32,000 nucleotides of DNA, taken from Sinorhizobium meliloti. Lineage in GTDB: Bacteria > Pseudomonadota > Alphaproteobacteria > Rhizobiales > Rhizobiaceae. Position numbers and translations under genes: made by a program. Numbering within the stretch: the first letter of the stretch is position 1; each line of letters begins with the position of its first letter. The notes beneath the pieces were generated by a model. The model was not told where the DNA came from, did not search any database, and saw only the letters and a list, made by a program, of their open reading frames with translations. Below are positions 1 to 32,000 of this stretch, one piece after another. The stretch lies in NCBI RefSeq assembly GCF_017876815.1, contig NZ_JAGIOS010000001.1, positions 3,600,001 to 3,632,000 on the forward strand, given 5' to 3'.

Positions 1-187
1 ACTGTGCTGGTCGTGGCAGTTGGAAAGCGAGAGCGGGTGACGTCTACAACTTGATGAGAGCACACGGGCGTTAGATCGCCGGACCGGGCATCATAGGCCA
101 CCTAAACGCTCCAGCCCGCACCCGGCGAGAGGGGACATGCCCTACGAAATGCTGGTGACTATGGCAGCCAAGGCGCCCGCCACGAGT

Positions 188-235
188 CCCTTCGCCCCGC
201 TCGCGGGGAGAAGGTGCCGGCAGGCGGATGAGGGG
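188..235. repeat. REP-like GC-rich palindromic element, family B (cccttcgccccgc-tc-gcggggagaagg then tgccggcaggcggatgagggg)
   Basis: Hairpin cttcgccccgc/gcggggagaag (one mismatch) followed by gccggcaggcggatgagggg. Near-identical copies lie at 24323-24372 (inverted) and 24432-24481 (same orientation). It sits just 3' of fpr on the minus strand, so it could act as that gene's terminator. Confidence 0.7.
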
Positions 236-294
236 CGGCCGCAAATCGGCGTAAAATATCTTTAAGAGGACGCTATCGCCCTCGGCGCCATGGA

Positions 295-1107
295 TCAGCC
301 GACGAATGCACGTTCGATGACGAACTCTGCCGGCTTGTTGTTGGCGCCTTCCGTCAGGCCGGCGGCTTCGAGGATTTCCTTGGTATCCTTCAGCATGGCG
401 GTGGAACCGCAGATCATTCCGCGGTCGATCTCGGGATCGAGCGGCGGCAGGCCGAGGTCTGCGAAGAACTTGCCGTTGGTCATCAGGTCGGTGATCCGGC
501 CCTTGAAGGGATATTCTTCGCGCGTAACCGTGGCGTAGTGCCGAAGCTTGTCGCCGACGATCTCGTTCAGGAACTCGTGATTGCGGATTTCATCGACGAG
601 ATCGAAGCCATATTTCAGCTCCGCCACGTCGCGGCAGGTATGGGTAAGGATGACCTCCTCGAACTTCTCGAAGGTCTCCGGGTCGCGGATGAGGCTCGCA
701 AAGGGCGCGATGCCCGTGCCCGTCGAGAACATATAGAGCCTGCGGCCGGGCACGAGCGCATCCAACACCAGCGTGCCGGTCGGCTTCTTGCGCATCAGCA
801 CCTGGTCACCGGGCTTGATCCCCTGCAGATGCGACGTCAGCGGCCCATCGGGCACTTTGATGGAGAAGAATTCCAGTTCCTCGTCCCAGGCCGGGCTCGC
901 GATCGAATAGGCACGATAAACGGGCTTGTCGCCGACCATCAGTCCGATCATCGCAAATTCGCCCGAGCGGAAGCGGAACTCCTGCGGGCGTGTCATGCGG
1001 AAGCGGAAGAGCCGGTCGGTGTAGTGTTCGACGCTCGTCACCGTTTCAGCGAAGACGCCTGCCGGAGCCTGTACCGCGAAATCTTCTTTTTTTGCCGGAG
1101 CATTCAT
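295..1107 (-). CDS. fpr: ferredoxin-NADP+ reductase (plant-type FNR fold, bacterial Fpr)
   Basis: The ORF 295..1146 begins at a TTG. The first ATG (cat at 1105-1107, MNAPAKKEDF) gives 270 aa. Motifs seen: RAYSIAS (RxYS FAD site) and MFSTGTGIAPF (NADP site). Confidence 0.85.
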   Translation of the reverse strand: MNAPAKKEDFAVQAPAGVFAETVTSVEHYTDRLFRFRMTRPQEFRFRSGEFAMIGLMVGDKPVYRAYSIASPAWDEELEFFSIKVPDGPLTSHLQGIKPGDQVLMRKKPTGTLVLDALVPGRRLYMFSTGTGIAPFASLIRDPETFEKFEEVILTHTCRDVAELKYGFDLVDEIRNHEFLNEIVGDKLRHYATVTREEYPFKGRITDLMTNGKFFADLGLPPLDPEIDRGMICGSTAMLKDTKEILEAAGLTEGANNKPAEFVIERAFVG

Positions 1108-1252
1108 CGTGACCACAGTCCTGTAAATGGTGACGCTGTTTATCAACTACAAGCGGATATTCCAACCCATGCCGAATTGAAAGGAAATCCCTTCCAAATA
1201 TAGTCGCTTTCGAGGATTTCGGCTTGCTTCACACTGTCGCGGCCTGCACCTT

Positions 1253-1753
1253 TCAAGAGACGCGGCGCCAGCTGTAGGAATTGATGTTGGCGGACGGCTT
1301 TGCCGTCGGCTGGTAGTGGTTGGAAATGCCTGGCAGCCGGCCCTCCGAAAGCCGTTTGATCGCCGTGGCGTTGGTTACGGCGAAGCTGTCGACGCCGCAA
1401 CGCAGCATAAGCGGGATCGGGTCGATCAGCACGTCGCCGACGGCGCGGATTTCGCCCTGGTAGCCGAGCCGCGAACGCAGCAGCGAAGCATGGCTGAAGG
1501 ACCGGCCGTCGCTGAAAGCCGGAAATGCCACCGCCACCAGCGCGATCCTTTCGAGATAGGGCTGAAGACGCATCACGTCGTCTGCGGGGTTGATCAGAAC
1601 GCCAAGCTCCGAGGCATCGCTCTCCGCAACCGCCGCCAGGAAGCCGTCGATGTTCAGAATCGCCTTCTCGTTCGATCCGGCCTTGGTCTCGTCGGTTTCG
1701 ATCACCCAGGGATCATCGTTCACGAAGCCGGTTTCTTTCCAGATTTTCGTCAT
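1253..1753 (-). CDS. DUF934-family protein associated with sulfite reductase
   Basis: C-terminal block FPAFSDGRSFSHASLLRSRLGYQGEIRAVGDVLIDPIPLMLRCGVDSFAV is typical of DUF934. ATG at 1753 follows aaggacagcaaaag (SD-like), 17 nt after the cysI stop. The GTG at 1774 is less likely. Confidence 0.75.
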   Translation of the reverse strand: MTKIWKETGFVNDDPWVIETDETKAGSNEKAILNIDGFLAAVAESDASELGVLINPADDVMRLQPYLERIALVAVAFPAFSDGRSFSHASLLRSRLGYQGEIRAVGDVLIDPIPLMLRCGVDSFAVTNATAIKRLSEGRLPGISNHYQPTAKPSANINSYSWRRVS

Positions 1754-1770
1754 CTTTTGCTGTCCTTGGA

Positions 1771-3444
1771 TCACGCGGCTGCCTGGGCACCGCCGCCATA
1801 GAGCGCATCCTTGAAAGGCTGCGGCCCCACCCGGCGATAGGCTTCGAGGAAGGTCTCCGACTTGTCCCGGCGCAAGCCGAGATAGGTATCGACGATCGTC
1901 TCCACCGCGTCGGTCACTCTTTCCGGCTCGAAGCCGCGACCAATGATCTCGCCGATCGATGTATGTTCGTCGCCGGAGCCGCCGAGCGTGATCTGATAGA
2001 GCTCCGCGCCCTTCTTTTCGACGCCCAGAAGACCGATATGGCCGACGTGATGGTGCCCGCAGGCATTGATGCAGCCGGAAATCTTGATCTTGAGCTCGCC
2101 GATTTCGGCCTGCCGCTCGGGCGAGCCGAAACGGTTCGAAATCTCCTGCGCGACCGGAATCGAGCGTGCATTGGCAAGCGCACAGTAGTCGAGCCCCGGA
2201 CAGGCAATGATGTCGGTGATCAGCCCCGCATTGGCAGTGGCGAGGCCGGCGGCGACCAGGGCGCGATAGACCGGCTCGAGGTCGGCAAGCGCCACATGCG
2301 GCAGGATCAGGTTCTGCTCATGGCTGACGCGGATCTCGTCGAAGGCATATTCCTCGGCGATATCGGCGACCGCATCCATCTGTTCGTGGCTCGCGTCGCC
2401 CGGAATGCCGCCGATCGGCTTCAGCGAGATCGTCACCATGCCGTAGTCGGGATGCTTGTGCGGCTGGACGTTCTGGTGCACCCAGCGGGCAAATTCCGGA
2501 GCGGCCTTCTTCCAGCGGGCGAGACTGCCCCAGCCCTCCGTCCGGTTCGGCAGTGTCGCGGGCGCAAAATAGGCAGCGATCGCCTGGATATCCGCGTCCG
2601 GCAGCTTCAGTTCCGTGTCCTTCAGATTGGCGAATTCGAGCTCCACCTGACGGGCCAGTTCCTCGGCACCGGTTTCATGAACCAGTATCTTGATGCGCGC
2701 CTTGTACTTGTTGTCGCGGCGACCATGGAGGTTGTAAACGCGCATGATCGCGGTCGTGTAGGAAAGCAGATCCTCTTCCGGCAGGAAGTCGCGGATCTTC
2801 TTGGCAATCAGCGGCGTGCGGCCCTGCCCGCCGCCGACATAGACGGCAAAGCCAAGCTTGCCATTCTCGTCCTTCTTCAGGTGCAGGCCGATGTCATGCA
2901 CCTGAATGGCGGCGCGGTCGCGCTCGGCGCCGGTCACGGCGATCTTGAACTTGCGCGGCAGGAACGAGAACTCCGGATGGACGCTCGACCATTGCCTGAG
3001 GATTTCGGCATAGGGGCGCGGGTCGGCGACTTCGTCAGCCGCGGCACCGGCGAAATGGTCCGCCGTCACGTTGCGAATGCAGTTGCCGGAGGTCTGCAGC
3101 GCGTGCATCTCCACGCTTGCCAGTTCCTGAAGGATATCAGGCGTGTCGGAAAGGCGCGGCCAGTTGTACTGGATGTTCTGGCGGGTCGTGAAATGTCCGT
3201 AGCCGCGGTCATATTTGCGGGCGATATGGGCGAGCATCCGCATTTGCCGGCTCGAGAGCGTACCATAGGGAATGGCGACGCGGAGCATATAGGCATGGAG
3301 CTGCAGATAGACGCCGTTCATCAGGCGCAGCGGCTTGAACGCATCCTCCGCGAGTTCACCGGACAGTCGCCGCTGGACCTGGTCGCGGAACTGCTCGACG
3401 CGTGCGGAAACGAAGGCGTGGTCGAATTCGTCGTAACGATACAT
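1771..3444 (-). CDS. cysI: assimilatory sulfite (nitrite/sulfite family) reductase hemoprotein, siroheme/4Fe-4S
   Basis: 557-aa ORF starting at an ATG. Cluster-ligand motifs CPGLDYCALA and SGCINACGHHH are present, with the repeated NIR_SIR ferredoxin-like halves. The gene sits between DUF2849 and DUF934. Confidence 0.9.
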   Translation of the reverse strand: MYRYDEFDHAFVSARVEQFRDQVQRRLSGELAEDAFKPLRLMNGVYLQLHAYMLRVAIPYGTLSSRQMRMLAHIARKYDRGYGHFTTRQNIQYNWPRLSDTPDILQELASVEMHALQTSGNCIRNVTADHFAGAAADEVADPRPYAEILRQWSSVHPEFSFLPRKFKIAVTGAERDRAAIQVHDIGLHLKKDENGKLGFAVYVGGGQGRTPLIAKKIRDFLPEEDLLSYTTAIMRVYNLHGRRDNKYKARIKILVHETGAEELARQVELEFANLKDTELKLPDADIQAIAAYFAPATLPNRTEGWGSLARWKKAAPEFARWVHQNVQPHKHPDYGMVTISLKPIGGIPGDASHEQMDAVADIAEEYAFDEIRVSHEQNLILPHVALADLEPVYRALVAAGLATANAGLITDIIACPGLDYCALANARSIPVAQEISNRFGSPERQAEIGELKIKISGCINACGHHHVGHIGLLGVEKKGAELYQITLGGSGDEHTSIGEIIGRGFEPERVTDAVETIVDTYLGLRRDKSETFLEAYRRVGPQPFKDALYGGGAQAAA

Positions 3445-3459
3445 GGCTTCTCAGGTCCC

Positions 3460-3777
3460 TCAGGCAGCAACATTCTTCGGGCCCGCAAGCCCGCTGTATC
3501 CAGGAGCGTAGGGGATCGACGGCCCTTCGGCACGGATCCGCTCACGCATGCGCAACGGCCGCAGCGTACCGTCTACCTCCTCGACGTCGATAACGTTGAC
3601 GTCCACCACTTTATTCTCGTCGAACGAGCGCTTTCCGGTCGCCTCCAGGGCCGCGACGGCCTCCGCATGGCGAGCGACGAAGGCATCCTGCAACGACTCC
3701 ACCCAATTGCCGGAAGCGTCGAGCCAGACGGAGATGCCATCCGCCAGACGGTTTGCCGTCAGAACCTTTTCCACCAT
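3460..3777 (-). CDS. DUF2849-family small protein (sulfite reductase cluster)
   Basis: ATG at 3777 (MVEKVLTANRLADG...) lies 10 nt after the cysG stop and is preceded by gagga. Product is 105 aa. The upstream part of the 144-aa ORF overlaps cysG and is Arg/Pro-rich junk. Confidence 0.7.
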   Translation of the reverse strand: MVEKVLTANRLADGISVWLDASGNWVESLQDAFVARHAEAVAALEATGKRSFDENKVVDVNVIDVEEVDGTLRPLRMRERIRAEGPSIPYAPGYSGLAGPKNVAA

Positions 3778-3787
3778 CGCGTCGTCC

Positions 3788-5245
3788 TCAATTCCAGATC
3801 TGTTCGGTGCGTTTCGCCGAAACTTTGCTGGCACCGCTATACTTGGTGCGGCCGGCCGCCAGCGGCTCGGACCGTTCGAAATTCGCGCCCGCAACCGCTT
3901 CGCCGATGATCACCATGACCGGCCCGTCCAGTTCCGTGCGGGCCTCGAGATCCGGCAGATCGCGGAGCGTTCCGTGCAGGAGACGGCGCTCGGCACGGCT
4001 CGCATTCTCGATCACCGCGACGGTCGTGTCCTGCGGCAGACCGGCCTGCATGAGCCGCGAGGCGACGGAGGCCGCAACGGTGCGGCCCATATAGACGGCA
4101 ATCGTCGCGCCGGAAACCGCCAGTCGCGCCCAATCGGGAAGAACGCTGCCTGTCAGATCGTGCCCCGTCGTGAAAACCAGCGACGATGCCACGCCGCGCA
4201 GCGTCAGCGGCAGTTCGAAATCGGCGGCCGCGGCAAAGGCCGATGTGATCCCCGGCACCACCTCGTAGCTGATGCCGGCTTCACGCAGTGCCGCCATTTC
4301 CTCGCCTGCCCGGCCGTAGACCAGAGGGTCGCCGGACTTCAGCCGGACGACGCGCTTGCCTTCGCCGGCAAGCTTCACCAGCAACTGATTGATCTCGTCC
4401 TGCGACTTGGTATGGCAGCCCTTGCGCTTGCCGACCGAAAGCCGCTCGGCGTCGCGGCGGCCCATGTCGACGATCGCTTGCGGCACCAGCGCATCATAAA
4501 CGATGGCATCCGCTTCCATCATCACGCGCTGCGCCCGGAGCGTCAGCAGGTCTTCGGCGCCCGGTCCGGCGCCGACCAGCCACACATGGCCGGCCACGCC
4601 CCCCGCGGCATCCAGAAGCCTCGAGGCCTCGCGGCGCGCGGATGCAAGATCGCCGAGCGCTACTTGATCCGCCACAGGGCCCGAGAAGAAGCGGCGCCAG
4701 AAGACACGCCGAGCGACGCCGCGCGGCACGAGGCGCTCGACGGCGTCGCGATAGTTCGCAGCCAAAGAGGCAACGATACCCAAGGACGGCGACAGCAATT
4801 GATCGATCTGCGCGCGGATCATCTGCGCCAGAACCGGCCCTGCCCCTTCGGTGCCGATCGCAACTGCGACGGGCGCCCGGTTGACGAGTGCCGGCGTGAG
4901 GAAATCGCAATAGTCCGGCTGATCCACGGCATTTGCGGGGATTTTCCGCTCGCGCGCCGCAGTCACGACAACGCGGTCAAGCGCCGCATCGCCGGTTGCG
5001 GCAAAGACGAGGACGGAGCCTTCGACCTGATGAGCCCCAAAGGGTTCGCGCACGGTCTCGATATTGTTGGCATCCAGAAAAGCATCGAATGCCGGTTCCG
5101 GGCGATCCGCATAGGCGACGATGCGCGCCTCGGTGTTCAGCAGCAACCGTAACTTGGCGAAGGCCTCGTCCCCATTGCCGAACACCGCCACGCTTTTCTG
5201 CGCGACGCGAAAGAATGCCGGAAAGACGGACAATTTCTGCGACAT
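3788..5245 (-). CDS. cysG: siroheme synthase (precorrin-2 dehydrogenase/ferrochelatase plus uroporphyrinogen-III C-methyltransferase)
   Basis: 485 aa. N-terminal Rossmann VAVFGNGDEA. C-terminal SUMT motifs VWLVGAGPGAEDLLTLRA and RLKSGDPLVYGRAGEE. Confidence 0.9.
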   Translation of the reverse strand: MSQKLSVFPAFFRVAQKSVAVFGNGDEAFAKLRLLLNTEARIVAYADRPEPAFDAFLDANNIETVREPFGAHQVEGSVLVFAATGDAALDRVVVTAARERKIPANAVDQPDYCDFLTPALVNRAPVAVAIGTEGAGPVLAQMIRAQIDQLLSPSLGIVASLAANYRDAVERLVPRGVARRVFWRRFFSGPVADQVALGDLASARREASRLLDAAGGVAGHVWLVGAGPGAEDLLTLRAQRVMMEADAIVYDALVPQAIVDMGRRDAERLSVGKRKGCHTKSQDEINQLLVKLAGEGKRVVRLKSGDPLVYGRAGEEMAALREAGISYEVVPGITSAFAAAADFELPLTLRGVASSLVFTTGHDLTGSVLPDWARLAVSGATIAVYMGRTVAASVASRLMQAGLPQDTTVAVIENASRAERRLLHGTLRDLPDLEARTELDGPVMVIIGEAVAGANFERSEPLAAGRTKYSGASKVSAKRTEQIWN

Positions 5246-5468
5246 AACGAGGGGACGGCTCCTTTTGCAGGCTGCGGCGAATATCCCCTATAGGCCGCAA
5301 CATTTGAAGGAACAGAAATTTCAATGCTTTTCCGGTCACGTATTGTTTTGCTCGACAGCCAATCTTTTTGAGCAAATATCTCCGGGACCCTGATCCGCCC
5401 GTTGGTTCGGCCATTGCGCCGATCGGCCGACCTCCGTTAAATGCCGGCTCAAAGCAGGAGACCGAGAC

Positions 5469-6056
5469 ATGAAAAAAACCCAACTGGCAGAGCGCCTGCT
5501 GACCGTCATCGAAGAGGACATACTGCCGCTCACCGAGAAGGGCGTAGCCGACGGCAACAAGGTGTTCGGCGCCGCTATCCTGCGCAAGTCCGATCTGTCG
5601 CTGGTGCTGGCCGAAACCAATAACGAGACCGAGAACCCGCTGTGGCATGGCGAGGTGCACACGCTCAAGCGCTTCTACGAGATGGCCGAGACGCCGGACA
5701 CGCGCGAACTGATCTTCCTCTCGACGCATGAGCCCTGCTCCATGTGTCTCTCGGCGATCACCTGGGCAGGTTTCGATAACTTCTACTATTTCTTCAGCCA
5801 CGAGGATTCGCGCGACAGCTTCGCTATCCCGCATGACCTGAAAATCCTGAAGGAGGTTTTTCGCCTCGAACCGGGCGGCTATGCCCGGCAGAATGCGTTC
5901 TGGAAATCGGCTTCCATCGCGGCACTGATGCAGGAGGCCGATCCGGAAACGCGGCAGCGGCTCAGCGGCCAGGACACCCGCATCCGGGCACGCTACGATC
6001 GTCTGTCCGATACCTATCAGGCGAGCAAAGACACCAACGCCATACCGCTGAATTGA
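5469..6056 (+). CDS. cytidine/deoxycytidylate-deaminase-fold nucleoside/nucleotide deaminase
   Basis: Zinc-site motifs HGEVH and EPCSMC. ATG at 5469 is preceded by gcaggag. Product is 195 aa with a C-terminal extension of about 60 aa. The stop is 3 nt before the mazG ATG. Confidence 0.8.
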   Translation: MKKTQLAERLLTVIEEDILPLTEKGVADGNKVFGAAILRKSDLSLVLAETNNETENPLWHGEVHTLKRFYEMAETPDTRELIFLSTHEPCSMCLSAITWAGFDNFYYFFSHEDSRDSFAIPHDLKILKEVFRLEPGGYARQNAFWKSASIAALMQEADPETRQRLSGQDTRIRARYDRLSDTYQASKDTNAIPLN

Positions 6057-6059
6057 GCC

Positions 6060-6893
6060 ATGGAAGCTTCCCGCGACATTCAACGCCTGCTCGACATCAT
6101 GGCCGCGCTCCGCGATCCGGAGACGGGCTGCCCCTGGGATATCGTGCAGACCTTCGAGACGATCCGGCCTTATACGATCGAAGAGGCCTATGAGGTCGCC
6201 GACGCGATCGAGCGTCATGATATGGACGACCTGTGCGACGAACTCGGCGACCTTTTGCTGCAGGTGGTCTTCCACGCACGCATGGCCGAGGAGGCCGGCG
6301 CGTTTTCCTTCGGTGACGTCGTCGAAGCCATCACGCGCAAGATGATCCGCCGCCATCCGCATGTCTTCGCCCGCTCCGACGCCGACACCGCCGAGGCGGT
6401 GAAGCTGCAATGGGAAGAGATCAAGCAGGCCGAGAAGGCCGACCGGCGGCAACGGCGCCTGCAGCGCGGCGTGTCGCAAGAGGAGCATGCTGGCCATCTC
6501 GGCTCGATCCAACGCAGCTTCCCGGCGCTGGTCGAGGCGCTGAAGCTGCAGGAACGGGCGGCAAAGGTCGGCTTCGACTGGTCCGAGCCTGAGCCGATCC
6601 TCGACAAGGTCGAGGAGGAAATCGGCGAGCTGCGGCAGGCACTTAAAGACGGTGACCTCGGGAAGGTCGCGGACGAGCTCGGCGACCTGATCTTCGCGCT
6701 CGTCAATATCGGCCGCCATGTCGGCACCGATCCGGAAATGGCGCTGCGCGGCACCAATACCAAGTTCCGGCGCCGCTTCGGCCACATCGAGAAGGAACTG
6801 GAAGCCGGAGGCGAAACGCTCGATGCGGCGTCGCTGGAGCGCATGGAAGAACTCTGGCAGGCGGCGAAGGCTATCGAAAGGCAGCTGACGTAG
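6060..6893 (+). CDS. mazG: nucleoside triphosphate pyrophosphohydrolase MazG (tandem MazG domains)
   Basis: 277 aa. Motifs: GCPWD, EEAYEVADAIE in domain 1, EEIGELRQA...ELGDLIFALVN in domain 2. Confidence 0.9.
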   Translation: MEASRDIQRLLDIMAALRDPETGCPWDIVQTFETIRPYTIEEAYEVADAIERHDMDDLCDELGDLLLQVVFHARMAEEAGAFSFGDVVEAITRKMIRRHPHVFARSDADTAEAVKLQWEEIKQAEKADRRQRRLQRGVSQEEHAGHLGSIQRSFPALVEALKLQERAAKVGFDWSEPEPILDKVEEEIGELRQALKDGDLGKVADELGDLIFALVNIGRHVGTDPEMALRGTNTKFRRRFGHIEKELEAGGETLDAASLERMEELWQAAKAIERQLT

Positions 6894-6920
6894 GCTCGTG
6901 CGTTACCCGCTGTGTCTATG

Positions 6921-8071
6921 CTATTCCTCATCCCTGCCCGTCAAGGAATCCAGCCGGGCGGAATCCTTGGGCTGAAAAGACTCACCCGCGCCGCAGACGC
7001 GGCGCTGCTGGATCCCTGTGACGAGCACAGGGATGAGGGTGGAACGGGTGAGGTCCCTCGGAATACTTCTCATAGGCCGTGGGAAATTAAGGAGATGGCG
7101 CGCACGTCCTTCGAGCGAAGATTGCCGTAGCGCCCGTGCATCCCCGCCTCCCTCATTCCTGTGCCTGTCACAGGAATCCAGCCAGGCCAAGTCATTGGGC
7201 TGGAAAGACTCTTCCGCGCCGCAGACGCGGCGCTGCTGGATCCCTGTGACGAGCACAGGGATGAGGGGAGAGAGGGTCCCGATCCCTCGGAATAGTTCTC
7301 ATAGGTGCGCGGATATCGAGGAGATGGCGCGCAGTCCCCAAACGAGGTTGCGGCAGCGCCCGTGCATCCCCGCCTCCCTCATTCCTGTACCTGTCACAGG
7401 AATCCAGCCAGACCAAGTCCTTGGGCTGGAAAGACTCTTCCGCGCCGCAGACGCGGCGCTGCTCTCATCCCTGTGACGAGCACAGGGATGAGGGTGGAGC
7501 GGGTGCGGTCCTTCGGAATACTTCTCGTAGGCCGTGGGATATTAATGAGATGGCGCGCATGTCCTTCGGGCGAAGGTTACCGTAACGCCCGTGCATCCCC
7601 GCCTCCTCATTCCCGTGCTCGTCACAGGGATGAGGGGAGAGAGGGTCCCGGTCCCTCGGAATAGTTCTCATAGGTGCGCGGATATCGAGGAGATGGCGCG
7701 CAGTCCCCAAACGAGGTTGCGGGAGCGCCCGTGCTTCCCCGCCTCCCTCATTCCTGTGCTCGTCACAGGAATCCAGCCAGACCAAGTCCTTGGGCTGAAA
7801 AGACTCACCCGCGCCGCAGACGCGGCGCTGCTCTCATCCCTGTGACGAGCACAGGGATGAGGGGAGAGAGGGTCCGGTCCCTCGGAATACTTCTCATAGG
7901 CCGTGCGGAAGGAGATGGCGCGCAGTCCCCAAACGAGGTTGCGGCAGCGCCCGTGCATCCCCGCCCCCCTCATTCCTGTGCTCGTCACAGGAATCCAGCC
8001 AGACCAAGTCCTTGGGCTGGAAAGACTCAGCCGCGCCGCAGACGCAGCGCTGCTCTCATCCCTGTGACGAG
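6921..8071. repeat. BIME-like intergenic mosaic repeat array, left part (modules Y0-X1-Y1-X2-Y2-X3-X4-Y4-X5-Y5)
   Basis: Hairpin P1 atccctgtg-ACGAG-cacagggat at 7002, 7240, 7467, 7836 and 8058 (split by the IS). Hairpin P2 attcctgtg-CTCGT-cacaggaat at 7155, 7381, 7749 and 7972. Hybrid hairpin at 7608. X-module blocks cctcggaata.ttctcatagg, gagatggcgcgca and gcccgtgcatccccgcctccctc recur at about 7025, 7263, 7490, 7633 and 7861. Unit periods are 238, 227 and 222 bp. Confidence 0.9.
8067..8071. repeat. target-site duplication ACGAG (left copy)
   Basis: ACGAG lies immediately outside IRL and is identical to 9337-9341. It equals the loop of hairpin P1. Confidence 0.85.
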
Positions 8072-9336
8072 TGTTTAGCCCGGGGACATAACTGACGGGT
8101 GTTCGGGGAGATGGCTGACACGTCATACTGGCATGGATTTGGCTTCGAAGGGGGTATTCCATGCCGTGGCGAGAGGTATCGACGATGGGAGAGCGGCGGG
8201 AGTTTGTGCGACTTGCGCTTGAGGAGGGTGTGAACCGGCGGGAATTGTGCCGGCGGTTCGGGATCAGCCCGGATATCGGTTATAAATGGCTGGCGCGGTG
8301 GGAAGCCGGCGACCGCGAGTTGGCGGATCGCTCACGGCGCCCGCATATAAGTCCGATGCGTTGCAACGAAGCGGTAGAGACCGAGGTGCTTGGGGTGCGC
8401 GATGCGCATCCGGCATGGGGGGCGCGCAAAATTGTGGGCTATCTGGAACGGCAGGGAACCCACCCGCCGGCGGTTTCGACCGTTCATGCCATCCTCAAGC
8501 GCCATGATCGGATCGTAGCACCGCCGGGCGGCGCGCCGGCGTTGCAGCGCTTCGAGAAGGAGGCGCCGAACCAGCTCTGGCAAATGGATTTCAAGGGCTG
8601 GGTGCAATTGGCCGACGCCACGCTCTGCCACCCGTTGACGGTGATCGATGACCATTCCCGCTTCGTGCCTTGTCTCATGGCCTGCGCCGATCAGCGAGGC
8701 GCGACCGTACGCGGCCATCTGGAGCGGACATTCCGGCGCTACGGGCTGCCGGACGCCATGTTCGTGGATAATGGCGCGCCATGGGGCGATCCGTCAGGCG
8801 AGGGCTGGACCGGCCTCGGCGTATGGCTTCTGAAGCTCGGCGTCGCCCTACTGCACAGTCGCCCCTACCATCCGCAGAGCCGTGGCAAGAATGAACGCTT
8901 CCATCGCACACTCAAGGCCGAGGTGTTCGCCTTTGACCGTTTCAGGGATCTTGCTGCCGTTCAGCGCGCCTTCGATGCCTGGCGCGAGCTTTACAATTTC
9001 GAGCGCCCGCATGGGGCACTCGATCATGACGTGCCGGCCAGCCGCTACCACCCCAGTCCGCGCGCCATGCCGGATCGCCTGCCCGAGCCCGTCTATGACG
9101 AGGGCGAGATCGTGCGCAAGGTTTCCGCCACCAAAGCCTATGTCAGCTTCAAAGGCCGGCTATGGAAAGTTCCCAAAGCTTTCTGCGGAGAACGCCTCGC
9201 CATCCGCCCGCTCGACCGCGACGGCCACTATGGCGCTTTCTTCGGTGCCCATCACATCGCAACAATCAACTTGACCAACAAGCAATCCGTCAGTGATGTA
9301 TCCGAACAGGTGTCCGCCATGTCCCCGGGCTAAACA
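8072..9336 (+). mobile_element. IS481-family insertion sequence (1265 bp, single DDE transposase ORF)
   Basis: Perfect 18-bp terminal inverted repeats tgtttagcccggggacat (8072-8089) and atgtccccgggctaaaca (9319-9336) with TGT ends. The single transposase ORF has its stop codon (9331-9333) inside IRR. The element is flanked by a 5-bp direct repeat. Confidence 0.85.
8161..9333 (+). CDS. IS481-family DDE transposase (N-terminal HTH plus rve integrase core)
   Basis: 390 aa. HTH-like RRELCRRFGISPDIGYKWLARW. Catalytic-region motifs WQMDFKG, VIDDHSR, FVDNGAPW and HPQSRGKNERFHRTLK. An alternative start exists at M9 (8185). Confidence 0.85.
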   Translation: MPWREVSTMGERREFVRLALEEGVNRRELCRRFGISPDIGYKWLARWEAGDRELADRSRRPHISPMRCNEAVETEVLGVRDAHPAWGARKIVGYLERQGTHPPAVSTVHAILKRHDRIVAPPGGAPALQRFEKEAPNQLWQMDFKGWVQLADATLCHPLTVIDDHSRFVPCLMACADQRGATVRGHLERTFRRYGLPDAMFVDNGAPWGDPSGEGWTGLGVWLLKLGVALLHSRPYHPQSRGKNERFHRTLKAEVFAFDRFRDLAAVQRAFDAWRELYNFERPHGALDHDVPASRYHPSPRAMPDRLPEPVYDEGEIVRKVSATKAYVSFKGRLWKVPKAFCGERLAIRPLDRDGHYGAFFGAHHIATINLTNKQSVSDVSEQVSAMSPG

Positions 9337-9341
9337 ACGAG
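9337..9341. repeat. target-site duplication ACGAG (right copy)
   Basis: Lies immediately outside IRR. It is followed by cacagggatgagg, the right arm of the split P1 hairpin. Confidence 0.85.
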
Positions 9342-9640
9342 CACAGGGATGAGGGGAGAGAGGGTCCCGGTCCCTCGGAATACTTCTCATGGGCCGTGCG
9401 GAAGGAGATGGCGCGCAGTCCCCAAACGAGGTTGCGGGAGCGCCCGTGCATCCCCGCCTCCCTCATTCCTGTGCTCGTCACAGGAATCCAGCCAGACCAA
9501 GTCAGTGGGCTGGAAAGACTCTCCCGCGCCGCAGACGCAGCGCTGCTCTCATCCCTGTGACGAGCACAGGGATGAGGGTGGAGAGGGTGCGGTCCACTCT
9601 TATAACCTGTGCGGAAAGTCAGGAAATGGCGCAACACTCC
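9337..9640. repeat. BIME-like mosaic repeat array, right part (X6-Y6-truncated X7)
   Basis: Continues the same modules: X6 from about 9351, P2 at 9465-9487, Y6, P1 at 9551-9573, then a diverged, truncated Xa-type module ending a few nt before the hflX stop (9647). Confidence 0.85.
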
Positions 9641-9646
9641 TGGCTG

Positions 9647-11044
9647 CTACCAATCCTCTTCGACGGCCTTCGGGCCGTTGCCCAGCCGCCTCTCGAGCTC
9701 CGTGGCCTCTCCCTCCGTCAGACGCAGGTCAAGGCTCACGCGTCCATCCTCGAGGTCTTCGCGGCCATCGACGATCGCATGCTGGTAGACCCAAGGCAGC
9801 AACTGCAGCTGATCGAGACCCAGAACGACGGTGCACTCGGTCATGACGCCCGAAAGACGCCGGCCTATTTCAGTGAGAAGATCGTCGACACCTTCGCCGG
9901 TCATGGCCGAAACGGCGACCGTGTTGTCGGCGCTCGCGGCCTTCTTCACCAGCGCTTCGCGCACTTCCGGCTCGACCTTGTCGATCTTGTTCCAGACCTC
10001 GACAATGCGCTCGGCACCCTCCTTCTCGTCGATGCCGAGATCGGCCAGGATGCGCAGCACGTCGCTTGCCTGGGCCTGATTGTCCGGATCGGACAGGTCG
10101 CGCACATGCAGAACCAGGTCGGCCTCGAGTACCTCTTCCAGCGTCGCCCGGAAGGCGGCGACCAGATGCGTCGGCAGATCGGAAATGAAGCCGACGGTGT
10201 CGGAGAGGATGACCATACGCCCATGCGGCAGTTTCAGCCGCCTCAGCGTCGGATCCAGCGTCGCGAAGAGCATGTCTTCGGCGAGCACGCCGGCCCCGGT
10301 CATCCGGTTGAAGAGCGTCGATTTGCCCGCGTTCGTATAGCCTACGAGCGCGACGATCGGATGCGGCACCTTCTTGCGCTTCGACCGGTGAAGCTGGCGC
10401 GTGCGCCGCACCTGCTCCAACTCGCGCTCCAGCTTGACGATCCTGTCCTGCAGCAGCCGGCGGTCGGCCTCGATCTGCGTTTCGCCGGGCCCGCCCATGA
10501 AACCCGCGCCGCCACGCTGCCGTTCGAGGTGCGTCCAGCTGCGAACCAGGCGGCCCTTCTGATAATTGAGATGTGCGAGATCGACCTGCAGCGTGCCCTC
10601 CCTGGTGGAGGCACGCCGGCCGAAGATTTCCAGAATGAGGCCGGTGCGGTCGATGACCTTGGCGTTCCATTCCTTCTCGAGATTGCGCTGCTGGACAGGC
10701 GTCAGCGGGTGATCGACGATCACGAGCCCCGCATCCTTCTCGCTCAGGACGTGACCGATCTCCTCGATCTTGCCGGTGCCGAGCAGCGTGCCCGGTTTTG
10801 GCTGGGCGACGGAAACGATCATGCCGTGAACGACGTCCAGGTCGATGGCGAGCGCCAGGCCCGTCGCCTCCTCCAGCCGGCTTTCGTCCGAACGCGTAGC
10901 GGGCTGCGCAACGATGTCGGCAGAAGCCTTCCCGGTCTTTTTCAGGATCGGAACGACGACGACGGCACGCGAATCATCGCGGAGCCTCTCGAGCTCCGGA
11001 ATGATCGACGACGATTTTGAATCACGCTTGGTAATGTTCCTCAC
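9647..11044 (-). CDS. hflX: GTPase HflX
   Basis: G motifs GYTNAGKSTLFN, DTVGF and NKID, plus the HflX N-terminal domain. The ORF starts at GTG 11044, 6 nt after the hfq stop. No in-frame ATG occurs for about 70 codons, so the exact start is uncertain. Confidence 0.85.
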   Translation of the reverse strand: MRNITKRDSKSSSIIPELERLRDDSRAVVVVPILKKTGKASADIVAQPATRSDESRLEEATGLALAIDLDVVHGMIVSVAQPKPGTLLGTGKIEEIGHVLSEKDAGLVIVDHPLTPVQQRNLEKEWNAKVIDRTGLILEIFGRRASTREGTLQVDLAHLNYQKGRLVRSWTHLERQRGGAGFMGGPGETQIEADRRLLQDRIVKLERELEQVRRTRQLHRSKRKKVPHPIVALVGYTNAGKSTLFNRMTGAGVLAEDMLFATLDPTLRRLKLPHGRMVILSDTVGFISDLPTHLVAAFRATLEEVLEADLVLHVRDLSDPDNQAQASDVLRILADLGIDEKEGAERIVEVWNKIDKVEPEVREALVKKAASADNTVAVSAMTGEGVDDLLTEIGRRLSGVMTECTVVLGLDQLQLLPWVYQHAIVDGREDLEDGRVSLDLRLTEGEATELERRLGNGPKAVEEDW

Positions 11045-11050
11045 ATCCCG

Positions 11051-11293
11051 TCAGGAGGCAGCTTCCTCATTCTCGAACATCTGCAACGGCTGGCCCGGCA
11101 TGATCGTCGAGATGGCGTGCTTGTAGACGAGCTGAGAATGACCGTCGCGGCGCAACAGCACACAGAAATTGTCAAACGATGTTACGACACCCGTCAGCTT
11201 GACGCCGTTGATGAGGAATATGGTCAAAGAAATCTTTTGCTTGCGGACCGTGTTGAGAAAGAGATCCTGCAAGTTTTGAGAACGTTCCGCCAT
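11051..11293 (-). CDS. hfq: RNA chaperone Hfq
   Basis: 80 aa. Sm1/Sm2 core [40 protein letters not shown]...[11 protein letters not shown]. Confidence 0.97.
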
Positions 11294-11393
11294 CGCGCCG
11301 CTTCTTTCTTATTTGCCGGCGTTCTGGCGCCGGTGCATTTTGTTAATTTTTAAGGTGTCACGTACGATCCCGGCACCTCCGCAGGGTTTGGTA

Positions 11394-12257
11394 TCAAATC
11401 ACCGTCTTTTCCGCAATGTCGAAAAAGGCCTCGCGAATATTCTGTGCTATGCTTCCTGGATGACCGTTGCCGATCGTCTTTCCGTCGACGGAAACGACGG
11501 GAAAGCAGATGCTGGTAGCAGCGGTGATGAAGACCTCCCGCGCTGCGAGCATTTCTTCCACGGAGAAGGCCGTTTCCTCGATCGCAAGGCCCAGCGGCTT
11601 GGCCACGTCCATCAGGGTGGTGCGGGTCACGCCGCGCAGAATGCCACTTTCCGCCGGGCGGGTGCGTAACGTCCCTTCGCGGTCCACGATCCATACATTC
11701 GTCGCCGCCCCCTCTTTGACCATGCCGTCCACGTCGACGAAGATCGCCTCCTGCGCGCCCGCTTCCTTCGCCTGCTGACGGGCAAGCACATTCGGGAGAA
11801 GGCCGACGCTCTTGATATCGACGCGATCCCACCGGTTCTCCGGCACCGTTATCGCCGATATGCCCTCGGCATTCTTCCGGGCGATCGCCCCGGGATCCGT
11901 GCGTTTGGCGGTGACGACGATCGAAGGCGGCGTGTCCGCATCAGGGAAAACATGATCCCGCCGCGCGACGCCGCGGGTCACCTGCAGATAGAAGAGCCCG
12001 TTGCGGACCCTGTTTCGGCGCAGCACCTCCCGGATGACATGGATCAGCGCCGCACGACTCATCGGCCAGCCTATCCTGAGCTCGCCCAGGGATCGCCCTA
12101 GGCGATCGAGGTGTCGGGTCAGGTCGATGATGAAGCCGTGCCGCACCTCGCAGACCTCGTAGACGCCGTCGGCAAACTGGTAACCCCGGTCCTCGACGTG
12201 AATGGCGGCTTCGGCGTGCCGGACGTAAGTGCCGTTGACATAGGCGATTCTCGGCAT
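11394..12257 (-). CDS. class IV (fold type IV) aminotransferase, D-amino-acid/branched-chain type
   Basis: 287 aa. Features: VEDRGYQFADGVYE, LQVTRG, and a C-terminal EVFITAATS block. ATG lies 11 nt after the trkA stop. Confidence 0.8.
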   Translation of the reverse strand: MPRIAYVNGTYVRHAEAAIHVEDRGYQFADGVYEVCEVRHGFIIDLTRHLDRLGRSLGELRIGWPMSRAALIHVIREVLRRNRVRNGLFYLQVTRGVARRDHVFPDADTPPSIVVTAKRTDPGAIARKNAEGISAITVPENRWDRVDIKSVGLLPNVLARQQAKEAGAQEAIFVDVDGMVKEGAATNVWIVDREGTLRTRPAESGILRGVTRTTLMDVAKPLGLAIEETAFSVEEMLAAREVFITAATSICFPVVSVDGKTIGNGHPGSIAQNIREAFFDIAEKTVI

Positions 12258-12268
12258 GGCTGAGGCCC

Positions 12269-13645
12269 TCAGAAATATTGAATGCTGACGCGGAAGAGCT
12301 GTTCGACATCGCGGACGGTCTCGGCGGCCGCGAGGAGGACCACGCGGTCCTTCGCCTTGATCCGCGTGTTGCCGTCTGGGCGCACATAGGCCTTGTCGCG
12401 ATAGAGCGCGCCGATGCGGATACCCTCCGGCAATTCGAGCTCGCGCAGCGCCTTGCCGACCAGCGGAGAGGTTTCGAGCGCCTCTGCCTCGATCACCTCC
12501 GCCATGCCGTTCTGCACCGCGTAGACCGACCGGATGCGGCCCTTTCGCACGTGCTGCAGCACACGCGAGATGGTGACGGCGCGCGGATTGATATAGGCGT
12601 CGACACCGGCGGCGCCGGCGAAGTCCTGATAGGCCGGTTCGTTGATCAGCACGAGGGTCGACTTCGCTCCAAGCCTCCTGGCAAGCATGCTCCCGAGGAT
12701 GTTGATCTGGTCGTTATTCGTCAGCGCGACGACGAGATCCGCCTCCTGGACATCCGCTTGCGCCAGGATCCGCTGATCCATGGCCGAGCCGTGGAGGACC
12801 ACCGTGCTGTTGAGCTTGTCGGCGACGAGCACGGCGCGATCCCGGTCGTTTTCGACGAGTTTCACCCGCATGCGCGGCTGCTGTTCCTCGATCGTTCGCG
12901 CGACGAAATAGCCGATATTGCCGGCGCCGAGGATGATGATCCGCCGCGCCTCCTGTTCTTCATGGCCGAAGAGCGCCAGCGTGCGGCGGGCATGGTCCCG
13001 GTCGCAGACCACATAGGCGAGATCGCCGGTCTTCAACTGGTCGGAGGAATGCGGAACGATCAGCTTACCGTCCCGGAAGATACCGGTCACGGTCGCGTGC
13101 AGATCGGGAAAGAGCTCGCTCAATTGCTGCAGCGGCGTGTCGACGACGGGGCAGTCTTCCATACATTCGATTGCAACCATCGCGATCCGATCGTCCGCGA
13201 AGCGCACCACGTCGGTGGCGCCGGGAAAGGATATGCGGCGAAGCACGAGCCGCCCTACCTCGATTTCCGGAGAGATCGTCACGTCGATCGGGACGTTCTC
13301 GCGCGAAAAGAGGTCGGAATATTCGGGCGCAAGATAGCTCTGCGCGCGGATGCGGGCGACCTTGGTCGGTACGTTGAAAATCGCATGGGCTACTTCGCAG
13401 GCGACGATGTTGACCTCATCGTACAGCGTTACCGCGATGAGCATGTCGGCCTGGTCGGCGCCCGCCTTCGCCAGTACATCCGGATGCGCCCCGTGGCCGA
13501 CGTAACCGCGCACGTCCAGCGTCTCGGTTATGTAGGCAATCAGCGCGGCCGACGTGTCGATCACCGAAACGTCGTTATTCTCGCGCGACAGCCGCTCGGC
13601 GATGCCGTAACCGACCTGCCCTGCCCCGCATATGATCACCTTCAT
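12269..13645 (-). CDS. trkA: Trk potassium uptake system NAD-binding protein TrkA
   Basis: 458 aa with two RCK/Rossmann halves, IICGAGQVGYG and IILGAGNIGYF. Confidence 0.9.
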   Translation of the reverse strand: MKVIICGAGQVGYGIAERLSRENNDVSVIDTSAALIAYITETLDVRGYVGHGAHPDVLAKAGADQADMLIAVTLYDEVNIVACEVAHAIFNVPTKVARIRAQSYLAPEYSDLFSRENVPIDVTISPEIEVGRLVLRRISFPGATDVVRFADDRIAMVAIECMEDCPVVDTPLQQLSELFPDLHATVTGIFRDGKLIVPHSSDQLKTGDLAYVVCDRDHARRTLALFGHEEQEARRIIILGAGNIGYFVARTIEEQQPRMRVKLVENDRDRAVLVADKLNSTVVLHGSAMDQRILAQADVQEADLVVALTNNDQINILGSMLARRLGAKSTLVLINEPAYQDFAGAAGVDAYINPRAVTISRVLQHVRKGRIRSVYAVQNGMAEVIEAEALETSPLVGKALRELELPEGIRIGALYRDKAYVRPDGNTRIKAKDRVVLLAAAETVRDVEQLFRVSIQYF

Positions 13646-13699
13646 TGCTATTCCTTACGTCTGGGACGGATCTGCCGATGGCTCGTTATGGGTTTCTGA

Positions 13700-15064
13700 T
13701 CACACGCCCAACGACTTCAGCTTGCGATGAAGGGCGGAGCGCTCCATTCCGACGAATTCGGCGGTGCGCGAGATATTGCCGCCGAAGCGATTGATCTGGG
13801 CGATCAGATAATCGCGTTCGAACATCTCGCGAGCCTCCCGCAGCGGCAGGGTCATGATGTGCTGATCGCCCTGCGCCGAGATCTTCGGCAGGGTGTCCCC
13901 AACCTCGTTCGGCAGCATGTCGGCGGTGATCGGCGTATCGGGACCGTCGCTGCGCGCGAGGATCATCAGGCGCTCGATGTTGTTGCGCAGTTGGCGGATA
14001 TTGCCGGGCCAATCATGCGCCTGCAGTACGGCCAGCGCATCCTCGCCGATCTTGCGGGGACGGATGCCGGCCTGTTCGCTTACCTGTCGCATGAACATGT
14101 CGACCAGGAAAGGGATGTCCTCGCGCCGCTCCGCAAGAGCGGGAACGCGCACCGGAATGACGGCGAGCCGGTGATACAGGTCCTCGCGGAACAGGCCCTC
14201 GGTGATCATGTTCTCGAGATTGTAGGCGGTCGAGGAGATGATGCGGACATCGACCTTGACGCGCTTGGAGCCGCCGACCCGCTCGAACTGCTGGTCGACG
14301 AGGACGCGCAGGATCTTGTTCTGCGTTTCGCGCGGCATTTCGCCGACCTCGTCCAGGTAGAGGATGCCCCCGTGGGCCTCCTCGAGTGCACCCGTTCGAC
14401 GCGGCTGCCCCGTCGTTCCTTCGGTACCGAAAAGCGCGATCTCCATTCTGTCGGGCGTGATCGCAGCCGCATTGAGAGCCACGAAAGGACCGTTGGCACG
14501 CGCGGACTTGCGATGGATCATCCGCGCGACGAGTTCCTTGCCGGAGCCGGACGGTCCCTGGATCATGATACGGCTGTTGGTGGGCGCCACTTTCTCGATC
14601 ATCTGGCGCAGTTGCGACACGGCAACGGAGGTTCCGATCAGTTCCACCGGATCGCCCGACTTCCGTCTCAGCTCTGAGTTTTCCCGCTTGAGCTTGGAAT
14701 TCTCGAGCGCCCGCTCGGCGATCAGGATCAGCCGGTCGGCCTTGAACGGCTTCTCGATGAAATCATAGGCTCCGCGCTTGATCGCGGAAACGGCGGTTTC
14801 GATGTTGCCGTGACCTGAGATCATCACCACCGGCAAATCGGGGTGCCGGTTCTTGATCTCGTCGAGCAGTGCCAGGCCGTCGAGCTTGCTTCCCTGCATC
14901 CAAATGTCCAGGAAGATCAGGCGCGGCACACGGTCGTTGATCGCCGCGAGAGCGCTCTCGCTGTCGAAAGCGGTCCGCGTTTCATGGCCCTCGTCCGAAA
15001 GGATTCCCGAGACGATCTCGCGAATATCCTCCTCGTCATCCACAACCAGAATATCAGCCGCCAT
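13700..15064 (-). CDS. ntrX: response regulator NtrX (receiver plus AAA+ plus Fis-type HTH)
   Basis: 454 aa. Receiver ILVVDDEEDIR...FLDIWM. Walker A GPSGSGKE. C-terminal HTH ISRTAEFVGMERSALHRKLK. ATG overlaps the end of ntrY by 11 nt. The GAFTGA loop is absent (see findings). Confidence 0.9.
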   Translation of the reverse strand: MAADILVVDDEEDIREIVSGILSDEGHETRTAFDSESALAAINDRVPRLIFLDIWMQGSKLDGLALLDEIKNRHPDLPVVMISGHGNIETAVSAIKRGAYDFIEKPFKADRLILIAERALENSKLKRENSELRRKSGDPVELIGTSVAVSQLRQMIEKVAPTNSRIMIQGPSGSGKELVARMIHRKSARANGPFVALNAAAITPDRMEIALFGTEGTTGQPRRTGALEEAHGGILYLDEVGEMPRETQNKILRVLVDQQFERVGGSKRVKVDVRIISSTAYNLENMITEGLFREDLYHRLAVIPVRVPALAERREDIPFLVDMFMRQVSEQAGIRPRKIGEDALAVLQAHDWPGNIRQLRNNIERLMILARSDGPDTPITADMLPNEVGDTLPKISAQGDQHIMTLPLREAREMFERDYLIAQINRFGGNISRTAEFVGMERSALHRKLKSLGV

Positions 15065-17369
15065 TGGTATTACCCTTATCCTTCAAATTATCTTCGCCCC
15101 CGGTCTCGCCGGCGGGCGGCAGAACCACCCGGATCATCGCCCCGGCGCCACCGTCGAAGTCCGGCGGTGCGTCGTGCAGTTCCAGTTGCCCGCCGTGGTC
15201 CTCTATGATCTTCTTGACGATAGCGAGGCCGAGACCGGTGCCCTTATCCCGCATCGTCATGTACGGCTCCAGAATTCGGTGCCGGTTCTCGGTCGGAAGC
15301 CCCTTGCCGTTGTCGATGACGTCGACCACGAAGCGGCCGGTGGTATCATCGCGACGGGATCGGATGACGACTGTGGGCGCGCCTCGTGACGTTCCCGCGG
15401 GCACGGCTTCGATCGCCTCCACCGCGTTCTTGACGAGATTGCCGAATGCCTGACCCAGCATGCGGCCGTCGAACTGCCCCTCGAGCGGTTCGTCGCCGAA
15501 ATCGCGGACGAAGTTGATGTGGCTGTTGCCCATCTCGCGCAGGAATACGGCGTCCTTCAGGATCGCCCGCAGGTCGGACTTCTCCTTCGTGGGCTTCGGC
15601 ATCCGCGCGAAGGCGGAGAATTCGTCGACCATCCGGCCGATGTCCTCGACCTGGCGCACGATCGTTTCGGTGCACTGGTCGAAGACCGCACGGTCCTCCT
15701 GATCGATCTGCTTGCCGTAGCGGCGTTTCAGCCTCTCGGCCGAGAGCTGGATCGGCGTCAGCGGGTTCTTGATCTCGTGTGCGATGCGGCGAGCGACGTC
15801 CGCCCAGGCGGTGGAGCGCTGCGCGATTACCAGATCCGTGATGTCGTCGACGGTGATGACATAGGAGCCATGCGATTCGTCGCCCTCCTCTCGCGTCACC
15901 TGAACATTCATCGTGCGCTCGGTGCCGCCGCGCATGATATTGATCTGCTTGCGGTAATCGTTGCGGTAGCGGCTCTCGGCCTCGACCAGAACCGCTTCGA
16001 TTTCCGGGGCCACGTCGCTGAGATTCGCTCCGATGAGCTCCGGCGCCGCCTTCTTGAGCATCCCTTCCGAAGACGGATTGAAGATGGTGATGCGGCGATC
16101 TCTGCCGACGCCGATGACTGCCGCCGTTACGCCGGAGAGCACTGCCTCGATGAAGCGGCGGCGTTGGTCGACCTCGTCCTTCGCCACCAGGATCTGATCC
16201 TGCTGGGTCCGAATTTCGCTCACCATCTTGTTGAACGTGCGCGACAGGTTGCCGACGTCGCCGTCGACGGCGCGCACGGGAACGACGACGTCGAGATTGC
16301 CGGAAGCGACGCTGTCGGCGGCGCCGATCAGCTGCCGGATCGGCCGGACGATGCGGTCGGCGACCGCAATGGCCGTCCAGATCGCCGCCAGCAGCACGAT
16401 CAGGGCAAAACCGATGTAAAGGACGCCGAAGGCGATCTGCAGGGAGGTCCGCCCGGCCTCGAGCGTCTTGTATTCCGCAGTGTTCTCTTCCATCAGCCGC
16501 ATCGATCGCATGACTTCCGGATCGACGTTTCGGACGGTGTAAAGATAGGTGCCCGGAATGTTTTCGAGCGGAATGACGGCTCCCACCAGATTGGTCACGC
16601 CCGGGGGGATAAGCGTCGGCTGACCGGCAATGGTGCTCTTCAGTGCGTCCTGCGGGATCGCCGGCAGCGGACGATCGGTCGAAATATTGGCCTGGAGTAT
16701 GGCGCTGCCGTCAGCGCGCACGAGGAATGCGCCGAGCATGCCGCGCCCCCTCGCCTGCCGTGTCATCAGCTCGACGAAGCCGGTACGGTCGAGGCTATAG
16801 AGCTGGCGATTGCGCTCCAGGTCGTTGGCCATCGACACCGTCTGACCCTGAAGGTAGCTGGCATTCTCGAGGACGTAGGCCTGCGCGACGTTCAGGGAGG
16901 AACGGACGATCGCCTGCGTACGCAGCGAGAACCAGCGGTCGAGGCCGACATCGAGGGTGATGCTGGCGAAGATCGCGACGAGGATCGCCGGCGTGATCGC
17001 GACGATCGAGAAGAGCGCGACGATGCGCACATGCAGGCGCGCTGCGGCTCTTCCCTTGCTGCGCGCCCTGAGCAGTCTGAAGATCTCGCGAGCGATGAGA
17101 TAGATCAGGCCCACGACGAAGAGGCCGTTGATGCCGGCACAGGCGATCACGATGTTTCTCTCGGGCCGGATCGGGGTCAGACCGAGGAGAACGAGCAGCG
17201 ACAAGGTGGCGCAGATCAGGGCACCGGTGGCGAGCATAAGCCCCGGCAAGGCAAAGGAGGCTCGCCGATCCTGGGCAGCAGTGACTCCGTCCTCCGTGCC
17301 CAATGGCAAGGCCATTCCATCCACCATGAAAAGTGCTACCCCCAACCGGCGTACCGACGACACCGGCAT
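15054..17369 (-). CDS. ntrY: sensor histidine kinase NtrY (TM, HAMP, PAS, HisKA, HATPase)
   Basis: H-box HEIKNPLTPIQLSAERL and G-box GTGLGLAIVKKIIEDHGG, with N-terminal hydrophobic segments. The start is uncertain: the ORF opens at TTG 17432, and in-frame ATGs lie at 17369, 17327 and 17315. The last is preceded by ggtggatgga. Confidence 0.8.
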   Translation of the reverse strand: MPVSSVRRLGVALFMVDGMALPLGTEDGVTAAQDRRASFALPGLMLATGALICATLSLLVLLGLTPIRPERNIVIACAGINGLFVVGLIYLIAREIFRLLRARSKGRAAARLHVRIVALFSIVAITPAILVAIFASITLDVGLDRWFSLRTQAIVRSSLNVAQAYVLENASYLQGQTVSMANDLERNRQLYSLDRTGFVELMTRQARGRGMLGAFLVRADGSAILQANISTDRPLPAIPQDALKSTIAGQPTLIPPGVTNLVGAVIPLENIPGTYLYTVRNVDPEVMRSMRLMEENTAEYKTLEAGRTSLQIAFGVLYIGFALIVLLAAIWTAIAVADRIVRPIRQLIGAADSVASGNLDVVVPVRAVDGDVGNLSRTFNKMVSEIRTQQDQILVAKDEVDQRRRFIEAVLSGVTAAVIGVGRDRRITIFNPSSEGMLKKAAPELIGANLSDVAPEIEAVLVEAESRYRNDYRKQINIMRGGTERTMNVQVTREEGDESHGSYVITVDDITDLVIAQRSTAWADVARRIAHEIKNPLTPIQLSAERLKRRYGKQIDQEDRAVFDQCTETIVRQVEDIGRMVDEFSAFARMPKPTKEKSDLRAILKDAVFLREMGNSHINFVRDFGDEPLEGQFDGRMLGQAFGNLVKNAVEAIEAVPAGTSRGAPTVVIRSRRDDTTGRFVVDVIDNGKGLPTENRHRILEPYMTMRDKGTGLGLAIVKKIIEDHGGQLELHDAPPDFDGGAGAMIRVVLPPAGETGGEDNLKDKGNTNGG

Positions 17370-17526
17370 ACGCCTGCGTTCCGGACCGAGACATTGAACC
17401 TTAAAGCGCCGCGTCTCCTTTCGGATACGCAAAGCTCCCCGCCCGCACCCGTCTGATCGACCGGCTGCGACCGCGCGCCGGCGAATCGACGCTTATGCGA
17501 GGTTCAAGCAACGCATTGTGGCGAAA

Positions 17527-17543
17527 ATGCAACGGTGTTGCAT
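17527..17543 (-). promoter_or_regulatory. perfect 7-bp/3-nt palindrome atgcaac-ggt-gttgcat just 3' of ntrC (weak terminator/attenuator or regulator site)
   Basis: Minus-strand RNA would read AUGCAAC-ACC-GUUGCAU-UUUCGCC, beginning 5 nt after the ntrC stop. TGCA half-sites also loosely resemble bEBP operators. Confidence 0.3.
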
Positions 17544-17548
17544 CTCAG

Positions 17549-19003
17549 TCAAGCGCTACGCGAGCTGCGGTACACCGAGACCCCGAGTTCGCGGATCTTC
17601 TTGCGCAGCGTATTGCGGTTGAGACCCAGGAGGTCGGCCGCCTTGATCTGGTTGCCGCGAGTCGCCGTCAGAGCCGCGAGGATCAGAGGATATTCCATTT
17701 CCGCAAGGACGCGATCGTAGAGGCCGGAGGGCGGTAAGGCATCGCCAAAGCTCGCGAAATACTGCCGCATGTTTTCCTCGACCGCCTGCGATATCGACAG
17801 CGAGCCCGAGCGCGCCGCGGCCTTCTCGATCGGGCTGTCCGGGATCTCCGAACGCAGTTCGTTCTCGATGATTTCGCGGGTAATGACATCCTGTGGATAA
17901 AGTGCCGTCAGACGGCGAACGAGGTTCTCGAGCTCGCGCACATTGCCCGGCCAGGGATGCGCCTTCATCAATTCGAGCGCCTCCTGATCGAAGCGCTTGA
18001 CGTCGAGCCCTTCCTTTTCGGCCTGCTGGACGAAATGGCGGACAAGGTCCGGGATGTCTTCGGCGCGGTCTCTCAGGGGCGGCAGACGCAGGGGCACGAC
18101 ATTCAGGCGATAGTAGAGGTCTTCGCGGAAAAGGCCCTGATTGATCGATTGTTTCAGGTCCTTGTTGGTGGCAGCGACGATGCGGACATCCGAGCGGATC
18201 GGCGTGCGTCCGCCGACGGTCGTATACTCGCCCTGCTGCAGCACGCGCAGGAGACGCGTCTGCGCATCCATCGGCATGTCGCCGATTTCGTCGAGGAAGA
18301 GCGTCCCCCCTTCGGCCTGCTCGAAGCGCCCGGTGGAGCGCGTCTGGGCGCCGGTAAAAGCCCCCTTCTCATGACCGAACAGTTCCGACTCGATGAGGTC
18401 GCGCGGGATCGCCGCCATGTTGATGGCGACGAAGGGGCCATTTCTCCGCTTGCCATAGTCGTGCAGTGCACGGGCAACGAGTTCCTTGCCGGTGCCGGAC
18501 TCGCCGGTGATCATCAGCGTGAGGTCGGTCTGCATCAGCCGCGCAAGCACGCGGTAGATTTCCTGCATGGCGGCGGAACGGCCGACCAGCGGCATCCCGT
18601 CCTGCGAATCGTCCTCGAGTTTGGAGGGCCGTCGCTTCGGTTCGGCGAGCGCCCGGCCGATGATGCCGATCAGCTCCGTCAGATCGAACGGCTTCGGCAG
18701 ATAATCGTAAGCGCCCTTCTCCGAAGCCTTGATGGCCGTCATGAAGGTATTTTGAGCGCTCATCACGAGAACCGGCAGATCCGGCCGTGCCTTCTTGATC
18801 CGTGGCAGGAGATCGAAGGCGTTTTCATCCGGCATCACGACATCGGTCACGACCAGGTCGCCGTCGCCGGCTGCTATCCAGCGCCAGAGGGTTGCGGCAT
18901 TGGAGGTGATGCGCACATCGTATCCGGCACGGCTGAGCGCCTGGTTCAGCACGGTGCGAATGGCTGCGTCGTCATCCGCGACGAGGATCGTTGCGCCCGT
19001 CAT
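17549..19003 (-). CDS. ntrC: sigma-54-dependent response regulator NtrC
   Basis: 484 aa. Receiver [11 protein letters not shown]. Walker [15 protein letters not shown] is present ([13 protein letters not shown]). C-terminal [25 protein letters not shown]. The start overlaps the ntrB stop (ATGA). Confidence 0.95.
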
Positions 19004-20148
19004 CCATTGGTTCCTTTTGTCATCGGAGTTTCTTCATCGGCCGCCAGCCCCTTGGATGCCGGCATGAGAACGCGGAAGGTCGTGCGGCTATGCTGGCTGT
19101 CGCATTCGACGATGCCGCCGTGGCCGCCGATGATCTTGGCCACAAGCGCCAGGCCGAGACCGGACCCGTTCGTCTTGGTGGTGATGAACGGGTCGAAAAG
19201 ATGCGGCAGCAGATCGGGAGGGACGCCCGGACCGTTGTCATGCACGCAGAATTCCAGAGGCAGCGAGATCTTTTCGCGCGTTCCGGCGACCGAAAGGCGA
19301 ATGCCCGGCCGATAGGCCGTCGTCAGCAAAATCTCGCCGTCCGCCCTGTCGCCGATCGCCTCGGCCGCGTTCTTGATCAGATTCAGGAAGACCTGAACCA
19401 ACTGGTCGCGGTTCGCGAAAACCGGGGGAAGCGACGGATCGTAATGTTCCGATATCTTGATTCTCCGGGCAAAGCCGGCCTTGGCGATCGCCTTGACGTG
19501 GTCGAGCACCGCATGGATGTTGAGCGGCAGGCGGTCGACCGGGCGCTCGTCGGAGAAGACCTCCATCCGGTCTACGAGCGAGACGATGCGGTCCGTTTCG
19601 TCGCAGATCAGTCTCGTCAGGGCGCGATCCTCGTCATTGACGGAGGTTTCCAGGAGCTGCGCGGCGCCGCGAATGCCCGAAAGCGGATTCTTGATCTCGT
19701 GGGCGAGCATCGAAGCAAGGCCGGTAACGGACCGCGCTGCGGCACGGTGGGTGAGCTGGCGGTCGATCTTGTCCGCCATCGACCGTTCCTGAAAGACGAT
19801 CACCACCGATCCGGGTTGCGACAGTACCGGGGCCACATAGAGGTCGACGAGCTTGTCGGCTCCAAGGCGCGGAGAGCTGAGGTCCACCCGGTACTCGTTG
19901 ACCGCCGCCCGACGCTCGCGAACCTGCTCGATCAGCGTCAGGAGCGGGCTGCCGAATGGAATGAAAGCGCTGATATCGTGGCGCGCAAGATGGTTGGCGC
20001 TGGCCCCGAAGAAGGATTCGGCCTCCCAGTTCGCAAAGGCGACGAAGCCGTTCTCGTCCACCAGGATGACCGGATTCTGGATCGCGTTCAGCACGGCCAT
20101 GGAAAGATCGTTGGCACCTTCCACCGGTGCCGTTGCCTTCTCGGTCAT
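19000..20148 (-). CDS. ntrB: nitrogen-regulation sensor histidine kinase NtrB
   Basis: H-box [17 protein letters not shown] and G-box [19 protein letters not shown] chose the internal ATG at 20148 ([10 protein letters not shown], 382 aa) because it forms ATGA with the dusB stop. The upstream 101 codons of the ORF are Arg/Cys-rich and overlap dusB. Confidence 0.88.
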
Positions 20149-21173
20149 GCCGCAATCTCCTCCCTCGCCGCCGCCCCGCCGGAGCGAACAATGGCGGCTA
20201 CCACGCTGTCGCGTACGAAACCCGTCTCGGTCGATGTCAGAATCGCGGCTTTCTCCGAAGCGGGAAGCTCGGGCGCGAAACGATCGAGATACCAGCCCGC
20301 ATGTTTGCGGGCGGTCCGCAGCCCGACCTCCACGCCGTAGAATTCGAGCATCATCTCGTAATGCTCCGCGAATATGCGGGCGACGCCCGACGCATCCGGG
20401 TGAGCAGCAGCGCCGGCGAGAACGCCAGCATGCCACGGCCGTCCCTGGCACGATCGACCGACCATGACGGCGTCCGCGCCCGACCGACGCAGGATCTCAT
20501 GCGCATCCGCAACCGAATCCACATCGCCATTGGCAATCAGCGGGATGGAGACCACCTCGCGGACGGCCCCGATCGCATCCCAATCGGCTTTGCCGTTGTA
20601 GAATTGCATGCGTGTTCGTCCGTGAATGGTGATCGCCTTCACGCCTGCCTCCTCGGCCCTTCGGGCAATCAGCGGCGCATTGATCGAATTCTCATCCCAG
20701 CCGAGGCGCATCTTGAGCGTTACCGGGACCGTGGCTGCTTTGACCGTCGCTTCGATCAGCGAAAGCGCATGATCCGGATCGCGCATCAGCGCAGATCCGG
20801 AATAGCCGCCGGTGACCTTCTTCGCGGGACAGCCCATGTTGATGTCGATGATATCGGCGCCATTGGCCTCGACGATCCTCGCCGCCTCGGCCATCCAGTG
20901 CGCTTCACGCCCGGCGAGTTGCACGATGTGCGGATCGATGCCGGAATTCTTCAGCCGCGCCCAGGATTCGGCGGCGTTACCGACCAGTTCGCGGCTCGCC
21001 ACCATCTCGGTCACGACGAACCCCGCGCCGAAACGCCAGGCAAGCATGCGAAAGGGCAGATCCGTCACGCCGGACATCGGCGCGAGCGCTACGCGATTGC
21101 GGATTTCGACATTCCCGATCAGAAGCGAGGGTGAAAAAGCCGTCGAGGGCAAATGCATATCTTTCAGGCACAT
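20145..21173 (-). CDS. dusB: tRNA-dihydrouridine synthase B (NifR3 family)
   Basis: Motifs [24 protein letters not shown] and TIHGRTR. An alternative ATG lies at 21158. This is the classic nifR3-ntrB-ntrC arrangement. Confidence 0.88.
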
Positions 21174-21321
21174 GAAAATCTTGCACTATTTTTAGACATT
21201 GTTCTTCTGCTTGCCAAGCCTTTTCGACGCGCGGGACAAAATTCCTCGCATGGCTGGCCATGGCAGGACCTTCGCGGTACATCACGGCGAATATTGGCGA
21301 ATGCGGGACCACATACAGAAG

Positions 21322-22554
21322 ATGCAAGGCGAAGAACAGTTCTCCTGCGGCGTCGTGATCGTTGCGGCCGGCCGCGGCGAGCGCGCCGGCCAGTCGGCCG
21401 AGGGACCGAAGCAATACCGCACGATCGGTGATCGGCCCGTTATCGCCCATACGCTTGACATTTTCGCGACATGGCCCGGAGCGGGACCTGTCGTCGTCGT
21501 GATCCACCCCGATGACGAAGAGCTGTTCGCGGCGGCCCGCAAGCGGATGGCCGGGGCCTTGGAGCTGACGGTGGTCCACGGCGGAGCGACGCGCCAGCTT
21601 TCGGTGCTCGCCGGGCTGGAAGCGGTCGCCGCTACCGGCGTGGAATACGTGATGATCCACGACGCGGTGCGCCCCTTTTTCGATCACACACTGCTCGATC
21701 GCTGCGGTGCGGCGCTTCGTGACGGCGCCCAGGCCCTCCTGCCGGCAATTGCGGTCGCCGACACGCTGAAGCGTACGAAGGCGGCCGGCCTCGTTGCCGA
21801 GACCGTTCCGCGAACCGATCTCTACGCCGCACAGACGCCGCAGTGCTTCCGCCTCGAGCCGATCCTCTCCGCTCACCGGCGAGCGGCGGCAAGCGGCAGG
21901 TCCGACTTTACGGACGACGCCTCTATCGCCGAATGGGCCGGCATCCCCGTCCTTCTGGTGGAAGGAGCCGTGGACAATTTCAAGTTGACACTCCGGAGGG
22001 ACCTGTCGATGGCAGACGAGAAACTGACCCGCATGGCCATTCCCGATGTGCGCACCGGCAACGGATATGACGTGCATCAACTCGTGGACGGCGACGGCGT
22101 CACCCTCTGTGGTGTCTTCATCCCCCACGGCCGCAAACTCTCCGGCCATTCCGACGCGGACGTAGCCCTGCACGCCTTGACGGACGCCCTGCTCGCCACT
22201 TGCGGCGCCGGCGACATCGGCGACCACTTCCCGCCATCCGACCCGCAGTGGAAGGGCGCGCCTTCGCGCATCTTTCTCGAGCACGCTGCGCGGATCGTCC
22301 GCGAGCGCGGCGGCACTGTTACCAATGCCGACATATCGCTGATTGCCGAGGCGCCCAAGGTCGGGCCGCATCGTCAGCAGATGCGCGAAAACCTTGCGGC
22401 GATACTCGGTATTTCGCTCGACCGCTGTTCGATCAAGGCGACGACCAACGAGAAACTCGGCTTTGTCGGGCGGAACGAAGGAATTGCGGCGATCGCCACC
22501 GCGACCGTCGTCTATGCATCACGGAGCAAGCCCGATGTGGACGACCGATACTGA
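21322..22554 (+). CDS. ispDF: bifunctional 2-C-methyl-D-erythritol 4-phosphate cytidylyltransferase / MEcPP synthase IspDF
   Basis: IspD motif [12 protein letters not shown]. IspF half GNGYDVHQL...[12 protein letters not shown] chose the ATG at 21322 (410 aa). ATG 21301 and the ORF start at 21199 are alternatives. Confidence 0.85.
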
Positions 22555-23032
22555 AGAGAAAGCGCGGGCCATAATCCAGGATTTCACCTCCCGCGGACTT
22601 AAACTGGCGACCGCGGAGTCCTGCACCGGCGGCCTGATCGCCGGCGCCTTGACGGGAATCGCAGGCTCGTCCTCCGTCGTCGACCGCGGCTTCGTCACCT
22701 ATTCCAACGAAGCGAAGGTCGAGATGCTCGGCGTGAACCCCGCAACGCTTGCCGCACATGGCGCCGTCTCGCGTGAAACGGCGATGGAGATGGCGCGCGG
22801 CGCGGTTTTGCGCTCAGCCGCCGATATCGCCATAGCCGTCACGGGCATAGCCGGGCCGGGCGGCGGCTCCGCCGAGAAGCCCGTCGGCCTCGTTCACCTC
22901 GCCGCTGCCGCTCGCGACGGCGCGATGATTCACCGGGAAATGCGCTACGGCGACATCGGCCGGCCTGCGGTGCGGCTTGCCACCGTGCACACGGCGCTCG
23001 ATCTGGTCGCAGAGCTGGCTCACGCTCCGTAG
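22535..23032 (+). CDS. CinA C-terminal-domain protein (nicotinamide-nucleotide amidase PncC-like)
   Basis: Motif [19 protein letters not shown] at 22535 ([10 protein letters not shown], 165 aa) overlaps the ispDF end by 20 nt. The upstream part of ORF 22343.. is out-of-frame ispDF sequence. Confidence 0.8.
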
Positions 23033-23469
23033 ATCACATCCGCCCGCTTTTCGAATGCTTCGGAGAACATGCGGAAGGCGCGATCGAACATCGAGCCCAT
23101 GAGCGCGCCCAGAAGGCGGCTCTTGAATTCATAGTCTATGCAGAAGTGTACGATCGACTGGCTTTCGTCCACGGGCTCGAAACGCCAGACATTGTCGAGG
23201 TACTTGAACGGACCCTCGATATAGTTGACGTCGATGATCCGCTCTTCCCGTTTGAGAAGCACCTGGGTCGTGAATGTTTCCCGGATCGCCTTGTAGCCGA
23301 CCGTCATGTCGGCAAGCAGCAGCACCTTGCCGTCGCGCTCCTTGCGCGAGCGTACGCTCAGCGCTTCGCAAAGGGGCAGGAACTCCGGATAACGCTCGAC
23401 ATCGGCAACGAGAGCGAACATCTGCTCGGCCGAGTGCTTGACGACGTGGTTGGTTTCGAAATGCGGCAT
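23020..23469 (-). CDS. SRPBCC/START-fold protein (RatA / COQ10-like, polyketide_cyc2)
   Basis: 149 aa, MPHFETNHVVKHSAEQMFALVADVERYPEFLPLCE..., typical of the family. Its 3' end overlaps the cinA-like 3' end by 13 nt (convergent). Confidence 0.8.
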   Translation of the reverse strand: MPHFETNHVVKHSAEQMFALVADVERYPEFLPLCEALSVRSRKERDGKVLLLADMTVGYKAIRETFTTQVLLKREERIIDVNYIEGPFKYLDNVWRFEPVDESQSIVHFCIDYEFKSRLLGALMGSMFDRAFRMFSEAFEKRADVIYGA

Positions 23470-23672
23470 GAATTTGAGTTAAGGCCCCAGCGCCGGAAGA
23501 TCAAGGAGGCGGCGCATTTGTGCCGGCTTGTTGCGGCAGACTGCTCATGCGAACGATATTCGACCTTGATGCTATATGTTCGCATGGCGCCCTATGCTGG
23601 CAAAGGAATTCGCCTTTCGTAACTCACCGCGTTTCCTCTATTCTGCGCGAGCTTCCTTTCGCACGAGATATT

Positions 23673-24251
23673 ATGGACGAAGAGCAACAACTCGAAATTC
23701 TGTCGCCGGTCACCGATCTTGGCTTTGTCCGAATCCTCTTGGCCGACCTGCATGACGAGCTGCCTTCAAAGGTTGCTCGGTTCCGCCAATTGGCGGACCT
23801 CTCGACGTCCCTCGGCGCAAACGGCACGATGTTCACCGGAGGCGAGACGACATATCTTGCTTGGACAGAAGCCAGATCGAGCTTCGTTCATGGAAACTAC
23901 ATCGCGACCGTGATGTTATGCCAAGGGCTTGCAGAACATCTTTTGGCATCATACCTGGAACTCGGAATTGACGGGGAACAACTGCCGCCAAGGGTCAAAT
24001 TTCCTATTACCCTCGAACGATGCTTGAGCCGGGGGATCATCGTCGACGCCGACGTCAAAGATCTTCACCGTCTCATGAAATTGCGCAACCCACTGTCGCA
24101 TTATAGGAATATTGATGATCCCTCGAACTTGACGCACCGAGCCCTCGAAAATCAATCGCCAGCCGCCGACCACGTTAGGGGTGACGCAAGCTTTGCCTTG
24201 TCGGTAGCGGTCCGATTGCTTTCGCTGCCGGCATTCAGGGTCGATAAATGA
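23673..24251 (+). CDS. hypothetical protein with HEPN-like signature (putative RNase/defence or toxin-type domain)
   Basis: 192 aa from ATG 23673. An in-frame GTG at 23520, 10 nt after AAGGAGG, is an alternative start. EARSSFVHGNYIATVMLCQGLAEHLLASYL resembles the HEPN helix 1-2 pattern, and LMKLRNPLSHY contains R-N-x3-H (Rx4-6H). GC and codon GC3 are lower than in the neighbours by hand count. Confidence 0.6.
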   Translation: MDEEQQLEILSPVTDLGFVRILLADLHDELPSKVARFRQLADLSTSLGANGTMFTGGETTYLAWTEARSSFVHGNYIATVMLCQGLAEHLLASYLELGIDGEQLPPRVKFPITLERCLSRGIIVDADVKDLHRLMKLRNPLSHYRNIDDPSNLTHRALENQSPAADHVRGDASFALSVAVRLLSLPAFRVDK

Positions 24252-24322
24252 GCGCCTCATGCGCGTCCTGCTCAAGTGATTGGTGCGCCGCACTTGTTGA
24301 ATTTGGCAGCATGTCGCGAATG

Positions 24323-24481
24323 CCCCTCATCCGCCTGCCGGCACCTTCTCCCCATTATGATGGGGAGAAGGGACTCGCCGAGCCGTCCCGATCCTCATCG
24401 GGTAAACGAGTGCCGGGTGTTGCCACGGGTTCCCTTCGCCCCGCCTGCGGGGAGAAGGTGGCCGGCAGGCCGGATGAGGGG
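24323..24481. repeat. inverted pair of family-B REP-like elements (MITE/RIME-like) between convergent genes
   Basis: Left copy: 24323-24372, cccctcatccgcctgccggcaccttctcccc-attatgat-ggggagaaggg. Right copy: 24432-24481, cccttcgccccgc-ctgc-ggggagaaggtggccggcaggccggatgagggg. The two are mutually inverted around a spacer of about 59 bp. Same family as 188-235. Confidence 0.8.
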
Positions 24482-24495
24482 CGGAAGCAGGCGGA

Positions 24496-25464
24496 CTACT
24501 CCGCCGCAGCCAGCTTCCTTTCGCGCGCCGCCTTCAGCCTTGCGAAGTCGTCGCCGGCATGGTGGGACGAGCGGGTCAGCGGGCTTGAGGAAACCATCAG
24601 GAAGCCCTTGGTGTAGGCGACCGTCTCGTAGGACTTGAATTCTTCCGGAGTGACGAATTTCTCGACCTTGTGATGCTTGCGGCTCGGCTGCAGATATTGG
24701 CCGATCGTCAGGAAATCGACATCGGCGGTACGCAGGTCGTCCATCAGCTGCAGCACTTCGTTGCGCTCCTCGCCGAGGCCGACCATGATGCCCGACTTGG
24801 TGAACATTGTGGGGTCGAGTTCCTTCACGCGCTGCAGAAGCCGGATCGAATGGAAATAGCGCGCGCCCGGCCGGACCGTCAGGTAGTTGGACGGAACCGT
24901 TTCGAGATTGTGGTTGAAAACGTCCGGCTTGGCGGCCACGACACGCTCCAGCGCGCCGGGCTTGCGGAGGAAATCGGGCGTCAGGATTTCGATCGTGGTT
25001 TCCGGCGAGGCTTCCCGGATCGCGAAGATGACCTTCTCGAAATGCTCGGCGCCGCCGTCGTCGAGGTCGTCGCGGTCGACGGAGGTGATGACGACATGGC
25101 TCAGGCCCATCTGCTTCACCGCCTTGGCGACATTTGCGGGCTCGTCCAGATCGAGGGCATTGGGCTTGCCGGTCGCGACGTTGCAGAAGGCACAGGCACG
25201 CGTGCAGATCTCGCCCATGATCATGAACGTCGCGTGCTTCTTGTCCCAGCACTCGCCGATGTTAGGGCATCCGGCTTCCTCGCAGACCGTAACGAGCTTG
25301 TGGCTCTTCACGATCGAGCGGGTCTCCTGGTATCCCTTCGAGGTCGGTGCCTTCACACGGATCCAGTCCGGCTTGCGCAGGACCTCGGTGTCGGGCCGGT
25401 GGGCCTTTTCCGGGTGGCGAACACGCTGCGCCCGATCCGAGACGGCGTCGAAAACCGTTACCAT
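24496..25464 (-). CDS. lipA: lipoyl synthase (radical SAM)
   Basis: Motifs [12 protein letters not shown] and [10 protein letters not shown] (CxxxCxxC). ATG at 25464 (MVTVFDAV, 322 aa) is preceded by gaaggaag. The 16 upstream codons of the ORF are unlikely to be translated. Confidence 0.92.
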
Positions 25465-25539
25465 GTGTCTTCCTTCATAGTGACGGGCAAGCGGCAGCAA
25501 GGCCGCCCGCACCTTGTCGCCTTATATAAACAGCCGGAC

Positions 25540-25576
25540 ATGAAAAGTCAGGCCACCATTTGCATGGCAGCCTGAC
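25540..25576 (-). terminator. putative intrinsic terminator after the GlsB-like gene
   Basis: Minus-strand hairpin gtcaggc-(16 nt with inner ccat/atgg pairing)-gcctgac at 25547-25576, followed by TTTTCA. Confidence 0.5.
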
Positions 25577-25598
25577 GGCAAACGAATGGTGAATGGCC

Positions 25599-25850
25599 CT
25601 ACCCTCGGACGGCGCGGCCCGCCGCGATCAACAGGCATGCGCCGATGAATCCGATGATGAGATAGGCGATCCAGCCGGTGTAGGCCATGCCCAGGGCCGC
25701 GAGAATGAAATTCAATACCACGGCGCCGATAATGCCGAGGATGATGTTCGCGAACAGCCCCATCTGGCTGTTCATGAATTTTTCCGCCAGCCAGCCGGCA
25801 AGCCCGCCGATGATGATCGCCGCCAGGATACCTACGCCATTCAAGCTCAT
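25599..25850 (-). CDS. GlsB/YeaQ/YmgE-family (transglycosylase-associated) small membrane protein
   Basis: 83 aa from ATG 25850, preceded by ggggagg. Glycine-zipper hydrophobic sequence GILAAIIIGGLAGWLAEKF...GIIGAVVLNFIL. Confidence 0.8.
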   Translation of the reverse strand: MSLNGVGILAAIIIGGLAGWLAEKFMNSQMGLFANIILGIIGAVVLNFILAALGMAYTGWIAYLIIGFIGACLLIAAGRAVRG

Positions 25851-25892
25851 GAGAACCTCCCCGCATTGTAGATGCCATGCAATCAATGCGTG

Positions 25893-25916
25893 AAAAAGCC
25901 GAAAGTTCCGGACGGC
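25893..25916 (-). terminator. possible weak intrinsic terminator after lpdA
   Basis: Minus strand reads gccgtccggaactttcggc followed by TTTTT. The stem is short and imperfect. Confidence 0.35.
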
Positions 25917-25925
25917 CGCGCGTCA

Positions 25926-27371
25926 TCAGGCGTTCAATACTCTGCCGTAGGCATCGAGCACGCTTTCCTTCATCATCTCCGAAAGGGTCGGGTGCGGGAA
26001 CACCGTGTGCATCAGTTCCTCTTCGGTCGTCTCCAGGTTCATGGCGACGACGAAGCCCTGGATGAGTTCGGTCACTTCGGCCCCTACCATGTGCGCGCCG
26101 ATCAGTTCGCCGGTCTTCTTGTCGAAGATGGTCTTGATCAGGCCCTGGTCTTCGCCGAGCGCGATCGCCTTGCCGTTTGCGCCGAAGCTGTATCGGCCGA
26201 CGCGGATGTCGCGGCCGAGTTCCTTGGCCTTCGCTTCCGTGAGGCCCACGGAGGCGACCTGCGGGTCGCAATAGGTGCAGCCCGGGATCTTGCCCTTGTC
26301 AAGCGCGTGCACGCCGGGAACCCCGGCAATCTTCTCGACGCAGATGACGCCCTCATGCTCGGCCTTGTGCGCCAGCATCGGCGGCCCGGCGACGTCGCCG
26401 ATCGCATAGATGCCCGCGACATTGGTCTTGCCGTAGCCATCGGTGACGATGCAGCCGCGGTCGGTCTTCACGCCGAGGGCCTCGAGGCCGAGATTCTCGA
26501 TGTTGCCCTGAACGCCGACGGCGGAGATCAGACGGTCCGCCTTGATCGGCGTGACCTTGCCGTCCTTCGTCTCAACATGCGCCGTGACGTCGTTCGCGCC
26601 CTTCTCGACCTTCGTCACCTTGGCATCGGTGATGATCTTCAGGCCGCGCTTTTCGAGCTGCTTACGGGCGAAAGCGGAAATTTCCGCATCCTCGACCGGC
26701 ATGATCTGCGGCAGCAGTTCGACGACGGTCACGTCGACGCCCATCGAGCGGTAGAAGCTCGCGAATTCGATGCCGATCGCGCCGGAGCCCATGACGAGCA
26801 GCGACTTCGGGAATTCCTCCGGCTTCATCGCCTCGAAATAGGTCCAGATCAGCTTGCCGTCCGGCTCGATGCCGGGGAGCGCGCGCGGGCGCGCGCCGGT
26901 TGCGACGATGATGTGCTTGGCCGTATAGGTCCCCTCTCCCTTGACGCCCTTCGGAACCGGGTTCTGCGGCTGGACGGCTGGCTTGGACGGCGCGCCGACG
27001 ACGATCTCGCCGGGTTTGGTGAGCTTCGCCTCGCCCCAGATCACGTCCACCTTGTTCTTCTTCATCAGGAAGGCGACGCCGCCGTTCAGCCGCGCGGAGA
27101 CACCGCGCGAGCGGGCAACGACATCCTTGACGTTGGCGGTGATCTTGCCTTCGAGGGTCAGGCCGTAGTTCTTGGCATGGTTGGCATGGTCGAGAATTTC
27201 GGCGGAGCGCAAAAGCGCCTTGGTCGGAATGCAGCCCCAGTTGAGGCAGATCCCGCCCAGATGCTCCCGCTCGACGATCGCCGTCTTCAAGCCCAGCTGC
27301 GCCGAACGAATGGCGGTCACGTATCCGCCCGGACCCGAACCGACAACGATAACGTCGTAATTCTCAGCCAT
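25926..27371 (-). CDS. lpdA: dihydrolipoyl dehydrogenase (E3 of pyruvate dehydrogenase complex)
   Basis: FAD motif VVGSGPGGY and redox disulfide CLNWGCIPTK. ATG at 27371 (MAENYDVIVVG, 481 aa) is preceded by aaggtagga. Confidence 0.93.
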   Translation of the reverse strand: MAENYDVIVVGSGPGGYVTAIRSAQLGLKTAIVEREHLGGICLNWGCIPTKALLRSAEILDHANHAKNYGLTLEGKITANVKDVVARSRGVSARLNGGVAFLMKKNKVDVIWGEAKLTKPGEIVVGAPSKPAVQPQNPVPKGVKGEGTYTAKHIIVATGARPRALPGIEPDGKLIWTYFEAMKPEEFPKSLLVMGSGAIGIEFASFYRSMGVDVTVVELLPQIMPVEDAEISAFARKQLEKRGLKIITDAKVTKVEKGANDVTAHVETKDGKVTPIKADRLISAVGVQGNIENLGLEALGVKTDRGCIVTDGYGKTNVAGIYAIGDVAGPPMLAHKAEHEGVICVEKIAGVPGVHALDKGKIPGCTYCDPQVASVGLTEAKAKELGRDIRVGRYSFGANGKAIALGEDQGLIKTIFDKKTGELIGAHMVGAEVTELIQGFVVAMNLETTEEELMHTVFPHPTLSEMMKESVLDAYGRVLNA

Positions 27372-27388
27372 GTTTTTCCTACCTTTGG

Positions 27389-27970
27389 TCAAGCGGCGTT
27401 GCGGGTGAAAAGCACCCAGTGGTGTTTTCTGCTGTCTTCGAAAAGCGGCACGGCCCCGGCGCGCGCCACCTCCTCGAAGCCGTTCAGCCTGTAAAGCGCC
27501 TGCGCCGTTTCATTGTGGCTTTCGGTGATCAGGCTCACCGGCGCCTGCCCGGCGCGGGAAAACTCGTTCTCGAGCAGAGCGCGGCCTATGCCTTTACCGC
27601 GGTAATGGCGGTAAACGCCGAGGCTATCGATGAACCAGTGACCGACCACCTGCTTCTGCAGGAAAAGCAAGGGCGCAAGCACGGGATGTTTCGGCTCGAT
27701 CTCGAGGATCGATGCATCGATGCCGTAGGAAACCGACACGCCGACGATCTCGTCTCCGATTTCGGCCACCACCGCATTGCGCCACGTACCGGGCCCGGTA
27801 TCCCGACGCAGCACGTTGCGGCCATGCTCGAAGGCGGTTTCCGCGGATTTGCTCAGAACGCCGCCGTACCAGAGCCAGGAGGCAAAGCCGTGTGAGGCGA
27901 TGTCGATCAGGATCGCAAGTTCCGCTGCCTCGCTTCGCTTAGCAGGCCTGAGGGTCGCGCCAGCCGTCAT
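27389..27970 (-). CDS. GNAT-family N-acetyltransferase
   Basis: 193 aa from ATG 27970 (MTAGATLRPAKRSE). Acetyl-CoA motif YRGKGIGRALL. The ATG lies 2 nt after the SGNH stop (TGAcgATG). The longer 347-aa ORF reads out of frame through the SGNH gene. Confidence 0.8.
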   Translation of the reverse strand: MTAGATLRPAKRSEAAELAILIDIASHGFASWLWYGGVLSKSAETAFEHGRNVLRRDTGPGTWRNAVVAEIGDEIVGVSVSYGIDASILEIEPKHPVLAPLLFLQKQVVGHWFIDSLGVYRHYRGKGIGRALLENEFSRAGQAPVSLITESHNETAQALYRLNGFEEVARAGAVPLFEDSRKHHWVLFTRNAA

Positions 27971-27972
27971 CG

Positions 27973-28614
27973 TCAAAGCCCGAGCATCATCCGCACGACA
28001 GGCTCCAACCCTCTGCCGACCGCCCGGGTGTTCTCCGCGTCGAGGTGGACACCGTCGATCGGCGTCGTCCTGGCCACCGATCCGCCGTCGAAGAAGCCGC
28101 AGTCGAGCTCGTCGGCGAGATCGCGATAAAGCGGCGCCAGCATTGCGGATTGCTCGACCCCGCCCGCGAACATGGCGGCAAAAGCGCTGTTGGCCGTCTC
28201 GCAGAGCGGCGGCGGCGAGACGATGAGAATCTCGGGCTCCTCCTCCGTTTCCGTCGGCCAGTCGTGCCTGCGCACCAGATTGACGAGGCGCTCGATGCCC
28301 TTCACCGCGCCGAAAGCGGTGCCGTGAATGATCGGTTTCATGTCGTTCGAGCCGAGCATGAACACGATGAGATCGAGTGGCGCGTGGGTGTGCAGGACCG
28401 TCGGGAGGACACGCGCGCCGTTCCGGTCGCAATCGGCGAGATGGTCGTCATAGGCGGTCGTCCGCCCGTTCAGCCCTTCGGCGATGACATGCGCGTCCGA
28501 ACCGAGCGCCTTCTGCAGCACGCTCGGCCAACGGTCCTCCAGCGCATGCCGGCCGGAACCGGTTGCATCGTATCCCCAGGTCAGACTGTCACCGTAGCAA
28601 AGGACTGTCTTCAT
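27973..28614 (-). CDS. SGNH/GDSL hydrolase (arylesterase-like)
   Basis: 213 aa. Block I YGDSLTWG, block III LGSNDMK, block V DGVHLD. Confidence 0.85.
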   Translation of the reverse strand: MKTVLCYGDSLTWGYDATGSGRHALEDRWPSVLQKALGSDAHVIAEGLNGRTTAYDDHLADCDRNGARVLPTVLHTHAPLDLIVFMLGSNDMKPIIHGTAFGAVKGIERLVNLVRRHDWPTETEEEPEILIVSPPPLCETANSAFAAMFAGGVEQSAMLAPLYRDLADELDCGFFDGGSVARTTPIDGVHLDAENTRAVGRGLEPVVRMMLGL

Positions 28615-28633
28615 CTGCCTACTCGCTTTTCAT

Positions 28634-28662
28634 GGGGAAAGGACCGGCTGGGAAGCCGGTCC
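28634..28662 (-). terminator. putative intrinsic terminator/attenuator after pdhC
   Basis: Perfect 9-bp stem ggaccggct / agccggtcc with a 4-nt loop (28641-28662). On the minus strand it is followed by TTTCCCC. It lies 9 nt after the pdhC stop. Confidence 0.5.
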
Positions 28663-28670
28663 GGATCGCA

Positions 28671-30014
28671 TCAGACGAGCATACCCATCGGGTTTTCGAT
28701 GTAGCGCTTGAAGGCGGCGAGCAGTTCGGCGCCGAGCGCGCCATCGACGCAGCGATGGTCGGTCGAAAGCGTGACGGTCATCACATTGGCGATGACCATT
28801 TCCTTGTTCCTGACGACGACACGGTCCTCGCCGGCGCCGACCGCGAGGATCGTCGCGTGCGGCGGATTGACGACGGCGGCGAAGTCCTTGACGCCCATCA
28901 TGCCCATATTGGAGACGGCCGTGGTGCCGCCCTGATATTCTTCCGGCTTCAGCTTGCGCTCCTTCGCGCGCTTGCCGAGATCCTTCATCTCGTTGGAGAT
29001 CGCCGAGAGGCTCTTCAACTCCGCCTGGCGGACGATGGGCGTGATCAGGCCGCCGGGGATGGAGACGGCAACGCCGACGTCCGCGTGCTTGTGCTTGACC
29101 ATGTTCTGATCGGTCCAGGACACATTCGCATCCGGTACGTCGCGCAGCGCCAGAGCAAGCGCCTTGATCACCATGTCGTTCACGGAAAGCTTGTAGACCG
29201 GCTTACCATCCTTTTCAGGTGCTGCGGCATTCAGCTGGGCGCGCAGCGCCATAAGCGCGTCGAGCTCGCAATCGACCGAAACATAGAAATGCGGGATCGT
29301 CTGCTTCGATTCGACGAGGCGCTTGGCGATCGTCTTGCGCATGCCGTCATGCGGCACGAGTTCGTAGGAGCCTGGCTCGAAGAGCTTGAGGACGGCGTCC
29401 TCCGACATGCCCTTAGCGAGCGTCGCCGGGGCCGGAGCTGCTGCCTGCGCGGCGGCGGGCTTGGCGGCGCCACCGGAAACGGCTGTCTCGACGTCCTTCT
29501 TGACGACGCGGCCATGCGGTCCGGAACCGGCGATCGCCGAAAGGTCGATGCCTGCCTCCTTCGCGAGGCGGCGTGCCAGCGGCGACGAAAAGATGCGCTT
29601 GCCTTCGCCATCGGCGGGCGCAGGAGAAGCCGGAGCAGCAGCTTGCGGTGCCGGCGCTGCGGCGGGTGCCGGAGCCGCGGCCGGTGCCGTTTCGGCCGTT
29701 TCCTTCGGCTTCGGTGCCGGGACTGCTCCCGCTGCACCGTTGCCGCCCTTGGCGGCAGTCGCGACGTCTTCGCCCTCGGCGGCGAGAACCGCGATCAGCG
29801 CATTGACCTTGACGCCTTCAGTGCCGGCGGGAACGACGATCTTGGCGACCGTGCCCTCATCGACGGCTTCCACTTCCATCGTCGCCTTGTCGGTCTCGAT
29901 CTCGGCGATCACATCGCCGGACTTGACCTTGTCGCCTTCCTTGACCAGCCACTTGGCCAGATTGCCTTCTTCCATGGTCGGGGAGAGGGCCGGCATGGTG
30001 ATGTTGATTGGCAT
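28671..30014 (-). CDS. pdhC: dihydrolipoyllysine-residue acetyltransferase (E2 of pyruvate dehydrogenase complex)
   Basis: 447 aa. Lipoyl domain [15 protein letters not shown], Ala/Pro linkers, E3-binding [16 protein letters not shown], catalytic DHRCVDGA. Confidence 0.95.
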
Positions 30015-30026
30015 CGAACGACCCCC

Positions 30027-31409
30027 TTATTTGTAGCAGACGGCTTTCACCGCATCGACGACTTCCGCGACATTCGGCAGAGCAAGCTTTTCAAGGTTGG
30101 CCGCGTAAGGCATCGGCACGTCCTTGCCGGCGATCGTCAGGATCGGCGCATCGAGATAGTCGAAGGCCTGCTGCATGACGCGGGTGGCGATCTCGGTGCC
30201 GACGGAGGACTGAGGATATCCTTCCTCGACGGTGACGAGGCGGCCGGTCTTCTTGACGGACTCGATGACGGTCGGCAGGTCCATCGGCCGGATCGTGCGA
30301 AGGTCGATGATCTCGACGTCGATACCCTGCGCCTCGAGTTCCGCCGCGGCCTTGATCGCATAGGTCATGCCGATGCCGAAGGAGACGAGCGTCGCGTCCT
30401 TGCCGGTACGATGGATGCGTGCCTTGCCGATCGGCAGCACGAAATCGTCGAGCTTCGGCACTTCGAAGGACTGGCCGTAAAGGATCTCGTTTTCGAGGAA
30501 GATCACCGGGTTCGGATCGCGGATGGCGGCCTTGAGCAGCCCCTTCGCGTCCGCCGCCGTATAGGGCATAACGACCTTCAGGCCCGGAATGTGGCTGTAC
30601 CAGGCGGCATAGCACTGGGAGTGCTGCGCGGCGACGCGGGCTGCAGCACCGCTCGGACCGCGGAAGACGATCGGCGCGCCCATCTGGCCGCCGGACATAT
30701 AGAGCGTCTTAGCGGCCGAGTTGATGATCTGGTCGATCGCCTGCATGGCGAAGTTGAACGTCATGAACTCGACGATCGGGCGCAGACCCGTCATCGCCGC
30801 GCCGACGCCGACGCCGGCAAAGCCATGTTCCGTGATCGGCGTGTCGACCACGCGGCGCGCACCGAATTCCTGCAACAGGCCCTGCGTGACCTTGTAGGCG
30901 CCCTGGTATTCGGCGACCTCTTCGCCCATGACGAAGACGTCCTCATTGGCGCGCATCTCTTCGGCCATCGCGTCGCGAAGCGCTTCGCGGACGGTCATCG
31001 TCGCCATTTCGGTTCCGGCCGGAATTGCCGGGTCGGAAGGAACGTCCGCCTTGGGCTGCGCCGCGACGGGCGCCGCGGAAGCAGCCGGCGCTTCAGCCGC
31101 GGCCGGCTTAGGCGTTTCCGCTTTCGGGGCTTCGGTTTTCATGGAATCGATGTCGCTTGCGGCTTCGCCATCCTGCAACAGGACGGCGATCGGCGTGTTC
31201 ACCTTCACACCCTCGGTGCCGGCTGCGATCAGCAGCTTGCCGATCGTGCCTTCGTCTACCGCTTCCACTTCCATCGTGGCCTTGTCGGTTTCGATTTCCG
31301 CGATGACATCGCCGGAGGACACCTTGTCCCCCTCGTTCTTCAGCCACTTGGAGAGCGTGCCTTCCTCCATGGTCGGGGAAAGGGCAGGCATAAGGATTTC
31401 TACAGGCAT
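30027..31409 (-). CDS. pdhB: pyruvate dehydrogenase E1 beta subunit with N-terminal lipoyl domain
   Basis: ATG at 31409 ([17 protein letters not shown], 460 aa) is preceded by gggaggga. An N-terminal lipoyl domain and Ala/Pro linker are followed by the transketolase-like pyrimidine-binding and C-terminal domains. Confidence 0.93.
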
Positions 31410-31426
31410 GTTTGTCCCTCCCCGGA

Positions 31427-32000
31427 TCAAAGCAGGATATCGGTATAGAGCTCGGAGACATCCGGCTCCGGATCAGACTGGGCGAAATCGGCACTGTCCG
31501 CAACGATGTCGCGAACCTCCTTGTCGATCTGCTTCAGTTCGTCCTCGGTGGCCCAGCCTTTATCCGTCAGGCGGGCCTTCACCTGCTCGATCGGATCATG
31601 CTCCGAACGCATCTTCTGCACTTCATCCTTCGAGCGATACTTCGCCGGATCGGACATGGAATGGCCGCGATAGCGGTAGGTCAGCATTTCGAGGATGATC
31701 GGGCCCTTGCCGGAACGGCAATGTTCGACCGCCTCGTCGGCTGCGGCCTTGACGGCGCGGACATCCATGCCGTCGACCTGATAGCCGGGAATGCCGAAGG
31801 AAGCGCCGCGCTGGGAGAAATCGGTCTGCGCCGATGCCCGCGACACGGAGGTACCCATGGCATAACGGTTGTTCTCGACGATGTAGATCACCGGCAGTTT
31901 CCAGAGAGCGGCCATGTTGAAGCTCTCATAGACCTGACCCTGGTTGGCGGCACCGTCGCCGAAATAGGCAAGGCTTACATTGTCGTTGCCGCGGTATCTG
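31427..32000 (-). CDS. pdhA: pyruvate dehydrogenase E1 alpha subunit (partial; 5' end beyond window)
   Basis: The reading frame stays open to the window edge. Hand translation upstream of the listed Met gives ...[37 protein letters not shown], the TPP-binding GDG-X-NQG motif. Confidence 0.9.

Follow-up and report, generated by a model that had tools for sequence, protein, structure and literature searches.

Repeat architecture between mazG and hflX

The window, that is, the whole 32-kb stretch of Sinorhizobium meliloti DNA analysed here, carries mazG and hflX in convergent orientation, and the gap between them is occupied by a mosaic of short repeats and one insertion sequence (IS) (Table 1). 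An earlier note, made from the DNA letters alone, had described this gap as non-coding apart from the IS and as a BIME-like array, in which a palindromic unit of alternating orientation separates two spacer modules, X and Y. Every element of the note was recovered by the pattern scan and repeat finders, displaced by a few bases at most. Of the ORFs in the gap, just the IS transposase at 8161-9333 (Pfam rve/LZ_Tnp_IS481) is a real gene; the remaining ORFs differ in reading frame from copy to copy, and tblastn found no Ssn or other protein remnant in the window. The repeat content of the gap is about 1.4 kb.

Scanning of both strands of the whole window with the hairpin pattern ATYCCTGTGCTCGTCACAGGRAT, allowing up to three mismatches, gave 11 matches, all within 7012-9573; the rest of the window had none, nor did 100 shuffles. 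These copies lie in the P1 orientation (7012, 7240, 7467, 7836 and 9551), in the P2 orientation (7155, 7381, 7750, 7972 and 9465) or as a hybrid (7609). Together with a P1 copy interrupted by the IS (halves 8058-8071 and 9337-9350) and a degenerate P2 at 6926-6948, the region 6926-9646 holds 11 intact, one split and one degenerate copy of the 23-nt hairpin, against a chance expectation of 0. In the earlier list of P1 and P2 copies '7002' should be 7012, and the degenerate P2 was overlooked. Along the array the hairpin alternates in orientation and separates six Y modules, six full X modules (7035, 7263, 7490, 7632, 7859 and 9351) and a truncated seventh X. The six Y copies with stems of their own are as in the note, and the last of its seven X copies is a truncated X-left. 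Tandem Repeats Finder gave periods of 226 and 222, and the repeat search recovered the same families, with an inverted repeat that extends past the hairpin by about 17 nt on the X side and 7 nt on the Y side.

Table 1. Features of the mazG-hflX gap and its neighbours (window coordinates).
Feature	Position	Strand	Description
mazG	6060..6893	+	Pfam MazG, E = 6.5e-42; stop codon 32 nt before first array element
Doublet R0	6926..7034	.	Degenerate P2 6926-6948, Y 6949-7011, P1 7012-7034
X module Xa1	7035..7154	-	Interior-deleted ssnA cassette; retains stop codon and last 4 codons (TCATAGGCCGTG) and the gene's upstream region
Doublet R1	7155..7262	.	P2 7155-7177, Y, P1 7240-7262
X module Xb1	7263..7380	-	Repeat and module comparison
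Doublet R2	7381..7489	.	P2 7381-7403, Y, P1 7467-7489
X module Xa2	7490..7608	-	Module comparison
Hybrid hairpin	7609..7631	.	Doublet minus its Y; P2-Y62-P1 here in other IS-bearing strains
X module Xb2	7632..7749	-	Module comparison
Doublet R4	7750..7858	.	109 bp; as ssDNA one long hairpin, -43 kcal/mol, z = -8.3
X module Xc1	7859..7971	-	95-96% identity to X modules adjoining ssnA at rnd-Rdx
Doublet R5, left part	7972..8071	.	P2 7972-7994, Y, left P1 half 8058-8071 up to loop ACGAG
IS481-family IS	8072..9336	+	1265 bp; inverted ends TGTTTAGCCCGGGGAC...GTCCCCGGGCTAAACA; transposase 8161-9333; sits in 5-nt hairpin loop
Right half of split P1	9337..9350	.	ACGAG 9337-9341 is the 5-bp target-site duplication of 8067-8071
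X module Xc2	9351..9464	-	Module comparison
Doublet R6	9465..9573	.	P2 9465-9487, Y, P1 9551-9573
Truncated X-left, terminal	9574..9646	-	Abuts hflX stop codon; unchanged in 12/12 strains
hflX	9647..11044	-	Right neighbour of the gap; profile search
hfq	11051-11293		Beyond hflX

The hairpin has a 9-bp stem and a 5-nt loop and folds as DNA with -8 to -9 kcal/mol (z = -4 to -5). Each Y module forms two stem-loops (z = -3.2), while X is unstructured. The oriented unit is 37 nt long (CCTCAT-9 bp stem-5 nt loop-stem-ATCCAGC), and two inverted units around Y make up a 109-bp doublet, P2-Y-P1.

The array is real and strain-variable: the number of X units ranges from 2 to 7 among 12 strains, ten of which were retrieved by their HflX sequence and have identical HflX. 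The hybrid lacking Y at 7609 is common to the window and one compared strain, and five compared strains keep the full doublet. One strain (L176) has an IS110-family element at the end of the array next to hflX. Contigs assembled from short reads tend to be very short when they carry ssnA.

Insertion sequence in the hairpin loop

The IS in the array has 16-nt inverted ends, a 5-bp duplication and the Pfam domains rve, rve_3 and LZ_Tnp_IS481. Elements of this IS481-family type sit in the hairpin loop, which is duplicated, at all five independent sites (the window and four other loci). The element is an independent parasite with the loop as its specific insertion site. IS1397 and ISKpn1, which belong to the IS3 family, have the loops of BIME palindromic units as their targets. 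The loop of a palindromic unit is targeted in both cases, but the IS family, the repeat and the host are different.

Dispersal of the hairpin and of the doublet

Exact copies of the 23-mer were found in more than 120 stretches from Rhizobium, Agrobacterium, Sinorhizobium, Neorhizobium and others (Rhizobiaceae and Phyllobacteriaceae). On pSymB of strain 1021 the repeat has 17 places, and on one chromosome 40 or more. Elsewhere the hairpin is mostly arranged as P2 followed by P1 with a spacing of 84-86 or 101-107 nt, and the flanks GCTGGAT and ATGAGGG are kept in 134 copies from other genomes. The doublet P2-Y-P1 is the genome-dispersed form of the hairpin across Rhizobiaceae. On the other hand, X gave only one record by BLAST, was missing from 120 hairpin-bearing loci of other species and, within S. 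meliloti and its relatives, was found solely in arrays associated with ssnA, so that X as an independent dispersed repeat family was rejected. The dispersed family proposed earlier therefore holds for the hairpin and Y, not for X.

Ssn nucleases and their hairpins

The Ssn family was described in 2025 as nucleases of about 95 aa with a GIY-YIG domain, which cut single-stranded DNA (Chenal 2025, PMC11893778). These enzymes bind their hairpin only as ssDNA and in one orientation and cut just upstream of it, and they do not act on RNA (PMC11893778). "Ssn-related motifs" (SRM; NTS/dRS3 of Neisseria) flank ssnA genes, the motif being found beside 71% of Ssn homologues, and the Neisseria homologue was demonstrated to cleave its own hairpin (PMC11893778).

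The type-A Ssn of S. meliloti (Q92SU8 in strain 1021) is a 96-aa single-domain GIY-YIG protein with PF01541 as its only Pfam domain, and its identity to the N. gonorrhoeae SsnA homologue is 55-57% (57% with E = 8e-25). A homologue of N. meningitidis SsnA was taken to be a single-domain GIY-YIG protein of about 94 aa with tblastn E < 1e-10 and the catalytic residues Y6, Y17 and E64. All three residues are present in the S. meliloti protein, Y6 being conserved wherever the sequence includes the N-terminus. Among loci picked by ssnA homology alone, ssnA is flanked by this hairpin or by a taxon-specific hairpin of the same frame in S. kostiense, S. fredii, the R. leguminosarum group, Agrobacterium genomosp. 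13, A. vaccinii, Rhizobium sp. CIAT894, Shinella, Azospirillum, Sphingobium and N. gonorrhoeae. A single flank of the gene carries the hairpins in two cases, the R. leguminosarum group and Rhizobium sp. K1/93. Across these variants 5/9 stem pairs change with pairing always kept, and the TC at positions 4-5 before the palindrome and the C directly after it are invariant. S. meliloti has two Ssn paralogues, type A (Q92SU8) and type B (Q92Q42), each with a hairpin of its own.

The published degenerate SRM pattern, HGTCWYN(0-2)YYVSBRHN(0-5)WNVSBRGN(0-2)RNCYNB, matched 0/12 window hairpins and gave 8 matches at a Neisseria control locus. In particular, the window hairpin carries CCTCAT and not CGTCAT; the motifs of CIAT894, Shinella, Azospirillum and Sphingobium do match. 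The pattern is a search heuristic and does not define the family.

An ssnA cassette in the array

In Ak57 and other S. meliloti strains, an intact ssnA occupies the first X slot of the mazG-hflX array. The left part of X and the ssnA cassette's 3' end share 80-90% identity, including TCA-TAR-GCC-GTG (z = 5-17), and the right part matches the region upstream of ssnA at 35-37/50 positions (z = 3.2-4.7). On this alignment X is an ssnA cassette minus its interior: the region upstream of the gene and the last four codons with their stop codon have been retained. An array of the same modules (cassette, doublets and Xc) lies at the rnd-Rdx locus, where ssnA resides in most strains. The identical protein P0136 is encoded at mazG-hflX or at rnd-Rdx according to the strain, and Ak57 has no ssnA at rnd-Rdx. 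Sinorhizobium sp. K101 carries an ssnA block at a third site, at which Ak57 has a solo hairpin. In Ak57, at the rnd-Rdx locus and in K101, S. kostiense and S. fredii, inverted hairpins stand on both sides of ssnA with their CCTCAT (5') side facing the gene, like CGTCAT in the Neisseria locus. The type-B ssn locus likewise has a truncated gene copy in tandem.

Discussion

Our results make it likely that the mazG-hflX gap is a NIME-like mosaic array whose hairpin repeat is the partner of S. meliloti type-A Ssn. Judged from sequence, the dispersed DNA hairpin is probably the target of this small ssDNA nuclease, and homology and genomic association point to its cleavage by S. meliloti SsnA. We regard the array as a further example of the recently discovered Ssn system and not as a new kind of element.

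Among known systems, the neisserial NIME/dRS3-NTS system, not the E. coli BIME, comes closest. In both systems a small single-domain GIY-YIG gene is bracketed by inverted oriented hairpins, and many intergenic copies form 50-150-bp modules bounded by inverted hairpins, in Neisseria as dRS3-bounded NIMEs (PMC11893778). The motif frame (C/G)TCAT-stem-loop-stem-ATC(C/T)AG, with the invariant C after the palindrome, is common to both, whereas the stem sequence is different here, the flank is CCTCAT instead of CGTCAT and the published SRM pattern misses the hairpin. Also in contrast to Neisseria, one module class here can be traced to a decayed ssnA cassette, and the enzyme-hairpin pairing is a predicted one. 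S. meliloti is not known to be naturally transformable, and thus the transformation-limiting role in Neisseria may not apply here.

The architecture also resembles the REP/BIME and REPIN systems with RAYT of E. coli and Pseudomonas: palindromic units alternate in orientation between defined spacers, inverted doublets form long hairpins (the fold of our doublet is like that of a REPIN, a doublet of REP hairpins known from other bacteria), the enzyme gene is present once and has its own repeats on either side, and some IS target the repeats. The sequences have no relation to each other. It is nevertheless very improbable that the hairpins are classical REPs whose mobility depends on a RAYT (Y1 HUH transposase) gene at another place in the genome, with the GIY-YIG gene being incidental. 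A RAYT-like gene was found neither in the window nor in about 180 loci, the gene bracketed by hairpins is an Ssn-type GIY-YIG gene in every taxon sampled, the hairpin sequence changes along with the protein lineage, and the Neisseria homologue cuts its hairpin (PMC11893778). These results suggest that the partner enzyme is a GIY-YIG Ssn nuclease rather than a RAYT. The array could alternatively be a purely local tandem duplication with a common repeat inside, just recombinogenic junk with no enzyme partner, as the 2 to 7 copies among near-identical strains, the lack of structure in X and the restriction of X to S. meliloti and close relatives might suggest. This is improbable, since two or three unlinked loci share this module set, with ssnA included or adjacent every time, X bears recognizable ends of the ssnA cassette, and a corresponding pattern, a truncated tandem gene copy, is seen at the type-B ssn locus.

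The note had also proposed a 3' mRNA stabiliser or an sRNA source. As an RNA-level element, the hairpins would be 3' stabilisers or terminators of the convergent mazG and hflX-hfq transcripts or a source of sRNAs. The array does lie between two convergent 3' ends, such repeats were reported to be transcribed in S. meliloti (PMC3738161, PMC2873474), and two 66-67-nt units of the gap are sRNA-prediction hits in strain 1021. On the other hand, no Rfam family was found at gathering thresholds (at E <= 1 only chance microRNA-precursor matches), scans gave terminator-like sites at chance level and no promoter-like site, no T runs follow the hairpins, X is unstructured, and Ssn enzymes are inactive on RNA (PMC11893778). 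We consider this explanation improbable as an alternative, though such a function at the mazG and hflX 3' ends could coexist with the Ssn explanation. The note also found the array reminiscent of RIME elements. RIME1 and RIME2, reportedly defined by Osteras in 1995 at the chvI-chvG spacer of S. meliloti, are likewise intergenic palindromic repeats of about 108 bp in the same genomes, similar to the array repeat in size (108-109 bp) and taxonomic range. However, their sequences are unrelated: the chvI-chvG spacer (positions 3224-3657 of compared locus L148) has no copy of our hairpin, and its palindromes belong to a different, far commoner family (4445 places in 440 plasmid records), which leaves hardly any chance that the array repeat is RIME1/RIME2. 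Identity of X with Sm-2/Sm-3 is also unlikely, as the annotated Sm-2/Sm-3 are 270-460 bp long and lie at other chromosomal positions.

Under the Ssn explanation, the stretch between two doublets would be a cassette slot, which contains intact ssnA in some strains, and X would be the slot cassette after near-total loss of the reading frame. The array may grow and shrink through unequal homologous recombination between the 109-bp doublets, and one doublet in the window may have collapsed into the single hybrid hairpin. The single-copy ssnA would relocate between the mazG-hflX array and its rnd-Rdx sister; alternatively, plain RecA-dependent recombination, not Ssn activity, may drive this movement. 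By extension from the Neisseria enzyme, when the region becomes single-stranded (conjugal entry, replication or repair), the CCTCAT...ATCCAG strand of each hairpin would be bound by SsnA, which is predicted to cut a few nt 5' of the hairpin, within the conserved X ends. Likely effects of such cuts would be that recombination is limited or redirected and that local rearrangement is promoted. More tentatively, and with the balance somewhat against it, the Ssn/hairpin system might be mobile or propagate itself, have non-autonomous derivatives and offer, in the hairpin loop, a landing site on which the IS481-family element has specialised. The spacer modules (X, perhaps also the RS units of neisserial NIMEs) would then be decayed ssn cassettes, and ssnA would relocate among hairpin-marked arrays by a homing-like or gene-conversion process, aided by its own cuts at the cassette borders.

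Finally, the role of Ssn is known in Neisseria alone, where it limits natural transformation (PMC11893778), and S. meliloti with its two paralogues offers a tractable model for its role outside Neisseria. Strains differ in where, and possibly whether, ssnA occupies the two sister arrays, and this variable placement provides a ready comparison for Ssn effects on recombination, conjugal DNA entry and repeat dynamics. The published motif pattern overlooks a major hairpin type of Rhizobiaceae. The array accounts for the long hypervariable gap beside hfq-hflX, a source of sRNA candidates, and X hints at the origin of spacer modules in mosaic arrays of this type.

The hairpin array between mazG and hflX

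The interval between mazG and hflX is built from a 23-nt hairpin in two orientations (P1 and P2), a spacer of ~62 bp (Y) and a module of ~110-130 bp (X). The hairpin has 11 intact copies, all within 7012-9573 and none elsewhere in the 32 kb. The earlier note had described a BIME-like mosaic with seven X and six Y modules. Both counts were reproduced, that of X including a truncated copy at 9574-9646, and the BIME-like description is largely correct as to form. None of the hairpins arose in shuffled sequences. Tandem Repeats Finder gave periods of 226 and 222. The inverted repeat reaches beyond the hairpin, by 7 nt on the Y side (GCTGGAT) and ~17 nt on the X side (ATGAGGGTGGAGCGGGTGC). Folded as single-stranded DNA, the P2-Y-P1 doublet forms a single long hairpin (-43 kcal/mol, z = -8.3) and Y forms two stem-loops; no significant structure was detected in X by DNA folding.

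MazG, HflX, Hfq and an IS481-type transposase were confirmed in the window by Pfam, and the gene order in S. meliloti chromosomes with an identical HflX is the same (nifR3-ntrBC-ntrYX-trkA-dat-hfq-hflX, gap, mazG). Separately, in one strain (comparison locus L001, 3675-5991, corresponding to ~15054-17432 of the window) ntrY was called as two genes (219 and 561 aa) as against a single one of 771 aa; the two-gene call may reflect a frameshift or an assembly error.

Features in and beside the mazG-hflX gap
Feature	Position	Strand	Length	Remarks
Hairpin copy 13, degenerate	6926-6948			
Hairpin copy 12, split by the IS	8058-8071 / 9337-9350			
IS481-family element	8072-9336		1265 bp	16-nt inverted ends; 5-nt loop duplicated
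hflX	9647-11044	minus		Pfam HflX; identical protein in many S. meliloti chromosomes

In 12 S. meliloti strains, including 10 retrieved by HflX sequence in which HflX is identical, the layout of the gap is constant: a doublet, n repeats of X plus doublet, and a truncated X. The value of n is 2 (one strain), 3 with a gene (one), 4 (two), 6 with the IS (several) or 7 (one). The hybrid hairpin at 7609-7631 is a doublet without Y, where other IS-bearing strains have a full doublet. Such copy-number variation, together with the Y-less doublet, is what unequal recombination between 109-bp units would be expected to produce.

Dispersal of the doublet

The exact 23-mer occurs in more than 120 stretches among the matches listed, from Rhizobium, Agrobacterium, Sinorhizobium, Neorhizobium, Pararhizobium, Shinella, Aliihoeflea, Phyllobacterium and others. 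The unit conserved in these foreign loci is ~37 nt long (GCTGGAT-hairpin-ATGAGGG), and conservation beyond the hairpin extends into Y and not into X. Since P2 followed by P1 after 84-86 or 101-107 nt is the commonest layout there, the dispersed element is the P2-Y-P1 doublet of ~109 bp, which occupies 17 sites on pSymB (strain 1021) and at least 40 sites on a chromosome. X matched a single record, that of a S. meliloti chromosome stored with the plasmids, and did not occur in any of the 120 foreign hairpin-bearing loci searched for it. In the plasmid collection, PLSDB CP090106.1 is a 3.72-Mb S. meliloti chromosome mislabelled 'plasmid pSymB', and the chromosomes of Sinorhizobium sp. K101, C101 and M103 are likewise misfiled.

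X modules and the ssnA gene

Strain Ak57 carries an intact 96-aa GIY-YIG nuclease gene (ssnA) in its first X slot, on the minus strand between P1 and P2. The left end of X matches the 3' end of this gene cassette at 80-90% identity (z = 5-17), stop codon and final four codons included, and the truncated module adjoining hflX is a further such left end. The right end resembles the region upstream of the Ak57 gene (z = 2.7-4.0) and of the gene copy at a sister array between the ribonuclease D and SelT/Rdx genes (rnd-Rdx; 35-37 of 50 positions matched, z = 3.2-4.7). Judged from these matches at both ends, X is an ssnA cassette with its interior deleted.

S. meliloti has two Ssn paralogues, type A (Q92SU8 in strain 1021) and type B (Q92Q42). 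Type B (94 aa) is located between gltA and lpxB and is accompanied by a hairpin of its own, cgtcatCCTCGGGcttgaCCCGAGGatcca (Ak57, locus L157, 1130-2000), and by a 5'-truncated tandem copy (273 nt, 88.6% identical) limited to the gene's 3' end. Type A lies at rnd-Rdx in most strains, in an array that shares its modules with that of the window (cassette, doublets, the X subtype Xc and often the same IS). Strains differ in whether an identical protein (P0136) is encoded at rnd-Rdx or in the mazG-hflX gap; Ak57 has the type-A gene only in the gap, and its rnd-Rdx array lacks the cassette. Sinorhizobium sp. K101 has a third site with a 99%-identical cassette, doublets and X (835 bp), whose Ak57 counterpart is a solo hairpin. 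The presence of the type-A gene at different hairpin-marked sites according to strain shows that it moves between such sites, for which homologous recombination may suffice or the nuclease may be required.

Among loci picked by protein homology alone, irrespective of the hairpin, inverted hairpins stand on both sides of the gene in S. kostiense and S. fredii, in differing neighbourhoods, and only downstream in the Rhizobium leguminosarum group, in a conserved one. Two A. vaccinii strains (L146, L147) have identical ssn neighbours (leuA and a metallophosphoesterase gene) and opposite cassette orientations; ssn lies inside the doublet, between P2 and P1, in one strain, and a complete doublet lies downstream in the other. 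In Agrobacterium genomosp. 13, doublets with the same Y core and a different stem (GCCGGA/TCCGGC) flank the gene. Homologues in Rhizobium sp. CIAT894, Shinella, Azospirillum, Sphingobium and N. gonorrhoeae are bracketed by taxon-specific hairpins with a common frame, (C)GTCAT-stem-loop-stem-ATCCA(G), the Neisseria version being the dRS3/NTS repeat. When eight variants were aligned by hand, 5 of the 9 stem pairs differed and all remained complementary; TC directly before the palindrome (positions 4-5) and C directly after it are invariant.

Insertion sequences at the hairpin

The same IS481-family transposase was found at five independent sites, namely next to rpsA, in this gap, in the rnd-ssnA array, at a pSymB site and at dctM-dctP (strain 1021). 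All five insertions are in the loop of this hairpin family with the loop duplicated (window; comparison loci L165, L167, L169, L170-L174). The 1265-bp element appears specific for this repeat, resembling IS1397 in its specificity for BIMEs. The hflX end of the array is adjoined by an IS110-family transposase gene in one S. meliloti strain (L176, 171-1430). In Neisseria, dRS3 is a target of IS110-like elements.

Identity of the element

The resemblance to RIME elements suggested in the earlier note was not borne out. RIME1/RIME2 identity is excluded by the chvI-chvG spacer, which holds no copy of the hairpin and whose palindromes belong to another, commoner family, presumably the true RIME1/RIME2. 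These large palindromes (L148, 3275-3510) occur at 4445 places in 440 Rhizobium/Sinorhizobium plasmid records, far more commonly than the hairpin studied here. Regarding an RNA-level role of the array, two units of the gap were returned by sRNA prediction in strain 1021, whose copy of the transposase is SMc01050, but Rfam searches and promoter/terminator scans gave no support.

The array element rather belongs to the Ssn/SRM kind described by Chenal et al. (2025; PMC11893778). In that study, Ssn proteins are single-domain GIY-YIG proteins of ~94 aa that bind their hairpin in one orientation, exclusively when it is single-stranded DNA, and cleave a few nucleotides upstream of it, and 'Ssn-related motifs' (SRM) flank 71% of the homologues, on both sides in 42%. 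The N. meningitidis enzyme reduces transformation by motif-bearing DNA, and the authors themselves likened NTS-ssnA-NTS to RAYT/REP/BIME; neither Sinorhizobium nor Rhizobium appears in their main text. The S. meliloti protein shares 55-57% identity with the N. gonorrhoeae homologue and retains Y6, Y17 and E64, the residues mutated in that study; we infer that it cleaves this hairpin. The published degenerate pattern detected none of the hairpins of the window, as against eight in a Neisseria control locus, and therefore this type (CCTCAT, stem TCCTGTG) is a variant outside the pattern.

New here are this S. meliloti hairpin variant, a decayed ssnA cassette as the source of X, the relocation of ssnA between sister arrays, and a loop-specific IS.

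Follow-up and report, generated by a model that had tools for sequence, protein, structure and literature searches.

ISRm20 and its IS481-family relatives insert at the centre of CGTC-tagged REP palindromes in Alphaproteobacteria

In a repeat array of Sinorhizobium meliloti, the IS481-family element ISRm20 interrupts a REP palindrome exactly within its 5-nt loop, and the loop itself constitutes the target duplication. Because other copies, empty sites and relatives of the element agree with each other, chance is excluded, and the loop-exact insertion is, as judged from comparative sequence analysis, an inherited target choice across an alphaproteobacterial IS481 clade. We consider it rather probable (roughly 60 %) that the transposase of the ISRm20 clade directs integration to the dyad of CGTC-tagged REPs, which it would read as symmetric duplex sequence. 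All coordinates given below refer to the window, i.e. the entire stretch of 32,000 nt that was analysed.

ISRm20 (8072-9336, plus strand) comprises 1265 bp and appears to be intact, having identical ends and near-identical copies elsewhere. Its left terminal inverted repeat TGTTTAGCCCGGGGACAT (8072-8089, plus strand) is a perfect 18-bp match to the opposite strand of the right end (9319-9336, minus strand), the latter including the stop codon of the transposase gene, and these 18-bp ends were found at the two positions only, with a chance expectation of 0.02. The transposase of 390 aa is encoded by a single ORF without frameshift (8161-9333, plus strand), possesses an N-terminal helix-turn-helix and a DDE (rve) core, and matches the Pfam families rve (2.9e-11), rve_3 (3.6e-16), HTH_32 (3e-12) and LZ_Tnp_IS481 (1.4e-6) as well as HTH_28. 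Furthermore, two tandem 23-bp subterminal repeats were read from the sequence at the left end (cccggggacataactgacgggtg / ttcggggagatggctgacacgtc; 8079-8124, plus strand) and a counterpart pair at the right end (9284-9329, minus strand); they likely represent transposase-binding sites, and the same architecture is also seen in relatives and outgroups. Copies identical by 100 % are present at other sites in strains KH46, HM006 and AK21, whereas that of strain Ak57, with 99.9 % DNA identity, is annotated as 'IS481-like element ISRm20 family transposase', and it is from this annotation that the name is taken. The family assignment made in the initial annotation holds: apart from the single HTH and DDE ORF, the LZ_Tnp_IS481 match and the near-identity to a named element through the annotated copy, ISRm20 displays the TGT...ACA tips and the short duplication of the IS481 family (5 bp by empty-site alignment). 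The overlapping orfA and orfB with -1 frameshift of the IS3 family are lacking, as the ORF is uninterrupted.

The insertion is located in a mosaic array of ~225-bp units (6935-9600) between the convergent genes mazG, which ends at 6893, and hflX (9647-11044, minus strand); being intergenic, it disrupts no gene. The interrupted palindrome consists of a 5' arm ctcatccctgtg (8055-8066) and a 3' arm cacagggatgag (9342-9353), which pair over 12 bp as seen by sequence reading and folding, and between these arms and the element lie the two duplication copies ACGAG, the left one (8067-8071) also backed, at two further ISRm20 sites, by alignment with the empty site and the right one (9337-9341) by flank comparison. 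The uninterrupted palindrome reads ctcatccctgtg-ACGAG-cacagggatgag, and the duplication coincides exactly with its loop, in agreement with what had initially been proposed. In silico deletion of the IS and one ACGAG gives back the same hairpin sequence as at 7465-7491, 7834-7860 and 9549-9575, with a DNA folding energy of -15.9 kcal/mol (z = -6.5). The initial annotation had expected excision to restore both this hairpin (P1) and the P1-X junction seen at 7834-7880; the first part is correct, whereas the restored junction is the same but for one extra C. Without the IS, the array carries six ATCCCTGTG-N5-CACAGGGAT hairpins, four perfect ATTCCTGTG-N5-CACAGGAAT hairpins, and one more of the latter kind with a loop-adjacent mismatch. 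An Rfam search of 6500-10000 returned no match.

The collections searched contained just one further S. meliloti chromosome, that of Ak57 (its record carries the wrong label, plasmid), whose mazG-hflX interval differs from the window in the number of repeat units and by an extra GIY-YIG gene; a strict empty-site comparison failed at this locus, and two pSymB sites were therefore taken instead. At the orthologous empty sites in strains 1021 and S35m the hairpin is intact and the loop single-copy, and the local loop allele, CTTGT at one site and CTCGT at the other, equals both duplication copies of the occupied site. All ISRm20 sites found (the window, L001, L002 (= L094), L003 (= L004), L090 and L091) share the same hairpin position, and so do those of two 82 % relatives, L005 and L092, the duplications being ACGAG/CTCGT or CTTGT/ACAAG throughout. 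On one side or both, homology between the sites extends no further than 9-14 bp, and the REP rebuilt by joining the flanks minus one duplication copy exists unoccupied elsewhere. The comparison with other copies and empty sites, from which the initial annotation had sought a check, bears out a reproducible target preference. A scan of GTDB returned no S. meliloti locus, and hence no extra ISRm20 copies. One might argue that the mobile element includes the palindrome arms, as longer inverted repeats, since the flanks are mutually inverted and an automatic finder of inverted repeats reaches into the flanks. This is virtually impossible, being refuted by the complete hairpins at the empty sites; moreover, many hairpin copies are unoccupied, and the arms vary between hosts while the IS ends are constant.

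The same geometry was observed throughout the clade, in a set of 53 relatives with both flanks and a transposase identity of 57-100 %. Their ends were located by a search anchored on the end consensus, as the automatic finder had picked internal repeats or REP arms. A hairpin was taken to be a 5-nt centre whose flanking arms pair at no fewer than 7 of 9 positions, a pattern shown by 0.34 % of background positions. Such a centre is bracketed by 45 of the 53 elements, while 0.18 would be expected by chance; in 31 the paired arms are accompanied by a perfect 5-bp duplication and in 14 by unequal 5-mers. Four others are placed centrally in a Bradyrhizobium REP and have a duplication of 4 bp. REP targeting is thereby seen at all ISRm20 sites, in 49/53 relatives and in metagenome flanks, with L013, L060, L063, L084 and the fragment L093 as non-conforming elements, and the insertion may face either way relative to the REP. 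In a separate metagenome sample, strict REP half-sites were present in 59 of 94 distinct flanks versus a background of 0.8 %; clustering of these copies at 97 % and 90 % identity, intended to reveal the stem types per lineage, gave almost no clusters. Among outgroups at 47-49 % transposase identity, three of four elements lie outside hairpins, which assigns the targeting trait to the ISRm20 clade (relatives without REP targeting include a Cupriavidus and an E. coli plasmid element), and the specificity is a candidate transposase property since it tracks the transposase clade. Random landing with survival in harmless repeats, or spread among REPs by homologous recombination, would require no targeting whatsoever; in its favor, the window site is neutral, between convergent genes, and recombinant flanks occur in some copies (L053, L056, L058, L151 and L169). 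However, selection cannot set a single-nucleotide register as observed in 45/53 elements, nor do the identity of both duplication copies with the local empty-site allele and the short flank homology fit such a scenario, and on these grounds chance, selection only and recombinational spread were rejected as extremely improbable.

The consensus of the targets agrees with the description of CGTC REPs published by Di Nocera et al. 2013 (PMC3733652). In this description the tag is CGTC, TGTC or CCTC, the stem has 8-9 bp and begins with AT, the loop measures 4-5 nt, and the tail is CCA; these repeats are said there to be mainly alphaproteobacterial, S. meliloti and Bradyrhizobium included. Correspondingly, the targets display a C/T-G/C-T-C tag (CGTC, or TGTC/CCTC), a 9-bp stem beginning with AT, a 5-nt loop CTYGW and, at most sites, the CCA tail, the window hairpin being a symmetric head-head variant (ctcat...atgag) without CCA. 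In 30 oriented sites TC precedes the stem 29 times and CG stands ahead of TC 23 times; the tag is CCTC, CGTC, ACTC or TCTC at the S. meliloti sites. Altogether 24 REP copies were counted in 65 kb of S. meliloti DNA that had been selected for flanking IS copies.

How does the transposase find this target? The products show two strand transfers with a 5-bp stagger, at both stem-loop boundaries, and gap repair then leaves the loop duplicated on each side of the IS, with each palindrome half remaining at one IS end. In our preferred reading, the transposase of the clade would steer integration to the dyad of one palindrome class, the CGTC-tagged REPs, with a two-fold-symmetric transposase-end complex reading double-stranded DNA, namely the bases conserved in the two arms and the loop (core CYGNG-CTYGW-CNCRG) together with the AT pairs at the stem base, so that an extruded hairpin would be unnecessary for recognition. 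The initial annotation had instead favored structure-guided recognition, in which a cruciform or single-strand hairpin is recognised and cut at the stem-loop junctions irrespective of the stem sequence. In line with this, the duplication equals the loop across the differing stems ATCCCTGTG, ATTGCCGGG, ATCGCCCGG, ACCACCGGG, ATTCCCGCC and ATGCCCGGG, lineages with a 4-nt centre yield 4-bp duplications, and the hairpins fold stably as single-stranded DNA (-9 to -16 kcal/mol). Against duplex reading it also counts that nearly all lineages have a good hairpin target with a duplication as long as the loop (5 or 4), which the structure model predicts too, and that a Burkholderia outgroup element likewise occupies the middle of a long palindrome. 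Nevertheless, the same loop-exact geometry is explained by a symmetric duplex target, and therefore need not imply a cruciform.

Several observations argue against structure as the guide, the discrimination between duplex and hairpin being drawn from comparison. The repeat used by the GCAG sub-lineage in Bradyrhizobium, CGTCATTGCGAGCGCAGCGAAGCAATCC, has a 5-bp stem and a 12-nt centre, and its folding energy of -2.9 kcal/mol (z = +0.7) does not surpass that of shuffled sequence, but it is occupied at a fixed centre by three complete elements with the 4-bp duplication GCAG/CTGC and by eight one-flank contig-end copies. Second, each IS lineage uses a single stem family even where other REP families coexist, as in Bradyrhizobium or S. 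meliloti; the counts of coexisting families are small, and this pattern is partly confounded with the host, as one REP family may dominate per host group. For instance, ISRm20 has ATCCCTGTG stems at all sites and the about equally common ATTCCTGTG at none, a contrast that rests on the 65-kb sample, where 11 unoccupied hairpins are of the ATCCCTGTG and 9 of the ATTCCTGTG type. Likewise, the GCGCCGC-AGAC-GCGGCGC hairpins of the window array are devoid of any IS insertion. Third, targets with one or two stem mismatches (L011, L018, L024 and L073) have intact duplications. Moreover, DDE integration staggered by 4-6 bp takes place across a single duplex, whereas the two loops of a cruciform whose arms measure 9-12 bp are far removed from each other. 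Altogether, we regard structure-guided recognition as possible but unlikely. A further option is that a REP-bound host protein recruits the transposase-end complex, the IS thus reading protein and not DNA. REPs are cited as protein-binding sites, enterobacterial ones for gyrase, IHF and DNA polymerase I, in PMC1525189, and targeting is kept across hosts with different stem sequences. Such tethering seems highly unlikely to us, as it would have to account for single-nucleotide precision in the same register in distant hosts and for the lineage-specific choice among coexisting REP families, while the REP specificity of IS1397/ISKpn1 is set by the transposase itself (Wilde et al. 2003, cited in PMC1525189).

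More speculatively, duplex reading of the REP might be aided by a resemblance of its arm and loop to the inner IS terminal repeat, which would ease docking, and the end-binding domain may bind the target too. Compared in one register, the terminal 15 nt of the IS and the REP arm plus loop share 7.8/15 matches (null 5.95 +/- 0.49), a value reached in 2 of 1000 column permutations. This resemblance stems from a shared CCGGGCT core, which outgroup elements without REP targeting also carry at their ends; in the GCAG sub-lineage the resemblance is weak. It is a long shot that one and the same transposase domain docks on the REP arms and on its own ends (T..CCGGGCT..AC), with the clade and the CGTC REPs having co-evolved or sharing common ancestry. 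If it were true, this IS481 clade could even be the enzyme source moving or amplifying CGTC REPs, since no dedicated transposase is reported for them in PMC3733652.

With regard to known systems, ISRm20 works like IS1397 without belonging to the IS3 family. IS1397 and ISKpn1 are likewise DDE elements inserted in the central or loop part of REP/PU palindromes with a short duplication (3-4 bp), but they possess two frameshift-joined ORFs instead of one, and both the REP superfamily and the hosts differ. Their insertion in palindromic units of E. coli and Klebsiella, with a specificity set by the transposase, is described in PMC1525189, as is that of the IS4-family ISRm22 of S. meliloti 1021, with every copy in REPs and at the palindrome axis. 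ISRm22 shares with ISRm20 the species and the location in REPs, but its transposase (Transposase_11) is unrelated and its duplication is 6 bp long. Elements of the IS110 family, in which a guide ('bridge') RNA determines the target, use DEDD-type recombinases, in contrast to the classical DDE enzyme and 5-bp duplication of ISRm20. For ISRm19, ISPpu9, ISPpu10, ISPa11 and IS621 of this family, PMC1525189 places each copy at one fixed REP position, with 2-bp direct repeats for ISPpu9 and ISPpu10. Bordetella IS481 and typical members of its family resemble ISRm20 in the TGT...ACA ends and the single HTH and DDE transposase, whereas the ISRm20 clade is distinguished by duplications of 5 bp (4 bp in one sub-lineage) and by the need for a REP of ~30 bp around them, a need that relatives at 47-49 % identity mostly do not share. 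For IS481 itself the preferred target is a short palindrome (NCTAGN). Duplications in the family range from 2 to 15 bp and are mostly 6 bp, as PMC10045372 quotes from ISfinder. A specific, partly palindromic target was also acquired by a distant IS481/IS3 transposase relative, the ISAba32 subgroup of the IS1202 family, which however inserts 5 bp beside its site and not at the dyad, the site being that of a recombinase (XerCD) and not a REP; its 5-6-bp duplications are given in bioRxiv 10.1101/2022.12.17.520857.

By our summary, REP targeting is known for the families IS3, IS110, IS4, IS5 and IS256, the cases published for S. meliloti in PMC1525189 being ISRm22 (IS4), ISRm19 (IS110) and ISRm5. 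The initial statement that such behavior was not known for an IS481-family element in rhizobia still stands, as our search of the literature on ISRm20 and on IS481 with REPs found no report of such targeting; the matches for 'ISRm20' turned out to be ISRm2011-2. IS481 would thus join these families, and for the ISRm20 clade this appears to be newly described here as far as the literature was searched. In the scheme of Tobes and Pareja 2006, ISRm20 fits type 1 of the REP-targeting IS class.

REP palindromes are known landing pads for several IS families. The elements described here form a natural series, with dozens of related members in many alphaproteobacterial hosts, each at the dyad of the host's own REP version; together with non-targeting relatives at ~48 % identity, they render recognition of sequence versus structure directly testable. 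For annotation, the finding explains why ISRm20-type elements are located in repeat arrays and why contigs frequently break there. In Di Nocera et al. 2013 (PMC3733652), CGTC REPs were reported without association to a transposase gene, 'a few fortuitous associations' aside, and the systematic link found in this study is absent; these repeats are now linked to a specific transposase clade. This link bears on REP persistence and, because several copies show flanks exchanged by inter-IS recombination, on genome rearrangement.

ISRm20, the IS481-family element at 8072-9336 (1265 bp, as read from the sequence), is located on the S. meliloti chromosome within a mosaic repeat array, with units of ~225 bp, between the convergent genes mazG, which ends at 6893, and hflX (9647-11044, minus strand). 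It is bounded by perfect 18-bp terminal inverted repeats (TGTTTAGCCCGGGGACAT) that have no further match in the window (0.02 expected by chance), and its sole ORF (8161-9333, plus strand) encodes a transposase of 390 aa with Pfam matches to rve, rve_3, the leucine-zipper model of IS481 and several models of the helix-turn-helix type. The element is flanked as ctcatccctgtg-ACGAG / ISRm20 / ACGAG-cacagggatgag, and deletion of the element together with one ACGAG in silico restores a hairpin with a 12-bp stem and a 5-nt loop (DNA folding energy -15.9 kcal/mol, z = -6.5), the same in sequence as the unoccupied hairpins starting at 7465, 7834 and 9549. Thus, the initial annotation, which had placed the element exactly in the 5-nt loop with the duplication equal to that loop, was right to the base. 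Each end of ISRm20 also carries two tandem 23-bp subterminal repeats (8079-8124 and 9284-9329; consensus ~CGGGGACATnnCTGACnnGTG), a layout found in relatives and in outgroups at 47% identity as well; these are probably multiple transposase-binding sites.

The array itself (6935-9600) is built of units with two REP hairpins and one GCGCCGC-AGAC-GCGGCGC hairpin each, and the corresponding region of strain Ak57 (L086, 950-2150) displays a different number of units and a GIY-YIG nuclease gene within the array. Two PLSDB entries, CP090106.1 (3.72 Mb) and NZ_CP104131.1 (3.52 Mb), bear the plasmid labels pSymB and pK101a; the former has annotated hfq, hflX, mazG and uvrB, the latter matches the same mazG-hflX region, and both are evidently chromosomes.

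Copies identical to ISRm20 at 100% of DNA positions reside on pSymB of S. meliloti KH46, HM006 and AK21, and a 99.9% identical copy in Ak57 bears the annotation "IS481-like element ISRm20 family transposase". As the initial annotation had proposed, other copies and empty sites were compared, and each site found showed the same position in the same type of hairpin, with a 133-bp fragment in S. fredii (L093) as the sole exception. The duplication is CTCGT at the chromosomal site of Ak57 (L001), CTTGT at the pSymB site of KH46 (L002), which a truncated copy in CCMM B554 (L094) shares, and CTCGT at a second pSymB site common to HM006 and AK21 (L003 = L004), while ACAAG is found at truncated copies in 1021 (L090, pSymB 72730-73879) and ml21 (L091). 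Relatives with 82% DNA identity in Sinorhizobium sp. K101 (L005) and S. meliloti LMB1 (L092) occupy the same hairpin position. Most S. meliloti strains, 1021 included, possess only truncated ISRm20 on pSymB (~350 bp, 92-99% identical); the two truncated copies with flanks read (1021 and CCMM B554) lie at different sites, both with a REP loop at the left flank.

At two sites, the orthologous hairpins of strains lacking the insertion are intact with exactly one loop copy (1021 pSymB versus AK21; S35m pSymB versus KH46), and the IS together with 5 bp accounts for the whole difference between filled and empty alleles. From this comparison it follows that the duplication is 5 bp long and equal to the loop and, because the empty sites hold an intact hairpin, that the palindrome arms belong to the target; the idea that they form part of the mobile element is ruled out by the hairpins of 1021 and S35m. 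Moreover, each duplication reproduces the loop allele of its own locus, CTTGT in one case and CTCGT in the other, which argues for transposition over recombinational spread between repeats.

A genome scan with the transposase as query and one genome per species returned 80 loci (transposase identity 57-73%) in Bradyrhizobium, Caulobacter, Ensifer sp. R-19, Tagaea, Inquilinus, Rhizomicrobium, Terripilifer, Pseudovibrio and many uncultured Alphaproteobacteria. Location of the element ends by an end-consensus search yielded 53 elements with both flanks, Sinorhizobium copies included. A perfect 5-bp duplication between arms pairing at at least 7 of 9 positions was present in 31/53, and 14 more had such paired arms with unequal flanking 5-mers; four were centred in a Bradyrhizobium repeat and had a 4-bp duplication (three GCAG/CTGC, one GCAT), and four had no hairpin at the site. 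Paired arms were therefore observed 45 times versus 0.18 expected from the background of the same loci (0.34% of positions). An independent metagenome scan with the 18-nt IS end as query found strict half-sites (5 nt, 7 nt, AT, then CC or GA) in 59 of 94 distinct outward flanks, with 10 more fitting a 4-nt centre, over a background of 0.8%. Among the 14 unequal pairs, some differ by point changes and three are exactly inverted, e.g. CTTGT/IS/ACAAG between two REP "head" halves, the expected product of recombination between two oppositely oriented copies; such copies would fit inversion by this route. Inverted rather than direct 5-mers were seen at loci L053, L056, L058, L151 and L169, with head halves on both sides at L053 and L058, the loci with a readable outer flank.

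When target sites were oriented by their asymmetric ends, the consensus was (C/T)(G/C)TC-AT-nnCCGnG-CTYGW-CnCGGnn-AT-CCA, with the IS in both orientations relative to the REP (17 versus 10). This is the published CGTC-tagged REP, with a CGTC tag often varied to TGTC or CCTC, 8-9-bp stems from AT, 4-5-nt loops and a CCA tail, hosted mainly by Alphaproteobacteria, S. meliloti and Bradyrhizobium among them; these repeats were described as having no association to transposase genes beyond few fortuitous ones (PMC3733652). Sites outside a canonical REP are L084 (perfect duplication CCTAT in a weak hairpin with a 5-bp stem), L060 (perfect duplication CCAGG adjoining a single REP-like arm), L013, L063 and L093. 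A Neorhizobium element at 61% identity lies in a REP whose centre is 4 nt long, and the edge of the clade is marked by elements at 47-49% transposase identity, of which those in Cupriavidus, Mesorhizobium and an E. coli plasmid have 5-6-bp duplications without hairpin. A Burkholderia outgroup element lies in the middle of a long palindrome, so that insertion at palindrome centres may occur outside the ISRm20 clade; around this IS481-family element (L098, Burkholderia sp. THE68 plasmid BTHE68_p1, 423702-425623; 47.5% identical to ISRm20) the palindrome arms measure ~35 nt, and no direct repeat is clear.

At integration the two strands are cut where stem meets loop, giving a stagger of 5 bp, in both orientations and with a precision kept over a deep clade. 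The initial annotation took such loop-exact insertion to imply structure-guided recognition of a hairpin or cruciform, a less likely reading that the comparative data do not support. First, a Bradyrhizobium sub-lineage shows fixed central insertion in CGTCATTGCGAGC-GCAG-CGAAGCAATCC (three complete elements with the 4-bp GCAG/CTGC duplication plus eight one-flank contig-end copies), a repeat with only a 5-bp stem that is no more stable when folded than shuffled sequence (-2.9 kcal/mol, z = +0.7). Its loci (L036, L042, L046-L052, L078) share the weakly palindromic repeat CGTCATTGCGAGCGCAGCGAAGCAATCC, hit at the centre, and within the clade the duplication has shortened from 5 bp to 4 bp. Second, each lineage (at least 88% DNA identity) uses one stem family, and in Bradyrhizobium at least three lineages use different ones with other REP types unoccupied nearby. 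Third, ISRm20 sites have ATCCCTGTG stems without exception, whereas ATTCCTGTG hairpins are about equally common (11 versus 9 in the S. meliloti DNA analysed), and none of the GCGCCGC-AGAC-GCGGCGC hairpins of the window array is occupied by an IS. DDE integration with a 4-6-bp stagger works across one duplex. Because a weak hairpin is hit precisely, and because of the single stem family per lineage, the S. meliloti stem preference and this DDE geometry, we favour recognition of duplex DNA, in which a symmetric complex would read conserved bases of the REP and the extruded hairpin would not be what is recognised, with the caveats that lineage is confounded with host and that counts are small.

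The outermost 15 nt of the IS also resemble a REP arm with its loop, always in the same register (7.8/15 on average over loci L001-L085; column-permutation null 5.95 +/- 0.49, with 7.8 reached in 2/1000), for instance TCCCCGGGCTGAACA versus TCACCGGGCTTGACC (11/15 identical) or the ISRm20 end TCCCCGGGCTAAACA versus TCCCTGTGCTCGTCA (10/15). This register-specific resemblance hints that the end-binding domain may dock on REP arms too; however, the core is present in outgroup ends and the GCAG sub-lineage fits poorly.

REP targeting has been described for five families (PMC1525189): IS3 (IS1397, ISKpn1, ISPsy8), IS110 (IS621, ISPa11, ISPpu9, ISPpu10, ISRm19) and IS4 (ISRm22 of S. meliloti, at the palindrome axis with 6-bp repeats); for members of IS256 and IS5 the association is looser. 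IS481 is absent from that work, as is ISRm20, the only text match being ISRm2011. In the papers of the library searched, ISRm20 never occurred as a word in biological context, and no IS481-REP link was found. ISRm20 acts like IS1397, but having a single ORF it is not a member of the IS3 family. REP targeting as such is a known behaviour; its occurrence in the IS481 family, the REP superfamily concerned and its breadth appear unreported. The placement of ISRm20 in the loop is real and highly non-random and represents inherited targeting of the REP dyad by a clade of IS481-family elements, for which non-canonical sites such as L084 and L060 could reveal the minimal target.

Follow-up and report, generated by a model that had tools for sequence, protein, structure and literature searches.

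SMc04865 of Sinorhizobium meliloti represents an unnamed HEPN-like protein family linked to type I restriction-modification operons and is a candidate defence RNase

In the 32,000-nt stretch of Sinorhizobium meliloti DNA analysed here (the window), the gene SMc04865 lies between a ratA-like gene and lipA, with a gap of 203 nt upstream, a gap of 244 nt of REP sequence downstream, and no restriction-modification (R-M) gene adjoining (Table 1). The reading frame encodes both peptides quoted in the original prediction, EARSSFVHGNYIATVMLCQGLAEHLLASYL and LMKLRNPLSHY, and is real as read from the sequence; an exact-sequence look-up of its product returned the identifiers SMc04865, SM2011_c04865, SinmeB_1083 and Q92Q93_RHIME. 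Full-length forms of the protein are recorded on 567, 173, 161 and 77 contigs in S. meliloti records, and truncated alleles of 117 aa and 121 aa occur rarely, in a few S. meliloti records; loss of the gene is therefore tolerated. The supplement of diCenzo et al. 2018 (PMC5929573) gives the gene order lipA - Smc04865 - Smc01038 - Smc01039 - ispDF, and its entry for Smc04865 reads "noHit" for each of ten further Rhizobiales genomes. A literature search for "SMc04865" in the main text of papers returned no match, and a Tn-seq phenotype reported under "smc01038" was set aside because it belongs to the ratA-like neighbour. The surroundings of the window copy are a housekeeping neighbourhood and not a defence island.

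Table 1. Coordinates of features at the SMc04865 locus (positions counted from the first nucleotide of the window)
Feature	Position	Strand	Basis or remark
S. meliloti-specific 5' flank, approximate left edge of lineage-specific DNA	23534..23672	+	Alignment A2
CDS of HEPN-like protein SMc04865 / SM2011_c04865	23673..24251	+	192 aa, stop codon included
N-terminal extension, residues 1-55: disordered tip and long helix (15-47)	23673..23837	+	AF2 model
HEPN-like helical core, residues 58-183	23844..24221	+	Foldseek, profile alignments, conservation
Predicted catalytic motif R138-N139-P-L-S-H143-Y-R145	24084..24107	+	Rx4H, polar N after R
REP-type nested palindrome between convergent SMc04865 and lipA	24322..24482		Inverted repeats I1-I3

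The start codon was assigned from homologues. These are ~192 aa long and share the same initial Met (alignments A1 and A3), and the DNA similarity between SMc04865 and the Agrobacterium copy breaks off exactly at ATG 23673, which identifies this codon as the true start. The 243-aa version that had been offered as an alternative, open from GTG 23520, is therefore an annotation artefact and not a real gene; no family member has sequence homologous to its extra 51 codons, which overlap the conserved region upstream of ratA. An antisense ORF inside SMc04865, conserved in 44 loci, was likewise discarded, such shadow ORFs being usual opposite conserved coding sequence of high GC. A promoter scan found no sigma-70-type site 5' of SMc04865, and terminator-like matches were within chance.

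Base composition sets the gene apart from its surroundings, in agreement with the lower-GC islet described in the original prediction. SMc04865 has a GC content of 0.541, whereas the window averages 0.626 (sd 0.027); its GC3 is 0.606, and that of eight neighbouring genes is 0.74-0.86. Across the 32 kb, only 1.3% of the 579-nt windows are equally AT-rich, the one with the lowest GC of all begins at 23541, and the sole other stretch of comparable AT-richness is hfq with its flanks. Homologues of SMc04865 are AT-richer than host DNA in every genome checked.

Comparison of the lipA-ratA interval across species revealed SMc04865 at the same site in 11 S. meliloti loci, always full-length and with 99.5-100% identity, and no copy at this site in S. 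medicae, S. fredii, S. americanum and S. arboris. In S. fredii NGR234 and S. americanum the slot is filled by a 187-aa P-loop-like gene on the other strand, which was considered as a diverged orthologue of SMc04865 and rejected as unrelated (BLASTP E = 79). The 700-nt spacer of S. medicae contains no trace of SMc04865 by tblastn and blastn, and was recognized as a decayed copy of the same 187-aa gene (alignment A2). The distance from lipA to ratA in S. arboris is just 138 nt. According to alignment A2, S. meliloti-specific DNA spans roughly 23534-24379, and the 64 nt adjoining ratA (~23470-23533) are common to S. medicae, S. fredii and S. arboris. The statement in the original prediction that the SRPBCC gene and lipA adjoin in reference Sinorhizobium proved mistaken for S. 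meliloti itself: SMc04865 is present in S. meliloti 1021/2011, and the two genes are direct neighbours solely in S. arboris among the species checked. Because SMc04865 occurs in every S. meliloti sampled, is lacking in four sister species and has an atypical composition, its description as a lineage-specific, horizontally acquired gene in a variable lipA-ratA slot is supported at the species level.

The adjacent REP pair noted originally is real and forms the nested palindrome of Table 1. The region 24252-24500 folds with -140.8 kcal/mol (z = -6.0), and the palindrome is likely a shared bidirectional 3' hairpin for SMc04865 and lipA. It is a dispersed repeat with a further copy at window position 205-219, and in one strain (L090) an IS110 element is inserted in it. 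An Rfam search of 22500-25500 returned just two chance matches to miRNA models, both on the palindrome. Its lipA-proximal part (about 24380-24498) is common to S. medicae, and the other arm is S. meliloti-specific (alignment A2). Insertion of the gene together with the REP pair, as first proposed, thus holds for the gene, which is S. meliloti-specific, and holds only in part for the REP sequence, half of which predates it.

SMc04865 has at least 370 homologous clusters at E <= 1e-3, with 307 representatives at the 50% identity level, whose hosts include Rhizobiaceae, Mesorhizobium, Bradyrhizobium, sphingomonads, Rhodobacterales, Burkholderia/Paraburkholderia and others. The dN/dS between SMc04865 and the Agrobacterium copy is 0.07, and the family is real and under purifying selection. 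Within S. meliloti the copies differ by 0-1 nt, at which dN/dS is uninformative. The distribution is patchy, and the closest relative outside S. meliloti is just 76% identical; patchy spread and AT-richness relative to the host are both typical of horizontally moving genes. A tblastn search of 50,697 phage records gave no match to the family, and only 3 of the 72,556 records in a plasmid collection carry a member.

The fold was predicted with AlphaFold2 from a 68-sequence alignment, giving a model (m27844b97e4c8) with pLDDT 93.4 and pTM 0.87, in which a disordered tip and a long helix (residues 15-47) precede a predicted helical bundle (58-72, 76-97, 125-142 and 164-183, plus short inserts). 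This corresponds to the all-alpha core of ~100-120 residues, arranged as a four-helix up-down bundle, that characterises the HEPN superfamily. When this model was compared with the PDB using Foldseek, the best 33 matches were all from the HEPN superfamily, with 2hsb as the best (E 0.09, probability 1.00) and with TM-target values of 0.66 for 1ufb (rmsd 3.7 Å) and 0.67 for 1o3u. The matched structures include AF0298, TT1696, TM0613, ST0689, the sacsin HEPN domain, HepT toxins and MtlR, at E-values of 0.09-0.7. HEPN structures were again the best matches of a second, independent model with pLDDT 75, so that both models return this superfamily first, at E-values that are all at least 0.09. A Foldseek comparison with viral structures gave nothing significant.

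Catalytic HEPN domains are defined by Rx4-6H, in which the Arg is directly followed by a polar amino acid (N, D or H), and by an acidic residue upstream, typically within Ex3[KR] (PMC3710099). The R-N-x3-H motif noted for SMc04865 in the original prediction (RNPLSH, codons 24084-24101) is present and near-invariant in the family: R138, N139, H143 and R145 are conserved to at least 90% in 68 diverse members, down to 23% identity, and are kept in 74-75 of 75 genome copies across all context classes. Residue 144, between the last two, is variable (Y, F, H or L). Further near-invariant residues are R36 in the N-terminal extension and G56 (alignment A3), together with E66, G74, E88 and D171 of the core, in which R68, N75 and Q84 are also conserved. 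Both E66 and E88 are invariant, and the +4 position is A or S, not the K/R of Ex3[KR]; a weak alignment pairs E88 with the Glu of the ST0689 sequence "AEKAVK".

The profile A3, built from the 68 members, matched only Cas13b (6dtd), ST0689 (1wol) and HepT (6m6u) in the PDB, with E 0.07-1.2, and in these alignments the family's LRNPLtH falls on catalytic motifs, namely LRNYYSH and VRNAFSH at both HEPN sites of Cas13b and LRNIAVH of HepT. The broader profile was needed, as the profile of close homologues (A1) had returned MotA only, a match judged spurious. Searches with the window protein itself against Pfam, NCBIfam, PADLOC and PDB sequences gave no match even at E <= 10, and a connection to HEPN-type Pfam families was obtained only from its relatives, whose weak matches were to HepT-like (15 of 38 members), HEPN, DUF4145, HEPN_Swt1, HEPN_Cthe2314, HEPN_Apea and Ribonuc_2-5A. 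The best member scores were E 1.3e-4 for DUF4145 (22.3 bits, cut-off 23.1), 0.0028 for HEPN and 0.0071 for HepT-like. The DUF4145 score came from a distant member, P0217, and weak matches to DUF4145 were found in 4 of 38 close members; a word-indexed search intended to bridge to DUF4145 via P0217 returned the query alone. Fold, profile and motif evidence thus converges, each item lying below formal significance, and on this convergence rather than on any single significant match the HEPN-like reading of the original prediction is supported, with SMc04865 placed as an unnamed family within the HEPN superfamily.

The family shares with known HEPN proteins (Pfam clan CL0291; PMC3710099; HEPN-T PF05168, HepT/DUF86 PF01934, DUF4145 PF13643) the same predicted all-alpha bundle, the Rx4H motif with its Asn, a conserved upstream Glu at the "AE" position of helix 2, and a location that is often within R-M operons or defence islands. 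It differs from them in the ~55-residue helical N-terminal extension, a short inserted helix (110-119), an extra invariant Arg that extends the motif to RNxxxHxR, and the [KR] of Ex3[KR], which is not conserved.

The genomic context of the family was investigated by neighbour clustering over 80 genome loci, with clades taken from an NJ tree. In 34 of the 80 loci hsdS lies directly 5' of the homologue, and in 25 of those an EcoEI-like hsdR is found within the fetched flank. The full order is hsdR-hsdM-hsdS-HEPN-like, in which the hsdS stop and the HEPN-like start overlap by 4 nt; the identities of HsdR, HsdM and HsdS were confirmed by both Pfam and PADLOC. The R-M-embedded copies constitute one clade; its sister clade, which includes the window copy, consists of stand-alone genes, and the R-M-embedded relatives differ from these in residues 1-17. 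No conserved neighbour was found in the stand-alone clade, most members of which have no R-M gene within 6 kb, and neither an MNT gene nor any other conserved small partner was found in the 80 loci, which bears out the earlier remark that no MNT-type or other partner is evident.

Members of the stand-alone clade occur in varied surroundings, and the copies closest to that of S. meliloti are found in mobile or defence-related DNA. In S. americanum a conjugative plasmid carries the gene, with VapBC/AbiEii on one side and a cluster of an N6-methylase and a DrmA-like protein (DISARM-like) on the other, the R. leguminosarum copy is close to Mrr and a methylase, the A. tumefaciens copy is inside an integrative element, and that of B. 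pseudomallei shares an islet with an integrase and IS3. In seven genomes the copy is directly 3' of guaA, and in L010, the only one of these loci checked for it, IS elements come next. The Mesorhizobium copy lies between metabolic genes, similar to the window copy. The family is defence-linked, one clade being coupled translationally to type I R-M operons as their fourth gene, and this operon linkage of the sister clade provides the strongest support for a defence reading of SMc04865.

We propose, with a probability of roughly 60%, that SMc04865 is a stand-alone member of the HEPN superfamily that would act as a metal-independent RNase and serve in defence or abortive infection. Judging from HEPN enzymes that have been characterised, a bundle with an intact R-N-x3-H(-x-R) site would be a metal-independent endoribonuclease, and the protein is probably a dimer with a composite active site. 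A trigger, for example phage or foreign DNA, would lead to cleavage of cellular RNA (tRNA, rRNA or mRNA) and thereby shut down translation. In the R-M-embedded clade the protein may be a latent RNase guarded by the R-M complex, following the logic of PrrC and dispensing with PrrC's ATPase domain, and in the stand-alone clade, which spreads horizontally one gene at a time, it may be a self-contained sensor-effector. SMc04865 itself entered the variable lipA-ratA gap in an S. meliloti ancestor and has remained intact there. RNase activity, a defence role and the harmless upkeep of a partner-less copy are inferred. An unpartnered, constitutive RNase should be toxic, yet SMc04865 is fixed in the species, implying either a control that has escaped notice or a protein that is not a toxin. 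The most likely controls would be autoinhibition by the N-terminal helical extension, or oligomeric state, with an infection cue switching the enzyme on.

Among known systems, SMc04865 would work most like the PrrC-type or RAZR-type HEPN defence nucleases. RAZR is a published single-gene HEPN (DUF4145) abortive-infection defence RNase with a zinc finger, activated directly by phage proteins (PMC13017515), and sets a precedent for HEPN defence from a gene that has no partner. SMc04865 resembles RAZR / PD-T7-4 in being predicted as one polypeptide with an N-terminal non-catalytic module, a divergent HEPN domain and no antitoxin. In contrast to RAZR, the N-terminus of SMc04865 is a predicted helix and not a Cys4 zinc ribbon (its only two Cys residues, C83 and C116, are both in the core), and its motif is Rx4H, whereas the catalytic R146 and H154 of RAZR are 8 positions apart (PMC13017515). 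The two have no detectable sequence relationship, and SMc04865 has no PADLOC match. Nor does it belong to DUF4145 (PF13643) by threshold, with no match for the window protein and no member reaching the 23.1-bit gathering threshold. The defining features of these families, and of the PrrC/RloC and HepT-MntA families discussed below, were looked for and not found, and SMc04865 is thus not a member of PrrC/RloC, HepT-MntA, DUF4145 or RAZR.

PrrC of the EcoprrI locus is a latent RNase that is held by an R-M complex and freed when restriction is disabled (PMC3710099). The sister clade of SMc04865 resembles the anticodon nucleases PrrC (EcoprrI type Ic locus) and RloC in having a putative HEPN nuclease gene inside a type I hsd operon. 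SMc04865 differs from both in its size of just 192 aa and in having no P-loop, no Pfam ATPase match and no N-terminal ATPase of the ABC/Rad50 type; moreover, the HsdR associated with the family is EcoEI-like (PF08463) and not that of the prr locus, and the window copy, unlike its sister clade, does not adjoin any R-M gene. This relationship raises an alternative in which the orphan SMc04865 is a PrrC-like latent nuclease in trans, held by an unlinked HsdMSR and firing when a phage anti-restriction factor disables the complex. We consider it unlikely, although the PrrC precedent (PMC3710099), the coupling of the sister clade to hsdR-hsdM-hsdS and the sharing of all catalytic and core residues by the R-M-embedded and stand-alone clades speak for it. 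The window copy is, however, in the separate stand-alone clade of the NJ tree, with a different N-terminus (residues 1-17), most of that clade lacks an R-M gene within 6 kb, and the physical coupling, a 4-nt overlap with hsdS in the operon copies, is gone. The chromosomal hsdMSR of S. meliloti 1021 is counted in favour of holding in trans.

Somewhat less probable still is that SMc04865 has no role in conflict and is a non-toxic HEPN-fold protein, such as an RNA- or ligand-binding regulator or a housekeeping RNA-processing factor of the MtlR or HEPN-T kind. MtlR and the non-toxin HEPN-T proteins TT1696, TM0613 and AF0298 are among the best structural matches, SMc04865 is a fixed gene of the core chromosome that lacks an antitoxin, and the Mesorhizobium copy has metabolic neighbours, all of which would fit such a function. 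Non-catalytic HEPN domains typically lose the Rx4-6H motif (PMC3710099), whereas R, N and H are near-invariant in this family down to 23% identity. Conflict genes, and not housekeeping genes, typically show what is seen here, namely patchy horizontal spread, low GC whatever the host, and R-M, DISARM-like, Mrr, integrase or IS genes nearby; the sister species have no orthologues.

It is very unlikely that SMc04865 is a functionless relic, acquired once, drifting, and intact merely because S. meliloti is young. Variation of 0-1 nt within the species means that selection there is not measurable, and the 117-aa and 121-aa truncated alleles in a few records, the scan that found no promoter-like site and the IS110 element adjoining the gene in one strain are consistent with decay. 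Against drift, the frame is full-length in 11 of 11 loci, full-length forms are recorded on the contigs counted above (567, 173, 161 and 77), all family-invariant residues are retained, and the composition is not ameliorated, yet the frame is undamaged.

Least credible, being largely refuted by context, is a HepT-MntA-type (type VII) toxin whose nucleotidyltransferase antitoxin was missed or lies elsewhere: SMc04865 has in common with the HepT-MntA systems (SO_3166/SO_3165; Aphanizomenon HEPN/MNT) that the HEPN protein is small, stands alone and carries an RNxxxH site, HepT toxins are among its best structural and profile matches, and HepT-like is the commonest weak Pfam match (15 of 38 members), but no MNT gene or conserved small neighbour of any kind occurs in the 80 loci, the window has no room for an antitoxin gene (203 nt upstream, 244 nt of REP downstream), the place of the AMPylated Tyr of Rx4HxY is taken by the invariant R145 next to the variable residue 144, and the N-terminal extension makes the protein ~60 residues longer than HepT.

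The preferred reading of SMc04865 as a stand-alone HEPN defence effector can be carried further, to a form that we regard as doubtful. The family may be a minimal single-gene immune module with the ~55-residue helical N-terminus as sensor or autoinhibitor and with a dual mode of operation, being the fourth, guarding subunit of R-M systems in one clade and a self-sufficient abortive-infection gene in the other; the S. meliloti copy would then be domesticated as part of the core genome and would shape species-wide susceptibility to phages and plasmids, possibly in trans with unlinked HsdMSR.

That HEPN nucleases are partnered with R-M systems has been known since 2013, and what is new here is another instance and an unnamed family, an incremental advance. 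The finding is unsurprising to a specialist, yet none of the annotation and defence-finder libraries tried recognised the gene: the family is annotated just as "hypothetical", is invisible to Pfam, NCBIfam and PADLOC, and spans Alpha- and Betaproteobacteria, where its members include a gene found throughout the model symbiont S. meliloti and one carried by many Burkholderia pseudomallei genomes. Its placement among HEPN proteins and its link to type I R-M operons make it a candidate defence RNase that is directly testable, and the R-M-embedded and stand-alone clades constitute a natural pair for studying the regulation of a PrrC-like guard nuclease that has neither an ATPase domain nor an antitoxin. 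For S. meliloti, SMc04865 is a possible determinant of phage sensitivity or of DNA-uptake barriers.

Comparison of the window interval 23470-24498 with the corresponding segments of three relatives (L098:2356-3000, L085:3302-4000 and L101:2863-3000) revealed that the lipA-ratA interval of Sinorhizobium varies in content between species. A gene for a 187-aa P-loop/AAA-like protein, unrelated to the HEPN-like gene, fills this variable slot in both S. fredii and S. americanum; a decayed remnant of the P-loop/AAA-like gene lies within the 700-nt spacer of S. medicae, and the gap in S. arboris measures only 138 nt. The S. meliloti slot is occupied by the HEPN-like gene SMc04865, on the strand opposite to that of the P-loop/AAA-like gene. 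Apart from the HEPN-like gene, the window reaches this degree of AT-richness at just one place, 10870-11600, which comprises hfq and its flanks and was judged ordinary, not an island.

Features of the window and of related loci (L-numbers denote fetched loci of relatives, with coordinates within each locus)
Feature	Position	Strand	Remark
hfq	window 11051-11293	-	
ratA-like SRPBCC gene SMc01038	window 23020-23469	-	neighbour of the HEPN-like gene
REP palindrome	window 24322-24482		between the HEPN-like gene and lipA
REP core copy	window 205-219	-	close to the window start
IS110-family transposase	L090:1970-2743		S. meliloti GCA_002751265.1
DISARM-like cluster	L110:8859-19087		S. americanum plasmid A; 220 nt downstream of HEPN-like homologue
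Methylase and ~917-aa protein	L109:11439-14570		R. leguminosarum
DUF5131 gene and 302-aa protein gene	L049:6546-8243	-	example among ~16 R-M-type loci

The ratA-like neighbour encodes a COQ10-like START protein, which the NCBI label 'RatA family toxin' probably describes poorly. In published Tn-seq in defined medium it ranks in the top ten genes whose importance to the wild type most exceeds that to the pSymAB deletion strain, with a GEI of 0.040 in the wild type versus 2.940 in the deletion strain (PMC5929573, Table 2).

On the lipA side, an IS110-family transposase in another S. meliloti genome sits exactly inside the REP palindrome, which is consistent with IS110 elements targeting REP and flags this site as an insertion hotspot. 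The REP core CGGCACCTTCTCCCC has an additional copy in the window, making the palindrome a member of a dispersed repeat family.

In Rhizobiales, the 3' end of guaA is a hotspot at which mobile elements integrate. Seven genomes (L009, L010, L017, L018, L029, L051 and L077) have a HEPN-like homologue immediately 3' of the stop codon of guaA; IS elements then follow in L010, the sole one of these loci with downstream genes scanned. The DISARM-like cluster near a stand-alone homologue in S. americanum encodes an N6-methylase, an unannotated ~920-aa protein, a 1444-aa DrmA-like helicase and a 517-aa protein, and a similar methylase and ~917-aa protein again occur near a homologue in R. leguminosarum. 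Neither the 921-aa nor the 517-aa protein of the S. americanum cluster had a match in PADLOC, nor did the former in the Pfam scan, which covered this one of the two. Downstream of the hsdRMS-HEPN operons (type I restriction-modification) of the sister clade, a gene for a DUF5131 (phage Gp37/Gp68-like) protein and one for a 302-aa protein with no Pfam match recur on the opposite strand, and this pair may be part of the same island as the operon.
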